Assembly (NCBI GenBank): GCA_043825735.1
Contig: JBDRRP010000129.1
Location: 62,001 to 126,000 of the forward strand
Length of the DNA stretch: 64,000 bases
Origin: Pseudomonadota bacterium
Lineage (GTDB): Bacteria > Desulfobacterota > Desulfobacteria > Desulfobacterales > JBDRRP01
Reading direction: 5' to 3'
Part shown: in pieces, positions 1 through 64,000 of the stretch
How positions within the stretch are numbered: the first letter of the stretch is position 1
Layout of the letters: each line of letters opens with the position of its first letter
The notes under the pieces: generated by a model
Told to the model about the DNA's origin: nothing
The model's input: only the letters and a program-made list of their open reading frames with translations
Database searches by the model: none
Position numbers and translations under genes: made by a program

Positions 1-363
1 GCGGTGACGCATGGCAGCGCACCGGATATTGCCGATTGGGTGCGCCAGGCAACACCGTCACCGGACCTTGCCCCGTCATACCGTACGTGGCTGCAAGAGA
101 TGATCGCCTATTACACTGCGCTGCTCAGGGCCGATGGCGACGATTTTCAAAGTCTGGTGCACGCCGCTTATGCGGACCGCGACGATTTCACTGCAGCCCT
201 GGAAAAACTGAGGGCCGCCGAAAACGCGTTCAATGACGCCTGCAAACCGCAACTGGCCGCCACGCCCGGCGCCATGGAAGTCATCGAACTCATCGAGGAG
301 CGCTCGCGCACCCTGCGCCGCGAGCTGGCCAGCGCCGTTTATGATCACCCAAAAAAACCTTGA
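1..363 (+). CDS. hypothetical protein, probably the 3' part of a gene starting before the window
   Basis: Open frame from base 1 to TGA at 361-363; helical-looking sequence with no recognisable motif. Confidence 0.55.
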   Translation, partial: AVTHGSAPDIADWVRQATPSPDLAPSYRTWLQEMIAYYTALLRADGDDFQSLVHAAYADRDDFTAALEKLRAAENAFNDACKPQLAATPGAMEVIELIEERSRTLRRELASAVYDHPKKP

Positions 364-399
364 CACGAAGCGGCGATTTCCCATAAAGAACAATAAAAC

Positions 400-413
400 A
401 GACCGGTCGGTAT
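400..413. promoter_or_regulatory. putative TetR-family operator (AGACCGGTCGGTAT)
   Basis: ACCG-N2-CGGT inverted repeat about 20 bp upstream of the TetR gene, downstream of a TTGACA at 360-365. Confidence 0.5.
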
Positions 414-432
414 ATTTTATGGGGATCGCACA

Positions 433-1044
433 ATGCCCACCACCAAGGGAAATCTCACACGGCGACACATCGTCGCGCGCGCCCTTCAGCTCTTCACCGT
501 AAAGGGCTATTTCAACACCTCCATCAGCGACATCCTCCTGGCCACGGGGCTGACCAAGGGCGGGCTGTACGGCCATTTCGCCAGCAAGGAGGACATCTGG
601 CTGGCCGTCTACGATGCCGCCGTCATCACCTGGCGCGGCGTCGTTTTGACCGGGTCCCGGGAAATCGCCGATCCGCTGGAGCGCATCGAAGTCACCATAG
701 AGCGAAACCTGCGCGATTACCTGGGCGGCGAGGTGTTCGACGGCGGCTGCTTCTTTTTCAACATGCTGGTGGAGCTTTCCGGACAGTCTTCCCGCATGAG
801 CCGGCACATCCTCAAAGGGTTTGTGCGGTTTTCGAAATTGATGCAGCAATGGCTTTCGGAAGCCAGGGACCAGGGACTGGTGGCGCCGGACCTGGACGTC
901 AGGGAAGTGGCTGATTTTATCGTTATCGCCGTCAACGGGGCAGCCCCGCTTTACGCGGCCAGCCGGGACCCAAAGATCTGGGAACTGACCATCCACCAGC
1001 TACATCACTACATCCGGCACCTGCGTCGGGGGGGCAGGCCATGA
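433..1044 (+). CDS. TetR/AcrR family transcriptional regulator
   Basis: N-terminal HTH (ALQLFTVKGYFNTSISDILLATGLTKGGLYGHFASKEDI) and GGCFF C-terminal domain. Confidence 0.92.
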   Translation: MPTTKGNLTRRHIVARALQLFTVKGYFNTSISDILLATGLTKGGLYGHFASKEDIWLAVYDAAVITWRGVVLTGSREIADPLERIEVTIERNLRDYLGGEVFDGGCFFFNMLVELSGQSSRMSRHILKGFVRFSKLMQQWLSEARDQGLVAPDLDVREVADFIVIAVNGAAPLYAASRDPKIWELTIHQLHHYIRHLRRGGRP

Positions 1045-2222
1045 CATTCGAAAACCTTGTGGCACCGCGCACGGCGCGCATGGGCACCAGCGCCATCCGT
1101 GAAATCCTCAAAGTGGTCTCCCAGCCGGGCATGATCTCGCTGGCCGGCGGTATTCCCGCACCCCAGAGCTTTCCGCTGGACCTCATCCGGCCCCTGGTGG
1201 ACAGTGCGCTCACCCGTTACGGACACAGGGCGCTGCAATACGATCTCTCCGAGGGGTTCCCGCCTTTGCAGGAGGCATTGGCCGATTATTTACGGCGCCA
1301 CCACACCATCACCGCCGCTGGCGACGAGATCCTGGTCAGCAGCGGCTCCCAGGGGGTCCTGGATGCCATCGGCAAGGTGCTCATCGGCCCGGGTGACGCC
1401 GTGGCCGTCGAGGCGCCCACCTATCTCGGCGCCCTGCAGGCCTTTACGCCCTACGAACCGGCGTATGTACAGATTGAATCAGACGACGACGGCGTCATCC
1501 CCGCATCGCTGGAGGTCGCCCTGGCCGTAAAACGCGTGAAATTCGTCTACCTGGTGCCGACATTCCAGAACCCGACCGGACGCACGATCCCACTGGCGCG
1601 TCGCATTGAGATCGCCGACATGCTCAGGCGCCACCGGGCGCTTCTGGTCGAAGACGACCCATACAGCCTGCTGCGCTACGACGGAGATCCGCTGCCGCCG
1701 ATTCACAGCCTGGCTCCGGAAAATGTCGTTTATGTGGGCACCCTGTCCAAAGTCCTGGCCCCGGGTCTTCGGATCGGCTTTTGCGTGGCGCCCCCCGCCA
1801 TCAGAAAATGGCTGGTGGTGGTCAAACAGGGTGTGGATCTGCACACCAGCACCTTCAACCAGGCCCTGGCCGCCGAGTACCTGACGGGCGGGCATCTGGA
1901 GCGCCACCTGCCCACCATCGTCAATTTTTACCGACCGCGGCTGTCGGCCATGCTGCAGGCGCTGGCTGCGTGCATGCCGTCCGGATTTCGGTGGTCCATG
2001 CCCAATGGCGGTATGTTTGTCTGGATAGAGGGGCCGCCGGCGCTCGACATGACGTCTGTCTATCAAAAAGCGGTCGCCAGCGGCGTCGCCTTCGTTCCGG
2101 GAACATATTTTCATGCCGCTCCCGGTGCAGGAACGCAAACGGCGCGGCTGAACTTCACCATGGCCGATGAAGCCACGATCGCTGAAGGGATCGCGCGCCT
2201 CGCCATCCTATGTCAATCTTGA
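1041..2222 (+). CDS. PLP-dependent class I aminotransferase (2-aminoadipate transaminase/MocR-like)
   Basis: SAIREILK, ISLAGGIP, PTFQNPTG, VEDDPY and GTLSKVLAPGLRIG motifs; ATGA overlap with the TetR gene. Confidence 0.9.
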   Translation: MTFENLVAPRTARMGTSAIREILKVVSQPGMISLAGGIPAPQSFPLDLIRPLVDSALTRYGHRALQYDLSEGFPPLQEALADYLRRHHTITAAGDEILVSSGSQGVLDAIGKVLIGPGDAVAVEAPTYLGALQAFTPYEPAYVQIESDDDGVIPASLEVALAVKRVKFVYLVPTFQNPTGRTIPLARRIEIADMLRRHRALLVEDDPYSLLRYDGDPLPPIHSLAPENVVYVGTLSKVLAPGLRIGFCVAPPAIRKWLVVVKQGVDLHTSTFNQALAAEYLTGGHLERHLPTIVNFYRPRLSAMLQALAACMPSGFRWSMPNGGMFVWIEGPPALDMTSVYQKAVASGVAFVPGTYFHAAPGAGTQTARLNFTMADEATIAEGIARLAILCQS

Positions 2223-2365
2223 CACAGACGTTCCCATCGATTATTTTATCCCGTCAGCATCCAACGCCGCGCCATCCCCCCCCGGAAAACAGTGCACCCG
2301 AACTGGCTGTGGGCGCTGCCGGCAGCTGATCCGGCAAGACCGCAGCCACCTCGCGAGGTTACCCG

Positions 2366-3802
2366 ATGCAGCACTCACACGATGTGACACCCGATGCGCC
2401 CCACCCCGATCCCAGGGCCGTTTTCGATCGCCAGAAAGCCGCTTGCCGCGCCGTTCCCATTTTGCCGGTTGCCGAGCGCCTAAATGCCCTCGCGGCGTTG
2501 GAAACGCTCCTCATCGACAACCAGCAGGCCATTGCCGAAGCCGTTTCCCTGGATTTCGGCAACCGCGCCATTCATGAAACCCAACTGCTGGAGATATTCC
2601 CCACGGTGTCAGGGCTGAACCATGCCCGCCGCAAGCTGAAAAAATGGGTGCGCCCCCAGCGGCGCCATGTATCCCTGTGGTTTGCCGGCGCCTCAAACCG
2701 GGTGATTCCTCAGCCGAAAGGGGTCGTGGGCATCATTGCCCCGTGGAACTATCCCTTGCAGCTGGCCTTGAGCCCGCTCACCAACGCCCTGGCAGCGGGA
2801 AACCGATGCATGATCAAAATGGCGGCCAACTCCCAGCGGCTCTGCCGGCTCCTGGACCGACTCGTCTCAGCGGTTTTTCCAACCGACTATATCGCCATCC
2901 TGCCCGGAGTTTCGGCCGGCGATTTTACCGCCCTGCCCTTCGACCATCTGGTGTTCACCGGTTCACCGCGCACCGGACGGCAGGTCATGAAAACCGCGGC
3001 GACCCACCTCACCCCGGTGACACTGGAGCTGGGGGGCAAATCGCCCACCATCATCGCCCGTGATTTCGACATCGACACGGCGGCCGATCGTATCCTCTAC
3101 ATCAAGTTCATGAACGCCGGTCAGACCTGCGTGGCGCCGGACTACCTGTTTTTACCCCATCAGCGCATCGAGGCGTTCGTCACCAGAGCCAAGGCCGTCG
3201 TGCAACGGCGCTACCCGCGACTCGACAGCCCCGACTATACCGCCATCATCGATGAGCGCGCCTACCTGAGACTCTTGGCGACGCTGGACGATGCCCGCAA
3301 CAAGGGCGCCGAGATCATCCCGCTCTTGCCCGGCACCGCACCGGACCCCGTCTCGAGGAAAATCCCGCCGACCCTGGCGCTGAACGTCACCGAAGACATG
3401 ATCCTCATGCAGGAGGAAATATTCGGGCCGATTCTTCCCGTAAAACCGTACCATGAGCTGGACACGGTCATCTCCTACATCAATGACCGCCCCCGGCCCC
3501 TGGCCCTTTACCTTTTCACCAACGCGCGCAGCGTCCAGGACAGGGTCATCGCCGAAACCCTTTCCGGCGGCGTCGGCATCAATGATTGCGCCATACACGT
3601 GGCCCAGCACGACATGCCCTTTGGCGGCGTCGGCAACAGCGGTATGGGGCAATACCACGGCTATGAAGGATTTTTGGAGTTTTCCAAGCTTCGGCCGGTC
3701 TTTTCCCAGGCCCCCCTGGCGGCCACCGCCCTGATGGCACCGCCCTACGGAAAGACATTCGAGCGCATCTACCGGCTCATGACCCGCTGGCGCAATATTT
3801 GA
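2366..3802 (+). CDS. aldehyde dehydrogenase (coniferyl aldehyde dehydrogenase-like)
   Basis: PWNYP, FTGS, TLELGGKSP, NAGQTCVAPDY, EEIFGPILP and PFGGVGNSGMG motifs. Confidence 0.92.
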   Translation: MQHSHDVTPDAPHPDPRAVFDRQKAACRAVPILPVAERLNALAALETLLIDNQQAIAEAVSLDFGNRAIHETQLLEIFPTVSGLNHARRKLKKWVRPQRRHVSLWFAGASNRVIPQPKGVVGIIAPWNYPLQLALSPLTNALAAGNRCMIKMAANSQRLCRLLDRLVSAVFPTDYIAILPGVSAGDFTALPFDHLVFTGSPRTGRQVMKTAATHLTPVTLELGGKSPTIIARDFDIDTAADRILYIKFMNAGQTCVAPDYLFLPHQRIEAFVTRAKAVVQRRYPRLDSPDYTAIIDERAYLRLLATLDDARNKGAEIIPLLPGTAPDPVSRKIPPTLALNVTEDMILMQEEIFGPILPVKPYHELDTVISYINDRPRPLALYLFTNARSVQDRVIAETLSGGVGINDCAIHVAQHDMPFGGVGNSGMGQYHGYEGFLEFSKLRPVFSQAPLAATALMAPPYGKTFERIYRLMTRWRNI

Positions 3803-4101
3803 GTCCGGCTGACACGCAGCGCCCCAGCGATCGCAAAGCGAACACACCTGACGTGGCGTTCTTGGTGTCTTCGCGGGAAAATTGTTTTCCCGAAACGATC
3901 TACCCTTTCACGGTCCGTCTTTTTTCCGCCAAGGGATCCGCCAATCCCCTGCCGGGGAGGCCTGCGTCTTCTAACCATTTGACAAGAAAACCGCGGGCAG
4001 GCACTATGGACGCATTGGCCGCCGGCATGGCGCCGGTCCGCCACCGGTCAGGACCTGCCGGTTCCGGCACACAATTGATGAAACCGTAAAAAGTGATTTT
4101 G

Positions 4102-4184
4102 AACCACAGAGGACGCAGCGAACCGCAGAGAATATGATTAATAATCAATCAGTTATCTCTGCGCTCTCTGCGTCCTCTGTGGTT
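4102..4184. repeat. intergenic palindromic repeat (AACCACAGAG family)
   Basis: Perfect 17-bp inverted repeat AACCACAGAGGACGCAG / CTGCGTCCTCTGTGGTT; related copies near 24531, 33305, 39273, 45840 and 50480. Confidence 0.75.
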
Positions 4185-4254
4185 ATTTCGGCCTTTTTAC
4201 ATGGCCATCACAATTAGAAAACAACCGTCACACGCACAACCGGGAATCGCAATA

Positions 4255-5034
4255 ATGCTCAAAGCCGGAATTTTTCTCGACATCGAAAACCTGAGCCGCA
4301 ATGGGGGCTGGGGCATGCGCTATGACGTCATCAAAACCCTGGCCAAAGCCCAGGGCACGGTGGTGCTCAGGGCAAACGCCTATATGGCCATGGACCAGCA
4401 ACGTGAAAAAGAGGACTCGGAATTCCGCGAGCGCTCCGAATCCTACCGGGAAGCCATCCGCCGCAACGGGTTTCATTTGATCCTCAAGATGGTCAAACGC
4501 TACTATGACCACGAAGGGCAGGTGGTTCTCAAAGCCAATGCCGATCTCGATCTAGCTGTGGATGCCCTGCTCCAGGCGGAAAACCTGGACTACATTCTGA
4601 TAGGCAGCGGCGACGGTGATTTCCTCCGCCTGGTACGCGCCCTCCAGGACAAGGGCAAGCGGGTGGATGTGCTCTCCTTTGACAACACCAGCGCCGAACT
4701 GCGCCGGGAGGCGGACCACCATTTCTCGGGAGCACTGGTTCCCGGTGTGCTTCCCAGCACCGACGGCGGCCCGGATCGAATGCGCGGGATCATGCACCGG
4801 ATCGTGGACGGTAAGGGCTATGGATTTCTCACCGTGCGCACCGGCCTGGGAATTGACGACGTGCAGCACGATGTGTTCTGCCACATCAGTGAAGTCACCG
4901 ACCAGGGCACCGCTGTGTCCGACGGGGTGTTTGCCGATCTCCACCGGCGAAAAGCACTGCTCGAATTCAACATGGAGAAGCAACCGGACGGCCGCATTCA
5001 GGCCACCGCTGTCAGGGAGTACAAAGGATCGTGA
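4255..5034 (+). CDS. NYN (LabA/DUF88, PIN-like) domain protein with C-terminal cold-shock-like OB domain
   Basis: FLDIENL, KANADLDLAVD and GSGDGDF acidic motifs; C-terminal KGYGFL...DVFCHISEV (RNP1/RNP2-like); start taken at MLKAGIF. Confidence 0.85.
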   Translation: MLKAGIFLDIENLSRNGGWGMRYDVIKTLAKAQGTVVLRANAYMAMDQQREKEDSEFRERSESYREAIRRNGFHLILKMVKRYYDHEGQVVLKANADLDLAVDALLQAENLDYILIGSGDGDFLRLVRALQDKGKRVDVLSFDNTSAELRREADHHFSGALVPGVLPSTDGGPDRMRGIMHRIVDGKGYGFLTVRTGLGIDDVQHDVFCHISEVTDQGTAVSDGVFADLHRRKALLEFNMEKQPDGRIQATAVREYKGS

Positions 5035-5121
5035 TACCTTGACGAATCCGGTTTTCAAGCTTAAATAGTGCCCCCGACAGGATAGATGCGCCAGAAACAT
5101 TAGAACCGTCAGGAGTCACCG

Positions 5122-5331
5122 ATGCCCATTTACGAATACCAATGCAGCGCCTGCTGCCACACCTTCGAAGCCTTGATGCTCAGGGCCAGTGAGCCCGATC
5201 CCGAATGCCCCGCATGCCACTGCCACAAGGTCACCAAGCTCATGAGCGCCGGCGCCTTCCGGCCCAACGGCATCCCCACCGGATCCGGCGGGTTCAAGGG
5301 ACCGGCGTGCAAGCCCGCCGCCGGGGGCTGA
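5122..5331 (+). CDS. FmdB family zinc-ribbon protein (possible Sec read-through to 5340)
   Basis: MPIYEYQCSAC...FE...CPAC...KLMS signature; AGGAG RBS. Confidence 0.9.
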   Translation: MPIYEYQCSACCHTFEALMLRASEPDPECPACHCHKVTKLMSAGAFRPNGIPTGSGGFKGPACKPAAGG

Positions 5332-5416
5332 GGCCACTGATCGTGCGCCTCCCCGTGCGGGAGGCATTGCCAGAGCGCCCCGAAACGAACATCTGCCCCG
5401 AACGCCAAGGGTTGCC

Positions 5417-5863
5417 ATGTATACGGTTTATCTCGTGCTCATTGCAGTGATCATCGCTGTCGGGCAGATTGCCATCCACCACGCACCGGTGGCGGAAACC
5501 CTGCTGCTGTGGCTTCTGGTCATCAAAATCGGCCTGGGCGGCCTGTGGGCGTTCATGGGTCATTATTTCAAGCCTGATGACATCGCCCGATACATCGGCT
5601 GGCCCGCCGGCAATCCATTTCAGAAGGAAGTCGCCTTCACCAACCTCGCGCTCGGAACCTGCGGCCTGTTATGCTTCTTTTTCCGCGACGGCTTCTGGCT
5701 CGCGACGATCGTCTTCGCCTCGGTGTTTCTGCTCGGCGCCTTCTCTGTTCATCTGAAGGACCAGAAGGAAAGCGGCAACAAAAACCCCGGCAACGCCGGG
5801 CCGGTCTTTTTCGCCGACATCCTCGTCCCCTTGGCCCTGTGGGGGCTTTACTTCGCCAGGTAG
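5417..5863 (+). CDS. small integral membrane protein (DUF6790-like)
   Basis: Several hydrophobic helices; IGWPAGNPFQKEV and NPGNAGP motifs. Confidence 0.75.
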   Translation: MYTVYLVLIAVIIAVGQIAIHHAPVAETLLLWLLVIKIGLGGLWAFMGHYFKPDDIARYIGWPAGNPFQKEVAFTNLALGTCGLLCFFFRDGFWLATIVFASVFLLGAFSVHLKDQKESGNKNPGNAGPVFFADILVPLALWGLYFAR

Positions 5864-6046
5864 CCGCTGTTCATGATGATCCCCTTCATGGCAAGGTCTG
5901 CCGTAGTGGTGATCGTCGGATTTGTCGGCGATTTGATCGGTCTCAGAACCACTTATGTGATTTGCGCGCTGATCGGTCTGGTCGCCATTCCCTTTGTTCT
6001 CAAGTTGCCGGGGCGACATCGGCCATCCCCACCGAATGCCCCGTAG
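5864..6046 (+). pseudogene. remnant of the last two TM helices of an MFS-type transporter
   Basis: Translates LFMMIPFMARSAVVVIVGFVGDLIGLRTTYVICALIGLVAIPFVLKLP, containing the MFS-like G-x2-(G/A)D-x2-G motif; no N-terminal part present. Confidence 0.5.
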
Positions 6047-6126
6047 GGGCGAACCTCGTGTTCGCCCGCCCCGCAGGCATTCGATAACGCCGCCAGGGGG
6101 CAAAAGACGCCGTTTATGGATGGACG

Positions 6127-7248
6127 CTACCGGACGCTTTCATACCCCGGCCGTACCCCATCCCTGGAAAATACGATCTGCCACAACTGGTTTCGGCGGG
6201 CCCGAAAGGAGCCTGCGCAGGCCAGCAGGTAGTAGGTCCACATGCGGAAAAACCGCGCATCGTAGTCATGCTTGATTTGGTGCCAGTTCGCCGTAAAATT
6301 GCGATACCACGCCAGCAACGTGTGATCGTAGTCAGGCCCGAAGCTGTGCCAGTCCTCCAGAACGAGCAGTTTTTCCGCCGCCGATGATATCTGCAGACTG
6401 GAAGGCAGCATGGAGTTGGGAAAGATGTATCTGGAAAGCCAGGGATCGCTCGAGTGCACAGACCGGTTGCCGGCGATGGTATGCAGCAAAAACAGCCCGT
6501 CAGGCTTCAGGCAGCGCCGAACCGCGTGCATGAAAGTGCGGTAACGGCCAGCCCCGACGTGTTCGAACATCCCGACCGACACGATGCGATCGAAAGTGTC
6601 TTTAATGTCTCGATAGTCCATCAGTTCGATGCTCACCGGCAGCCCTTCACAGCGTTGCCTGGCCAGTTTCACCTGGGCCTGCGATACCGTGATGCCCACC
6701 GCCGCCACGCCGTAGTTTCTGGCGGCATAGGCAGCCAACCCGCCCCAGCCACAACCGATATCCAGGACCCGCATGCCGGGCCGAAGCTGCAGTTTGCGGC
6801 AGATCAGGTCCATTTTGGACTCCTGAGCGGCATCCAGACTTTTTGCGCCCTTCCAGTAAGCGCACGAGTAATTCATCCACTTATCCAGCATGACGGCATA
6901 CAGATCGTTGCCGATGTCGTAGTGGTAACGACCGATATCAAATGCCCTGAAACGGCTTGGCGAACAGGTAACTGCCGTTTTGGCCCGGCACCACCATGCC
7001 CTTACCGACCGCAGGGCCTTCTGGTCCAACCGGAGTTTCAAGATCCGGTCGAAAAACTGGTCCAGTGCCCTGCAGTCCCACCAGCCGTCCATATAGCTCT
7101 CACCCAGGGCCAGTGAGCCGCCGGCCATAAGCCGCTTGTAGAAAAGGCCATTGTGCACCTGAATGTCCCAGGGCCGGCTGCCGTTGACATCGACATCGGC
7201 GGCAGCGAAAAGTTCCGAAACCACTTTTTCAGATGATGTTTTTGTCAT
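6127..7248 (-). CDS. cfa: cyclopropane-fatty-acyl-phospholipid synthase
   Basis: LGESYMDGWW, HYDIGNDLY, VLDIGCGWGG, SVGMFEHVG, YIFPNS and RMWTYYL motifs; GGAGG RBS before MTKT. Confidence 0.93.
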   Translation of the reverse strand: MTKTSSEKVVSELFAAADVDVNGSRPWDIQVHNGLFYKRLMAGGSLALGESYMDGWWDCRALDQFFDRILKLRLDQKALRSVRAWWCRAKTAVTCSPSRFRAFDIGRYHYDIGNDLYAVMLDKWMNYSCAYWKGAKSLDAAQESKMDLICRKLQLRPGMRVLDIGCGWGGLAAYAARNYGVAAVGITVSQAQVKLARQRCEGLPVSIELMDYRDIKDTFDRIVSVGMFEHVGAGRYRTFMHAVRRCLKPDGLFLLHTIAGNRSVHSSDPWLSRYIFPNSMLPSSLQISSAAEKLLVLEDWHSFGPDYDHTLLAWYRNFTANWHQIKHDYDARFFRMWTYYLLACAGSFRARRNQLWQIVFSRDGVRPGYESVR

Positions 7249-7485
7249 GATGTGACCTCCCCCCTGATAATGGTGAAATGCGGCTACGGCCGTTTCGATA
7301 AAAGAAACGCCCGGCAATCGGTGGGCAGCATCACGGGAAATCAGGGTCGGTCGGATCGGCGAAAAGCGGCGAGAAGGTACTTTAAAGCTTGCGGTGTCGT
7401 CTGAAGCGCAAATGATCGTCTGAAAAACCAGGGTTGTCCTAGACCGCCACCGATTGAGTGAACATTTGGTGCTTTGAGCGTCTTG

Positions 7486-8250
7486 TCAAGGCTTGAACCG
7501 ATCGCCGAAGGAGGTCTTGTTCTTGGGTCGAAACAGTATCAGCAGCAGAATAAAAACCGGAACGCCAAGAAAACCGAATATCCGCTGGGGACCGGGAACA
7601 TAAGCCATCACGCGAATGCCGCTGCCCCACAGAAAGATGATGAATGCGGACAGGGCCAGAATCGCCCATTGGGCCGGCCGATTGCCACTGGCAAACAGCC
7701 GCTCGGCGCGGGGTAGAATGTCCCGGTAAAACATGTAAAGGCCCGTGATGAGCGCCGATCCGCCGATGATAAAAAGAAACCAGGGGGAAAGCGACAGCCC
7801 TCTGTTGAAAAGCCCCGTATCCCCATGGGAAGCGAAGGGGCGCATGAGAATATAGGCGATCAGCTCCATGAAATTGGCGACGACGAACCAGAACAGGAAG
7901 TGAAAACCCCACTTCCGCGTCAGCAGCCAGTCTGTTTTCAGGGCAGCAATGCCCAGCGCCACGACCGCCGCGTGCATCACCAGCGGACTCACGCCGATAA
8001 CGGCGGCAGCGACATTTCGCCCTTGCTCAAACAGGCGGGTATAATCCACGCCTTCGTCCCACCCGGTCATCGTCAAGGGATTACCCCAGACGATGTCCAG
8101 AGGGCTCCTGATGGCGCCCAGCAGCCAGGCCACGGTGCTGTGCGTAAATTCGTGCATAACCACCAGCAGCGCCTGGAGCAAAATGAATGAGGCCACCACA
8201 ATGATCAGATATCGCACGGTGTCCCGCAAAGCGGCTGCATCCGACATCAT
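7486..8250 (-). CDS. integral membrane protein with HExxH motif (M50-like metallopeptidase candidate)
   Basis: Multiple TM segments; HEFTH in TM1 and a later HGD motif. Confidence 0.65.
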   Translation of the reverse strand: MMSDAAALRDTVRYLIIVVASFILLQALLVVMHEFTHSTVAWLLGAIRSPLDIVWGNPLTMTGWDEGVDYTRLFEQGRNVAAAVIGVSPLVMHAAVVALGIAALKTDWLLTRKWGFHFLFWFVVANFMELIAYILMRPFASHGDTGLFNRGLSLSPWFLFIIGGSALITGLYMFYRDILPRAERLFASGNRPAQWAILALSAFIIFLWGSGIRVMAYVPGPQRIFGFLGVPVFILLLILFRPKNKTSFGDRFKP

Positions 8251-8433
8251 TTAATTCCCTCGCCTGCTTCAGTTAAGGCATGCTGCCATTTCATATAAAA
8301 CACCGGAGTACAGCGACGCCGCATTGAGGATTGATCATTGAGCCTGCCACAAACGCATCGCTTTGTCACCCTCTCACCAGCCGCTGGCGCATTCAGCATA
8401 AGCGTGAAAGACTGTGTTGTTTCTCAAGTGATT

Positions 8434-8626
8434 TCTCGCGCAGGGGCGCTGAGGCGCAGAGAAAAACGAACTGCGGAGCCCTGATGGCCTTAGGGTTCCA
8501 GGCGAAAACCCGCGTGGCTGTCGATGGGGTTTACATTCGATGTTCAGCGTTCGACGTTCGATGTTGGAAGTTCATCTTTTAATTCTTGATTCGCCGTACT
8601 CAGCTTCCCGGCGCCTCTGCGCGAGA
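8434..8626. repeat. intergenic palindromic repeat (TCTCGCGCAG family)
   Basis: TCTCGCGCAGGGGCGC...GCGCCTCTGCGCGAGA inverted ends enclosing short GTTCGA(C/T) repeats; related copy at 58444-58532. Confidence 0.6.
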
Positions 8627-8733
8627 TGATGGCGTTTCAGGTTTTCGGGTCGACAAAAAGACCGGTATCCTGTATCTGAATTTCAGTTGCCGCTATCTTC
8701 CCGGGTACAAATCCGCCGCCCACAGGAGCGATT

Positions 8734-9615
8734 GTGAAAAACGCCGCGTTGTTGATCCTGCTGCTTGTGTTGGCTGGGGCCATCTATTTCCAGGGGGGAT
8801 TGGGCCCGATAAAGGAGGGATGGGATACACTGACCGGCAAACCAAAACCGGTCGTTGTTGAAAAGCCGCGGGAATTGTCCCTGTTTGAAGGAAAGATGAT
8901 TCTCGACAGTGATGCCGTATCCTCCGGCGTTCCCTGGAACATGCAAAGCGCGTTGGATGGCGCATCCCATGAACAGATTGCCGCGTTCAGAACGTCCAGA
9001 GTTGACGCATACAGCGATCTGGGAATTTTCCCCGATGATTACGACCCGTTTGCACCGCCCCACCGGCAAATTTATGGGCAGATCACGGCGCATGAAAACT
9101 GGCTGAAAGCATCCGTTTATTTTGTCGCCAATCCCTACCAGCTGATCACGGCAACCAACGCCCCCTATGTCAACGCGCTCAGCCTTGATTGCCCCGGTGT
9201 CGAAATTGAATACAACGACGGCGTCATCGAGGAAACCCATACCGGCGCCGGAGCCGCCTGCTGGTTCGATAAAGTCTATGACATCGGAGACTTTCCGGGG
9301 CAGGTCTGGCTGTTTACGGTCAATGCCTGGGATGCCGGCTTCAAATACGCCTATGTCGATGTCTGGAAATCGGAAAACATTTTGCCCGGCGCCGCGCCCA
9401 ATCATATCACCAACACACCGCTGAGCCGGTCGTACTACTTTCACGTCGGGCAGTACGGGACCAATAACATCAGCCCGCGGGATGAAAGGGCCTGGGTGAC
9501 GCTGCGGGCGCGTAATGCCGCGACAAAAATCTACGTGAAGTTGTGGCAGCAGAAACCGGCGTCAACTTCCCAAAAAGCTGATTTTGTATATATTATCCTT
9601 GTCCAGCCGGTGTGA
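8734..9615 (+). CDS. hypothetical exported or membrane-anchored protein
   Basis: 293-aa ORF with GTG start, AGGAG RBS and N-terminal hydrophobic segment. Confidence 0.75.
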   Translation: MKNAALLILLLVLAGAIYFQGGLGPIKEGWDTLTGKPKPVVVEKPRELSLFEGKMILDSDAVSSGVPWNMQSALDGASHEQIAAFRTSRVDAYSDLGIFPDDYDPFAPPHRQIYGQITAHENWLKASVYFVANPYQLITATNAPYVNALSLDCPGVEIEYNDGVIEETHTGAGAACWFDKVYDIGDFPGQVWLFTVNAWDAGFKYAYVDVWKSENILPGAAPNHITNTPLSRSYYFHVGQYGTNNISPRDERAWVTLRARNAATKIYVKLWQQKPASTSQKADFVYIILVQPV

Positions 9616-9649
9616 CAGACAGACGTTTTCGGTGACATCTCCAAATTGC

Positions 9650-9736
9650 ATAGAACAACTGCCAGACTACTTCTCGCGCAAACATGTCATCATCGGATTT
9701 CCGCACACTTCCAACCTGGATACGATCAGAGCATTT
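9650..9736 (+). pseudogene. fragment of a PlsC-type acyltransferase
   Basis: Translates IEQLPDYFSRKHVIIGFPHTSNLDTIRAF (HxxxxD catalytic motif PHTSNxD); no start or C-terminus. Confidence 0.4.
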
Positions 9737-9809
9737 ATGCCCAGGCGGATTACCGGTTTCCTTTGGATTGGTCAAAAATCCGCTCCGGTTGAAAGCCGGC
9801 GGCAACGCG

Positions 9810-10943
9810 TCAGCCCTCACCCGCCAGTTTTTTACGGATGGTCGCCACCAGATCGCCCCGCCCCTGCGCCGCCAACGGTTCCAGCAACTCCCGGTAAAAA
9901 TGGTCGCGTCCCCAGATGGTGATATCGAATCCCTCGAAGTGCTCCGGGGTTACCCTATCCTCCACGAAAGCCCGGGTGTCCTGAAGCCGGCCAATGGCAG
10001 TAAGCTCGGTCATGGTGCGCACGCACTTTTCGCACCGGCCGCAGTTGAGCCGGTCGGGCACGTTGGCCAGACAGACCCTGAAGTTGTTGAACGCCGCGGG
10101 CCAGTCGGCCACGATGCGGTGCTTGTCGAGCCGGCTCAGGGCCAGGTCCCGGTGGCGGATGCTCAGGCGCTGTGAACTGTACTCGGGATCCAGAATGGGG
10201 TGGGAGCCGCAGGGGTGCAGATGAGGGATGTGATAGGAGGACGCGATGAACAGCAGTTCCAGCCGACCGGCCATGGCATGACCGGCTGCGGCCAGCACGG
10301 CACCGAAGAAATAATTGAGCCACAGGTCCCGCTGGTCGCAAAGATGGCGCACGTTGGTGTAGACCGGCACCAGGGTGATGCCGGCATCGGCGGCCACAGT
10401 CTCCATGGCCACCACGGCCCGGTCGAACACCGGATACTTGGCGCCCCGGGCCACCACCCCGCCGATGTCAAAACCGTGCACCATGAGACCGTCTTCGACA
10501 TACCAGGGATCTTCGGGCCGGTAATGAAGCCGGTTGAGCCGCAGGGCCGCCAGTGAATCGATGCCGCCGCTGAGGCACAGGCCTGCCCTGAAAGACCCTG
10601 GTTCCGGCGGCAGCGCCGGAGGCCGGTCGGCGGCCTCGATGACCAGCGGCCGGTAACGGCCGCCGCTCCAGTGCGCCAGGATCCCCATGGCGGTGGCGAG
10701 GCCTTCCTTCAACCCTGGGCAGAGCCCTTGATCAACGGCAAGGCGCCGCTCCCCGAAATGAAGGGCCGGCACCAGGCAGCCGACGGCAAAGGCTTCGGCG
10801 CCGTCGGCCAAATCCTGTCCGAAGGCCGCCGTGGTTTCAAAAAAGACATAATCATCCGGCCGCGGGGTGTCTTCCCAACACAACCTGGCGGCCAGCCGGC
10901 TGCGGCCCGGATGAGTTGTCACCGATATATCGCTGATGCGCAT
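9810..10943 (-). CDS. hypothetical protein with PP-loop and QueC-like Cys cluster
   Basis: LSGGIDS motif and RVC...NCGRCEKCVRT. Confidence 0.75.
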   Translation of the reverse strand: MRISDISVTTHPGRSRLAARLCWEDTPRPDDYVFFETTAAFGQDLADGAEAFAVGCLVPALHFGERRLAVDQGLCPGLKEGLATAMGILAHWSGGRYRPLVIEAADRPPALPPEPGSFRAGLCLSGGIDSLAALRLNRLHYRPEDPWYVEDGLMVHGFDIGGVVARGAKYPVFDRAVVAMETVAADAGITLVPVYTNVRHLCDQRDLWLNYFFGAVLAAAGHAMAGRLELLFIASSYHIPHLHPCGSHPILDPEYSSQRLSIRHRDLALSRLDKHRIVADWPAAFNNFRVCLANVPDRLNCGRCEKCVRTMTELTAIGRLQDTRAFVEDRVTPEHFEGFDITIWGRDHFYRELLEPLAAQGRGDLVATIRKKLAGEG

Positions 10944-11016
10944 GGCGCCGTTGCCTTTCTATGCCCGAACTCGATGCGCTTATAAATAGCTTTTCAGGCG
11001 TTATGCCGGCGTTATT

Positions 11017-12180
11017 TCAAATGACTGCACCACCATCGATCTGTTCCTCCGGCATCCAGAACCCGATCTCCTTTCCCATGGCCTCGCTGAACACGGTGGC
11101 CACCTTCCGGGTGCGGTTGCGGATGGCGATCTTCTGAGTGGCGACATTGTCCTCGGCGATGATGGAAAAAATCTTTCTGCCGTCGGCGCGGTGCGTGAGT
11201 CCCTCCAGAAGCCGGGTCCCGATGCCCAACCCCCGGTACTCGGGGCGCACCGATGTGTAGCCCCGTTCCAGATGCCGGGAAAAATCCAAACCGTAGCGCT
11301 CGCGCACCGTGGCGATGTATTCCTCACGGGGGTGCTTGAGGCTGGAATTGCCAACGATCTGTCCCTGCTCGGTGACGTAGGCGATAAGAAAAGCCCGCTC
11401 CAGGTTGTGGCGTACCCAACGGGTGTCCACCGACCCTCCGGCCGCCACCATGCGGCAAATCTCGTCCAGAACCCCGGGGGCCAACGCTTCCGGCGGGAGA
11501 AAATGCCACGCCAGGTCAGTGCCGATTTCCCACAGCGCGTCGGTTGCCGGATCCACGCGCCATCGGCGCACCCGATCCTTCCCGCAGCGGTTAAGCATTG
11601 TCAGCAGCCTGCCCGGCGTGCCCAGACGGCGCCACAGGGGCACTCCTGGCAGCGGCATCACGTCGCCATACCCGGACGTGATCGGGTGGGCGTCAGGCAC
11701 CTGGCCGAACGCGTCCGCATGGCCCCCCACCTGCCAGGAATGGACGATATTGGGGCTGCCGGCGGCAAACGCCGTCAGGGCGTCGCCGGCCTCGGCCGCT
11801 CCAGCGAGCCGCAGATGGCTCCAGATACCCTGGCGGGATGCCGCAATGAGGCCCTCACGCTCGTTTCGATGGTCTCCGCCCGGCACCGGTGACCAGCAGA
11901 TCAGCCGAACGCCGGCGGCCCAGGCCGCGGCCAGCGACTTGCCGTCGACACCGGCCAGCAAAAGGCTCGCCCCCAGCGGCACGCGGCCGTCACTGACCGA
12001 CAACGCCGCCAGGGCCGTGGCGATCACCACCGGCCGGTCCCACAGCACCGCCGGCGCGGTGGCGGCTGCCGCCAGATGCGCGGCAACGTCCTCCGGTGTG
12101 GCCACGTGTACCGCCGGACCCCTGTCGAAAAGGGGTTCAGCGCCGATACACACCGTGTTTTCCAGGGCTTGAAGCTCCAT
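11017..12180 (-). CDS. protein with C-terminal GNAT acetyltransferase domain
   Basis: ERGYTSVRPEYRGLGIGTRLL acetyl-CoA-binding motif A; N-terminal ~225 aa not recognised. Confidence 0.75.
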   Translation of the reverse strand: MELQALENTVCIGAEPLFDRGPAVHVATPEDVAAHLAAAATAPAVLWDRPVVIATALAALSVSDGRVPLGASLLLAGVDGKSLAAAWAAGVRLICWSPVPGGDHRNEREGLIAASRQGIWSHLRLAGAAEAGDALTAFAAGSPNIVHSWQVGGHADAFGQVPDAHPITSGYGDVMPLPGVPLWRRLGTPGRLLTMLNRCGKDRVRRWRVDPATDALWEIGTDLAWHFLPPEALAPGVLDEICRMVAAGGSVDTRWVRHNLERAFLIAYVTEQGQIVGNSSLKHPREEYIATVRERYGLDFSRHLERGYTSVRPEYRGLGIGTRLLEGLTHRADGRKIFSIIAEDNVATQKIAIRNRTRKVATVFSEAMGKEIGFWMPEEQIDGGAVI

Positions 12181-12441
12181 GGCAGCGGAGCATAATGGGA
12201 ATGCCCGCGGCTGTCAAATACCGAACTATATGGAGTTTTATCTGGCTTTTTTCCAACAAATCCGTATCATCTGGGAGACTCGGGGCGGGGGATCTTCGGA
12301 CGTCTCAACGCCGGCGGCCCGCGCCCCACCCCGCCGGCTGAACCAGGCGATTCACCGTTGCTTTGCCTCAAGGCCCGGCTTTGAAAAACCTGCCACCTCC
12401 GCGTCCGGAACCATGCTCCGGCCGTCATGAGGAGGATACGT

Positions 12442-13278
12442 ATGAATCATTCACTACGGCAGATCCGCCGGAAGGCGGTCATCTTGACAGCAGCCGCGCT
12501 GCTGGGGCTGGGCACCATCGCCGGCGGCGCCGAACCCGTGAGCACCAACTCATTGGGGATGACATTCGTGCGCATTTCCGGCGGCAGTTTCATGATGGGC
12601 AGCCCATGGACGGAAACCGACCGGGGCCCGTCGGAAAACCGGCATGAGGTCATGATCACCAAGGACTACTACCTTCAGACCACGGAAGTCACATTGGGGC
12701 AGTGGCGGGCGATCATGGGCAGCGACTTTTTCGGAGGCCGAAAAGGCGATGACAACACGCCTGTGGTCAGGGTATCCTGGTTCGACGCTCAGGAATTCAT
12801 CAAAAAGCTCAACCACCGCAATGAGGGCCACTACCGGCTGCCCACAGAGGCCGAATGGGAATACGCCGCCCGGGCGGGCACCGACAGCGCCTACCCCTGG
12901 GGGGAGACGGCCGACTGCAGCCGGGCCATGTTCAGCAACAACCCGCTCAAATCGGAAGACTGTGCGGCGGTGGTCCAGGCCAAAGGGCTGGCGGTGGGAC
13001 AGCCGGCGCCGGTGGGGCAATATCCACCCAACGCCTGGGGGCTCTACGACATGGCCGGTAACGTCTGGGAATGGGTAGCCGACTGGTACGGCCCCTATGA
13101 TCCCGATAAACTCGTTGACCCCACAGGACCGCCCTCCGGAAACGCGCGAGTCAAACGCGGCGGCAGCTGGTTCAAATACGGTCATTACTGCAGATCCGCC
13201 AACCGCAACGCCGTACACCCGGGCACCCGATTTCGAACGACGGGATTTCGACTGGTACGCACCGAAGCTGCCAACTAA
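12442..13278 (+). CDS. formylglycine-generating enzyme (SUMF1/FGE-sulfatase) domain protein, exported
   Basis: FMMGSP, TEVT, PVVRVSWFDA, RLPTEAEWEYAARAG, NAWGLYDMAGNVWEW, RGGSW and GFRLV motifs; GAGGAGG RBS; signal-like N-terminus. Confidence 0.9.
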   Translation: MNHSLRQIRRKAVILTAAALLGLGTIAGGAEPVSTNSLGMTFVRISGGSFMMGSPWTETDRGPSENRHEVMITKDYYLQTTEVTLGQWRAIMGSDFFGGRKGDDNTPVVRVSWFDAQEFIKKLNHRNEGHYRLPTEAEWEYAARAGTDSAYPWGETADCSRAMFSNNPLKSEDCAAVVQAKGLAVGQPAPVGQYPPNAWGLYDMAGNVWEWVADWYGPYDPDKLVDPTGPPSGNARVKRGGSWFKYGHYCRSANRNAVHPGTRFRTTGFRLVRTEAAN

Positions 13279-13290
13279 GGGTTTTGCCAA

Positions 13291-16200
13291 ATGGTAAAAA
13301 AAATGACGGCGTGGCTGGGCGTCTACGAGGAAGAAATCCAGCTCTTTCTCTGGACGTTGGCGGTGATGTTCATCGTACGCGTCTCCGGCATCCTTCTCAC
13401 CAATTATTCCGAAACGGCCTTTCTCAAGCGCTACGGCGTCGAGTACATGCCCATGGTCAACATGGTCAACGCCGTGGCCACGCTGTTTGTCATGGGCTTC
13501 ATTGCCGGGCTCATGCAAAAGCTCTCCGGCGCGGCCCTGCTGGCCCGGATGTTCGTGTTCTGCGGCGTGACCGTGGGGCTCATCCGGGCGGTGATTCCTC
13601 TTGGCATTGACCTGGTCTACCCGCTGCTGTTCATGCTCAAGGCCCAATACGAGGTCCTTCTGGCGATGCTGCTGTGGAATCTGGCCAATGACCTCTTCAA
13701 CACCCAGCAATCAAAGCGCCTGTTCCCTCTGGTGACCGCGGGCGGTGTGGTCGGCCAGATCATCGGCAGTTTCGGGACGCCGTGGTTTGCCCGCACCCTC
13801 CGGTTTGACAATCTGCTGCTGGCCTATCTGGTGATCTGCTTCGCCGGCGCGGTCCTGGTGCAGCAGATGGCGCGCAAGTTCCCGACCCTGCTCTCGGGGG
13901 GCGGGAAAAAGAAAAAGGGGACAAAGCAGAAGACCTCGATGATCGAGGAAATGCGGCGGGTATGGCCGATGATGAAGGCGTCCACCCTGGTCAAGATCAT
14001 GGTGCTGCTCACCCTGCTTCCCAACGTGGTCGCCCCCATTATCGCCTACCAGTTCAACTATGCCGTCAACGACCAGTTCGCCACTGAAACCGGCCTGCTC
14101 CAGTTTTTCGGCTATTTTCGCGGGGTGATGAACATCGTCAGCCTGGTGATCCTCATGTTCGTGGGCAAAATCTACGGCCGCTGGGGCCTTCCGGTGGCGC
14201 TCATGTTTCACCCCTTCAATTACGTGCTGGCGTTCCTCTCTTATCTCCTGCGCTTCGATGTCATCTCGGCCATGTACGCACAGATGTCGACCCAGATTCT
14301 GCGCCTCACCATCAACATCCCGGCCACGGCCGTGGTTACCGGGCTCTTTCCCGAGTCCTTCCGGGCCATGGTACGCCCATTTCTCAGGGGAACGGTGGTG
14401 CGCATCGGACTGTTTACAGGCTCGACGCTAATCCTCATTTCGGACAAGCTGTTCCATCCCCGCTACCTGTCGCTGGTGGCCTTGCCCTTCGTTTTAGCCT
14501 GGCTGAGCGCCCCCTTCTGGCTGAAACGGCGCTATACGGACATTCTCACCGACCTGGTCGCCGGAAACATGAGCGATCTGAAGTCCATGGAAACCGGCGA
14601 CATCCATCAGCTCTTCCGGGATGCGTCCATGCGCCGGCGACTGCGGGAAGATTTTATCCGCAGCCGCCCGGAGGACTGCATCTGGTACGGCCAACTCCTG
14701 AAGACCGTAGCGGACGAAGAACTCGATCAGCTGGTGCTGGAAAAACTGGAAGAGGCCGACACCGAAACACGGATTCAGCTCCTGGATCTGCTGACGGCAG
14801 CCAATCCGGCGGCTCTGGCGGTTCTGGAAAAACTGATCCGGCAGACGGATTCCCGGCTGCAGGTCGCCGCCGTCACCACCCTGGTGCGGCTGACGCCGGG
14901 GGCCGGCAGGGAGCAGATCGACCTGGTCCCCCTCCTCGACGATCCCTCCCCGGACGTGCGGGCCCAAACCGCCGCGGCCCTCTTGCCCACCGACCAGCCG
15001 CGTTACCGGGGCCTGATTCAGCAATGGATCGATCACCCGGATGCCGACATCCGAAAAGCCGGCGTCATCGCCGCCGGGGTGTCCGAAGACCCGGTGTTCA
15101 TTGAGCCCTTGTCGCTGCTGCTGCCGAATGAAGCCTCCGCCGTCATCAGCGGTGTCACGCTCGAAGCACTGCGCCGGATAAAGACGCCCGAGTTGAATAA
15201 AATCGCCGAACCTTACTTGCACCACCCGTCCCCAGAGGTGCGACAGGCCGCACTCGCCGCCTTTCAGATCAACGACAAAGATGCCCTGGAACAGGTCATC
15301 CCACTGCTCGGCGACCCTGCGAAACCGGTCAGCGCCATGGCAAAGAAACAGATCATCGCGGCCCCCTTCCAGGACGGCAAGCAGCTTATCAAATCACTGA
15401 GTACCCCCAGACGCAAGGTCCGCGAAGAAATCTTCAGCCTGCTTTCCGTTTTGGACATCAAAGCACTGGATGTGGTGCGATTTGTAAAGAGTCATGCGGA
15501 GGGGGCGTACAAGTATCTCCTTGAAGCCCGGGCTGCCAGCACCCTGAACGATTGCCCGGAACGTCATTTGCTGGAGGATCATCTGCTCCAGCTGGGCCGG
15601 CTCCAGGTCGAAAATATCATCCGCGTGCTGGCCGCCCAGGACGACTCGGGAAAAATGCGCATCATCAGCCGGGGCTTGCTGTCGACGGATTCTCGGCAGA
15701 ACGCCAACAGCCTGGAAGCGCTGGGGGATGCACTGGACAAATCCATCGCGCGGATACTGATCCCGCTGTTGGACACGTCCCCCATGGACCATAAAATCGC
15801 GGCCGGGAAAAAGTTCTTCAAATTGGATGCCTTTGCCGGAAACGGCGCCGATTTCATCCATCACCTGCTGGCCCAGAAGCACTGGGTCACCCGGGTCATG
15901 GCCCTTGAAGCGGCCACCCGGTGCCCGGTGGACGGCATCGACCCGGAATTGGTCACCGCCGCCACTGCGGATCGGGAAAACAAACAGGTGCGGCTGGCCG
16001 CCCAGCGGCTTCAGCAACGCCTGAGCAACGACACGCAAAACGAGGAGACACACATGGAAGGCCCCATGGCCATTTCGGAAAAAATCCTGTTGCTGAAACG
16101 GATTGACATTTTTGCCGGACTCAGCGTCAGTGAGCTGTCGGCCATCGCCTCGGTCACCGAAGAGATCGATTACATCAAAGACGCGCAGGTAATCCGCGAA

Positions 16201-16503
16201 GGCGATACCGGCGATGCCCTCTACCTGATCATCAGCGGCAAAGTGGCGGTGGTGAAAAAACTGGAGGACGGCACGGAGATGGAACTCGACCAGATCGCCT
16301 CGGGCGACTATTTCGGCGAGATGGCCCTTTTCGAAGACACCAAACGATCGGCCAGTATCGTCACCCTTGAAGGCACCCGGCTGCTGTTTTTGCACAAGCA
16401 GGATTTTAACGATATGGTGCGCGAATACCCGCAGATCGCCCTGGCCATCTGCAACGCACTCAGTGATCGTATCCGCAAACTGCACCAGAAAATGAAGGCT
16501 TAA
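13291..16503 (+). CDS. NTT/TLC (MFS-like) membrane domain + HEAT repeats + cyclic-nucleotide-binding domain protein
   Basis: About 12 TM N-terminus with WNLANDLFNTQQSKRLFPLV; HEAT-like repeats (LLDDPSPDVRAQTAAAL, YLHHPSPEVRQAAL); cNMP domain with FGEMALFEDTKRSASI. Confidence 0.88.
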   Translation: MVKKMTAWLGVYEEEIQLFLWTLAVMFIVRVSGILLTNYSETAFLKRYGVEYMPMVNMVNAVATLFVMGFIAGLMQKLSGAALLARMFVFCGVTVGLIRAVIPLGIDLVYPLLFMLKAQYEVLLAMLLWNLANDLFNTQQSKRLFPLVTAGGVVGQIIGSFGTPWFARTLRFDNLLLAYLVICFAGAVLVQQMARKFPTLLSGGGKKKKGTKQKTSMIEEMRRVWPMMKASTLVKIMVLLTLLPNVVAPIIAYQFNYAVNDQFATETGLLQFFGYFRGVMNIVSLVILMFVGKIYGRWGLPVALMFHPFNYVLAFLSYLLRFDVISAMYAQMSTQILRLTINIPATAVVTGLFPESFRAMVRPFLRGTVVRIGLFTGSTLILISDKLFHPRYLSLVALPFVLAWLSAPFWLKRRYTDILTDLVAGNMSDLKSMETGDIHQLFRDASMRRRLREDFIRSRPEDCIWYGQLLKTVADEELDQLVLEKLEEADTETRIQLLDLLTAANPAALAVLEKLIRQTDSRLQVAAVTTLVRLTPGAGREQIDLVPLLDDPSPDVRAQTAAALLPTDQPRYRGLIQQWIDHPDADIRKAGVIAAGVSEDPVFIEPLSLLLPNEASAVISGVTLEALRRIKTPELNKIAEPYLHHPSPEVRQAALAAFQINDKDALEQVIPLLGDPAKPVSAMAKKQIIAAPFQDGKQLIKSLSTPRRKVREEIFSLLSVLDIKALDVVRFVKSHAEGAYKYLLEARAASTLNDCPERHLLEDHLLQLGRLQVENIIRVLAAQDDSGKMRIISRGLLSTDSRQNANSLEALGDALDKSIARILIPLLDTSPMDHKIAAGKKFFKLDAFAGNGADFIHHLLAQKHWVTRVMALEAATRCPVDGIDPELVTAATADRENKQVRLAAQRLQQRLSNDTQNEETHMEGPMAISEKILLLKRIDIFAGLSVSELSAIASVTEEIDYIKDAQVIREGDTGDALYLIISGKVAVVKKLEDGTEMELDQIASGDYFGEMALFEDTKRSASIVTLEGTRLLFLHKQDFNDMVREYPQIALAICNALSDRIRKLHQKMKA

Positions 16504-16504
16504 G

Positions 16505-17518
16505 ATGGAAATCGCCTTTCTCATGGACCGGCTCGACACCATCGAGCCCACATTCGAAACCACCGCCCACCTCATGTACGAGTGCAACCAGCGGGGACAT
16601 CTGGTATTTTTTCTGGAACCCCACGACGTCTATATCCGAGGCAACGAAGTCGTGGGCCGCATGTGGAACATTACCGTGCCCCCGGACCTGCCCCTGAAGG
16701 CTTACTGGCAGCGGCTTTGCGACTGTGTCACGCGCGAGGACCTGATCTTTGAAACCCTCACCGAACTCGACGCCCTGTTTTTGAGGAAAAACCCGCCCCT
16801 CAACTACCAGACGATGGAATTTTTGAGCGCCGTGGACGACAAGGTGTTCATGATCAACAGCACCACCGGCCAGGTGCTGGGAAACAGCAAGCTGTACACA
16901 CTCAATTTTCCGGACATCATTCCCGAGACCCATGTCTCACGGGATCCCGCCCGGCTGAAAAAAATTATCGAGGACTTCGGCGGTGCCATGGTGGTCAAAC
17001 CCCTGCGACGCTTCGGCGGCGAAGGCGTCATCAAGGTCAGCAACCGCGATCAAGAAAACCTCATTTCCCTGATCAACTATTACACCCGCGCCGGTCGGCC
17101 GTACCCGGACCGGGAACCCATCATGGTTCAGGAATTCCTCCACCTGGTAAAGACCCAGGGTGACGTGCGCATCCTGCTGCTGGACGGTGAAATCCTCGGG
17201 GCCATGCGCCGCATCCCCCGAAACGGCGACTTCAGAACCAATGTCCACGCCGGCGCCGATGTGGCGGTGCACCTGATCACTGATTCCGATCGCGCCATCT
17301 GCCGGGCCATTGCCCCGCGCCTGGTGGCCGATGGCCTGCATTTCGTGGGCATCGACGTCATCGGGGACCGTCTGGTGGAAATCAACTGTGTCAGCCCCGG
17401 GGGCATCCCCCGCATCAACCGCCTCAATAACGTCCGGCTGGAAACTCAGGTCATCGATTTCATCGAAAAGAAAGTCCGGCAGCGGCAGGGGGCCCACCGA
17501 CAGGCGGTGGGGGTATGA
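16505..17518 (+). CDS. gshB: glutathione synthetase-like ATP-grasp ligase
   Basis: IAFLMD, LRKNPP, VVKPL..FGGEGV, MVQEFL, GDVRIL, DFRTNVHAG and FVGIDVIGDRLVEINCVSPGG motifs. Confidence 0.75.
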   Translation: MEIAFLMDRLDTIEPTFETTAHLMYECNQRGHLVFFLEPHDVYIRGNEVVGRMWNITVPPDLPLKAYWQRLCDCVTREDLIFETLTELDALFLRKNPPLNYQTMEFLSAVDDKVFMINSTTGQVLGNSKLYTLNFPDIIPETHVSRDPARLKKIIEDFGGAMVVKPLRRFGGEGVIKVSNRDQENLISLINYYTRAGRPYPDREPIMVQEFLHLVKTQGDVRILLLDGEILGAMRRIPRNGDFRTNVHAGADVAVHLITDSDRAICRAIAPRLVADGLHFVGIDVIGDRLVEINCVSPGGIPRINRLNNVRLETQVIDFIEKKVRQRQGAHRQAVGV

Positions 17519-19239
17519 TCCGGGCACCCCAGCGCATCCTCTCGGTCATCCTCGGAGCGGCTATCCTGCTGAGCGGCGCCTGTGTGGGGGATCCTCCGGC
17601 CGATTTGCTGCGCATCGGCATCCCAGAGGAACCCCGCACGCTGAATATCTGGCTGGCCAGCGATGCCAATTCCGGCAAGGTGTTGGGACTGATCTACCAG
17701 CCCCTCTACCGGCTGGAGCCCAGGCAGATGACCCTGGTCCCCTGGCTCGCCGCTGACCAGCCGGTCTTCGATGCCACCGCCAACAGCTACACGGTGAGCC
17801 TGCGCCCGGCCGCGTGGTCCGACGGCAGCCCCGTGAGCGCAGAGGATATCGTCTTTACCGCCAATCTGATCAAGGATTTCAAAATCCCGCGATTCCTGTC
17901 GGACTGGCGGCTGGTAAAACAGGTCACGGCGATCGATGCACACACCGTGCGATTTACGCTAAAGGACAACACCCCCACCTTCATGACCCGCACCCTCACC
18001 AGCCCCATCGTGAGCCGCAGGGAGTGGACGCCGGTGGCCGAGGCCGCCAGAGCCAGTGAAAAGCCGCTGGCCTATTTTCTGAATCACCGCGTCGAGAGCC
18101 CCCTGGGCAGCGGCCCATTCGTGCTGAAAGAATGGCGGCAGGGAACCTATCTGCACCTGGCGGCCAACCCGCATTTCTTCGGCCATGGACTCACCATCAG
18201 CGGCTACCCTCTGGGCCCTTTCATCGGAGGCATCCTTTTAAAAATTTACGGCACCGCCGATGTTGCCATCCTGGCGCTGAAGAAGGGCGCCATCGACATG
18301 CTCTGGTGGAACATACAGCCCGGCTACCTGTCAGACTTGAAGGATAACGACGCACTGGAGCTGCTGGTCAACGAAAAAAGCGCGCTCTATTTCATGGGGT
18401 TCAATCTGCGCCGCCCCCCCTTCAATGACGTCGCCTTAAGAAAAGCCGTTGCCCTTCTCATCGATCGCAATTTCATTGTCGACCGCATCCTCCAGGGACA
18501 GGGCGAGAAACTCGTGACCGTGGTGCCCCCCGGCAACGCATTCTGGCATAATCCCACCCTGAGCGCACCGGGCGCGGATCTCCTATCCCGGGAGGACCGA
18601 ATCCGCATGGCTCACGGCATCCTGTCGGCCGCCGGATACACATGGGAAACGCCGCCGGTGGGCAGTTCAGGAGCCATCCAGTTGCCGAGCACCATCCTTA
18701 CACCGGCCGGTACGACCATGGACGATGTGACCATCTTGACGCCTCCGGCCGACTATGACCCGCACCGGGCGATGGCCGGCATGATGATCCAGGAATGGAT
18801 GCGGTCGCTGGGAATTCCAGTCATGGCCCGGCCCATGGCCTTCACCGCCATGCTCCAGACCGTCAAGGCCAACCACGATTTCGACGCCTTCGTGCTCGGA
18901 TACGGCCGGCTCAACCTTGACCCGAGCTATGTGCGCACGTTTTTTCACTCCACCAACGACAAACCCCGCGGGTGGAATATGAGCGGCTACCACAACCCGG
19001 TTTTCGACCGCCTGGCGGATGCGTCTATCAAAGAGATGGATCGTAACCTGCGCCGGGAGATCCTGTGGGAGATGCAGCGCATCGTCGGAGAAGACCTGCC
19101 GTACATTCCCCTCTACAATCCCACGGTGGTGGAAGGCGTGCGAAAGGACCGCTTCAGCGGATGGGTGCCCATGATCGAAGGGGTGGGCAATATGTGGAGT
19201 TTCTGCACGCTGAAACCCACCCCAGGGAAGAAGGGGTAA
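17515..19239 (+). CDS. peptide/nickel ABC transporter substrate-binding protein (family 5), lipoprotein-like
   Basis: LSGAC lipobox-like; WSDGSPVSAEDIVFT, GSGPF and FNLRRPPFNDVALRKAV motifs. Confidence 0.9.
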   Translation: MIRAPQRILSVILGAAILLSGACVGDPPADLLRIGIPEEPRTLNIWLASDANSGKVLGLIYQPLYRLEPRQMTLVPWLAADQPVFDATANSYTVSLRPAAWSDGSPVSAEDIVFTANLIKDFKIPRFLSDWRLVKQVTAIDAHTVRFTLKDNTPTFMTRTLTSPIVSRREWTPVAEAARASEKPLAYFLNHRVESPLGSGPFVLKEWRQGTYLHLAANPHFFGHGLTISGYPLGPFIGGILLKIYGTADVAILALKKGAIDMLWWNIQPGYLSDLKDNDALELLVNEKSALYFMGFNLRRPPFNDVALRKAVALLIDRNFIVDRILQGQGEKLVTVVPPGNAFWHNPTLSAPGADLLSREDRIRMAHGILSAAGYTWETPPVGSSGAIQLPSTILTPAGTTMDDVTILTPPADYDPHRAMAGMMIQEWMRSLGIPVMARPMAFTAMLQTVKANHDFDAFVLGYGRLNLDPSYVRTFFHSTNDKPRGWNMSGYHNPVFDRLADASIKEMDRNLRREILWEMQRIVGEDLPYIPLYNPTVVEGVRKDRFSGWVPMIEGVGNMWSFCTLKPTPGKKG

Positions 19240-19242
19240 CCC

Positions 19243-20220
19243 ATGGGTCTAAGACGCTACATGTTGCAGCGGCTTTTAGAGATCACGGTCATTTTCTTCG
19301 TGATCATGACCGTGCTGTTTTTTCTTTTCCGCCTGGCCCCGGGCGATCCGGTGACCCGCATGGTGGACCCCAATCTAACGCCCGAGGATGTCCAACGCCT
19401 CATCGAGCAGTTGGGCCTCAACCAACCGATCTGGCACCAGTATATCCTTTTTTTAGGCAATTTTTTAACCGGCGACATGGGCCTGTCGTTTCACTACGGA
19501 CGACCGGTGATGGAGATCATCTGGGACCGGCTGCCCAACACAGTGCTGCTCTTTACCACGGCCATCATCCTGTCGGCCGCCGCCGGTGTGTGGCTGGGCA
19601 AAATCGCGTCATGGAAAAAGGGCGCGCCCTTTGACACCGGTATTACCATCGCGGCCCTGGTCTGCCACACCCTGTTTCTGCCCTGGCTGGCCTTGCTGCT
19701 GATCTGGCTGCTGGGTTATGCGGTGGGGTGGTTCCCCATCAACGGCATGCTCTCTCCGGAGATCTGGATCAACCCGGAGGCCGGTTGGTGGATGCGAAGC
19801 CTGGACGTGGTCCATCACATGCTGCTGCCGCTGATGACCCTCTTTTTGATCCACTTCGGCAGCTATCTGCTCATCATGCGCAGCGCCATGCTCGATACCC
19901 TCAAAGAGGAATACATCTTCACCGCAAGGGCCAAGGGACTCTCCGACACGGTGATCCGAAACCACCACGCCGCCCCCAATGCCGCCCTGCCGGTGGTCAC
20001 CAGCATCGGCCTGAGCCTGGCGTTTTCCATCAACGGCGGCGCGCTGACCGAAACGGTCTTCTCCTGGCCGGGGATCGGCCGCGAGCTCGTGTTTGCCGTC
20101 AGCAATAACGACTATCCCCTGGCCCTGGCCGCCTTTTTGCTCATCTCCGCGGTAGTACTGGTCGCCAACGTCGTAGTGGATATCCTTTACGCCTACCTGG
20201 ACCCGAGGATCCGATACTGA
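19243..20220 (+). CDS. peptide ABC transporter permease (OppB/DppB-like)
   Basis: APGDP, YIFTARAKGL, ETVFSWPGIG and YAYLDPRIRY motifs. Confidence 0.92.
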   Translation: MGLRRYMLQRLLEITVIFFVIMTVLFFLFRLAPGDPVTRMVDPNLTPEDVQRLIEQLGLNQPIWHQYILFLGNFLTGDMGLSFHYGRPVMEIIWDRLPNTVLLFTTAIILSAAAGVWLGKIASWKKGAPFDTGITIAALVCHTLFLPWLALLLIWLLGYAVGWFPINGMLSPEIWINPEAGWWMRSLDVVHHMLLPLMTLFLIHFGSYLLIMRSAMLDTLKEEYIFTARAKGLSDTVIRNHHAAPNAALPVVTSIGLSLAFSINGGALTETVFSWPGIGRELVFAVSNNDYPLALAAFLLISAVVLVANVVVDILYAYLDPRIRY

Positions 20221-21167
20221 TGGCCTGCCACGCCCCCCAGCCACTTCACTGCCTACCGCCGGAGCCCGCCGTGCGCCGCGCCCACTGGATCGATCTGCTG
20301 GCGGACGGTTGGGCCGTATTCAAGGAAAACCTCATCGGTCGCATCGGCCTGTTTCTCCTGGCCGGGTTCGCCCTGATGGCCATCGGCAGCTTTTTGCCGC
20401 CGCTCATCGACCCCATGTATCACCCCATGACCGGTGTCGACCCCTTGATCAACCACGCCACCGTCCCCAGCCTGAGACACTGGCTGGGTACCGATTTCAT
20501 CGGTCGCGACATTTTCAGCCAGCTGCTGGCCGGCGCCCGCATCGCCTTCATGGTAGGTCTCTCGGCGGCCTTCATGAGCATCGTTCTGGGCACCAGCATC
20601 GGCATGGTGTCGGGCTATGCCGGCGGCATCATCGACACCCTGCTCATGCGCCTGGCAGACATGATCATGGTGATGCCGACCCTGCTGGTGGTGCTCATTC
20701 TCTCGGCGCTCTTCGGCCAGCTCAACATCTGGACCATCGTTTTGCTCATTGCCCTGTTCCGGTGGCCCGGGGTTTCCCGGGTGATCCGCGCCCAGACCCT
20801 GACCCTTAAACACCGGCCTTTCATCGAGGCCGCCACCGTATCGGGCGCCTCGCACCTGCGGATTCTGATGCGCCACATCCTGCCCAACGTCATGCCGCTG
20901 TCACTGCTGTACATGACCTTCAGGGTCACCTCGGCGGTCATCATCGAGGCGGCGCTGGCATTTCTCGGATTCGGCGACCCGGGCACGGTGAGCTGGGGCA
21001 TGATGCTGCAGTGGGTGTGGAAAACCGGACACATGTTCCAGGCCCCTTATTGGCTGCTGCCGCCGGGGATCTGCATCTCGCTGCTGACCCTATCCTTTTT
21101 CATGCTGGGCCGGGCCATGGATGAAGTCCTCGACCCGCGGCTGCGCAAAGAAGAATCCGGAAATTGA
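20220..21167 (+). CDS. peptide ABC transporter permease (OppC/DppC-like)
   Basis: [29 protein letters not shown] and SWGMML motifs. Confidence 0.92.
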
Positions 21168-21168
21168 C

Positions 21169-22149
21169 ATGGCCTTGCTTGAAATCGACAATCTGAGCAT
21201 CGGATACCACTCGCGCCGCGGACTCGTTACCGCCGTCGACGATGTCAGCTTCGCTTTGCAGCGGGGCCGCTCCCTGGGGCTCGTGGGCGAGTCCGGGTGC
21301 GGAAAAACCACCATCGGAAAAGCGCTCATGGGACTGTTGCCGCCAAACGCGGCCGTGCTCGAGGGCAGCATCCGTTTTGACGGCATCCAACTGGCCGGCG
21401 CCTCTGAAGCATTGCTGCGCTCGGTGCGCTGGGACCGGATCGCCATGATTTTTCAGGCGGCCATGAACGCCCTGAACCCCATCCACACCGTCGGCGCCCA
21501 AGTGATCGAAGCCCTGCATGCGCACAAGCCCGAAATGTCCCGGACCGAAGCCGCCGAACGCGTGGACGAACTGTTTCGCCTGGTGGGCATCCCTGAGGGC
21601 CGCAGCAAGGACTACCCTCACCATTACAGCGGCGGCATGAAACAGCGGGCGGTCATCGCCATGGCCCTGGCCTGCAGCCCCGAACTGATTATCGCCGACG
21701 AGCCCACCACGGCTCTGGACGTCATCGTCCAGGACCAGATCTTAAAGCAGATCAGAGCCCTGCAGGACGATCTGGGGATCAGCATCCTTTTCATTTCCCA
21801 CGACATCTCGGTGGTCTCCGACGTCTGTCACGACATTGGGGTCATGTATGCCGGGCAGATCATCGAATACGGCAGCCGAAAGGAAGTGTTCGAGCGCCCG
21901 GCGCACCCGTACACGCGGGCGCTGCTGGGGGCATTCCTGTCGCTCATGCAGGATAGGGGCATGGCCGAAGGACTGCCCGGCGCCCCGCCGGATCTTGCTG
22001 ATGTGCCGGCCGGTTGTCGGTTCTGCGACCGGTGCTGCGTGAGCGGCGACAATTGCCGGGTGGAGGCGCCCCAATGGTTTCACCTTTCGGCAAAGCACCA
22101 CGTCCTGTGCTGCGCAGAAGGCATCCAGGCCGGGAGGAACCGGTCATGA
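21169..22149 (+). CDS. peptide ABC transporter ATP-binding protein (OppD/DppD-like)
   Basis: [29 protein letters not shown] and GCRFCDRC motifs. Confidence 0.93.
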
Positions 22150-23117
22150 CCGATATCCTGGCCCTGGACGCCGTCACAAAAACCTACGCCACCAGAAAAC
22201 GGCTCATGGGCAAGCCATCGCCGCCCGTGGTCGCACTGGCGGGGATTTCACTCACGATCGGCAAGGGAGAGATTTTTGGTCTGGTGGGTGAAAGCGGCAG
22301 CGGTAAAACGACCACCGGCCGATTGATCCTCAAACTGGAATCGGCCGATACCGGAACGATCCATCTCAACGGCACCGATGTCACCGGCCTCCGGGGAAGG
22401 AACCTGAAGCGATTCCGGCGACAAGTGCAAATGATCTTCCAGGATCCCTACCAGTCGCTCAACCCTCACCTCTCGGTCAAGGAAGCCGTAACCGAGCCGC
22501 TGGCAATCCATGGCATCGGGGATCCGACCGAGCGCCACCAGAGGGCCCTGGACATGCTGGACACGGTGGGGCTCGAGCCCGCCGGCGACTATCTTCCCCG
22601 CTACCCCCACCAGCTCAGTGGCGGTCAGCGCCAGCGGGTGGCCATCGCCCGGGCCATGATCCTCAAGCCCACACTGGTGGTGGCCGACGAGCCTACATCC
22701 ATGCTGGACGCCTCCATTTCGGTGCAGGTCTTCAACATCCTCAAAACGCTTCAGCGCGAGCAGCAGATTTCATTTTTATTCATCACCCACAGCCTGGCCG
22801 CCGCCCATTATCTTTGCGACCGCATCGCCGTCATTTACCGAGGGCATATCGTCGAAACCGGTGACGCCAAGGCCACGATCCGCAACCCGCGCCACCCCTA
22901 TACCAAAGCCCTCATGGACGCCCTGCCGGCCTTTGGTCAGGACTGGGAAAAAAGCACCTACGGCACCCTTCTCGAAACCGCGCGCGATGTGGACCCCCAC
23001 CCCGGCTGCATCTTCTACCACCGGTGCCGCCTCGGCGAAGCCGGCCGCTGCGATGCGGAAAAGCCAGAGCTGCGCGCCCTCGACCCCGATCACGCGGCGG
23101 CGTGCTTTTTCGCTTAA
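22146..23117 (+). CDS. peptide ABC transporter ATP-binding protein (OppF/DppF-like)
   Basis: GESGSGKT, LSGGQRQR, ADEPTSMLD and HPYT motifs; ATGA overlap with the preceding gene. Confidence 0.93.
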   Translation: MTDILALDAVTKTYATRKRLMGKPSPPVVALAGISLTIGKGEIFGLVGESGSGKTTTGRLILKLESADTGTIHLNGTDVTGLRGRNLKRFRRQVQMIFQDPYQSLNPHLSVKEAVTEPLAIHGIGDPTERHQRALDMLDTVGLEPAGDYLPRYPHQLSGGQRQRVAIARAMILKPTLVVADEPTSMLDASISVQVFNILKTLQREQQISFLFITHSLAAAHYLCDRIAVIYRGHIVETGDAKATIRNPRHPYTKALMDALPAFGQDWEKSTYGTLLETARDVDPHPGCIFYHRCRLGEAGRCDAEKPELRALDPDHAAACFFA

Positions 23118-23148
23118 AAGGGTTTTGCCCCATTTAGTGGGGCACCGC

Positions 23149-24393
23149 TTATGTCGTTTCCCAAATCGCACGGACGGGCACTGCATACAGTCTGTCGCCA
23201 AAGCCGACAAGATTCTCTCCATCATAGACCACCGCTCCGGCGGCGAACCGCTCTCCGGCCGATTCTTTAAGTTTATTCAACCCTCGGAAATCCTTCATTG
23301 TCACGGTGGCGCTGGCGTTGATCTCGATACCGGCCAGTTTTCCGGCCTGTTCCAGCACGACATCTACTTCTACACCATCTCTGTTTCGGAAATGGTGGAA
23401 CATCACCGGTTCATCGTACCGGCTGCCTTGCCGTCTGAGTTCCTGAAAAACAAATGTTTCCAGAAGTTGTCCAAACAACGCGCGGTCTTTGATCATCGCG
23501 TCGGAACCCACCCCCAGCAGCGTTGTCGCAATGCCGGTATCTGACATATGGAGCTTTGGTTTCTTGATGAGGCGGCTCAGCCGGTTGCTGTGCCATGGCG
23601 GCAAATGCTCCAGCAGAAATATCCGTTCCAACAAAACCACGTAGTCGCGAACGGTCGGTCTGCTCAATTGAAACGCCGATGCCATTTCGGCCACATTGAC
23701 CAATCGTGCCGTTTGTCCCGCGGCAAGTTGAAGCAGCCTTGGAAGTGCGCTCAATGCACTGATACGCGCCAGATCACGGACGTCACGCTGCACCAGGGTT
23801 TCGATGTAGTCGCGATACCATTGGACGCGTCGTTTCAGTGCAGAGCGAAAAAGCGCCGCCGGATAGCCGCCGGCGACAATCCGGTCTGCCAGCTCATGTC
23901 CCAGTCGGTCAAAGCGATGATTCCGAAACTCGGCAGAAAAGAGTTTTTCTAAAAAATGAGATGCCTTGCCCAAGATCTCATCCTGCCCCAATGGGTGCAA
24001 TCGCAGAATCTCTATACGCCCGGCAAGTGAATCAGCCAGTTTGGGCAGCAACAGCACATTGGTCGACCCGGTCAGAATAAAGCGCCCCGGACGCCGATCC
24101 CGATCTACAGCAGATTTCAGTGCGAGAAAAAGGGCCGGGACACGCTGAATCTCATCCAGAATGGTTTTTTCAGGCAAGTCGGCTACAAAGCCCACCGGAT
24201 CAGCCTGAGCCGCGGCTAACAGCACGTCATCATCGAATGTAACATACGCGTAGCCCGCGTCGTCCCCGAGCATGGTGGCCAGCGTCGTCTTGCCGCACTG
24301 GCGCGGCCCGTGGATTAACACCACAGGCGTGTCATCCAGGGCCGCCTCCAAGCGACTGCGGACACTGCGTGGATATAGCAATGTCTGAACCAT
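23149..24393 (-). CDS. AAA+ ATPase with DUF4143 / restriction-endonuclease-like C-terminal domain
   Basis: GPRQCGKTT, ILDEIQR, ILTGS, DSLAGR, GGYP, KKPKLHMSDTG and EVDVV motifs. Confidence 0.88.
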   Translation of the reverse strand: MVQTLLYPRSVRSRLEAALDDTPVVLIHGPRQCGKTTLATMLGDDAGYAYVTFDDDVLLAAAQADPVGFVADLPEKTILDEIQRVPALFLALKSAVDRDRRPGRFILTGSTNVLLLPKLADSLAGRIEILRLHPLGQDEILGKASHFLEKLFSAEFRNHRFDRLGHELADRIVAGGYPAALFRSALKRRVQWYRDYIETLVQRDVRDLARISALSALPRLLQLAAGQTARLVNVAEMASAFQLSRPTVRDYVVLLERIFLLEHLPPWHSNRLSRLIKKPKLHMSDTGIATTLLGVGSDAMIKDRALFGQLLETFVFQELRRQGSRYDEPVMFHHFRNRDGVEVDVVLEQAGKLAGIEINASATVTMKDFRGLNKLKESAGERFAAGAVVYDGENLVGFGDRLYAVPVRAIWETT

Positions 24394-24530
24394 GACATTT
24401 TCAGTCCAGGTTATTCGGCTGAATGAAAGGATGTCAACTGAATCAAGCGTATCGGAAGGCTTTGTCAGGGGACAATCGATAGCGCATAAAAGTCTTCATG
24501 CCCGGTGGGTCTCTTCCCACAGCGATGTTG

Positions 24531-24617
24531 AACCACGGAGGCACGGAGGCCACGGAGATTTTAGTGTCCAAATCTACTGCTTTTGTTTTTCTCCGTGTTC
24601 TCCGTGACTCGGTGGTG
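24531..24617. repeat. intergenic palindromic repeat (CACGGAG family)
   Basis: Three CACGGAG units facing CTCCGTG units. Confidence 0.65.
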
Positions 24618-24680
24618 ATATCATTTTTTCCGATTGCAACGTTTTTCAGCCGCCGCTTGAGCTTCTTGGATAAGCATAAT

Positions 24681-24859
24681 TTACATTTCCGTAGCGCTCG
24701 GAAACGCAGCCAGATTCGTGTGGAGCAGAAACAGTGCCGAGATGAATTCGGCCATATAGTGGGTGTTTCGGCTGAAGTCCATGCCGACCATAGCTCTGCC
24801 CGGATCGTGGCGTCTCCTGGCGGTATTGGCCGGAGCGCAGCGACATGTAGGCGCCGATG
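24681..24859 (-). pseudogene. frameshifted, diverged duplicate of the 3' end of the ASKHA/RACo gene
   Basis: IGAYMSLRSGQYRQE / (frameshift) AMVGMDFSRNTHYMAEFISALFLLHTNLAAFPS matches VGAYMALLSGQYRQE...AMTYIDFSRNLHYMDEFTSALFLPHTNLAAFPS at 28747-28935. Confidence 0.85.
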
Positions 24860-24863
24860 AAGG

Positions 24864-25760
24864 CTATTTCTGGAGATAATCGGTTATCATCTGCTCGAAG
24901 GTCAGGCTGAACATGTCCACGGCGTGCTCGAATTCCAGCACGTCTTCCCGGTCGGCCTTTCCCTCCAGCTTGAAATCCCAGAACATGGCGATGGCAGTTG
25001 CCGAAACCATTTCCTTGGCGGCCAGGGATCGGTGGAACATGATCGCGTGTTGCTCGTTTCCGGCGCCGTAGATATGGCGCAACGACCGGAGCGCTATCGA
25101 CAGCTCGTTGAACTGTTTCATTTTCATCCTGAAGTCTGCGCGCTCGGCCTCATCGCCCAGCACGAGATAGGCAAAGGCCTCCTCGATCGCCTCGAGGGCC
25201 GCGGCGTGCATCCGTAACAGCAGCACGGCGGTCTGTGCCTGCTTGTCGTCGATGAGCCGGTTTTTCAGGTCCTCTGAGATACCGGCGCTCATCAGATCCC
25301 CCCACAGGGTGGTGATCCGGTCCACGGCATCCTCGAAAGCCAGCACATCGGCCCTGACCGGGGCGCCGGTATCCTCGAAGGAGGCAAACATCCTGACCGC
25401 TGCCCGGTCCATATCGGTACGGGCGGCCTGCAGCTTATCGAACATCACCAGAAGATCCCTTCCGGCCGAATGCTTCGCGGCCAAATCCTTAAAGGCCTTG
25501 GCATGGGCGCTCAGCGCATCCATCTGTTCAAAATACTCTGTTTTTTCCAGTTTCGAGTCCAGCACCAGGTAGGCGAATGCCTCCTCCACCCCTTCCAGCA
25601 TGTCGGTCTGCATGGCGCCAATGAGCATGACCACCTCGAGTTCCACCCGGTTTGCGTCCGTCATCCGGGTGGCGGCCACGGCCGGTGACATCCCCTCTGC
25701 ACACACAATCACGACGGCCACGGCGCACACGATGGTCACACGCTTCATGAGTTGCTGCAT
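24864..25760 (-). CDS. exported hypothetical protein with two tandem helical domains
   Basis: Signal peptide; EEAFAYLVL and DVLxFExAVD each occur twice; GGAGG RBS. Confidence 0.75.
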   Translation of the reverse strand: MQQLMKRVTIVCAVAVVIVCAEGMSPAVAATRMTDANRVELEVVMLIGAMQTDMLEGVEEAFAYLVLDSKLEKTEYFEQMDALSAHAKAFKDLAAKHSAGRDLLVMFDKLQAARTDMDRAAVRMFASFEDTGAPVRADVLAFEDAVDRITTLWGDLMSAGISEDLKNRLIDDKQAQTAVLLLRMHAAALEAIEEAFAYLVLGDEAERADFRMKMKQFNELSIALRSLRHIYGAGNEQHAIMFHRSLAAKEMVSATAIAMFWDFKLEGKADREDVLEFEHAVDMFSLTFEQMITDYLQK

Positions 25761-25866
25761 CGATCCCTCCTTGGTGGTTAAGTTAAGCGCCGCTAAAGGC
25801 CCGGCGCAAGCGGTTTCATCAATGTTGGGGCGCTGACATTCTGCGAGGCCCAGCGGGTGCCGGTCT

Positions 25867-26469
25867 CTATTTCAGCCGGTCCCGGATCGTTCTGGCGAAA
25901 CGCAGAAACCCGTCGTACATATCAGTGTTATAAGCCTTGCCGCTCATGGAAACGATCAGGTTGCCTTCCGATATTTCGATGTCGTAGAGGTGATAGTTTT
26001 CGGCGAGCAGGTCCTTGATCTTCTCGGCGGACTGAAACGCCGCGCGCTCATCCACCGCCACGATCCACACTTTCTCCAGACCGGGGACGTGGACGCCGTC
26101 CTTTTCCAGGTATCTCTCCCGAAAGACGACATCGGGCGCAGTGGTTTTTGCCCAGTAAGCGGTTCTGTGTTCAGGTTTTCGCGTCGTACTCTTGGTCAAA
26201 TCGAAGATGAATTCTTCATCCGAGGCGACGACCTCCCCGGCCGGGTATCCATAGGTCGAAAAATACTTCGTTTTCCCGACGACATCCGACACCGCCTTCA
26301 GCACCATCTCATCATCGGTCAGCTTCATGCCGTACTTTTCGGCGACTTTCGAAAGCGTTTCGTGGTGCGCCTTAGAGGAAAAAATCATGAGCCAGGCGAT
26401 CAGCGCCACAAATGCGATACCGCCGGCGATCAGGATCATTTTGGAATGCGCCTGAAAGATTTCAACCAT
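25867..26469 (-). CDS. hypothetical membrane-anchored protein
   Basis: Single N-terminal TM helix; GAGGA RBS. Confidence 0.7.
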   Translation of the reverse strand: MVEIFQAHSKMILIAGGIAFVALIAWLMIFSSKAHHETLSKVAEKYGMKLTDDEMVLKAVSDVVGKTKYFSTYGYPAGEVVASDEEFIFDLTKSTTRKPEHRTAYWAKTTAPDVVFRERYLEKDGVHVPGLEKVWIVAVDERAAFQSAEKIKDLLAENYHLYDIEISEGNLIVSMSGKAYNTDMYDGFLRFARTIRDRLK

Positions 26470-26570
26470 GTCTATTTCCTCTATTTAGTAAATGGGCAAT
26501 GCTGTTGAGATTGGCCAGTGGTCAAGAAGCGGCTGAACTGGTGCGGAAGGGATCGATTTGCGCGGCGCTG

Positions 26571-28592
26571 TTAATGATCGGTTTCCAACGCTTCCCGAAC
26601 CTTTGCGCCCAGCGATTCCATTGAAAACGGTTTCTGGATGAAATTTACGCCTGCATCCAAAACGCCGTGATGGGCGATCACATTGGACGTGTAACCCGAC
26701 ATGAACAGGCGCTTGACATAGGGATGAATGGCCAGGATGTTCTTGGCCAGATCCCGCCCGTTCATTTCAGGCATTACCACGTCGGTCACCAGCAGGTGGA
26801 TCTTGCCGACATGCTCCAGTGCCAGGCGAATGGCTTCACCGGGCGTTTTGGCTGCCACAACCCGATAGCCCATCTTTTCGAGCATCATCGTCGTAATTTC
26901 CAGGATCGCCGGCTCGTCCTCCACCAGCAGGATCGTCTCGTGGCCGCGTTCGGTCGGTTGCGCCGCTACCTTCTGCGGCAAGGCCTCCATCTTGGTCCGG
27001 TGTCGCGGAAGATAGATTTTGAATGTCGTCCCCTGGCCCGGTTCGCTGTATACATTGACAAAGCCATCATTTTGCTTGACCACTCCGTAGACCGTGGCCA
27101 ACCCCAGACCCGTGCCCCTGCCGGGCTCTTTGGTCGTGAAAAATGGTTCAAAGATATTGTTCAGGGTTTCGGCGTCCATGCCGCATCCGTTGTCACTGAC
27201 GGCTAAAAGCACATATTCACCCGGTAAAAATCCTAGGTGATCGGTACAGTATGTGTTTTCTAACGTGGCGTTGCCAGTTTCGACGGTGACTTTGCCAACA
27301 TCGGCAATGGCGTCCCGGGCGTTGACGCACAGGTTGGCCAGAATCTGGTCGATCTGGCTAGGGTCCATCTTCACCGGCCACACCTTCTTGCCGGGCCGCC
27401 ACGCCAGATCGATATCCTCTCCGATAAGGCGCTTCAACATACTGGTCATGCCGGCGACAGTTTTATTGAGATCAAGCACACTGGGAGAGACGGTCTGTTT
27501 TCGGGCGAAAGCCAAAAGCTGACGGGTCAGGTCGGCTGAACGCTCGCCGGCCTTTCTGATTTCCTTCAATCTGCCGTATAACGGCATGGCGGGGTCCACT
27601 TCATCCAAGGCCATGCCTGCATGGCCGAGGATCACGCTGAGCATGTTGTTGAAATCGTGCGCCACACCACCCGCCAGCCGGCCGACGGATTCCATCTTCT
27701 GGGCCTGAGTCAGTTGGTGCTGAAGTTTCTCACGCTCTTTTTCCGATCGTTTGCGCTCTGAGACGTCGGTATGCGTGCCACACATTCTGATCGGCTTTCC
27801 CTGGGCGTCTCGTTTTACGACCCGGGCCTGATCCAGTATCCATTTATACTGCCCATCCTTGGCACGCATTCGATACTCGATTCGGTGCGCGGGGGTTTTG
27901 CCTTCCAAATGGTCCCGAATGGATTTCGTTGCAGCAGCGGCATCATCCGGATGGTGCAGGTCGGTCCATTGATTGACGGTGTATTCAATCTCCTCCAAGG
28001 TGTATCCAAGCATCTCGGCCCAGTGCTTGTTTCGACGGACCTCCCCGGTTTCGATGTTCCAATCCCAGTAACCCAACTGGCTGCCTTCCATGACAAGCTG
28101 AAGGCGTTCCTCGCTTTCCCTCAGCGATTCCTCTGTGCGCTTTCGTTCTGTAATATCGGATACGATGTGGACCGTGCCGGTCAGGTTGCTCTTCGCATCC
28201 AGGATGGGGTCCACCGCCACCTGGAACCATTGCTCTCCCACATGCAGATCCATGCTCTCGCGCCGGAGGCTGTGACGCATGCGCGTCGCCGGGCATTCCG
28301 CTATCGGCTCCTGTGTGCAGTGAACGATCTCCCAGCAGTGCTTGCCGAGCATGTCATCCAACGCTTTGCCGAAGAGCCGGGATGCAGCCCTGTTGGAGCG
28401 CACCACGCGACTATTCCGGTCGAGAATCCATACAGCGTCGTTTATGGCATCGAAGGTCGCTTGCCACTCCTTGGCCAGTCTTTCCTTTTCCCCATCCAGA
28501 GAATCGAAGCGATCCGTCTCGGGCACGTCAGGTCCGGCAACCATGACTATTTCCTTATGATCCAACGCTTCATCAGCGGTTTCGAACGGCAT
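26571..28592 (-). CDS. cytoplasmic PAS-PAS hybrid sensor histidine kinase/receiver
   Basis: Two PAS/PAC domains; [22 protein letters not shown]-box, [13 protein letters not shown] and GTGLGL; receiver ILLVEDE...TDVVMP...KPF. Confidence 0.93.
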
Positions 28593-28746
28593 TCGCCATG
28601 CCGTTGCTTCAGTTTGTCATTGAACCATAGCTGATTGACGGGATCAAGGCTCCATCGCAAAGGCGCGATGGCTGCCAGGTTGCCGGCCTCGCCAAGTCCC
28701 TTCCCGCAGCTTGATTGTTGACGGGCCCAGCGGAATTTCCCACCTT

Positions 28747-30837
28747 TTAACTGCCATGCCCCGCCATAACGCTTGGAAACGCCGCCAGGTTGGTGTGGGG
28801 CAAAAACAGGGCCGAGGTGAATTCGTCCATGTAGTGAAGGTTCCGGCTGAAGTCGATGTAGGTCATGGCGCTGCTCAGCTCGCGCGCTTCCTGGCGGTAT
28901 TGGCCCGAAAGAAGCGCCATGTATGCGCCGACAATGGAACTGTTTCCCATGTAGGTGAATCGGCTGCGGTCGATGTCGGGCAGCAGTCCGATGGCCACTG
29001 CTTTTTCGATGTTGAGATACTGGCCGAACCCGCCGGCGATGATGAAGCGCTCGACCATTGAAAATTCGAGCCCCGCCTCGGCCAGCAGCGTGCTGAAGCC
29101 CGCGTAGACGGCCCCCTTGCTGTAGATCAGGTTTTTAAGATCCGACTGGGTGAAAACGATGTCTTCGTTCATTGCGGAATCGGCGGCGAACGCCAGCACG
29201 TAGGCCGGTTCGTCTCCGAACCGGATAATCCGAGCGTTGTCCGGGTGCTCCTGAAACTGACCCTGCCGGTCAACGATGCCGGTGTTCAGCAGCTCGGCGA
29301 TGAGATCGATCATCCCTGAGCCGCAGATGCCCCGCGGGGAATCATCACCCACCGTCTGGATGATCGGGGCCAGTGTGGCCGGATCGATGGTGACTTTCTC
29401 GATGGCGCCCTCCTCGGCGCGCATGCCCCAGCGGATACCGCCGCCCTCGAAGGCGGGCCCGGCGCTGCACGCCGCTGTCATGAGCCAGTCCTTGTTGCCC
29501 AGGACGATCTCGCCGTTGGTGCCGATATCGATAAACAGCGTCAGCGGGTTTTCGCGGTGAAATCCGGTGTAGAGCACCCCTGAAACGATATCTCCGCCCA
29601 CATAGCTGGCCGGCCCGGGCATCACGAAAACGGCCGCGATGGGATTGGCCTTCAGCCCGATCTCACCGGCTTTCATGATGGGAAACTCACTGACGGTGGG
29701 GATATACGGTTCGCGGCGGATGTTGCGCGGCTCGATCTGCAGCAGCAGGTGCACCATGGTCGTGTTGCCGGAGATCACGACGTTCTTGACGGCCGTCGCC
29801 GCAGCCCCGACGCCGGCCAGCGCCTCTCCGATAAGGCTGTTGATGGTGGCCAGGGCCATACGGCTGAGTTTTTTGACCCCGCTCTTTTCAGCGCAAATGA
29901 TGCGGTTGATGACATCATCACCGCAGTCGGCCTGGTGGTTGTGGCCGGCCGTGGCGGCAATCACGGTGCCGTCGCTCATATTCACCAGGTAGACCACAAT
30001 GGTCGTGGTGCCGACATCGATGGCCAGCCCCAGAGGCGGCGCCGCGTCCCTTCCGGAGCGCACCTCCAGCAGTTCGTTGGCGCATTTGCGCTGAATCACC
30101 GAAGCGGTGACCGTCCAATGGTCTCCGCGAATCGCTTCGGCGAGTTGCCGCATCACCCGGATCCCCACGTTGAGACAGGCCACCTCGCAACCGAACTGCT
30201 TAAGTCCACGGTTGAGACGGTCCAGGTCGCTCACGGCGTCTTCCAGCGTCGGCGGTGACAGTGTCAGAAAAATCTCCCGGAGCATCGGATCGATGTCGGT
30301 GACCAGTCCGGTCACCCGCTGGGTGACCTCCTGGCCCATACCGGCAACCTTGAGCTGGCGCTCCAGGGCCTCTTCCGGAATCCGGACCGTCATATCCCCG
30401 GTCACCCGGCTCTGACAGGCCAGCACGGTGCCCTTCTGCTTCTGGGCCTCGGTGAGCAGCGGCGTCGGCTCGGTGGAAATATCGCCGGATTCGACGACCA
30501 GGGTGCACTTGCCGCAGGAGCCTTTTCCATTGCAGGAGGCATTGATATGCACATCGGCGGCCCGGGCCGCGTCCAGGAGCGTGGCGTCCCCGGCAACCGC
30601 CCCCGTCTTTCCTGCCGGCAGAAACGTCACCGTATGCTGCGCGGTTTCCGCCGGCGCGGCGCCCTCGACATCCAGGCCCTTTTGCCGCTTGTCCATGAAC
30701 CAGATGGGGCAACCGGATCGATATTTACAATAGATCTTCGGATCCCTGCACGTGAGGCACTCTTCGCAAAGGTAAAGATTGTGCTTCATGCAGAGCCAAC
30801 TGGTCTCGATTTCCGGATGACAGGAGCATTTTCCCAT
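28747..30837 (-). CDS. ASKHA-type ATP-dependent reductive activator of corrinoid proteins (RACo/DUF4445) with 2Fe-2S domain and Cys/His-rich N-terminus
   Basis: CNGKGSCGKC...LACQ ferredoxin motif; AIDVGTTT, GNTTM, YVGGDI, DIGTNGE, CSAGPAFEG, GICGSG and AGGFG motifs. Confidence 0.9.
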   Translation of the reverse strand: MGKCSCHPEIETSWLCMKHNLYLCEECLTCRDPKIYCKYRSGCPIWFMDKRQKGLDVEGAAPAETAQHTVTFLPAGKTGAVAGDATLLDAARAADVHINASCNGKGSCGKCTLVVESGDISTEPTPLLTEAQKQKGTVLACQSRVTGDMTVRIPEEALERQLKVAGMGQEVTQRVTGLVTDIDPMLREIFLTLSPPTLEDAVSDLDRLNRGLKQFGCEVACLNVGIRVMRQLAEAIRGDHWTVTASVIQRKCANELLEVRSGRDAAPPLGLAIDVGTTTIVVYLVNMSDGTVIAATAGHNHQADCGDDVINRIICAEKSGVKKLSRMALATINSLIGEALAGVGAAATAVKNVVISGNTTMVHLLLQIEPRNIRREPYIPTVSEFPIMKAGEIGLKANPIAAVFVMPGPASYVGGDIVSGVLYTGFHRENPLTLFIDIGTNGEIVLGNKDWLMTAACSAGPAFEGGGIRWGMRAEEGAIEKVTIDPATLAPIIQTVGDDSPRGICGSGMIDLIAELLNTGIVDRQGQFQEHPDNARIIRFGDEPAYVLAFAADSAMNEDIVFTQSDLKNLIYSKGAVYAGFSTLLAEAGLEFSMVERFIIAGGFGQYLNIEKAVAIGLLPDIDRSRFTYMGNSSIVGAYMALLSGQYRQEARELSSAMTYIDFSRNLHYMDEFTSALFLPHTNLAAFPSVMAGHGS

Positions 30838-30870
30838 GGGTGTCGAATCCTTCTTTTCTTCAGTTATGCC

Positions 30871-30966
30871 AAAGAAGAGGACCCCGGCACGGGGGGCAGC
30901 CATGCCGGGGTTAGGGGACGAGTAAGAAAAGCGAGAGAATGGAGGTAATGCCAAGCTTACTCGTTG
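30871..30966 (-). ncRNA. candidate sigma54-dependent structured leader or small RNA (two hairpins)
   Basis: 9-bp stem ACGAGTAAG/CTTACTCGT starting at the predicted +1, with ACCTCC in the loop, followed by a 9-bp stem ACCCCGGCA/TGCCGGGGT and a pyrimidine tail. Confidence 0.4.
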
Positions 30967-30975
30967 ATACGTTGT

Positions 30976-30991
30976 AGCAACTCCCGTGCCG
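30976..30991 (-). promoter_or_regulatory. sigma54 (-24/-12) promoter toward RACo
   Basis: CGGCACGGGAGTTGCT, GG-N10-GC. Confidence 0.75.
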
Positions 30992-31098
30992 ATATTCTCC
31001 GGACGGTCTCCGGAGCGTCTCACGCCCGGCAGATCGTTATCGGGCACCCGGCTCATGGATGAGCACCGTGGTATGATAAATGCCATATCCGCCCGAAG

Positions 31099-31148
31099 TG
31101 TTCACTTCTTAAACAATACCACTGTCCAATTTATTAACATTATGAACA
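31099..31148. promoter_or_regulatory. putative enhancer-binding-protein sites (UAS), motif 1
   Basis: Two 17-bp TGT(T/C)CA-N5-T(A/T)AACA palindromes starting 24 bp apart plus a TGAACA half-site; same layout at 34743-34791. Confidence 0.65.
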
Positions 31149-31365
31149 GTCTCAATGTGTTAATTTTGCGATCGTTGTAACTTTGCGAGAGATTCCGACT
31201 TATTCCGGTTTCATCAATTCTGATGGGCTCGTAAAAAGGGTTTCTCTAATACCGACTTACGGCTGGCGGCACTGCTAAATGCCGGATCGAATCAGGCATG
31301 ACGGCCGATGGAGTTACCATCGGCACACCGGTCACTGATGAATTCTGCAGAAGCGTTCTCACTTT

Positions 31366-31381
31366 TGGCATCCCATTTGCT
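31366..31381 (+). promoter_or_regulatory. sigma54 promoter toward metV-metF
   Basis: TGGCATCCCATTTGCT, GG-N10-GC. Confidence 0.75.
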
Positions 31382-31481
31382 CATAGGCTTTCCCTTTCCG
31401 TCGGTATCCACACGCCGTGGAAAATTGGAAGAACAGATTGCCACACCGGCACCCGAACCATTCATGATACTGGAGGAGACC

Positions 31482-32201
31482 GTGCACGCCACTATTCAAA
31501 AGCCCATCGAGGAAATCGTCAGACACATCCGCCCTGGAGAGAAGGTCTTCGTCGTCGGCTGCAACAACTGCGCATGGAAATGCCACTCCGGCGGAGAAGC
31601 CGAAACCGAGAACATGGCCAAGCGGCTGATCAGGCGGGGTATCGAGGTGGCCGGCTACACCGTCCCAGGGCCCCAAGGCATGTCCCTTTGCAAGTTGGAT
31701 CATACGCGCAAGGTGCTTAGCGAAAACTACGCAGAGCAGACAGCCGCGGCTGACAGCTTCCTGATTTTGGGCTGCGGTCAAGGAGTACACACCGTTATAG
31801 ACGCCACCGACGGCGGCATGGTGCACCCGGGCTGCGACACCATATTCGGTGGTGAAACCGTCTCAGCCTCGGATATTGAAGAATATTGCTCCCTTTGCGG
31901 CGATTGCATCATCGAATTCACCGGCGGGCTCTGCCCCATGACCCTGTGTGCCAAACAGCTCCTCAACGGTCCCTGCGGCGGCACCGAGAACGGCATGTGC
32001 GAAGTCGACCCGGAGCGGCCCTGCGGCTGGGTGCTGATTTACGAGCGGCTGACACGCCTGAACCGGCTGGATCTGTTGGCGCCTTATCAGCCCCCCAAGA
32101 ACAACGCCCGTATGAGCCGTCCCCGATCACTCAAAGTCGGCGAAACTGAAGCCACCTTCTGCTCCCAGGCAGGCAAAATCACCGTCAGCAACCAAGACTG
32201 A
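31482..32201 (+). CDS. metV: methylenetetrahydrofolate reductase small Fe-S/Zn subunit
   Basis: QKPIEEI, GCNNCA..CHSGG, GCGQGV, CSLCGDC, GLCPMTLCAKQLLNGPCGG and CEVDPERPCGW motifs; GTG start with GGAGGAG RBS. Confidence 0.85.
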   Translation: MHATIQKPIEEIVRHIRPGEKVFVVGCNNCAWKCHSGGEAETENMAKRLIRRGIEVAGYTVPGPQGMSLCKLDHTRKVLSENYAEQTAAADSFLILGCGQGVHTVIDATDGGMVHPGCDTIFGGETVSASDIEEYCSLCGDCIIEFTGGLCPMTLCAKQLLNGPCGGTENGMCEVDPERPCGWVLIYERLTRLNRLDLLAPYQPPKNNARMSRPRSLKVGETEATFCSQAGKITVSNQD

Positions 32202-32229
32202 TCAATCGGATCACTCGAGGAGAATTCAT

Positions 32230-33132
32230 ATGAAATTGACGTCGCTGTTTAACGAGGGAAAATTTGTAGTCACCAGTGAAGTGGGGCCCATCAAAGGCGC
32301 CATTTCCAGAGACAAATCCGTTGAACCCGCCTGCGCCAGGGAGGCAATGGTTCTTAAAGACTGCGTCCATGCGGTCAACGTTACCGACAACCAGTCCGCC
32401 GTCATGCGGTTGGGGTCTCTGGCGGCCAGCGTCGGGCTGAAAGCGCGGGGCATCGAACCCGTCTACCAGCTCACCTGCCGGGACCGCAACCGCATCGCCC
32501 TGCAGAGCGATCTGCTCACCGCCTATTCCCTTGGGCTCGACAATGTGCTGCTCATCACCGGCGATCACATCCAGTTGGGAGATCACAAGGAAGCCAAGCC
32601 GGTCTTTGACCTGGATTCGGTACAGCTCATCCAAATGGCCATGGGACTGCGTCAAGGTCACGACATCACCGGCCTTCCCATCGAAAACCCGCCGGACATG
32701 GCCTACGGCGCCGTGGTCAACCCAAACTACGAACCCCTGGACCTCCAACTGCTCAAAATGCGGAAAAAAGTGGACGCGGGCGCCGAGTTCTTCCAGACCC
32801 AGGCCGTCTATGACGTGCCCACTGTCGAACGGTTCATCCGGAAGGCCGAAACCTTCGGATGCCCCATCCAGATCGGCGTGGTGGTCTTGAAATCCCCCGG
32901 AATGGGGAAGTTCATGAATGCCAATGTCTCCGGCATCACGGTCCCCCAAGCGTGGATCAATGAGATCGGCAGCGTCGGCACCGCCGACCGGAAGAAAAAA
33001 GCGGCTGAAATGATGGGTCGTCTCCTTGGAGAAATCAAATCCATGGTGCAGGGCGTCCATATCATGCCCCTTGGCTGGACCGATATCGTTCCCGACATCC
33101 TGGAACAGGCCGGCATCTCCATTTCCGACTGA
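32230..33132 (+). CDS. metF: methylenetetrahydrofolate reductase
   Basis: NVTDNQSA, QLTCRDRNRIALQSDL, ITGDH, VFDLDSVQL, KKVDAGAEFFQTQAVYD and GVHIM motifs. Confidence 0.92.
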   Translation: MKLTSLFNEGKFVVTSEVGPIKGAISRDKSVEPACAREAMVLKDCVHAVNVTDNQSAVMRLGSLAASVGLKARGIEPVYQLTCRDRNRIALQSDLLTAYSLGLDNVLLITGDHIQLGDHKEAKPVFDLDSVQLIQMAMGLRQGHDITGLPIENPPDMAYGAVVNPNYEPLDLQLLKMRKKVDAGAEFFQTQAVYDVPTVERFIRKAETFGCPIQIGVVVLKSPGMGKFMNANVSGITVPQAWINEIGSVGTADRKKKAAEMMGRLLGEIKSMVQGVHIMPLGWTDIVPDILEQAGISISD

Positions 33133-33133
33133 G

Positions 33134-33260
33134 GATGAAACCGTAAAAAATCCTTAGGCTGTCATGCCGGACCCGATCCGGCATCCAGAAGGATTTAAAA
33201 TACTGGATTCCGGATCTCGCTTCACTCGTCCGGAATGACGACTTTTGGTATTATGAAACA
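33134..33260. repeat. REP/MITE-like element (GTCATGCCGG...CCGGAATGAC core)
   Basis: GATGAAACCGTAAAAA end with an internal double hairpin; similar to 39304-39435 and 62661-62733. Confidence 0.7.
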
Positions 33261-33354
33261 GCCCTCTTCGCCGGAATGAAGGAAAACGCGAGTGCTTCTT
33301 TTTTCTCCGTGTCCTCCGCGAACTCCGTGGTGATTAACCGCTGCGACAACGGGG

Positions 33355-34734
33355 TCAGGCTCTGCCCGACTTGATCCCGTAACGTTTCATCTGGTTCCAT
33401 ACGCTGGTACGGGAAATCCCCAAAAGCGCTGCGGCCTTGGACTGGTTGCCGCCCGATTGCGCGAGGGCCGCCACCAGGCGCTGACGCCGCACGTCGTCCA
33501 GACTCTCTGCCGGTGGCATCTGCGCCGTGGGGTATACCGAGGGCGTGAGAATCCCCGGGGGCAGGTGGTCGGCGGTGATCTGGCCGCCCGGGCAGGACAC
33601 GAAGGCGAATTCAAAGGCGCTTTTCAGCTCCCGAACGTTCCCGGGCCACGAAAACGCCATCAGGGCATCGAGGGCCACCTTGGCGATACCGTCGATTTTC
33701 TTGCCGCTCTTTAACTGGATCCGGTTGAAAAAAGACTCGGCCAACAGGGGGATGTCTTCACGCCGTTCCCTCAGCGGCGGCACGTGGATGGGAATCACGT
33801 TGATCCGGTAATAGAAATCCTCGCGGAAATCGCCGCTGGCGATGAGTTCCGGAAGATTCCGGTTGGTGGCGGAGATAATGCGCACATCCACCGGAATGGG
33901 CCGCTGGTCACCGACCCGCTCAACCACTTTGTCTTCGAGTACCCGAAGCAATTTGATCTGGGTTGAGAGCGGCAGATCGCCGATTTCATCCAGAAAGATG
34001 TCACCACCGGCGGCTGCCTCGAACCGGCCTTCCCGGCTGCGGTGGGCGCCGGTAAAGGCACCCTTCACGTGGCCGAAAAGCTCGCTCTCCAGCAGTGATT
34101 CGTTAAGCGCCGCACAATTGACCTTGATATTGGGCCGCTGAGACCTGAGCCCGGCATCGTGAATGGCTTTGGCCACCAGTTCCTTGCCGGTGCCGCTTTC
34201 GCCGTAAATGATCACCGGCGCATCGGACTGCGCGGCATTGGTGATCAACTCGAAGACTTTCTGCATGGGCGCGGAGTTACCGATCATGCCGTAGCGCCGG
34301 TCTTCAGCGTCCAGTTCCCGCCGGAACTGCGCGATCTGGGTCTCCTTGTCGATGAGGTCCGTAATATCGGTCATGGTTTCCACCGCCCCGGTGACGCTGC
34401 CGCTGCCGTCTTTGATCACCGAAGCGTTCTTCACCACATGAACCACCCGCCCGTCCTTTCGGACGATCCGGCACTTTTGCTTACTCAACTGGCCCTTTCG
34501 AAACATCACGCACCAGTGGCAGCCATCGTCCCTGCGTGCGATCGCGCAGGTATTGCAGTCGAGCGTGGCACAGGACTTTCCGATAATTTCGGCGTGGCTG
34601 TAGCCGGTGATTTCTTCAAAAGCCCGGTTCACGGAGATGATGGTCCCCTCGGGGCTGACGATCATCACGCCGTCCTGGATCGTGTCCACGACGGTCTTCC
34701 AATAATAGTTGATATCCTGATGCGTGGTATCCAT
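33355..34734 (-). CDS. sigma54-dependent activator 1 (Cys-rich PAS, AAA+, Fis HTH)
   Basis: [29 protein letters not shown] and WPGNVREL motifs; PAS with CATLDCNTC...WC. Confidence 0.93.
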   Translation of the reverse strand: MDTTHQDINYYWKTVVDTIQDGVMIVSPEGTIISVNRAFEEITGYSHAEIIGKSCATLDCNTCAIARRDDGCHWCVMFRKGQLSKQKCRIVRKDGRVVHVVKNASVIKDGSGSVTGAVETMTDITDLIDKETQIAQFRRELDAEDRRYGMIGNSAPMQKVFELITNAAQSDAPVIIYGESGTGKELVAKAIHDAGLRSQRPNIKVNCAALNESLLESELFGHVKGAFTGAHRSREGRFEAAAGGDIFLDEIGDLPLSTQIKLLRVLEDKVVERVGDQRPIPVDVRIISATNRNLPELIASGDFREDFYYRINVIPIHVPPLRERREDIPLLAESFFNRIQLKSGKKIDGIAKVALDALMAFSWPGNVRELKSAFEFAFVSCPGGQITADHLPPGILTPSVYPTAQMPPAESLDDVRRQRLVAALAQSGGNQSKAAALLGISRTSVWNQMKRYGIKSGRA

Positions 34735-34742
34735 AGGCCACC

Positions 34743-34791
34743 TGTTCAAAATGTTAACAATCCGACTGTTCATAACATTAACACATGAACA
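34743..34791. promoter_or_regulatory. putative UAS, motif 1, directly upstream of activator 1
   Basis: TGTTCAAAATGTTAACA and TGTTCATAACATTAACA starting 24 bp apart plus TGAACA. Confidence 0.7.
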
Positions 34792-34913
34792 CCCACCACG
34801 CCATAACAGTCGCCGAGAAAACCCGCAGCCGGCGCTCCCGACACCAGGCACAATAAATCCAACGCCCTGTTATCATAGTTTATATAAACTCTATCGCGGT
34901 GTTCGCAACGAAT

Positions 34914-34929
34914 TGGCACCCCCCTTGCT
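34914..34929 (+). promoter_or_regulatory. sigma54 promoter of the tusA-hdr operon
   Basis: TGGCACCCCCCTTGCT, near-consensus. Confidence 0.85.
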
Positions 34930-34989
34930 CTTTAAGGCGGGCAACCCGGCAGGCATCGGCCGGACATCTCTTTGATGCAGGAAAGAATC

Positions 34990-35262
34990 ATGGTTTCCTT
35001 TGATCTTCGCGACGCCCTCATTCCCTTTTCACTGCTTCAGATCGCCAATGCCTTCCGCCGGATGGGGGCGGGTGAAGTCATGGAAATCCTGGCCGACGAT
35101 GCCGAAATCACCACCGACCTGCAGCGCATTCTGCCGCTGGCCGCCTACGACATCTTCTTTACCGACGAGGCGACGAATGCCGGCAGGCGCAGTTATCGGC
35201 TGCAATTGAGAAAAAAGACCAATACACATTTACCCACTCAAAAGGAGGACCACCATGTCTGA
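34990..35262 (+). CDS. TusA-fold protein lacking the catalytic Cys
   Basis: FDLRDALIPFSLL...MGAGEVMEILADD aligns with the neighbouring TusA (VDARGSACPGPLL...VKVGEILEIYSND); start uncertain (34975 or 34990). Confidence 0.65.
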   Translation: MVSFDLRDALIPFSLLQIANAFRRMGAGEVMEILADDAEITTDLQRILPLAAYDIFFTDEATNAGRRSYRLQLRKKTNTHLPTQKEDHHV

Positions 35263-35509
35263 CATCGATCTCAACACCCTGGACATCTCGAGCACCGTCG
35301 ACGCCCGCGGCAGCGCCTGCCCCGGCCCGCTGCTGGAGGCCAAAAAAGGGATCGGCAAAGTGAAGGTCGGTGAGATTCTGGAAATCTACTCCAACGATTC
35401 GGGCACCCGAAAAGACATTCCGGCCTGGGCCGGAAAAGTCGGGCACGAATACCTTGGCGTCATGGAAGGCGACGGCTACGACAAGCACTTTGTCCGAAGG
35501 AAAAAATAG
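35255..35509 (+). CDS. tusA: sulfur carrier protein TusA family
   Basis: VDARGSACPGPLL and DIPAW..KVGHE motifs; AGGAGG RBS. Confidence 0.88.
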   Translation: MSDIDLNTLDISSTVDARGSACPGPLLEAKKGIGKVKVGEILEIYSNDSGTRKDIPAWAGKVGHEYLGVMEGDGYDKHFVRRKK

Positions 35510-35540
35510 ATTTCGAGATCGCTTCCATAAGGGGATTGTC

Positions 35541-35960
35541 ATGGCAACTACCGTCAGCGACGGCAAAATCCTGATCCTGGCCACCGAAACCTGCGCCTAT
35601 CCGGGCGCCAACTCGGTGGGCCAGGCCCATGCCACCTATCCGGCCAACACCTATATCATGAGGGTCAGGGCACCGGTGCTGTTTCCCGAGCAGTTCTACA
35701 TAGACTGCTTCCGGAAAGGCATCAGCGGCATCATCATCATGTCCTGCGGCGAAGAGTGTCCTTACGACGGTGCCTACCACGCGCTGGCCAAACGCATCGA
35801 CCGGGTCTACCAGTTGATGAAGGCCGAGGGTATCGATATCCGCCGCCTGCGGCTGACCGCCATCTGCACGGTCTGCAACCGTGCGTTTCTCAAGGAAGTC
35901 AACGGCATGAACGCGCTGGTGCAGGAACTGGGCCCCCCTGAACCCAAAGCGGCGGCATAG
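35541..35960 (+). CDS. MvhD/FlpD-like iron-sulfur subunit (divergent)
   Basis: CAYPGANSVG...YP....IMRV, SCGEECPY and GIDIRRLRL motifs; position beside hdrA genes. Confidence 0.75.
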   Translation: MATTVSDGKILILATETCAYPGANSVGQAHATYPANTYIMRVRAPVLFPEQFYIDCFRKGISGIIIMSCGEECPYDGAYHALAKRIDRVYQLMKAEGIDIRRLRLTAICTVCNRAFLKEVNGMNALVQELGPPEPKAAA

Positions 35961-35972
35961 AAAGGAAACACC

Positions 35973-37256
35973 ATGGATTCGGAACGCACACGGAACTTTG
36001 ATGCCCTGGTGGTCGGCGGCGGCATTGCCGGGCTTCAGGCCGCCCTCGACCTGGCCGACCAGGAATTTACGGTGGCAATCATCGAAAAGGACGCCTCCAT
36101 CGGCGGGAAAATGATCCGGCTATCCAAGGTTTTCCCCACCCTGGACTGCGCCAGTTGCATCACCACGCCCAAAATGGCGGCCGCCGCCCACCATGACAAC
36201 ATCACCATCTTCACGGACTGCGATTTGAAAGCCCTGAATCGCGCAGATGGCATTGTGACCGCCCGGGTCGTTCAGCGCCCCCGGTACGTCGACCCGGTCA
36301 AGTGCATCGGCTGCCGGCAGTGCGAATACGGCTGCCCGGTATATGTCCCCGATGAAGAACAGGGCGGATTCAGCCTGCGCAAGGCCATCCGCATCCCGTT
36401 TTCAAACGCCATCCCCCAGATCGCCACCCTGGACGTGGAAAACTGCTCGCTGTGCGGCAAATGCGCCAAAGTCTGCCCAACCGATGCCGTGGACTACTTC
36501 CAGCAGCCTAAGAAGATGGTCATCACGGCGAAAACGGCGGTTATGGCCACCGGCTTCAACCTCACACCGGTTCACCAGAAAAAGGAATATGGCCAAGGCC
36601 GGGTTCCCAATGTCATCACTTCGATGCAAATGGAGCGCCTGTTGGCGCCTCACGGCCCCTACCAGCGCGTTCTGCGGCCCTCCGACGGCAAAGAGCCCGA
36701 GTCGATCGCCTACATCCAGTGCGCGGGATCCCGGGATAAGAGCCTGGGTGTTTCCTACTGCTCAAGAGTGTGCTGCATGTACGCCATCAAACAGGCCATG
36801 CTGCTCTCCGGCTCCCTGCCCCTGGCCGACATCACCATTTACTACATGGACATCCGGGCCTTCGGCAAAGGTTACGAGCAGTTTTACCAGAACGCAAAAG
36901 CCATGGGGATCGAATTTGTCAAAGGCAAGGTGGCCGCCATCACCCCGGGTGCGGGCCAGAGCGTTGCCCTGCGCTACGAAGCCCAGGAAGAAGACGGCCG
37001 CCTGGCAACCCGAGAGCACGACCTGGTCGTGCTGAGTCTGGGGATCGTCCCTGAGTGGCAACCGGCCGGCATCTGCGATCTGGCCACCGGTGATGACGCC
37101 TTTATCCGCTGCACCATGCCTCAGATCGCCCCCACCGTGACCAGCATGGACGGGGTGTTCGTGGCCGGTGTGGCGGCAGGTCCCAAAGACATCGTCGACA
37201 CCATCTGCGAAGCCGGCGCCGCAGCCATGGAGGCCGCAAATTATCTAGCACGGTAG
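35973..37256 (+). CDS. heterodisulfide reductase subunit A-like flavoprotein (short, QmoA-like size)
   Basis: VVGGGIAG, SIGGKM..LSKVFPTLDCASC, two 4Fe-4S motifs, IQCAGSRD, YCSRVCCMY, YMDIRAFGKGYE and GPKDI. Confidence 0.9.
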   Translation: MDSERTRNFDALVVGGGIAGLQAALDLADQEFTVAIIEKDASIGGKMIRLSKVFPTLDCASCITTPKMAAAAHHDNITIFTDCDLKALNRADGIVTARVVQRPRYVDPVKCIGCRQCEYGCPVYVPDEEQGGFSLRKAIRIPFSNAIPQIATLDVENCSLCGKCAKVCPTDAVDYFQQPKKMVITAKTAVMATGFNLTPVHQKKEYGQGRVPNVITSMQMERLLAPHGPYQRVLRPSDGKEPESIAYIQCAGSRDKSLGVSYCSRVCCMYAIKQAMLLSGSLPLADITIYYMDIRAFGKGYEQFYQNAKAMGIEFVKGKVAAITPGAGQSVALRYEAQEEDGRLATREHDLVVLSLGIVPEWQPAGICDLATGDDAFIRCTMPQIAPTVTSMDGVFVAGVAAGPKDIVDTICEAGAAAMEAANYLAR

Positions 37257-37338
37257 CCGTAATCCACGTTAGCTCGAACCGAACACCGGCGCACCGCGAA
37301 CATTCCCATCAGCGGGAACCATTTCCAGGAGACGGCCA

Positions 37339-39201
37339 ATGACTGCCGAAAATGAGAAGAACACCGCCGAAGAAAAGAAAGTCGGCGTCTACATCTGCCA
37401 CTGCGGGGGCAATATCTCCGATCACGTGGACGTGCACAAGCTCGCCAAGGCGCTGGAAGGCACCCCCGGCGTGGTGGTGACCCACACCAACATGTTCATG
37501 TGCTCGGACCCGGGCCAGGAACTGATTCAGGAAGACATCAAAAGCGGCAGGATCAACCGGGTCGTCGTCGCCTCCTGCGCGCCGAGCCTCCACGAGCTGA
37601 CATTCCGCAACGCCATCAAACGCGCCGACATGAACCCCTATCTCTACGAGCATGCCAACATCCGCGAGCAGGTGAGTTGGGTGCATCACGGCGACAAGGC
37701 CACTGAAAAGGCCACACAACTGGTAGCCGCGGCCATCGCCAAGGCCAAGGTGCTGGAACCTCTGGAACCCATCAGGGTAGAAGCCCTGAAACATGCCACC
37801 GTCATCGGCGGCGGCGTGGCCGGCATGCGGGCGGCGCTGGATCTCTCACGGCGGGGCATTCGGGTCGCACTGTTGGAAAAATCGCCGTATCTGGGTGGAC
37901 AGACCGCCCGGCTGAACCGACTCTACCCCACCAACGATACCGCGGAAAACGTCATCCGGACCCTGGGCGACGCCGTTTTTGCCGACGCCGGAATCACGGT
38001 ATATGGCAGCACGGAAGTTGCCGGCTATGAAGGCTACGTCGGCAATTTCAGGCTGACCCTCAAAACCGCGGCGGATTCCTCAAGCCACGGCAACGCGTCA
38101 ATCGATCATCAAGCGGGTGCCTGGGCGCCCTTTACCGGCATGTTCATCGGTGCCGGGGGCCAGGGTGCGCCGCAATTTATCGAGACCGGCGCCATCGTTT
38201 TTGCCACCGGATTCAGGTCCTATCAGCCCCGTGAAGGGGAGTATGGGTACCTCTGCTTTGCCGAAGTCGTTACCCTGCCGGAGTTCATCCGCATGACGGC
38301 GCAGGCCCCGACACAAAAAAAGACGCTGACGATCAACGGCCGCACCATCCGCCGGGTGGCTTTCATCCACTGCGTGGGCAGCCGCCAGATACCGGGCATT
38401 CATGAGCCGGACGCCGATGACCATCTCAACGAATACTGCTCCCGGACCTGCTGCAGCGCCATCCTCCAGTCGGCCGGTGAAATCCGGCGCCGGTTCCCGG
38501 AGACGGCGGTATTCGATTACTACCGGGACATCCGCACCTACGGCCGGGGGCAGGAAGACTATTACGAGCGGGCATCGACGGACAACGTGCTGTTTTTCCG
38601 CTACGAACCCGAGGCCCCACCTCAGGTTGAGCGCGCCGGCAACGGACCATTCCCACTGCGCATCCGGGTAAAGGACACATTGACCTTCGGTGAAGAGCTG
38701 ACCGCCGAAGTGGATCTGGTGGTCCTGGGCGTCGGCATGGAAGCGCGCCCCATCGGTGACCTGGTGGACATGATGAAACTGCCCACCGGCCAGGATCGCT
38801 TCCTTCAGGAAGTCCACCCCAAACTGCGTCCGGTCGAAGTCGCCAACACCGGCATTCTCCTGGCAGGCACCTGTCAGGCGCCCATGGACATCGGCGAGGC
38901 CTGCGCTGCGGCCCAGGCCGCTGCGGCCAAGGCGGCCACGCTCCTGACCAAGGGGCACGTGGAACTGGACCCCTATGTCGCCAGGGTCGATGCTGCGCGC
39001 TGCACCGGCCACGGCCGCTGCGCCGATGTTTGTCCGGTGGAAGGCGCGGTTGCGGTGGCCGAGGGTAAGGCGGCTATCAATCCCGCGCTGTGCACCGGCT
39101 GCGGCATCTGTGTGGGGGAATGCCCGGAGGCAGCCATCGACATCAACGGATGGACGCTCAGGCAGTATGAAGACATGGTGGATGCCATCGTGGCTGTCTG
39201 A
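37339..39201 (+). CDS. heterodisulfide reductase subunit A-like flavoprotein (long, QmoB-like without the fused MvhD domain)
   Basis: VYICHCGGNI, FMCS..GQ, ASCAPSLHE, ANIREQVSWVH, IGGGVAG, HCVGSR, YCSRTCC, EVHPKLRP and C-terminal ferredoxin motifs. Confidence 0.9.
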   Translation: MTAENEKNTAEEKKVGVYICHCGGNISDHVDVHKLAKALEGTPGVVVTHTNMFMCSDPGQELIQEDIKSGRINRVVVASCAPSLHELTFRNAIKRADMNPYLYEHANIREQVSWVHHGDKATEKATQLVAAAIAKAKVLEPLEPIRVEALKHATVIGGGVAGMRAALDLSRRGIRVALLEKSPYLGGQTARLNRLYPTNDTAENVIRTLGDAVFADAGITVYGSTEVAGYEGYVGNFRLTLKTAADSSSHGNASIDHQAGAWAPFTGMFIGAGGQGAPQFIETGAIVFATGFRSYQPREGEYGYLCFAEVVTLPEFIRMTAQAPTQKKTLTINGRTIRRVAFIHCVGSRQIPGIHEPDADDHLNEYCSRTCCSAILQSAGEIRRRFPETAVFDYYRDIRTYGRGQEDYYERASTDNVLFFRYEPEAPPQVERAGNGPFPLRIRVKDTLTFGEELTAEVDLVVLGVGMEARPIGDLVDMMKLPTGQDRFLQEVHPKLRPVEVANTGILLAGTCQAPMDIGEACAAAQAAAAKAATLLTKGHVELDPYVARVDAARCTGHGRCADVCPVEGAVAVAEGKAAINPALCTGCGICVGECPEAAIDINGWTLRQYEDMVDAIVAV

Positions 39202-39303
39202 TCGCTGACCGAAAAAGGGATGGCGGTTGTTCAGAAAGCTCAGATCGGCGAGATGCGAGAAACTGAAAATTTAACCACGAAGCGCACGAAGGCCACGAAG
39301 AAA

Positions 39304-39435
39304 ATGAAACCACAAAAAGTCTAAACGCTCGTCACTCCGGCGAAGGCCGGAGTCCAGAAAAACTTGAAAATACTGGATCCCGGCCTTCGCCGGGATGACA
39401 GAAAAGAGAGGGACTCGACTTTTTACGGCTACATC
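39304..39435. repeat. REP/MITE-like element inserted inside the operon
   Basis: Imperfect inverted ends ATGAAACCACAAAAAGTC / GACTTTTTACGGCTACAT enclosing GTCACTCCGGCGAAGGCCGGAGTCCAG...CTGGATCCCGGCCTTCGCCGGGATGAC. Confidence 0.75.
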
Positions 39436-39493
39436 AAAAAGGAATCTTAGGCTGTGACCATTGAAACGGCACCGGCTTTTCCTGGAGAAAATA

Positions 39494-39781
39494 ATGATGA
39501 CTACAGATGACTCAAAAGCGGCCTTGAAGCAGCTTAGAAATGATCGGAAAGCGACGATCGATCGCGCCCGCAACTTGATCAAGACCCAGAACAAAAAGTT
39601 CGCCGCCGTCAAGGGCCAGATTGTATCCGAGGCCAAAACCATCCCGGAAATCGCCGCCGCCATCCGCATGGACACCGCCGATGTGCTGCTTATCGTATCG
39701 GCCTTGAAAAAATTCGGCGAAGTGGCGGAAGGCGACAAAGACGGCGACTATTTCAGATACCAGATGGCCGGTCCGGCATAA
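39494..39781 (+). CDS. small winged-helix-like protein
   Basis: KTIPEIAAAIRMDTADVLLIVSALKKFGEV...YFRY pattern; GGAG RBS. Confidence 0.7.
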   Translation: MMTTDDSKAALKQLRNDRKATIDRARNLIKTQNKKFAAVKGQIVSEAKTIPEIAAAIRMDTADVLLIVSALKKFGEVAEGDKDGDYFRYQMAGPA

Positions 39782-39850
39782 TCCGGCCACCGGTCCGGCA
39801 ACACCGCATCACCGGCCCCAAACGCGAACCATCAACCATGGAGAAGTGAC

Positions 39851-41017
39851 ATGAGCGGCCTAGTCAATCCTGATCTTATTCTAGATCTGAAAAAATTCGG
39901 TGTCTCCAGTGCATCGATCTGCTTTAATTGCGGCAACTGCACGGCGGTGTGCTCCCTGTCCTCCGAGTCGACGCCGTTTCCGCGCAAAGCGATCCGCTAC
40001 CTTCAGCTCGGACTGTCGGACAAACTGCTGGCCAGCCCGGAACCGTGGCTGTGCTACTACTGCGGCGATTGCAGCGAGACCTGTCCCCGTCAGGCCGACC
40101 CGGGGGAAGTCATGATGGGGCTCCGGCGGTACCTGACATCGCGCTACGACTGGACCGGCATATCGCGGCTGTTTTACACCTCAAAACCCTTTGAGATTTT
40201 CTCTATCCTGCTGGTGGCCGCACTGGTCGGGTTGGGATTTTACTTTTTCCACGGCCCCGTACTCACCGACCGCGTCGCCTTGAACGTGTTCGCCCCCAAC
40301 ACCACCATCGAGATCCTGGACCTCATCATGCTGGCGGTGCTCTCTTTCCTGCTGCTGAGCAACGCATGGCGGATGTTCACGGCCGTCATGGGGGATCCGG
40401 GTCAGTATCCGCCGTTGAGTTTTTCCGAGCAGCAACAGTTTCAAAACCGTCTCTTTCGGGGAATCCCCGTACCGATGTACCTTGCGGAGGCCAAGGAATT
40501 CATCGTTCAGTTTTTGACCCAGAAAAAGTTCAACGCCTGCGGCACGGCGGCCCAGCGCACCCAGTGGTTCAACCACCTGCTCATCATGACCGGCTATTCC
40601 ACCGTCTTTCTCCTGGTGGTGGTCGGCATCCGCTGGTTCCAGCGCGACGAAATCTACGCCCTGTGGCACCCGGTCCGGCTGCTGGGCTACTATGCCACCG
40701 CCGCGATTCTTTACGGAACCACCATGGCCATCCTGGGGCGCCTGGAAAAACGCAAGACCGTCTACGCCCACTCCCATTCGTCTGACTGGGCGTTTTTGAT
40801 CCTGCTGTGGCTGACCACCTTTACCGGCATCCTCATCCACTTCACGCGGCTTTTGGAAATGCCGCTGAGCACTTATGCCATTTACGTGATCCACCTGATG
40901 ATCGCGGTGCCCATGCTGGTCATCGAGGTCCCCTTTGCCAAGTGGACCCACCAGCTCTACCGGCCGCTGATTTTATATTTGATGAATGTGAAAAAGCGGG
41001 CCATGGCCCGAGGCTGA
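39851..41017 (+). CDS. QmoC-like subunit: HdrC-type 2x[4Fe-4S] domain + multi-TM heme-b domain
   Basis: CFNCGNCTAVC and WLCYYCGDCSETCP motifs; TM helices with His residues (NHLL, IHLM, KWTHQLYRP). Confidence 0.82.
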   Translation: MSGLVNPDLILDLKKFGVSSASICFNCGNCTAVCSLSSESTPFPRKAIRYLQLGLSDKLLASPEPWLCYYCGDCSETCPRQADPGEVMMGLRRYLTSRYDWTGISRLFYTSKPFEIFSILLVAALVGLGFYFFHGPVLTDRVALNVFAPNTTIEILDLIMLAVLSFLLLSNAWRMFTAVMGDPGQYPPLSFSEQQQFQNRLFRGIPVPMYLAEAKEFIVQFLTQKKFNACGTAAQRTQWFNHLLIMTGYSTVFLLVVVGIRWFQRDEIYALWHPVRLLGYYATAAILYGTTMAILGRLEKRKTVYAHSHSSDWAFLILLWLTTFTGILIHFTRLLEMPLSTYAIYVIHLMIAVPMLVIEVPFAKWTHQLYRPLILYLMNVKKRAMARG

Positions 41018-41053
41018 TAGCGTCGTTATTTAAAAAACAGAAAGGATACATCC

Positions 41054-41431
41054 ATGAGTGAGAAACAACCAGACAAGATTCTGTACATCGGCACCTGTGC
41101 CGCGGAAAACCCCGAAAAAGCGGCCATGCCCTTCGTTATGGGCATGGCGGCCATTGCCATGGACATGGAAGCGGTCGTTTGCCTTCAGGGAAACGGCGTC
41201 TATACCGCGCAGAAAGGTTACGTGGAGAAAATGCCCCCGCCGGGCGGCTTTCCCGCCATGGCCAAACTGCTTCCTGATTTTCTTGAACTGGGCGGCAAAC
41301 TTTTGGTCTGCGTACCCTGCATCAAGGATCGCAATATCCGCGAGGACGAACTGGTGGACGGCGCCCAGACAACGGCCGCCGGTGCCCTCAATATCCTGGC
41401 CACGGAGTCGAAGGCGGTCTTCGTCTACTAG
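41054..41431 (+). CDS. DsrE/DsrF-family sulfurtransferase-like protein
   Basis: ENPEKAAMPF, LQGNGV and LLVCVPCIKDR motifs. Confidence 0.82.
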   Translation: MSEKQPDKILYIGTCAAENPEKAAMPFVMGMAAIAMDMEAVVCLQGNGVYTAQKGYVEKMPPPGGFPAMAKLLPDFLELGGKLLVCVPCIKDRNIREDELVDGAQTTAAGALNILATESKAVFVY

Positions 41432-41487
41432 TGTCCACCCAATGTCGTTAATGTAAGTTTTTTTCAATCTGGGCAGATCACTCGTAC

Positions 41488-41615
41488 TCGAAATCGGGAT
41501 CACTATCGAAATCGAAAAACCGGTCGCTGGGCGTGGACATCATCGAACATGAACCATTCTGGCATCAAAAGCACGCACCTTTGTCAACCCCGATACCGAT
41601 TCCGATAGCGATTTG
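41488..41615. repeat. intergenic ATCG(A/G)/CGAT hexamer repeats in inverted arrangement
   Basis: GAAATCGGGATCACTATCGAAATCGAAA ... CCCCGATACCGATTCCGATAGCGATTT. Confidence 0.5.
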
Positions 41616-41704
41616 GATCCCGAAAAACCATTCATGGTGCCGGAAGCACAGGGCGAATACCGCACCAGCGGCAAGGCCTTGGCCGGCCACACCGGGAGTA
41701 TCAC

Positions 41705-42412
41705 ATGGAAACACAAGCGCTAAGCGATTCTCCGCGACGCATTACCGATCTGACAGATGCCGCAAAGGCAGGATTCGATGTCACCGTCGACAGGGTCTTC
41801 GACATTCTGCCGGTGGACTTTCACCACGCGGCCAATCCCTTTCATGCTTATATTTTCCTGGTTCATTACCAGGGCGCTGTCGCCGGAAAGCCATTTGCGT
41901 TCAGAAAGTGCTACGCCCGGGGCTGCCCCCATAACCTGTGCACCCATGTCCACCAGGCGGTAATCATCGCCAACCGTTATCTGGAAAGGGATCGGCAAAC
42001 ACTGGCTACGGCCGGCATCCTTCTCGAAGATAAAGGCTTCACCTTGGAAGACATGGTGGTGAAGTTCGAACGCCGCGACGAGCGCTCGGAGCCGGCCTTG
42101 ACCATCCCTGAGCTCATTGTGCTGGCGTCAGGGGCCGAGACCGCCATGACCGTGGCAGTATCCCTGGAATACATGCCCGCCGTGGAACACTTCGCCAACC
42201 AGAAAAACGCCCAGACCTATTTGAGCGGCGAGTTCATAGCTCAGCTGGCCGATAACACTTACCGGAGTCATCGCTGCTTTGCCTGCTACGGCACCGATAG
42301 CGCCGCGGAAGAAAAACCGCGGGCCGTCATCGTGGCCAACGCCCGGTTGGCCGAGATTTATAAAGCATTCGACAAGGCGGGGGCCGACTGCAAGAAAAGA
42401 CTTTTCATCTGA
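41705..42412 (+). CDS. conserved-looking hypothetical protein with Cys/His cluster
   Basis: 235-aa ORF with GGGAG RBS; KCYARGCPHNLCTHVH and HRCFAC. Confidence 0.75.
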   Translation: METQALSDSPRRITDLTDAAKAGFDVTVDRVFDILPVDFHHAANPFHAYIFLVHYQGAVAGKPFAFRKCYARGCPHNLCTHVHQAVIIANRYLERDRQTLATAGILLEDKGFTLEDMVVKFERRDERSEPALTIPELIVLASGAETAMTVAVSLEYMPAVEHFANQKNAQTYLSGEFIAQLADNTYRSHRCFACYGTDSAAEEKPRAVIVANARLAEIYKAFDKAGADCKKRLFI

Positions 42413-42518
42413 GCCCCCCCGCTACCGGCAATTCGGGCCGCCCGCTTTTCAGGCGGCCCTGTCAGCAACGTTTAACCAAGACGACACCACCCGCAAAGAT
42501 GCCGCCCCGGCCAATGGA

Positions 42519-42533
42519 GCGTTACCGTAACGC
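42519..42533. promoter_or_regulatory. putative UAS, motif 2 (CGTTAC)
   Basis: Perfect palindrome GCGTTAC-C-GTAACGC; CGTTAC recurs at 45353-45378 and 46441-46485. Confidence 0.55.
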
Positions 42534-42667
42534 AACCCATCGCCACTCACTACCGCCGGGCAAGGGCCCCCCGGGGCATCGCACCATCGCAAGTGACTGT
42601 GGCGTTTTCCCGTATAACCGCTTGAGTCTTGGCTTTTGTATGAATCAGAACGCATCCGGATCCGTTT

Positions 42668-42683
42668 TGGCACTGGTTTTGTA
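42668..42683 (+). promoter_or_regulatory. sigma54-like promoter toward flavodoxin
   Basis: TGGCACTGGTTTTGTA: perfect -24 element, TTGT instead of TTGC at -12. Confidence 0.5.
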
Positions 42684-42766
42684 TTGTGATCATCAGGTGA
42701 CGCCATATCATCGGCGACACACGCGACCTCTGACCAACGAACGACCTGAACGAAAGGATACTGCTC

Positions 42767-43258
42767 ATGAAGACATTGGTTGTTTACTCCAGCCAGACCG
42801 GCAATACCAAGAAGTTGGCCGAAACCGTCGCCGATACCCTCAACGGTGAAGTGAGCGTGTGCCACATCAGCAAGGCGCCGGCGCCCGACGGATTCGATCT
42901 GGTCGCGCTTGGATTCTGGCTGCAGGGCGGCAAGCCCGATCCCAAATCAACGGAATACCTCGCTGGAATCGGGACCTCCAGACTCTTTCTCTTTGCCACC
43001 CACGGCGCTGCAGCAGATTCGGCGCATGCCGCCGGCGCCATGGCGCAGGCCAAGGCCATGGCGCCGGCGGCGCAGATTCTCGGGACCTTCAACTGTCCGG
43101 GCGCGGTCAATCCTGCAGTTTTGGAAAAGGTCCGGAAAAAAGATCCTCAGCCGCCCTGGATCGGTGATGCCCCGGCGGCCGTCGGTCACCCGGATCAGGC
43201 CGACCTGGCGCGGCTGAAAGCGGCGCTGAGCGCTGCGCTTCCTGAGTTTGTTTCTTAA
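42767..43258 (+). CDS. flavodoxin family protein
   Basis: VVYSSQTGNTKKLA FMN-phosphate loop; GFW, FATHG and GHPDQADL motifs. Confidence 0.88.
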   Translation: MKTLVVYSSQTGNTKKLAETVADTLNGEVSVCHISKAPAPDGFDLVALGFWLQGGKPDPKSTEYLAGIGTSRLFLFATHGAAADSAHAAGAMAQAKAMAPAAQILGTFNCPGAVNPAVLEKVRKKDPQPPWIGDAPAAVGHPDQADLARLKAALSAALPEFVS

Positions 43259-43278
43259 ACATTAAGGTGGTGGACACC

Positions 43279-43665
43279 ATGGACATTGTTTCATTCGCCG
43301 ATATTTCCATTGTCTCGTGCGGCACGATGAGCATGGACATGATCGCGGGCGAACAAGCGCGCAACCGGATTGCCCAGGAGGTGGCCGGCGGGGAGCCCGT
43401 GTGGTGGATGACCCCGGGCTGGATCAAATTTAAAAAAGAGGTGTTCAAAGGCTGGGACAAGGCCGTGGCCAACGAGAATTTCCCCAGGCACTCCGGAGGT
43501 GCGATCATTCTCGACGGCATCGGGTATATGGACCACTATATGGAAGAAGCGCCCGAAGCATTTTTGGAATATGCCGACTGGATGGGGATACCGATCATCC
43601 CCTATCCCGTCAGCCTCGATCATTTCATTTCCTTGCTCAACGACGCGGCGACATCGCTTCAATAG
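43279..43665 (+). pseudogene. DUF1638-like protein, apparently with an internal in-frame deletion
   Basis: N-terminal IVSCGT motif joined almost directly to MDMIA...WWMTPGW; about 128 aa, shorter than I recall for the family. Confidence 0.45.
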
Positions 43666-43925
43666 GGTGTCGCAGGCATTCTCTTTTTCGGCCCCGCCTT
43701 TTTCAAATGATTGCGGAAAGCGAGCCAGCCGCCGCAGTGTGTTCGGACCCGGCGCAACGAAATGGCGGCATAAACGGCAGTGTGTGTCGACTACCGGCGA
43801 TCAAATCCTTTTTCCCTGCGCCGGCGGGCGTGTTCAAGGCGGCATTTGGTGGCGGGGTCGAAAAAGAGAATGCCTGCGGCGCCGCCCACTGTCAGAAACA
43901 TCATTTTCGAAGATCCTGCCGATTT

Positions 43926-45323
43926 TTACTGATCCGGCTGCAAAGGGATATCCCACCTTTTCATATACTTCCAGATGGCGGTGCGACTCAGTCCCACCCG
44001 CCGGCCGACCTCCGCCTTGTTCCAGTCGCACTCGGAGAGCAAATCGAGCAGCGCCGCCTTGGTAAGTTTTTTGCGCCGCTGAACGGCTCGTTTCGGCGCC
44101 TCAGTGCAGATTCCAGCGGAGTCCGGTTGCCGGATTTCAACGGGCAGATCAGCGGTGTCGATCTCTTTTCGATTGCACAGCACAAACGCATGCTCGATTG
44201 CATTTTCCAGTTCCCGGACGTTTCCCGGCCACGGGTGATCCATGAAAATACGCAGCGCTGCAGATGAGATACCTGCCACCTTCTTGCCTGTTTTTTCGTT
44301 CATGTGTTTGATGAAATGGTCCGTGAGAACCGGGATGTCTTCCCGGCGTTCTCTAAGGGGGGGCAGATGGATGGGAAATACCTTCAGCCGGTAGTACAGG
44401 TCCTCCCTGAAAAGCCCTTCGCGCACCCGCGCGTACAGGTCCTTGTGGGTTGCCGTGATGATGCGGATATCGATTTTGCGTTTTCGTGAATCCCCGACGC
44501 GCTCGATCTCTCTTTCCTGCAATACCCGAAGAAGTTTTACCTGGATGAAAGGGCTCAGCTCGCCGATTTCATCTAAAAAGATGGTGCCGCCGGACGCTTC
44601 CTCGAAGCGTCCCATGCGGTCCCGGCTGGCGCCGGTAAACGATCCCTTGACGTGTCCGAACAGCTCGCTTTCCAGCAGGTTCTCGGAAAGCGCGCTGCAA
44701 TTTACGGTTATCAGCGGGCCTTTGCGGCGATCGCTGTTGAAATGGATGGCGCCGGCGACCAGTTCCTTACCGGTGCCGCTATCGCCCTGAACCAGAATGG
44801 TCGCATCGCTGGCAGCGGCCGCCCGGATCGCACTGAACACCTGCTGCATGGCCCGGCTCTTGCCGATGATGTTGTCCAAACGGTGAATCTCGCCCAATCG
44901 CAGCGCGGCTTCTTCAACCTGTCTTCTCGCCCGCTTCAACTCGGTCATGTCGGTAACCGTCTCGACAATCCCGATGACCTTGCCATCATCGTCTTTCACG
45001 ACGCTGGCGTTTTTGATTACGGAAACATCATGCCCGTCCTTATGGCGCAACTGGCATTCTTTGGCCTCCGATTGTCCTTTTTCCACAATCCGGCACTTTT
45101 CAATGCTGGCCGGGCATTGCTTGTCAAAACACCGGCTGCACTGCAGCAGCCCACAGGTCTTTCCCAGGGCTTCGGTTGCCGAATACCCGCTGATCCGCGC
45201 CATGGACGGGTTCCACGACGAGATGCGCCCGGTGGCATCCATCGTAAACACGCCATCGGCCATGGCCTCGATGATCCGGTTCACGAAGCGGACATTCCAG
45301 ATTTCATGAATTTTATCGTGCAT
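43926..45323 (-). CDS. sigma54-dependent activator 2 (Cys-rich PAS, AAA+ with GSFTGA, HTH)
   Basis: [23 protein letters not shown] and WPGNVREL motifs; PAS CGLLQCSRC...C. Confidence 0.92.
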   Translation of the reverse strand: MHDKIHEIWNVRFVNRIIEAMADGVFTMDATGRISSWNPSMARISGYSATEALGKTCGLLQCSRCFDKQCPASIEKCRIVEKGQSEAKECQLRHKDGHDVSVIKNASVVKDDDGKVIGIVETVTDMTELKRARRQVEEAALRLGEIHRLDNIIGKSRAMQQVFSAIRAAAASDATILVQGDSGTGKELVAGAIHFNSDRRKGPLITVNCSALSENLLESELFGHVKGSFTGASRDRMGRFEEASGGTIFLDEIGELSPFIQVKLLRVLQEREIERVGDSRKRKIDIRIITATHKDLYARVREGLFREDLYYRLKVFPIHLPPLRERREDIPVLTDHFIKHMNEKTGKKVAGISSAALRIFMDHPWPGNVRELENAIEHAFVLCNRKEIDTADLPVEIRQPDSAGICTEAPKRAVQRRKKLTKAALLDLLSECDWNKAEVGRRVGLSRTAIWKYMKRWDIPLQPDQ

Positions 45324-45352
45324 CGGGTGTTGTGCTTTCGTATGAGGGCATG

Positions 45353-45378
45353 CGTTACCGTCCGTTACCATCCGTTAC
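45353..45378. promoter_or_regulatory. putative UAS, motif 2: three CGTTAC direct repeats with 10-bp period
   Basis: CGTTAC at 45353, 45363 and 45373, just upstream of activator 2. Confidence 0.6.
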
Positions 45379-45471
45379 TTTTTTTGCCGGCAATCTCGTA
45401 AAAGGTCAAGATAATTTACGCGCTGCATGGAGACAGGCACTACCAATTGAAATCGGACACGGCTTAGAAAA

Positions 45472-45487
45472 CGGCATTATACATGCA
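45472..45487 (+). promoter_or_regulatory. sigma54 promoter candidate
   Basis: CGGCATTATACATGCA, GG-N10-GC, about 40 bp upstream of the next gene. Confidence 0.5.
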
Positions 45488-45528
45488 TATAAAATCCCGT
45501 AGGACACCCAAACCTAAGGAGGTGACTT

Positions 45529-45792
45529 ATGTTTGCATTGATCTATGACACCCACGAATTGGACAAGCCGCAGAAAAGAGTGATTTCCAAGCATGAAACC
45601 CGGGAGGCCGCAGAAAAGGCACTGGAAGCCCGTCAAAAACGATTGGGAAGATCGGTTCAGGAATGTGATACCCGCATTGTCTGGCTCAAAAGTGACGTTC
45701 AGCCCGAAGATGTCGTGACCATCAAAGACTTTTCGACATGGAAGCCGGGAGAAAAGATCCCCTATGGGGAAACCCACCCCGACAGCGATTGA
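45529..45792 (+). CDS. small hypothetical protein
   Basis: 87-aa ORF with strong AAGGAGGT RBS. Confidence 0.8.
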   Translation: MFALIYDTHELDKPQKRVISKHETREAAEKALEARQKRLGRSVQECDTRIVWLKSDVQPEDVVTIKDFSTWKPGEKIPYGETHPDSD

Positions 45793-45964
45793 CATCGCAT
45801 CCCGTTGATGGCACTTTAATCACCACGGAGTTCACAGAGAATAACAGAAGCACTTGATTTTAGTGTTGCGCCCTGCGTGAACTCAGGGGTCATATCAATC
45901 TGCGAAATAACCAACTTGAGCGTCGTTGATAACTGATAGACGCCAGGTGCATGGAGGCGCGGCA

Positions 45965-46357
45965 ATGGAGATGGTGATCGATTTTCCGGGCGGCAAGCGG
46001 GTGAACTCAACCTACAAAGGGTTCACCGTAAAAACGGACCAACCGGTGAACGAGGGCGGCGACAATTCGGCGCCGGAACCCTATGACCTCTTTCTCTCAT
46101 CCATCGGCACCTGCGCCGGGGTCTATATCGTCTATTTTTGTGAGAGCCGCGGTATCCCGGCCGATGACATAACGATGGCCCTTCGGTTTGAAAGAAACGA
46201 ACAATCCCATTTGATGGAAAAAATATTGATCGACATCCGCCTCCCACCTGATTTTCCGGACAAATACCGCAAGGCGGTCATCCGCGCCGCCGAGATGTGC
46301 ACGGTCAAGCGAAACCTCATGAACCCACCGGAAATTCTGGTGACTGCAAACCAATAG
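45965..46357 (+). CDS. OsmC/Ohr family protein
   Basis: TDQP..EGG...APEPYDLFLSSIGTCAG and AEMCTVK (two conserved Cys); GGAGG RBS. Confidence 0.88.
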   Translation: MEMVIDFPGGKRVNSTYKGFTVKTDQPVNEGGDNSAPEPYDLFLSSIGTCAGVYIVYFCESRGIPADDITMALRFERNEQSHLMEKILIDIRLPPDFPDKYRKAVIRAAEMCTVKRNLMNPPEILVTANQ

Positions 46358-46440
46358 GCGCCGCCCGGGAACGTCTGTTTTAGCTCTCCCCGTGATGGGT
46401 GCACACTCACGAATTTCCGTCCAAAGCATCGGCGCATCTG

Positions 46441-46485
46441 CGTTACCGTTGCGTTACATTTCAAGAAAACCCAGCAAAGGTAACG
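46441..46485. promoter_or_regulatory. putative UAS, motif 2
   Basis: CGTTAC at 46441 and 46452; inverted GTAACG at 46480. Confidence 0.55.
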
Positions 46486-46594
46486 CTGAAATTACGCGTC
46501 GCCTTTCCTTCCAGCGCTCTCGCGCCAGACACATAAGCCCCTAACATACCGTTTTGGTTGCATATGTATCAATTCCAATCATCCGCCATCACGA

Positions 46595-46610
46595 TGGCAC
46601 GGATGTTGAT
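46595..46610 (+). promoter_or_regulatory. sigma54-like promoter
   Basis: TGGCACGGATGTTGAT: perfect -24 element, TTGA at -12. Confidence 0.55.
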
Positions 46611-46679
46611 AATGCCCTTGGTTGAAATCAAAAATACCGGCCTCCGGCACGGTTAACGGATCAACCAAAGGAGAACAAC

Positions 46680-48338
46680 ATGTGGCGCGTGCTTTCGTTT
46701 TTACAAAAAAACCTGGTCTGGTCGATTCCCATATCCATGACGATCGGTCTGCTGTTCGGTTATTTCTTCGATGCCAGCCCATTGAAGCAATTCATTATTC
46801 CGGTCACCTTCATCATGGTTTATCCCATGATGGTAACCCTGAATGTGAAAACCATCTTCAAGGGCCAGGACTATAAACTGCAGTTGACCACACAGATCAT
46901 CAATTTTGTCCTCGTGCCGCTATTGGCCTTTTATACCGGTAAATTCTTCTTTGCCGGCGGGCCGGAAAAATATGGCCTCTGGGCCGTTGGCTTGTTTCTC
47001 ATCGGCGTGCTGCCCACCTCGGGGATGACCATTTCTTGGACCGGATTTGCAAAGGGAAACAAGGAAGCGGCCATCAAAATGGTGGTCTTCGGGTTGGTGC
47101 TTGGCGCCCTGGCGGCCCCGGTCTATACCAAGATCTTCATGGGTGCCACCATCGATGTCAATATGCTGCATATGTTCAAACAGATCGCCCTGTTTGTCTT
47201 CGTACCGCTGTTTGTCGGGTTGTTGACCCAATATCTTCTCTTGAGCAGATACGGGCGACAGGTGTGGAACGATCGCATCAAACCGAAATTCCCGCCCTTC
47301 TCTGCGCTGGGCGTCATCCTGATCGCTTTTGTGGCCATGTCGCTGAAAGCGAAAAACATCATCGCCAACCCGGGAGATATTCTCACCATTCTGGTGCCAT
47401 TGACGGTGTTCTATCTCGTCACCTACGGATTGCTAACGGTGGCCGGGCGACTCTTTTTCAAGCGTGAAGATGCCATCGCCATGGTCTTTGGCGTGGTGAT
47501 GCGGGATCTGTCCATCGCCCTGGCCATCGCCATGACGGCTTTTGGCAAGCAGGGGCTGACCATCGCCCTGCTTATCGCGCTGGCCTATGTGGTCCAGATC
47601 CAGTCGGCCGCCTGGTATGTGCGCATCGTGGGCAAACTGTTTAAAGACGAGAAGTCTCCGAGCAAAAACGATGATCTTCCGCTCGCCCGATCAGCAACGG
47701 TCACCGAACTGCCTGTGCGAATGGCGCCGATCACCGAATCGGCCGTTCCGTCGATTCAAAAAATCCTTTATGCCACTGACTTGTCGCAAACGGCGCGCCA
47801 CGCGGTGCGTTATGCGTGCAGCATCGGTAACAGTTTCGGCGCCAGTGTCACGGTGCTCCATGTCATTCCCGACGTGCTCGAATCGCTTTCCAGAGAAGCG
47901 GGCATCGACCTGGCCGACCACATGGGCAAAAAAGCGTGGGCCGACTTCAATGCCAACGGCATCGAAAAAGCGCGGCAGGCGATCTATGAGCGTATCCGGG
48001 AAACGTCCCGCAGTGTAACCAGAGAACTTCCCGCCTGCCCCCTGGCCGAGGAAAATATCATCGTCAAGGTGGGCAACCCTGTCAAACAGATTGTTTCCAC
48101 GGCGCAGGAAGGCGGCTTTGAGCTTATCATCATGGGGACTCACGGCCACGGGAAAATGGAAGAGCGAATTATCGGCAGCACGGCCAACGACGTCATCCGA
48201 TTGAGCTACGTTCCGGTAATGGTGATTCGCCTTCCCGAGGAAGCCACTGCGGCGGGATGTCACCGCCAGGGTCATATTAGTAAAAGCGCTGCGGCGCCCG
48301 TGCCGGCCGCTGCAGTACGAACATCCATGGGCGAGTAG
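46680..48338 (+). CDS. ACR3/bile-acid:Na+ symporter (SBF) family transporter fused to a universal stress protein domain
   Basis: MVYPMM, NFVLVP, WTGFAKGN and RDLSIALAIA motifs; USP domain KILYATDLS...LHVI...IIMGTHG...IGSTANDVIR..VPVMVI. Confidence 0.85.
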   Translation: MWRVLSFLQKNLVWSIPISMTIGLLFGYFFDASPLKQFIIPVTFIMVYPMMVTLNVKTIFKGQDYKLQLTTQIINFVLVPLLAFYTGKFFFAGGPEKYGLWAVGLFLIGVLPTSGMTISWTGFAKGNKEAAIKMVVFGLVLGALAAPVYTKIFMGATIDVNMLHMFKQIALFVFVPLFVGLLTQYLLLSRYGRQVWNDRIKPKFPPFSALGVILIAFVAMSLKAKNIIANPGDILTILVPLTVFYLVTYGLLTVAGRLFFKREDAIAMVFGVVMRDLSIALAIAMTAFGKQGLTIALLIALAYVVQIQSAAWYVRIVGKLFKDEKSPSKNDDLPLARSATVTELPVRMAPITESAVPSIQKILYATDLSQTARHAVRYACSIGNSFGASVTVLHVIPDVLESLSREAGIDLADHMGKKAWADFNANGIEKARQAIYERIRETSRSVTRELPACPLAEENIIVKVGNPVKQIVSTAQEGGFELIIMGTHGHGKMEERIIGSTANDVIRLSYVPVMVIRLPEEATAAGCHRQGHISKSAAAPVPAAAVRTSMGE

Positions 48339-48439
48339 ATCCTGTCGATTTTACCTCGATGGGTTTCTTCGTCACGGGAAATCTGGATGCTGCCGCCAAA
48401 AGCGGCGCCTGCGGTTAACAACGAAAGGAGAAAGACACC

Positions 48440-48757
48440 ATGAAAGCAAAGAACTGCTGTAAAACAATGGAAATGGAACTTACCGGCTGGAAGGCGATCG
48501 TATATGATATCGCCCGTAAAATGGAAACCGTGCCCGGCGGGGAGAAAAGCCAGATGCTGCCGCACCTGGAAGATCTTCACATGCTCATCGCCGAGATGGA
48601 CGAACGGATCGACCAGATCCGTGAAAACTGCACCCCGGAAACCGGGATGGACGACATTGTGGCCGAGCGTGAAGCGTTCAACCGCTCGATCTCCACGCTC
48701 CGCGTAACCACGGAGGAGGCCATGAAAGGGCTGGGCGGGGGCAACTTCGGCGGTTAG
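48440..48757 (+). CDS. hypothetical helical protein
   Basis: 105-aa ORF with AAGGAG RBS. Confidence 0.78.
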   Translation: MKAKNCCKTMEMELTGWKAIVYDIARKMETVPGGEKSQMLPHLEDLHMLIAEMDERIDQIRENCTPETGMDDIVAEREAFNRSISTLRVTTEEAMKGLGGGNFGG

Positions 48758-48855
48758 GCGCCGCGATCCGAGCGACCAGCGGCGTGATCAGCGGGGGCGG
48801 CAATCCATCAAATTGCCGCCCTTTTGCCATGACAAGGCCCCAGGGGAGAACGGCA

Positions 48856-49176
48856 ATGACGGAAAGACTCCGAATAACGCACAGCTATTTTAAGCGGTCT
48901 ATCTCGCACGGGGTGACGCTGGTCGATTTCGACGCGCCCTGGAGCAGCCCCTGCCGCGCCCAGAAGCCGGTCCTCGAGACGCTGAAAAGCCGTTACCGCG
49001 GAAAGGCTGCGGTCCAAGAAATCAATATCGACGAAAACCCCGCCATCGCCATGGATTTCGGGATTCAGAGCATACCGACCACCATCATTTTCAAAGAAGG
49101 CCGCGAAATCTTCCGCTTCATCGGCCTCCAGCCACGCAAGACACTGGAAAAAGCCCTTCGCGCGGCCCTTTCCTGA
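48856..49176 (+). CDS. thioredoxin-like protein with SxxC active site
   Basis: LVDFDAPWSSPCR, INIDEN and IQSIPT.IIFKEG motifs; GGGGAG RBS. Confidence 0.85.
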   Translation: MTERLRITHSYFKRSISHGVTLVDFDAPWSSPCRAQKPVLETLKSRYRGKAAVQEINIDENPAIAMDFGIQSIPTTIIFKEGREIFRFIGLQPRKTLEKALRAALS

Positions 49177-49378
49177 CCGGTCGCATTAAAACCACCGGTG
49201 CCGCATGGCGCAGTCGAAAATCCTGCATCCCTCCGGAAGATCGTATCCCCCCTGATCGCGGTGATGAAAGTGACTGGATACTGCTTTCAGGCGGTGCCGG
49301 ACACTTCGACGAGCGTCAGCTCCTGAAAGGTACTACCTCTGCTACCAACCGGCGTCCCATCTATTTGCTTAGACGTAC

Positions 49379-49590
49379 TCATAGGCATGCCGGCCTGGGC
49401 GATATAGGGGGGAGCAGACGGCGGTAGTCGTCGAGGGTTTTGGCCAGCGGGAGTTGTTCGAACAGATAGCGCAGGTAGGTGTAGGACTTGAGGCCGTTGG
49501 CCTTGGCAGTCTCGATGAGGCTGTATATGAAGGTGCTGCCTTTGGCACCGATAGGAGAGCCCGAGAACAGCAGTTTTTCCTGCCAACGCA
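49379..49590 (-). mobile_element. IS66-family transposase 3' remnant (frameshifted)
   Basis: GRKN / LFSGS..GA....IYSLIETAKANGL..YTYLRYLFEQLP...LLP; a 1-nt loss at the usual Trp codon. Confidence 0.8.
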
Positions 49591-49642
49591 CTCTTCAGCG
49601 CCGCGGCTCTTTTGCGGTCCGCTGGAAGAGGTTGTTGGCCAT

Positions 49643-49936
49643 CTATCCGTTATGTAAAGCATCAAGAACAGCACTGGGATTTTTTGATGCTATTCGCAAC
49701 AGTGCCTTGGCTGGGCCTTCGGGTTTCCTTCTGCCTTGCTCCCAATTTTGTAAAGTTCGGACACTAACCCCAATCATAAGCGCAAATTCATTTTGTGAAA
49801 CATTGAGTTTCTCTATTACATCTTTAATTTCCGGCGAATTGATTTCGTAATTACGGCTTGGTGCCTTACGCCCAGTCTTTATTTCACCGGCTTCCTTAAT
49901 GCTGGCAACCAACTTTTCAAAATGCTCATTTTTCAT
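49643..49936 (-). CDS. XRE-family HTH antitoxin (HigA/NadS-like)
   Basis: SQNEFALMIGVSVRTLQNWEQGRRKPEGPAKALL motif. Confidence 0.88.
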   Translation of the reverse strand: MKNEHFEKLVASIKEAGEIKTGRKAPSRNYEINSPEIKDVIEKLNVSQNEFALMIGVSVRTLQNWEQGRRKPEGPAKALLRIASKNPSAVLDALHNG

Positions 49937-50160
49937 GATAACAACTCCTTGATCATTCCACGGACCAGCTTGAGCGGGTCCGATGTCAAATCTTCTTTTT
50001 CATTCTTCCTGTATGGGAAGAGCATAAAAATAGTGTCAGGAGGACTCCAATAGTAAATGATTCTCAATGCACTTCTTTTTCCTGTACCGGGAAGATTCCA
50101 GCGAATTTTCCGTAAACCGCCACTACCCTGAATCAGGCTTCCGGCATCTGGCCGACGGGA
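49933..50160 (-). pseudogene. RelE/HigB-like toxin, 5'-truncated
   Basis: PDAGSLIQGSGGLRKIRW...GKR..LRIIYY...YRKNEKEDLT present; the usual N-terminal helix and start are replaced by unrelated sequence. Confidence 0.7.
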
Positions 50161-50326
50161 TCTATTGTACATAAACCGGTAAAGTGACGCAAATAAAGGC
50201 CTGGCTGACACGCATTCCGGTACTTTTTCTATATGACAGATTTTGGCCCCGAAAAGTACGAAATAGCCTATACAAACACCTATAATTTGGATAAAAATAT
50301 GTGTGCTTGCAATAGGATAGCTCGGT

Positions 50327-50408
50327 GCGACCCCATTTCACCATTTCAACCATTTCAACCCCGACCCCATTTCCTACAGCCCCATTTCACATCGACCCCA
50401 TTTCACCA
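50327..50408. repeat. cluster of short (GACC)CCATTTC repeats
   Basis: Six CCATTTC units with irregular short spacing. Confidence 0.6.
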
Positions 50409-50616
50409 TCTGCGCCGCGTTCCGGGTTCCGGGTTTAAAAGCGTTGCCCCCCGCTTCTAAGCCCGCGTTGCCCTTCTTTGCGTCCTTCGCGTCCTTCGCG
50501 GTTCAAGCTTCTTCAGTTTTCTTTGATGTGAAAAACCCACCACCCGCTTCGCTAAAGTCACGGAGAAAACTTGCCACCGCATTTTTCCTGTGGTGCCGCG
50601 CAAGCCAGCGGCGCCC

Positions 50617-50670
50617 AAAAAAGAAAAGCCCCCGGCGGCCGCCTAGATCGGAGGGCGGCCGCAGGGGGCT
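50617..50670 (-). terminator. intrinsic terminator of the cytochrome operon
   Basis: Long GC stem AGCCCCC-GCGGCCGCC / GGCGGCCGC-GGGGGCT followed by TTTCTTTTTT on the minus strand. Confidence 0.85.
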
Positions 50671-50690
50671 CGGGTCGGCTCGGATGCCGG

Positions 50691-52766
50691 TCAGGGTTGG
50701 GGCTTGAATCCCATGGGCAGCCTCTTGAAGCGGCCCCCGAAAATGATGGGATCGCCCTTGTAGCCCAGCGCCTTGAAGTCGATGTAGTCGGTGGTGCCCA
50801 CCAGATCGCTCACATCGCGGCCTTTGGAGGCCATGTATGAAAAGTCGGTCCCCTTGTGGGCGATGGTTTTGAAATCGACATCACGGCTGTCCTGGTGGCA
50901 GCGGTTGCAGGTGCGCTCGCCTTTCAGGCTCTCGTGACACTGCACGCACGAAAGCGCCATGTCCGCCGGCATCACTTCGTGCTCGACCCCCCAGTACATG
51001 TTGGTCTTGACCCACTTGTACTTGCCGCTGTAGGGCAGGTTCGCCGCCTTCATCCCGACGCTGAAAGCCTTTTGCCAGTCGCGGTGCTTCCAGTATGCGG
51101 TGGTATCTTCCTTGTCTTTGGGGAAAAGGTGGGGCACCAGCAGATAGTCGTATTCGGCATCAACGGGCTGGATACCGGCCATGATCTTGAAGGGAGAGAT
51201 CTTTGAATTGGGATCGTTGATGGATCCCACCGGCGCGGAGATGTTGATGTCCTTTTGATCCAGATCCAATTTATCTCCCAGCAGGATGCGCTTCATGAAT
51301 CCGCCATACCAGGTATAGACCGGCTTGGCCGATTCTTTCCACAAAAACTCACCCTTTTTCCAATCGTAGTCCGGCATGCCGTACTTGTCTTTTTTGGGCT
51401 TCCGGTCCTTGTCACCGGCCTTGGACCAGTCCCAGAAGACTTTGGTCGGCTTGCATTTGGCATACACCGGCGCATGGCACGTGGTGCAGGCGATGGTATC
51501 GCTGTGCTTGTTCAGATGATGGTCCAGCAGCTTGGCCCCGGAATGGGGTTTGGCCGTATGACAGTTCGTGCAGGACATGCTGCCCTCCACCACCGGAACC
51601 GACGAGCTGCGGCCGGCGATCTTGTGGTTGCGGGTGCGGTGGCACTCGGTGCACTGAAAATCGTATCCGCCCATGTGAACATCGCAGCTTCGATCCGGTG
51701 TCAAAAGCTGGCGGGAAAGGTCGGCGTGCTTGACCGCTTCTCCGCCGCCACCGTTGAAGTGGCAGTCACCACAGGTCTTGCGCGTGGTGGGGCCCACACT
51801 CTGGGCCACCGCCACCAGGTCAACCTTGGGATCCGGCATACCGGCGGCAGTGGGTGTCTTTTCGTAGGTGCCGGTACGGTCATGGCAGACCAGGCAGTCC
51901 ATTTTAGTCATGTCGGTAAAATCAAATGTCGCGTCTTTCCATCCGTATCCGGCGTGGCAACTTGTGCAACGAGCCTCGTTGCTTGCGATGCTCATTCAGA
52001 AATTGTTGGTGGCAATGGTTGCCTTGCCGAGCAGGACCTCCTTTCTATGGTTGAGCGTATAGGGCGAGGGGCCTTTCCACAGCCAGTGCGCCGATTTGAG
52101 CATGTCTTCGCCGGCCGGCTTGTGACAGCGCAGACATTCGATCGTCACCTCCGACGGAGTCGGCTTGTCGGAAAGCTTAACCAGTGTTTTATGATCGGGA
52201 ACGTTCTTGCTGTGGCAGCCTGCGCAGTCGATGGGCCCCTTGTCCATTTCCTTGTGGCAGCCCATGCACTGCTGGTGATAGGCCGCCTTGAGCCCCAGGC
52301 GTTCGGGGTGGTCCTTTCTGAAGGACTCCTGATGGCAGGCCGAGCATCGCGTGGTTTCCTCAGCCCCCTCGGCCAGTGGGCGGTAGTGGTGGCACAAGGC
52401 ACAGTCCTTGGTCACGGCGGCGTGCTTGCTGTGCATGAAGCGCACCGGCCCGTAGTGATCTTCGGTCTTTTTGAGGATGGGACTGTCGAGCAGAAAATAG
52501 CTTTCGGTCTGGTCCTTGATGCCGAGCCCCATGTCTCTCAAACGCTGCTGGCGGCACAGCCGGCATTCATCGACCACCGCTTCCACAAACGGCACCATTG
52601 CCTTTGCCCGGATTTTTGCAGCCTCCTGATCCGGCGCTGTCCAGCCGGCCGCGGCCGGTTCCGGGGCGGCTGCTGGCGCCGGAGCCGCCGCGATGGCCCC
52701 GCCTGCCGCAAGCAATCCGGCCAGGGTGACCACAATGAATAAAACACCCGGTCCTGTTCTGGTCAT
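50691..52766 (-). CDS. predicted selenocysteine-containing multiheme cytochrome c: tetraheme c3 domain fused to an octaheme tetrathionate reductase (OTR) family domain; 691 aa, 13 CxxCH, Sec at codon 257 (TGA 51996-51998)
   Basis: The two ORFs are in frame and separated only by TGA: HWLWKG...GKATIATNNF-TGA-MSIASNEARCTSCHAGYGW. SECIS-like hairpin follows, and only the upstream part has a signal peptide. Confidence 0.85.
51957..51986 (-). other. putative bacterial SECIS element
   Basis: Stem GCAACGA/TCGTTGC at +14 to +30 after the TGA with GGC loop (GG at +21/+22); possible lower GCAA/TTGC pairing. Confidence 0.7.
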
Positions 52767-53968
52767 GCAGACACCTCCTGTTCCGGTTTATTGAGCACCG
52801 GCAAATAGGTCACAAATAATCGATAGAGAAACATCAACGCCGCGATGAGCCCGACGGTCACCAGCATTTCGCCGATGGCCGGAAAGTAATTGGCCTCGCT
52901 GACCGGCGGCCGGTAGCCCACCACGAACACGTTGATCCGGTTGACCATGACCCCGCCCACAATCATCGTGCAGGCGATGAAAAGCCCGCGCCGGGAGCTG
53001 CGGATTTTCGGCGAGAGCAGCATGAGCCAAGGCACGATGACACCGAAAAGAACCTCGACGATAAAAGCATTGGTCTGGGCGGTGCCGTCAAGCAGGTAGA
53101 CATAAGTGCCGCGAACAACCATGTCACCGACTTTCAGCGCCATGTAGAGTCCCAGTAAGAATAAGGTGATGCGCGTGAGCGGTTCGAGGATTTTCATCTC
53201 CGAATCAAGCTTCAGGCTCGTGGTGGCGAGCGTCGCCTCGAACACCACCATGGGATACCCCACGGCAATGGCCGAGGAGAGAAACAGCAACGGCAGGATG
53301 GGTGTGTACCAGAGCGGGTGCAGTTTGGTGGGCGCGATGAGCATGAGCGATCCCAGGCTGGACTGATGCATGCACGAAAGCACTACCCCGGCAATGATCA
53401 GCACCCACATGATTTTGCCCAGGAGCAGGTCGGCCAGATTCAGCAACCCGTCGACGGGGCGGTTGAGCACGGCCAGGGGCCCGGGAAGCGCCACTTTGCC
53501 TTTGAAGCGTTCAACCACGATGGGAACAAATTCGAGATAAAGCACGTTGAGGTAGAACATCACGCACATGGCCACCTCAAAGAGCACCGACGTGGGGTTC
53601 CAGTAGATTAGCGGCTTCCAGATGGCCCAGGAGCGGCCGATATCCACCAGAAGCCCCAGTACGACAAAGGTATAGCCCAGCATGGCGGTGAGCAGTGCCG
53701 GGCGCACCACCGGTTCGTAATAATGGCGACCGATGATGTGGGCCAGAAACGCCGTGGTGAACCCTCCGGCCGCCAGGGCCACGCCCGAGGCCACGTCCAC
53801 GCCGATCCACAATCCCCAGGGCCTGGCGGTGCTGAGATTGGACACATAGCCGATGCCGCCGATAAACCGGGCAATAATCGTTGCGGCACCGGCTGCCATG
53901 AGGACAGCCAGCACGACAACCCCGGGAGTCCAGAATTTCGCATTGATGGGCGCTGCATGATGGCTCAT
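52763..53968 (-). CDS. NrfD/PsrC-family quinol-interacting membrane subunit (HybB/HmcC-like)
   Basis: [36 protein letters not shown] and MHQSSLGSL...KLHPLW motifs; about 10 TM helices. Confidence 0.9.
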
Positions 53969-54888
53969 TGGCCGCCTCCTTTTCCGCCGCCTTCGGCGCG
54001 CTCACCCTTGTCCTTGAACCCCCACATGATGCCGCTGAGCATGCCGAACAACACGATGGGAGACCACAGATAACTGAACAAGGAGTGTTGAATGGTTTCG
54101 GCGAGCTGGGGAATGGGCTTTTCCGGCAGCGCCGTGAACCCCAGCTTTTCAAAGGGAACGCCGGAGACATACATCCAGCTGGTGCCGCCCACCTCGTTTT
54201 CACCGTAAATATGGTCGATGTAGCGGCCCGGGTTTTTATCGATACGTTCCCGGGCCACCTGACGCAGGGTGCTGCGACGGCCGAAGGTGATGGCCTCCAC
54301 CGGGCAGATCTCGGCGCAGCCGGGCAGCTTGTTTTCCGCCGCCACCCGCTCGTAGCAGAAGGTGCACTTCATCACCCGCGGGGTGATGGGGTCGTGATAC
54401 TCGTAGGCCGGAATCTCGAATGGGCAGGCCACCATGCAGTACCGGCAACCGATGCATTTGCTGACATCGTAGTGCACCGCGCCGTTTTCTTTCTTGCTCA
54501 AAGCGCCCACGATGCATGCCGAGGCGCAGGCCGGGTCCTGGCAGTGCATGCACTGGAGCTTGACAAAGGTGGGAATCAACTGATCCCGCTCGTCGATCAC
54601 GCCGGAAGTATAGCGGTTGACTACCGTGAAGGCCCGCTCGTCGGGCCGGCGTTTTTTATCCAGGATCGTCAGGTCTTCGAAGGATTGATCCGGCGGCGGC
54701 AGGTGGTTGACGCTGTTGCAGGCCTGCTCGCATTTGCGGCAGCCGATGCATCGTGTCAAATCCACCAGACAGCCGTACGGGTCGGCCGGCGCCTTAGACT
54801 GCCATGCACCCACCGATGGCGCCGGCACGGCGGCCGTGGCGCCCGCAATGCCCATGAACTTGAAAAAGCCTCGACGGCTCAGTCCCAT
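53965..54888 (-). CDS. Tat-exported 4Fe-4S ferredoxin subunit (HybA/NrfC/HmcB-like) with C-terminal TM helix
   Basis: SRRGFFK twin-arginine signal; [36 protein letters not shown] and KCTFC...PGCAEICP motifs; GGAGG RBS. Confidence 0.92.
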
Positions 54889-54915
54889 AATGCCTCCTGT
54901 CACATGATGACGGCG

Positions 54916-55191
54916 TCACTGCCGCCGGACGTCTATCTCAGCCGACCGCACCGTTGCGCTGCCGGTCATTTTTACCAGATGGATCTCATAACCCTCGGCG
55001 GCGTGCCGGGCAGTCAATTCAGTCCCCGGCAGCGCACCGAAGAGCAGCACCAGGTTTTTGAAAACATTTCCGTCTTTCAGAGTTACGTCCAGCGCATCAC
55101 AAGGCTTCATGACATCGAGCAGATTGTGACATTTCAGTATGCTGGCGGGCCACGGAATGTCTGCCAGATTGAGCCGGTATGTCCGAGGCAT
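54916..55191 (-). CDS. degenerate TusA-fold protein (CPxP replaced by WPAS)
   Basis: LNLADIPWPASILKCHNLLDVMKPCDALDVTLKD...YEIHLVK pattern; GGAGG RBS. Confidence 0.6.
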   Translation of the reverse strand: MPRTYRLNLADIPWPASILKCHNLLDVMKPCDALDVTLKDGNVFKNLVLLFGALPGTELTARHAAEGYEIHLVKMTGSATVRSAEIDVRRQ

Positions 55192-55256
55192 AATAACCCC
55201 TCCAGGCCATGAAGTGCCGGATCGCCCCGACGGATCCATGGGGTTTCACCACTTAG

Positions 55257-55272
55257 ATCAAATCGCATGCCA
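55257..55272 (-). promoter_or_regulatory. sigma54-like promoter of the cytochrome operon
   Basis: TGGCATGCGATTTGAT (TTGA at -12). Confidence 0.6.
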
Positions 55273-55370
55273 CTTTTACCAATTTGCCGGAATTAGTTAT
55301 AACTTGCCTAAATTAATATTAATTTTATGATATTACCGGTTGGCGCCGACAGTGGGCCCCGACAAAGTGA

Positions 55371-55428
55371 TTAAACACTTGTTTATTTAAACACCATGTG
55401 TTTAATGTTTAACAACCAGCGTTGAACG
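55371..55428. promoter_or_regulatory. putative UAS (TGTTTA / T(A/T)AACA half-sites)
   Basis: TAAACA at 55372, TGTTTA-TT-TAAACA at 55380-55393 and TGTTTA-N4-TTAACA at 55399-55414, just upstream of activator 3. Confidence 0.55.
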
Positions 55429-55451
55429 ACCTTTAAAAAAGGAAATCGGCT

Positions 55452-56840
55452 GTGAGCGGATTGGAGTTCGATCAGTATTGGTGGCGGGTCATCAACACAA
55501 TGAACGATGCTCTTTTGATCGTCAGCAACACCGGCATCATTTTAACGGTCAACCAGTCTTTTGAGGAGATGACCGGATACAGTGCCACCGAAGTGATCGG
55601 CAAGCCCTGCACCCTGTTGGAATGCAATGCCTGCGAAAAAGTCATCAACCCGGTCGGCGGCATGTGGTGTAAGCTCTTTGATCTCGGCAACCCGGGTATC
55701 CGCCGCTGCCGCTGCGAAATTCTCAAAAAGGACGGGACCTATCTGTCCGCGCTGAAAAATGCCTCCGTACTGCGAGACAACGCCGGCACTGTACTGGGAG
55801 CGGTGGAAACCCTGACGGACATCTCCGAACTGACCCGGCTGGATGAAAAGGTGAGAACCCTGTCGCGCCAACTGGGCACCGACCAGACGCGGCACGGGAT
55901 TGTCGGCGAATCCTCCGGCATCCAAAAGGTCCTCGATATCATAGAAAAAGCGGCCAAAAGCGATGCGCCGGTGATCATCACGGGAGAGAGCGGCACCGGT
56001 AAGGAGCTCGTTGCTCATGCCATTCACGATATGGGAAACCGCCGCAACGGCCCCTTCGTGCAGCTCAATTGTGCGGCCCTCAACGAATCCATCCTGGAGA
56101 GTGAACTGTTCGGCCATGTCAAGGGGTCGTTCACCGGTGCCTACCGCGACCGAAAGGGGCGGTTCGAAACGGCCAACGGCGGGGATCTCTTTCTCGATGA
56201 AATCGGGGACATCCCCATGGCCATCCAGATCAAACTGCTGCGGGTTCTGGAAACCAAGCAGTTCGAACATGTCGGTGATGATCAACCGGTTACCGTGAAC
56301 GTCCGGATCATCACGGCCACCAACAAAAATCTCATCGAGCTGATCGGTGAGAAGAAGTTCCGGGAGGACCTGTACTTTCGCATCAACGTCATTCCCATCC
56401 ACCTGCCGCCGCTGCGGGAAAGAACGGATGACATCCCCTTGCTGGTAAATGCATTCGTCAAGCAGCTCTCTACGATGACGGAAAAGGATATCCACGGCCT
56501 TACCAAGGAGGCGCTGCAGTACCTGATGGCCTATCGGTGGCCGGGTAACATCCGCGAACTGAAAAGCGCCCTGGAATACGCTTTTGCTATCGCGGAAAAT
56601 GGCCCGCTGACCGCCGACCACCTGCCCCCCTATGTCCTGACAGGCAGACCGGCGGTATGGGGGCTCGACACCCAAAAATCTCCACAGGCATCCTCTGAAC
56701 GCCAGGCCCTCATCGATGCATTGAAACAAACTGCCGGCAACCAATCGCAGGCGGCGCGGATTCTAGGGGTAAATCGTGTGACGGTATGGAACCGGATGCG
56801 AAAATATGGCATCGATCTCAAACGGGAACTTTCCGTATAG
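55452..56840 (+). CDS. sigma54-dependent activator 3 (Cys-rich PAS, AAA+ with GSFTGA, Fis HTH)
   Basis: [23 protein letters not shown] and WPGNIREL motifs; [12 protein letters not shown]...WC; GTG start. Confidence 0.92.
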
Positions 56841-57006
56841 CGCACCGGATGAACGCGCTATTGACAGGACGGTCAAATCCTTGGATGAACTGCCAGGGCC
56901 GCAGCGCAGCGCAGTGTCAACCGAAGGCGATTGCCAGGACGGCAGATTTTTCCCGACCCGCCGCAGTGATGTGGCGGATTTTCTTTAGACATGAGGACTC
57001 CTGATC

Positions 57007-58245
57007 ATGACCGACACCCTGTTTGTGCAGTTTTACAACAAATCCAAGAGCGGCTACTACGACCTGTGCAACGGGTTTTCAGACACCTATGATCTTTGTG
57101 CGGGCACCGGCGATTTCTACTGGACCGAGCACGAACCGGATCGCGGCAAATGGTATTCGGAGGAGACCTACCAGGGCAGGGAACTGCCTATCAACAAGGG
57201 CAAGGTCTATATCAGCGCCATTTACGCCAACCATCTCTTCCAGGCCTATGTATGGGCCAAGGCCTATCCGGACATCACATTTACCGTCGGTGGGCCGGTG
57301 GCGGCCGAACGCTGCATCGAAGCAAAGCAGTGGAATCCGATTTATCTCATCGTCGATGACGGGTTCTCGATTCCCGACAACCTCATCATCACCGGAAAAA
57401 GTGTGGAAGACATCTTCGGAGTGCCGAATTTTTCGGGCCGCTGGAAACTGGATATCCCTCAGTTTGTTCCGGAAACGGCAAAAATCTATTTCTCGTATAC
57501 CATCGACAACGGGTGCTACTGGAAAAAATGCGAGTTCTGCAACATCGCCCTGCATGCCAGGGAGGCCTTCAGGGCGCGAAAAGAAATGCATTTGGAGTTC
57601 AAGGACCTCGATCATCCGGGGCACAAGATTGTCCGGTTGAACACCGGTTCCATACCCCTTCAGTTTATCCGGCAAACACTGCCAAAGCTCCCCCGCCGCG
57701 GCGACATGGAATACCGGATGTTTATCAGAACCGGACGCGCCGAGAATGCGGCCTTAAAGGAAATGCTGGCAGGATACGAGGGGCGATTTCCCAGCAGTAT
57801 CCTGGGATTCGGAATGGAGTTTCCCTCCAACCGGATGCTCAAAAGCATGGGCAAAGGCTGCACCACGGAAGACGTGCTGGCGTTCATCCGAATCTGCCGC
57901 GGCCGTGATATTCGAATCAACGCCAATTTTATTCTTGGCTGGAACAATCTTACCGAAGCGGATCTGGGCGAGCTGAAGGGTTTTCTGGAAGCCATGCCCG
58001 AAAATGCGTTCACATCTCTGCAGGCCCGGTGGCTCCTGGCCCATCCGTACTCGAAAATCCATGATACCTATCAGGGAGAGCCCATCCGGCTGGGGCCATT
58101 TTATGAAGGGTTCCGGGTGAATATCAACGATGAGCAGATGCTGCTCAATCAAAAAGCGGCCGATATCGTCGAAAAGTACTCGGTGATCAAAAATTACAAA
58201 CTGGAAGGCATGCCAAATATTCGAAAGCAGTTGAGCGGGGCGTAA
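57007..58245 (+). CDS. radical SAM protein (divergent, resembles the B12-binding class)
   Basis: GCYWKKCEFC CxxxCxxC motif, upstream VGGP and FGMEFPSNRMLKSMGKG; GAGGA RBS. Confidence 0.8.
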   Translation: MTDTLFVQFYNKSKSGYYDLCNGFSDTYDLCAGTGDFYWTEHEPDRGKWYSEETYQGRELPINKGKVYISAIYANHLFQAYVWAKAYPDITFTVGGPVAAERCIEAKQWNPIYLIVDDGFSIPDNLIITGKSVEDIFGVPNFSGRWKLDIPQFVPETAKIYFSYTIDNGCYWKKCEFCNIALHAREAFRARKEMHLEFKDLDHPGHKIVRLNTGSIPLQFIRQTLPKLPRRGDMEYRMFIRTGRAENAALKEMLAGYEGRFPSSILGFGMEFPSNRMLKSMGKGCTTEDVLAFIRICRGRDIRINANFILGWNNLTEADLGELKGFLEAMPENAFTSLQARWLLAHPYSKIHDTYQGEPIRLGPFYEGFRVNINDEQMLLNQKAADIVEKYSVIKNYKLEGMPNIRKQLSGA

Positions 58246-58443
58246 TGTTCGCCCGGGGGCCCCTTCGAAGCGCTGTCGGTCTGGATCCCCGCGCGAGACG
58301 CCGGGATGACGGAAAACGGGAAAATTCGCTTAACCGCTTATTCAGGAAGCGCAAGCTACAGCCGGGAGCCATTGGAATCGGGAAAAATCACATCACTGCG
58401 GCGTTCACGGAGCACACGGATGTTTTTTAACCCAAAAAGATGT

Positions 58444-58532
58444 TCTCGCGCAGAGGCGCGGAGACGCTGAGGACTGCGAAAAATGGAATTGCGCGAGTGC
58501 CTTTCCCTGCGCCTCTGCGCCGCTGCGCGAGA
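58444..58532. repeat. intergenic palindromic repeat (TCTCGCGCAG family)
   Basis: TCTCGCGCAGAGGCGC ... GCGCCGCTGCGCGAGA. Confidence 0.6.
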
Positions 58533-58682
58533 TATGAATTAATAAATCTCCGTGCCCTTCATGACTTCGTGGTTCAACATCACATTAGGCAGAGACCCAC
58601 TGGAGCATTCTGCATAAGCGTATTCGCGTATTTTACGTATTCATTAAAATTGAAGGCGCCGTGTGGGGCGGCTGTTCGCCCC

Positions 58683-59711
58683 TCACGGTGTCTTCAATTT
58701 TTGCCAGGCTTTTTCGTATTCGATGATGGCGTCACCCACGTCGAGCTGAAACTCGCCGCGGTCGAGGATTTCTTTGGGGGGATAGACCGTCGGATTGTTT
58801 CGCACCGCAGCATCCAGGGTTTCCACAGCGGCCTTGTTGGGCGAGGCGTAGCCGATTTCGGTGGTGATCAGGGTGGCGATGTCCGGACGCAGCAGGTAGT
58901 CGATGAAGCGGTAGGCATTGTCGACGTTTTTGGCGCCTTTCGGGATGACCATGCTGTCGAGCCAGATGAAGGGCCCTTCCTTGGGATAGATGTAGCGGAT
59001 CTGGGGATTTTCCTGGGAAGCGATGTACGCCTCCCCGTTCCACATCACGCCGATAATCACTTCCTTATTGAGAAATGCTTGCTTCTGGGCGTCGGAGGCA
59101 AACAGCCGCACACTGGGAATCAAGGTCGCCATGGTCTTGTAGGCGGCCGTGATCTGTGCCGGGTCAGTGGTGTTTCCGCTGAAACCGTTGAGGCGCAAGC
59201 CCACACCCAGGGTCTCGCGCAGGTCTTCGGAAAGCATCACCAGCCCCTTGAACTCGGGACGCCACAGATCTTTCCAGCTCGTCACCGTGGCCGGATCCAC
59301 ACGGTCGGCGTCCACACCGATGGCAGTGGTCCCCCACAGGTAGGGAACGCTGTAGGCATTGCCCGGGTCATAGGGTTTGTCCAGCAGCGCCGTATCCAGA
59401 TTCTTGAAATTGTGCAGCCGCGTGCGGTCTATGGGCGTGAGCATCCCTTCTTTGCGCATGCGATTGACGAAATACGTGGAGGGAAACACGATGTCGTAGC
59501 CGCCGTCGGTGGTGAGCTTGATCTTGGCGAACATGGACTCGTTACTGTCGTAGGTGGAATAGATCACCCGGATACCGGTTTCCTTCTGGAAGGCGGCCAT
59601 CACCGCGTCGGGCATATACTCCGACCAGTTGTACACCACCACGGTGCCGGAATCGGCCACGGCCGCCACCGGCACCAGCAATGCCAGCAGGATCAGGGCA
59701 AGCGTTTTCAT
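58683..59711 (-). CDS. potD: spermidine/putrescine ABC transporter substrate-binding protein
   Basis: VYNWSEY, STYDSNE, YDIVFPS, VPYLWGTT, MWNGEA, YPKEG and WLDSMVIPKGA motifs. Confidence 0.9.
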   Translation of the reverse strand: MKTLALILLALLVPVAAVADSGTVVVYNWSEYMPDAVMAAFQKETGIRVIYSTYDSNESMFAKIKLTTDGGYDIVFPSTYFVNRMRKEGMLTPIDRTRLHNFKNLDTALLDKPYDPGNAYSVPYLWGTTAIGVDADRVDPATVTSWKDLWRPEFKGLVMLSEDLRETLGVGLRLNGFSGNTTDPAQITAAYKTMATLIPSVRLFASDAQKQAFLNKEVIIGVMWNGEAYIASQENPQIRYIYPKEGPFIWLDSMVIPKGAKNVDNAYRFIDYLLRPDIATLITTEIGYASPNKAAVETLDAAVRNNPTVYPPKEILDRGEFQLDVGDAIIEYEKAWQKLKTP

Positions 59712-60478
59712 CGTTTTTGCTCCTTCATCAGCAATTGTGAAATAAAGACGGATATCAGGGTAAAGACAAACAACAGGGTGCTAAGGGCGTTCACCTCGGG
59801 TTTTACGCCCAGACGCACCATGGAATACAATTTCAGCGGCAGTATTTCAAAACCGGGCCCGGTGACAAAGAAACTTACGATAACATCATCCAGCGACAGC
59901 GTAAAACTGAGCAGCCACCCGGAGATCACCGCCGGCAGCAGCATCGGCAGAATCACATGGCGGAACGCCTGGTACTCGGTAGCGCCGAGATCCTTGGCCG
60001 CCTCCACGATGTTGGGATCGAATCCGCTGATTCGGGCGTAGATGGTGACCACCACAACGGGCAGGCAGAAGGTCACATGGCTCAGCAGCAGGGTGATGAA
60101 TCCGGTTTCCATATGAACCAGAATGAAAAGCATCAGCAGGGAGATCCCCATGACGATGTCCGGACTCATCATCACCACGGTGAGCAGGGTATAGAGCGCT
60201 TTTCGCCCCGGCCACCGGTAGCGGTGAAAGGCCACCGCCGCCACGGTGCCGATGGCCGTAGCAATCACGCTGGCGCACACGGCCACGATCAGGGAGTTGA
60301 TCAGGGCGTCAAAGAGCAGGTTGTTTTCCACGATCCGGAAGTACCATTTGAAGGTAAACCCCTTCCAGTTGGTGGAGTACTTCGAGGCGTTGAACGAAAA
60401 GAATATCAATACGGCAATGGGCAGGTAGAGAAACCCGTAGACCATTGTCAGATATGCCCACTGCGCAGCGCGTTTCAC
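59708..60478 (-). CDS. potC: spermidine/putrescine ABC transporter permease
   Basis: FLYLPIAVLIFFSFN, EAAKDLGA, FTLSLDD and PEVNALST motifs; GTG start overlapping the potB stop. Confidence 0.9.
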   Translation of the reverse strand: MKRAAQWAYLTMVYGFLYLPIAVLIFFSFNASKYSTNWKGFTFKWYFRIVENNLLFDALINSLIVAVCASVIATAIGTVAAVAFHRYRWPGRKALYTLLTVVMMSPDIVMGISLLMLFILVHMETGFITLLLSHVTFCLPVVVVTIYARISGFDPNIVEAAKDLGATEYQAFRHVILPMLLPAVISGWLLSFTLSLDDVIVSFFVTGPGFEILPLKLYSMVRLGVKPEVNALSTLLFVFTLISVFISQLLMKEQKR

Positions 60479-61332
60479 TGGCTCAATTCTCCGGGCTGGT
60501 GGCCAAAACGGCGCAGGTTCAGATAATAGACGGCAAAGAGCACCAGCAGGATGAGGGTCAAAAACACGCTGGCCGCCGCCCCCAGGGGCCAATGCCGGGT
60601 GACGAGAAACTGGTTTTTGATGAAATTGCCCACCAGCATCGACTTGGCGCCGCCCAGCAGATCCGGGACGTAAAAAAGCCCCAGCGTGGGTAGAAAAACC
60701 ATGATGACCCCGGCGATGATACCCGGCATGGTCACCGGCAGCACCACGTAGCGCATCACCTGCAGCCAGCTGGCGCCCAGATCCTGACCGGCTTCCACCA
60801 AGTTCATGTCGAGCTTTTCAACGGTCGCGTAAAGGGGCAGGATCATGAACGGCAGGAGCATGTAAATCAGACCGATGAGCACCGCCGTGTTGGTGTAGAG
60901 GATGGTCAGGGGGGCGTCGATGATCCCCAGCGCGAGCAGGATGGTGTTGACCAGGCCATTGGCCTTAAGAATGATGATCAGCGCATAGGTGCGCACCAGC
61001 GAACTGGTCCAGAAGGGAATGATAATGAGCACCAGCAGAACGTGCTTCAGCGGTGAGCGGGCGATGATGAAGGCGAACGGGTAGCCGATGAACAGGCATG
61101 CGGCCGTGGTGACGGCCGCGTAGCCCAGGGATCTCATGAACATGGCGAGCACCACCGGATCCATCAGCAACCGGTAGTTCTCCAGGGTGAGGGCAAGGCG
61201 CACCAGCCGGCTGTCGTCCCTGGTCAGAACACTGACTGAAGTGACCAGCAGATTCGGCACCAGCACGAACAGGAGAATCCAAGATGATACCACGGCAACC
61301 GCCACGGTTTTGAATCGGCTCCGCTCAACCAT
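60475..61332 (-). CDS. potB: spermidine/putrescine ABC transporter permease
   Basis: IPFWTSSLVRTYA, LPFMILPLY, EAGQDLGA, VPDLLGG and WPLGAA motifs. Confidence 0.9.
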   Translation of the reverse strand: MVERSRFKTVAVAVVSSWILLFVLVPNLLVTSVSVLTRDDSRLVRLALTLENYRLLMDPVVLAMFMRSLGYAAVTTAACLFIGYPFAFIIARSPLKHVLLVLIIIPFWTSSLVRTYALIIILKANGLVNTILLALGIIDAPLTILYTNTAVLIGLIYMLLPFMILPLYATVEKLDMNLVEAGQDLGASWLQVMRYVVLPVTMPGIIAGVIMVFLPTLGLFYVPDLLGGAKSMLVGNFIKNQFLVTRHWPLGAAASVFLTLILLVLFAVYYLNLRRFGHQPGELSQ

Positions 61333-62416
61333 CGGGCAGCACCACCTCCCACCCCTGGATCCAGCTCACGCACACCGTCTCGCCGGTCCGATAGATGATG
61401 TCTTCTTCGTCCTCGTTGAAAAAAGCGGTGACAAAGAGGTCCTTGCCGGAATCGAGCTTGACGATGACATCCACCGTCGTGCCCTTGTAAATGGTATCCT
61501 CCACCCGGCCCAGCAGATGAGGGCCGTCACACCCGTCGGCAGCCCGGGTCAAAAAAAGATCTTCGGGCCGCAGCAGCACCTTCACCTGGTCTCCCGGCCG
61601 GTATCCGCGCCGGTTGCCGAACTCGAAATCGCTCCCTTCCAGACGACCGGTCATGGTCGTACCGGTGCTCGTCGTCACCCGGGCATCGAGGGTATTGATC
61701 TCTCCAACAAAACCGGCCACGAACATGTTGTCAGGGCTTTCATAAATGGCCTTGGGTGTGCCGATCTGCTCGATGCGGCCGGCGTTCATGACAATGATCC
61801 GGTCGCTCATGGAAATGGCTTCGTTCTGGTCGTGCGTGACGAAAATAAAGGTGATGCCGAGCTGCCGGTGAAGCCGCTTCATCTCAAGCTGCATCTGCTT
61901 TCTCAGCTTGGCGTCCAGGGCGCTGAACGGCTCGTCCAGGAGCAGGACCAGGGGCGCATTGACAATGGCCCGGGCAACCGCCACCCGCTGCTGCTGGCCG
62001 CCGGAAAGCGCCTGAACCCGCCGGCCCGCAAAGCCATCGAGCTTCACCATGGTCAGGGCCGCTGCCACTTTCTCTGCGATTTCACCGCCGGCGCGCCCCT
62101 TCATGCGAAGGCCGAATCCCACGTTGTCAAAGACCGTCATGTGGGGAAACAGGGCGTAGTTCTGAAACACCGTGTTCACGTCGCGGTGATGGGGGGGCAC
62201 ATCGTTGACGCGCTTGCCGTCGATGAGGATGTCCCCGGCATCGGGGGCTTCGAAACCGGCGATGAGCCGCAATGTGGTGGTTTTCCCGCAGCCGGAGGGG
62301 CCCAGCAGGGTGAGAAACTCGCCGGGCCGAACATCAAAATTCATCCGGTCGACCACCACCTGATCGCCGAACGATTTGCTCACCTCCCGAAAACTGACGA
62401 TGGCCTCGTCTTGCAT
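61325..62416 (-). CDS. potA: spermidine/putrescine ABC transporter ATP-binding protein
   Basis: GPSGCGKTT, NTVFQNYALFPH, LSGGQQQRVAVARA and LLDEPFSALD motifs; TOBE domain. Confidence 0.92.
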   Translation of the reverse strand: MQDEAIVSFREVSKSFGDQVVVDRMNFDVRPGEFLTLLGPSGCGKTTTLRLIAGFEAPDAGDILIDGKRVNDVPPHHRDVNTVFQNYALFPHMTVFDNVGFGLRMKGRAGGEIAEKVAAALTMVKLDGFAGRRVQALSGGQQQRVAVARAIVNAPLVLLLDEPFSALDAKLRKQMQLEMKRLHRQLGITFIFVTHDQNEAISMSDRIIVMNAGRIEQIGTPKAIYESPDNMFVAGFVGEINTLDARVTTSTGTTMTGRLEGSDFEFGNRRGYRPGDQVKVLLRPEDLFLTRAADGCDGPHLLGRVEDTIYKGTTVDVIVKLDSGKDLFVTAFFNEDEEDIIYRTGETVCVSWIQGWEVVLPDG

Positions 62417-62660
62417 GCGCCGCTGCCCCGCTGCTCATTCACTGACGGCTGCCAAAACGGCAGTCCCGAAATATTCTTATAAATATCAAGCAAATAAAAA
62501 CCGGCGGCCCCAGCATGCGCCAGCCCCTGCCGTGGAAGTCTATTAGGATAAAAAAAGCGCGATGTAAATATCGCAGATCGTTTCTGCCGGAGGCCCAACG
62601 ACTCCGTGGTTTATAGCGGTTGTCATAAATACGTTCCGAATCAACACAGCTCTGCCCGTC

Positions 62661-62733
62661 GTCATGCCGGGCTTGATCCGGCATCCAGAAATCGCTTCGG
62701 AGCAACCTGGATCCGGGCCTTCGCCGGGGTGAC
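62661..62733. repeat. REP-like double-hairpin element
   Basis: GTCATGCCGGGCTTGATCCGGCATCCAG...CTGGATCCGGGCCTTCGCCGGGGTGAC. Confidence 0.7.
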
Positions 62734-62901
62734 CTCGGAGGCATGATTGGTCTAACGCATTGCCTTCAACGCCAGACCAATCGGAACGTTATTATGACCT
62801 TTGCTATAACATCGCTTTTGTACGGTTTTATTTCATTGTGGTATAAAAGATCCGGATTTGAAAATTGAGATCATCCTTACCCTCACCACAGGAACCATCC
62901 C

Positions 62902-63822
62902 ATGAAAATAAAAGTCGCGCTCATCGTCATTGTTGCTATCATCGCGGTGGGCATTCTCGTCGTGCGGCCCGACATTCCGGTGGATACCCTCATTGCCCGG
63001 TATGCCGATAGTGCATCCAAGTTCACGGCTTTGCACGGCATGACGGTCCATTACAAAGACGAGGGGGCGGGCCCGGCCCTGGTGCTGCTTCACGGCACCG
63101 GAGCCTCGCTGCACACCTGGGACGGGTGGACCGAAGTGCTCAAAAAAGACTTCCGGGTCATCCGGATGGATCTGCCCGCCTTCGGTCTCACCGGCCCGGT
63201 CCCTGACGGGGACTATACCACCGAGGCCTACGTGCGGTTCGTTCGCGATTTTCTCGCCGGCCTCGGCATCAGCCGGTTTTCCCTCTGCGGCAACTCCCTG
63301 GGCGGGGCCGTCGCCTGGCGCTATGCCGTTACCTATCCCTTCCGGATTGAAGCTCTGGTGCTCATCGACGCGGCCGGTTATCCTCATGCGATGCCGGGAA
63401 CCCTCGGTCTGGCGACGGTGCCCGTGCTGAACAAGCTGCTCACAGTGGTGACGCCCCGCTTTCTGGTGGAAAAAAATGTGCGTTCCGTTTACGGGGATCC
63501 GGAAAACGTCACCGACGCCATTGTAGACCGCTACTACGATATGCTGCTCAGGGAGGGTAACCGCGAGGCCATGGTCCTGCGCCTTCAGGGCATGCGCGTA
63601 TCGCCGGAGCGGATCAAACAGATCGGCGTGCCGACGCTGATCCAGTGGGGGCAAAAGGACACCTGGATCCCCCTGGAAAACGCCCGCCACTTCCTCCGGG
63701 ACATCCCCGGCGCCGTCCTGATCACCTACCCGGACCTGGGCCACGTTCCCATGGAGGAGGCTCCGGAAAAAACCGCGGCCGATGCCGCGGCATTTATTAA
63801 GCGGGTCTCCCCCAACCCATAA
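62902..63822 (+). CDS. alpha/beta-fold hydrolase with N-terminal membrane anchor
   Basis: LLHGTGASLHTW, DLPAFG, GNSLGG nucleophile elbow, WGQKD and GHVPMEE motifs. Confidence 0.9.
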   Translation: MKIKVALIVIVAIIAVGILVVRPDIPVDTLIARYADSASKFTALHGMTVHYKDEGAGPALVLLHGTGASLHTWDGWTEVLKKDFRVIRMDLPAFGLTGPVPDGDYTTEAYVRFVRDFLAGLGISRFSLCGNSLGGAVAWRYAVTYPFRIEALVLIDAAGYPHAMPGTLGLATVPVLNKLLTVVTPRFLVEKNVRSVYGDPENVTDAIVDRYYDMLLREGNREAMVLRLQGMRVSPERIKQIGVPTLIQWGQKDTWIPLENARHFLRDIPGAVLITYPDLGHVPMEEAPEKTAADAAAFIKRVSPNP

Positions 63823-63937
63823 ACTTTCAAGATACTGACATCTGTCCCAAAAAGACTCGCACCTGTAGCGGGCCTCAGAAGTAAACGATCTTGGGCAATC
63901 GAATAACCAGATGAGATCGCTTTAAAAGGAGTTTTCC

Positions 63938-64000
63938 ATGAAGTTAAAGACTCAGGCTCAAGCAAGTGTTGTCCTTGTTTTGGTTTTTCTTCTGGCCGGC
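63938..64000 (+). CDS. 5' end of a probable exported protein or lipoprotein (runs off the window)
   Basis: AAAGGAG RBS followed by MKLKTQAQASVVLVLVFLLAG. Confidence 0.5.
   Translation, partial: MKLKTQAQASVVLVLVFLLAG

Follow-up and report, generated by a model that had tools for sequence, protein, structure and literature searches.

Two open reading frames on the minus strand of a 64,000-nucleotide stretch of a Desulfobacterales contig (here called the window), one of 256 aa (51996 to 52766) and one of 434 aa (50691 to 51995), follow each other in the same frame and are parted only by a TGA codon (51998 to 51996). The locus raises the question of whether this TGA is a stop or a selenocysteine (Sec) codon and, if the latter, what a Sec residue would do in the multiheme cytochrome that the joined frame encodes. 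An earlier reading of the letters alone (the sequence-only reading) had taken the two frames for one gene, which standard annotation would split, and the product for an OTR-family cytochrome with Sec at the conserved NNFC cysteine.

One reading frame for a 13-heme c3-OTR fusion

The coordinates and the peptide context quoted in the sequence-only reading agree with our analysis: the TGA is the sole break, and it is codon 257 of a single frame (50691 to 52766, minus strand) with a read-through product of 691 aa. AGGAGG precedes the true start, and no sequence resembling a Shine-Dalgarno (SD) site precedes the ATG that follows the TGA, as had been noted. After the stop codon, a GC-rich hairpin followed by a U-tract (50617 to 50671, minus strand) is a likely intrinsic terminator.

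The read-through protein contains 13 CxxCH motifs, 5 upstream and 8 downstream of the TGA. From the N terminus, it consists of a predicted and likely cleavable signal peptide (52689 to 52766; a basic residue, a hydrophobic stretch, and AIA-A, recognized by eye), a class III cytochrome c (c3) module with four CxxCH motifs (aa 102 to 185, 52212 to 52463; PF02085, E = 1.3e-14), an OTR domain with eight (aa 192 to 613, 50928 to 52193), and a ninth C-terminal CxxCH, all encoded on the minus strand; five of the motifs lie outside the eight in OTR register. The c3 module also matches HmcA and the nine-heme cytochrome. The protein scores 510 bits against the OTR model TIGR04315 (cutoff, 375), and alignment with the Shewanella oneidensis OTR (1SP3; E = 2.6e-118) places eight CxxCH motifs (aa 211 to 611) in the OTR register. 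With this match, the assignment to the OTR family stood, but the protein is a 13-heme c3-OTR fusion and not an octaheme cytochrome. Because codon 257 faces the NNFC cysteine in the 1SP3 alignment, the TGA falls within the OTR domain, after heme I and before heme II; the first OTR heme motif (CLRCH, aa 211) and HWLW are both N-terminal to it, as claimed earlier.

A structure predicted from 116 sequences without hemes (pLDDT, 90.6; pTM, 0.88) retrieved 1SP3 as the top match in a fold search (E = 2e-44, 41% identity, TM score of 0.87 by target), with c3-type cytochromes next; an N-terminal helix (residues 7 to 20), at the putative signal peptide, has low pLDDT. A CxxCR motif located before the c3 module (aa 68 to 72, 52551 to 52565) is present in some close orthologs and missing from others and is probably not a heme site. 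The expectation that annotation splits the gene held for 8/120 database matches, which are 432- to 436-aa fragments beginning just past the TGA, but one or more family members carry a Sec annotation at NCBI.

Coupling of the TGA codon to a hairpin

The hairpin described in the sequence-only reading, 7 bp with a GG-containing loop at +14 to +30, was found at 51982 to 51966 (minus strand), with a 3-nt GGC loop, 20 nt from the UGA to the loop, and a folding energy of −9.0 kcal/mol in isolation. Checked against the published values for bSECIS elements (loop of 3 to 9 nt, stem of 4 to 16 bp, G[G/U], spacing of 16 to 37 nt, and minimum free energy of −7.5 or lower; PMC13188914, section 5), the hairpin lies within every range. 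Judged on the window sequence by itself, the fold does not exceed chance expectation (z = −0.64; 53 of 200 shuffles were equally stable), and an Rfam scan of the 64-kb window gave no matches. Since the hairpin is unremarkable in a single sequence, the case for a SECIS rests on comparison.

Sixty-four protein-retrieved loci were compared, comprising the 34 motif-bearing members of 64 contig-scan loci and the 30 best matches from 239 genomes, the latter being those among 401 genomes of the same order with a TIGR04315 match over the cutoff. The codon at the Sec column is TGA in 32 loci and TGC or TGT in the other 32, and a perfect 7-bp stem is present in 32/32 TGA loci versus 0/32 TGY loci, which is the pattern that the earlier reading had predicted. 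This split holds in two distant clades, with the proviso that related loci are not independent. The N, E, R, and C residues of the hairpin are each encoded by one codon in 32/32 TGA forms; flanking codons vary freely in these forms, and the same hairpin codons vary in the Cys forms. At +8, 24 of the 31 distinct Cys contexts have Pro, whereas the TGA forms have Ala (31) or Ser (1), so that the loop reads GGC or GUC and follows the bSECIS rule of G and then G or U. Only this SECIS-coded position separates Sec from Cys cleanly, a comparison that is partly circular because database rows were chosen by the Pro there.

A metagenome scan for the TGA and hairpin, with the loop base left free, yielded at least 120 matches; of the 120 listed, 118 are in-frame OTR genes and 2 are unrelated. 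The loop is GGC in 108 and GTC in 7 of the 115 metagenome matches with full context. A phylum-wide pattern search matched 9 of 401 genomes, the source genome among them, and a reversed control matched none. Two contigs of close relatives in sediment metatranscriptomes span the TGA, with no change there among the differences listed; because these contigs carry neither strand nor level, they were not counted as evidence of expression. Three sediment metatranscriptomes contained only 5 to 16% of the sequence words.

A longer loop near aa 548 to 557 (51096 to 51125) was observed in 74 of 80 codon-verified Sec rows versus 1 of 32 codon-verified Cys rows with a parsed loop; it is also found in 41 of the 97 multiheme Cys rows from the database, and the association is confounded by kinship. 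Separately, the TGA-type OTR genes of four loci (L034, L118, L125, and L162) have a further early stop or frame break, possibly reflecting decay or assembly errors.

Sec machinery and a selC*-type locus

The genome, 100% complete by computed estimate, carries selA, two copies of selB, two copies of selD, both containing an internal TGA, and a pair of UCA tRNAs, one a canonical tRNA-Sec; all four genes that a Sec reading calls for (selA, selB, selC, and selD) are present. A selenoprotein motif scan of the genome returned two fdh and two mvhD-like candidates amid much noise and missed both selD genes. Of the 47 genomes that carry a TGA-type OTR, 45 have selA, 45 have selB, and 46 have one or both; 24 of the 47 came from the same-order search, where the TGA codon was checked only if the sequence was retrieved. 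As selA is also present in 49/49 genomes with a Cys-type OTR, its co-occurrence indicates compatibility only, and three genomes appear in both lists. Taken together, the TGA/TGY column, the SECIS confined to TGA forms, and the full Sec machinery uphold the proposal of Sec at the NNFC cysteine. Judged from these comparisons of sequence, SelB, the hairpin, and Sec-tRNA almost certainly act at UGA257 to give an exported 13-heme selenoprotein.

Elsewhere in the genome than the Sec-OTR gene, a locus on contig C107 (92540 to 95827; L003) holds a UCA tRNA, the second selB, and a shortened CysRS gene in a row. The tRNA, with A1:U72 and U73, directly precedes the second selB and a 417-aa CysRS, which covers positions 2 to 371 of a 466-position model and is missing the C-terminal part. 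In gene order, A1:U72, U73, the UCA anticodon, and the shortened CysRS, the set matches the selC*/SelB*/CysRS* system as characterized in passages of PMC5389517; according to that source and passages of PMC7609411, this system of Desulfobacterales inserts Cys at UGA. By its gene content, the set on C107 may do so here as well. The second selB was found in only 4 of the 47 TGA-OTR genomes, however; the TGA is thus retained without the selC* system, which is at most a local backup and more likely steps in when selenium is low than serves as the main reader of UGA257. The second TGA-containing selD lies ∼5 kb beyond this locus (C107, 101127 to 102053), and two further cysS copies are located on contigs C121 and C53.

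Distribution of Sec in the OTR family

Sec occurs both in the 13-heme form and in 8-heme OTRs, the latter being only 42 to 47% identical to the present protein over the OTR domain and yet having the 17-mer in common with it. A quick OTR-domain tree (LG+G4) was built with the Sec column and the next 9 to 10 residues masked and with 281 rows thinned to 110. The test set of 102 rows (38 Sec) left out two long branches and six NE[A/S] database proteins, the latter because their Cys might be a converted Sec. On the 102-row tree, the Sec/Cys label needs 13 changes, 9 of them forced by well-supported branches, and a single Sec clade is rejected (AU test, P = 1.8e-21). Sec lies in at least four places of the unrooted tree, namely, the 13-heme clade, a Desulfobacterales 8-heme clade, and the single rows L105 and L142; as the tree is unrooted, this scatter fits repeated gain and an ancient gain with many losses alike. 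The residue at +2, which is clade specific (Ser in 80/85 multi-heme contexts and Asn in 52/57 single-domain contexts), disfavors a recent exchange of a TGA-hairpin cassette between 13-heme and 8-heme clades.

Operon and genome context

The Sec-OTR gene is the last of an operon. Its start overlaps by 4 nt a gene for an NrfD-family membrane subunit (HybB/HmcC-like; 52763 to 53968, minus strand; PF03916, E = 2.1e-21; NF008133 and NF045714 matches below cutoff), which overlaps by 4 nt a gene for an Fe-S subunit with a twin-arginine-type N terminus (HmcB/HybA-like; 53965 to 54903, minus strand). The first gene is a 91-aa ORF (54916 to 55191, minus strand) that has no Pfam match and whose structural look-alikes are TusA/DUF2249 proteins (TM scores of 0.70 to 0.75). 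The TusA motif is a CPxP cysteine, and Trp takes the place of that cysteine here; relatives of the ORF lead the operon in 12 of 29 loci. A candidate sigma-54 −24/−12 site (55257 to 55272, minus strand) is imperfect at −12, with similar sites in 8 of 23 related loci, and the product of a divergent gene for a PAS-domain sigma-54 activator (55452 to 56840, plus strand) is the likely regulator.

The neighbors are conserved, the Fe-S gene in 24/29 loci and the NrfD gene in 25/29, with misses mostly on short contigs. Natural NrfD-c3-OTR fusions occur in P0116 and in three loci; those of the three loci are Cys type, ∼1,090 aa long, with 12 CxxCH motifs (L220:3925-9874, L221:4771-10991, and L222:801-7082). 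The next gene after the fusion encodes a protein of 730 to 735 aa in 3/3 loci, and for the two proteins scanned PhsA was the best match, below cutoff. In two of these loci, an Fe-S gene follows along with the PhsA-like molybdoenzyme gene.

The source genome contains dsrA, and a search of it gave no NrfA-family match. It also encodes a Cys-type 8-heme OTR paralog (C107, 247942 to 250302; L231:4942-7302) that is 34% identical to the Sec-OTR, has a 10-residue spacer before heme II, and is followed by a gene for a PhsC-like cytochrome b; one genome carries both Sec and Cys OTRs. In Desulfosarcina variabilis (L009:7769-10085), the Sec-OTR operon has as neighbors a beta-lactamase-fold/rhodanese protein and the C-terminal part of a PrxU-type peroxiredoxin, the latter being likely another split selenoprotein. 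Just past the operon terminator in the window, two small ORFs (49643 to 50211) resemble, by eye, a RelE/HigA-type toxin-antitoxin pair. Positions 42767 to 48338 hold, also by eye, a flavodoxin-like ORF, a second PAS sigma-54 activator, an OsmC-like ORF, and a transporter-USP fusion; in L232, the 13-heme gene is followed by a similar flavodoxin-like gene, and in L006 it is followed by the transporter and the activator. Beyond the divergent sigma-54 activator lies a radical-SAM-like ORF with weak family matches only (57007 to 58245).

Sec257 and the OTR active site

Sec257 (51996 to 51998, minus strand) stands opposite the NNFC cysteine of the Shewanella OTR in the alignment (residue 64 by count), and Lys248 (52023 to 52025, minus strand) aligns with the Lys of GKK, the heme II ligand in OTR. 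Lys occupies the Lys248 column in 194 of 194 grouped rows, and its ligation of heme II in the present protein is predicted from the alignment. The GGGG[D/E]AVKH segment of 1SP3 is retained. We take the alignment counterparts in 1SP3 (Cys64, Lys56, Asp150, and Lys153) to be active-site residues, and the column of residue 257 is presumably close to heme II. In OTR work from Edinburgh, Cys64 is said to matter for tetrathionate.

Leu or Ala stands at the Cys/Sec column, with the heme II Lys kept, in 10 of 166 database proteins with the motif (P0092, P0093, P0095, P0099, P0109, P0111, P0115, P0118, P0173, and P0203); a thiol at this column is thus not universally needed. By their sequences, these proteins possibly form a thiol-free subfamily, and several have His two residues later. 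Lys ligation of OTR heme II is stated in a passage of PMC11024163, and a figure legend of the MmcA preprint lists a cysteine among OTR catalytic features.

Proposed mechanism

In the reading that we prefer, SelB would bind the +14 hairpin, Sec-tRNA would decode UGA257, and the 13-heme product would serve as catalytic subunit in a periplasmic complex of three parts. Quinol would give up electrons to the NrfD subunit, from which they would pass through the Fe-S subunit and c3 module and along the OTR heme chain to heme II, ligated by Lys248 and with its sixth site open. Such a quinol-fed complex delivering to an open, Lys248-ligated heme II is probable, given the operon, the fusions, and the OTR structure. 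Sec257 would replace the OTR active-site cysteine, its selenolate would attack an S-S bond (in tetrathionate, polysulfide, or a similar compound), and two heme electrons would reduce the Se-S adduct. We hold attack and reduction of this kind to be slightly better supported than not, and the whole of recoding, complex, and S-S chemistry is, by a similarly narrow judgment, the best explanation. The wider earlier proposal of heme-selenolate chemistry on S-S bonds or N-oxyanions is plausible.

A precedent is MccSep, for which the Discussion of PMC13510729 proposes Sec-driven S-S cleavage at a heme, with the adduct reduced by hemes. Tetrathionate reduction by a Beggiatoaceae OTR relative and induction of otr by tetrathionate are reported in passages of PMC6449678 and PMC8528874, respectively, and the PhsA-like neighbors of the sister fusions were counted toward S-S substrates. 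Counting against the preferred reading, Cys forms occur in Sec-competent genomes (49/49 with selA). According to passages of PMC12949373, deletion of OTR in Shewanella ANA-3 had no effect on tetrathionate respiration; the authors propose sulfite as the substrate in vivo, and nitrite and hydroxylamine reduction prevailed in vitro.

Alternative explanations

That the TGA is a nonsense mutation, a base-call error, or the border of two real genes is extremely improbable. An ATG does follow the TGA in this locus, and the C-terminal half stands as a separate protein in databases, but the TGA is not peculiar to this assembly, with 32 genome loci and 118 metagenome loci sharing it at this column. The codon after it is neither ATG nor GTG in 70 of 149 distinct contexts, so that there is no conserved second start. 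A break at this point would fall between OTR hemes I and II and leave eight heme motifs without a signal peptide, and intact TGC orthologs are up to 75% identical; conservation refutes this explanation. It is also very unlikely that UGA257 is read mainly as Cys by selC*/SelB*/CysRS*, giving an ordinary Cys-OTR as the usual product. The arrangement on C107, with the A1:U72, U73 tRNA before the second selB and shortened CysRS as in the passages of PMC5389517, speaks for such a reading, but the canonical tRNA-Sec, selA, selB, and two selD genes are present, and few TGA-OTR genomes (4/47) have the second selB.

The same selenoprotein might instead reduce nitrite/hydroxylamine or sulfite at the open heme II, with Sec only tuning the pocket or resisting oxidative or nitrosative inactivation, a role that we regard as a serious but less probable alternative. 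It would accord with the in vitro activities and the proposed in vivo substrate in the passages of PMC12949373, with the Leu/Ala-column variants that retain Lys248, and with a genome in which no NrfA-family match was found, where the Sec-OTR could fill the nitrite role. However, Sec recurs at this single column in distantly related lineages, although it demands a fixed hairpin and the replacement of a Pro, and this fits a catalytic nucleophile; PhsA-like genes adjoin the sister fusions, and DsrA is already in the genome for sulfite. A further, unlikely alternative is an Hmc/Nhc-type electron-input or relay complex directed toward the quinone pool, for example, one oxidizing a reduced sulfur compound at Sec/heme II. 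Although the HmcB and HmcC models are best or second best for the partner subunits and the c3 module matches HmcA, every Hmc match is below its cutoff (HmcA, 76.7 versus 400 bits; HmcB, 361 versus 420; HmcC, 271 versus 550), the OTR catalytic Lys is retained, and characterized OTRs are reductases according to passages of PMC11024163 and PMC12949373.

Relation to known systems

TIGR04315 is already listed as a database-annotated selenoprotein family: Table 1 of a 2026 review (PMC13188914) lists it with one Sec and the example WP_331457571.1, marked "GenBank annotated." The novelty of the Sec subfamily that the sequence-only reading had implied is therefore not supported. The listed protein belongs to the same HMM family as the Sec-OTR described here, with one Sec in each, and its Sec likely lies at the same column as Sec257; motif, position, and architecture are not specified in the table. 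Passages of that review mention neither the 13-heme fusion nor the invariance of the SECIS, nor that Sec is scattered over the family tree. The present analysis adds the exact coupling of codon, hairpin, and residue, the scatter of Sec on the tree, the evidence from the operon and the fusions, and the putative Cys-inserting system that the source genome also carries. No experimental study of a Sec-OTR was found in the literature searched, outside which most subscription journals lie. Term searches found no mention of tetrathionate in a 2022 review or the Olavius selenoproteome paper, and passages of PMC11492766, PMC8840924, and PMC10376724 contain nothing on Sec.

The Sec-OTR shares with 1SP3 eight CxxCH motifs in register, the heme II Lys, the NNF context, and GGGG[D/E]AVKH. 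It differs in having Sec for Cys and Ala for Pro at +8, an extra c3 module and a ninth heme, and its own Fe-S and NrfD subunits encoded alongside. Geobacter MccSep (ExtKL, NF040886) is likewise a periplasmic multiheme c-type selenoprotein with an in-frame UGA, a SECIS, and a proposed Sec attack on S-S bonds, but it has five hemes and a His/Cys-ligated active heme, whereas the protein described here has 13 hemes, the OTR fold, and a predicted Lys-ligated open heme. The NF040886 model had no match in the genome, and no MccSep chain was among the fold matches listed. As described in passages of PMC4641369, Desulfovibrio OhcBAC (DVU3142/ohcBAC) similarly combines an Fe-S subunit, a multiheme cytochrome, a membrane subunit, and a divergent sigma-54 activator; compared by description, Ohc has an octaheme cytochrome and a heme-b membrane subunit, and the membrane subunit here is NrfD type. 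The likeness to Hmc/Nhc lies in the HmcB/HmcC-like partners and the HmcA-like c3 module.

Implications

The physiological substrate of OTR has been open since 2004, and a passage of a 2026 genetic study (PMC12949373) calls its function unestablished. That Sec, Cys, and Leu/Ala all occur naturally at a single column marks the residue as redox relevant and provides ready-made comparisons, including in cultured Desulfosarcina species (L009 and L015). Among sediment sulfate reducers, Sec forms are common and, because gene callers often split Sec-OTR genes, are undercounted. The coupling of TGA, hairpin, and the Pro-to-Ala change is a clean case of an RNA signal dictating protein sequence. A bolder possibility, which we put forward tentatively, is that Sec-OTRs form a second, unrelated class of heme selenoenzymes that cleave S-S bonds at a Lys-ligated open heme. 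Sec would have arisen at this cysteine on several occasions, always with one and the same 17-nt SECIS, since (S/G)NExRC coding allows essentially one hairpin, and in the present genome Sec and Cys might be switched via selC*. If this were true, it would indicate sulfane sulfur as the real substrate class of OTR.
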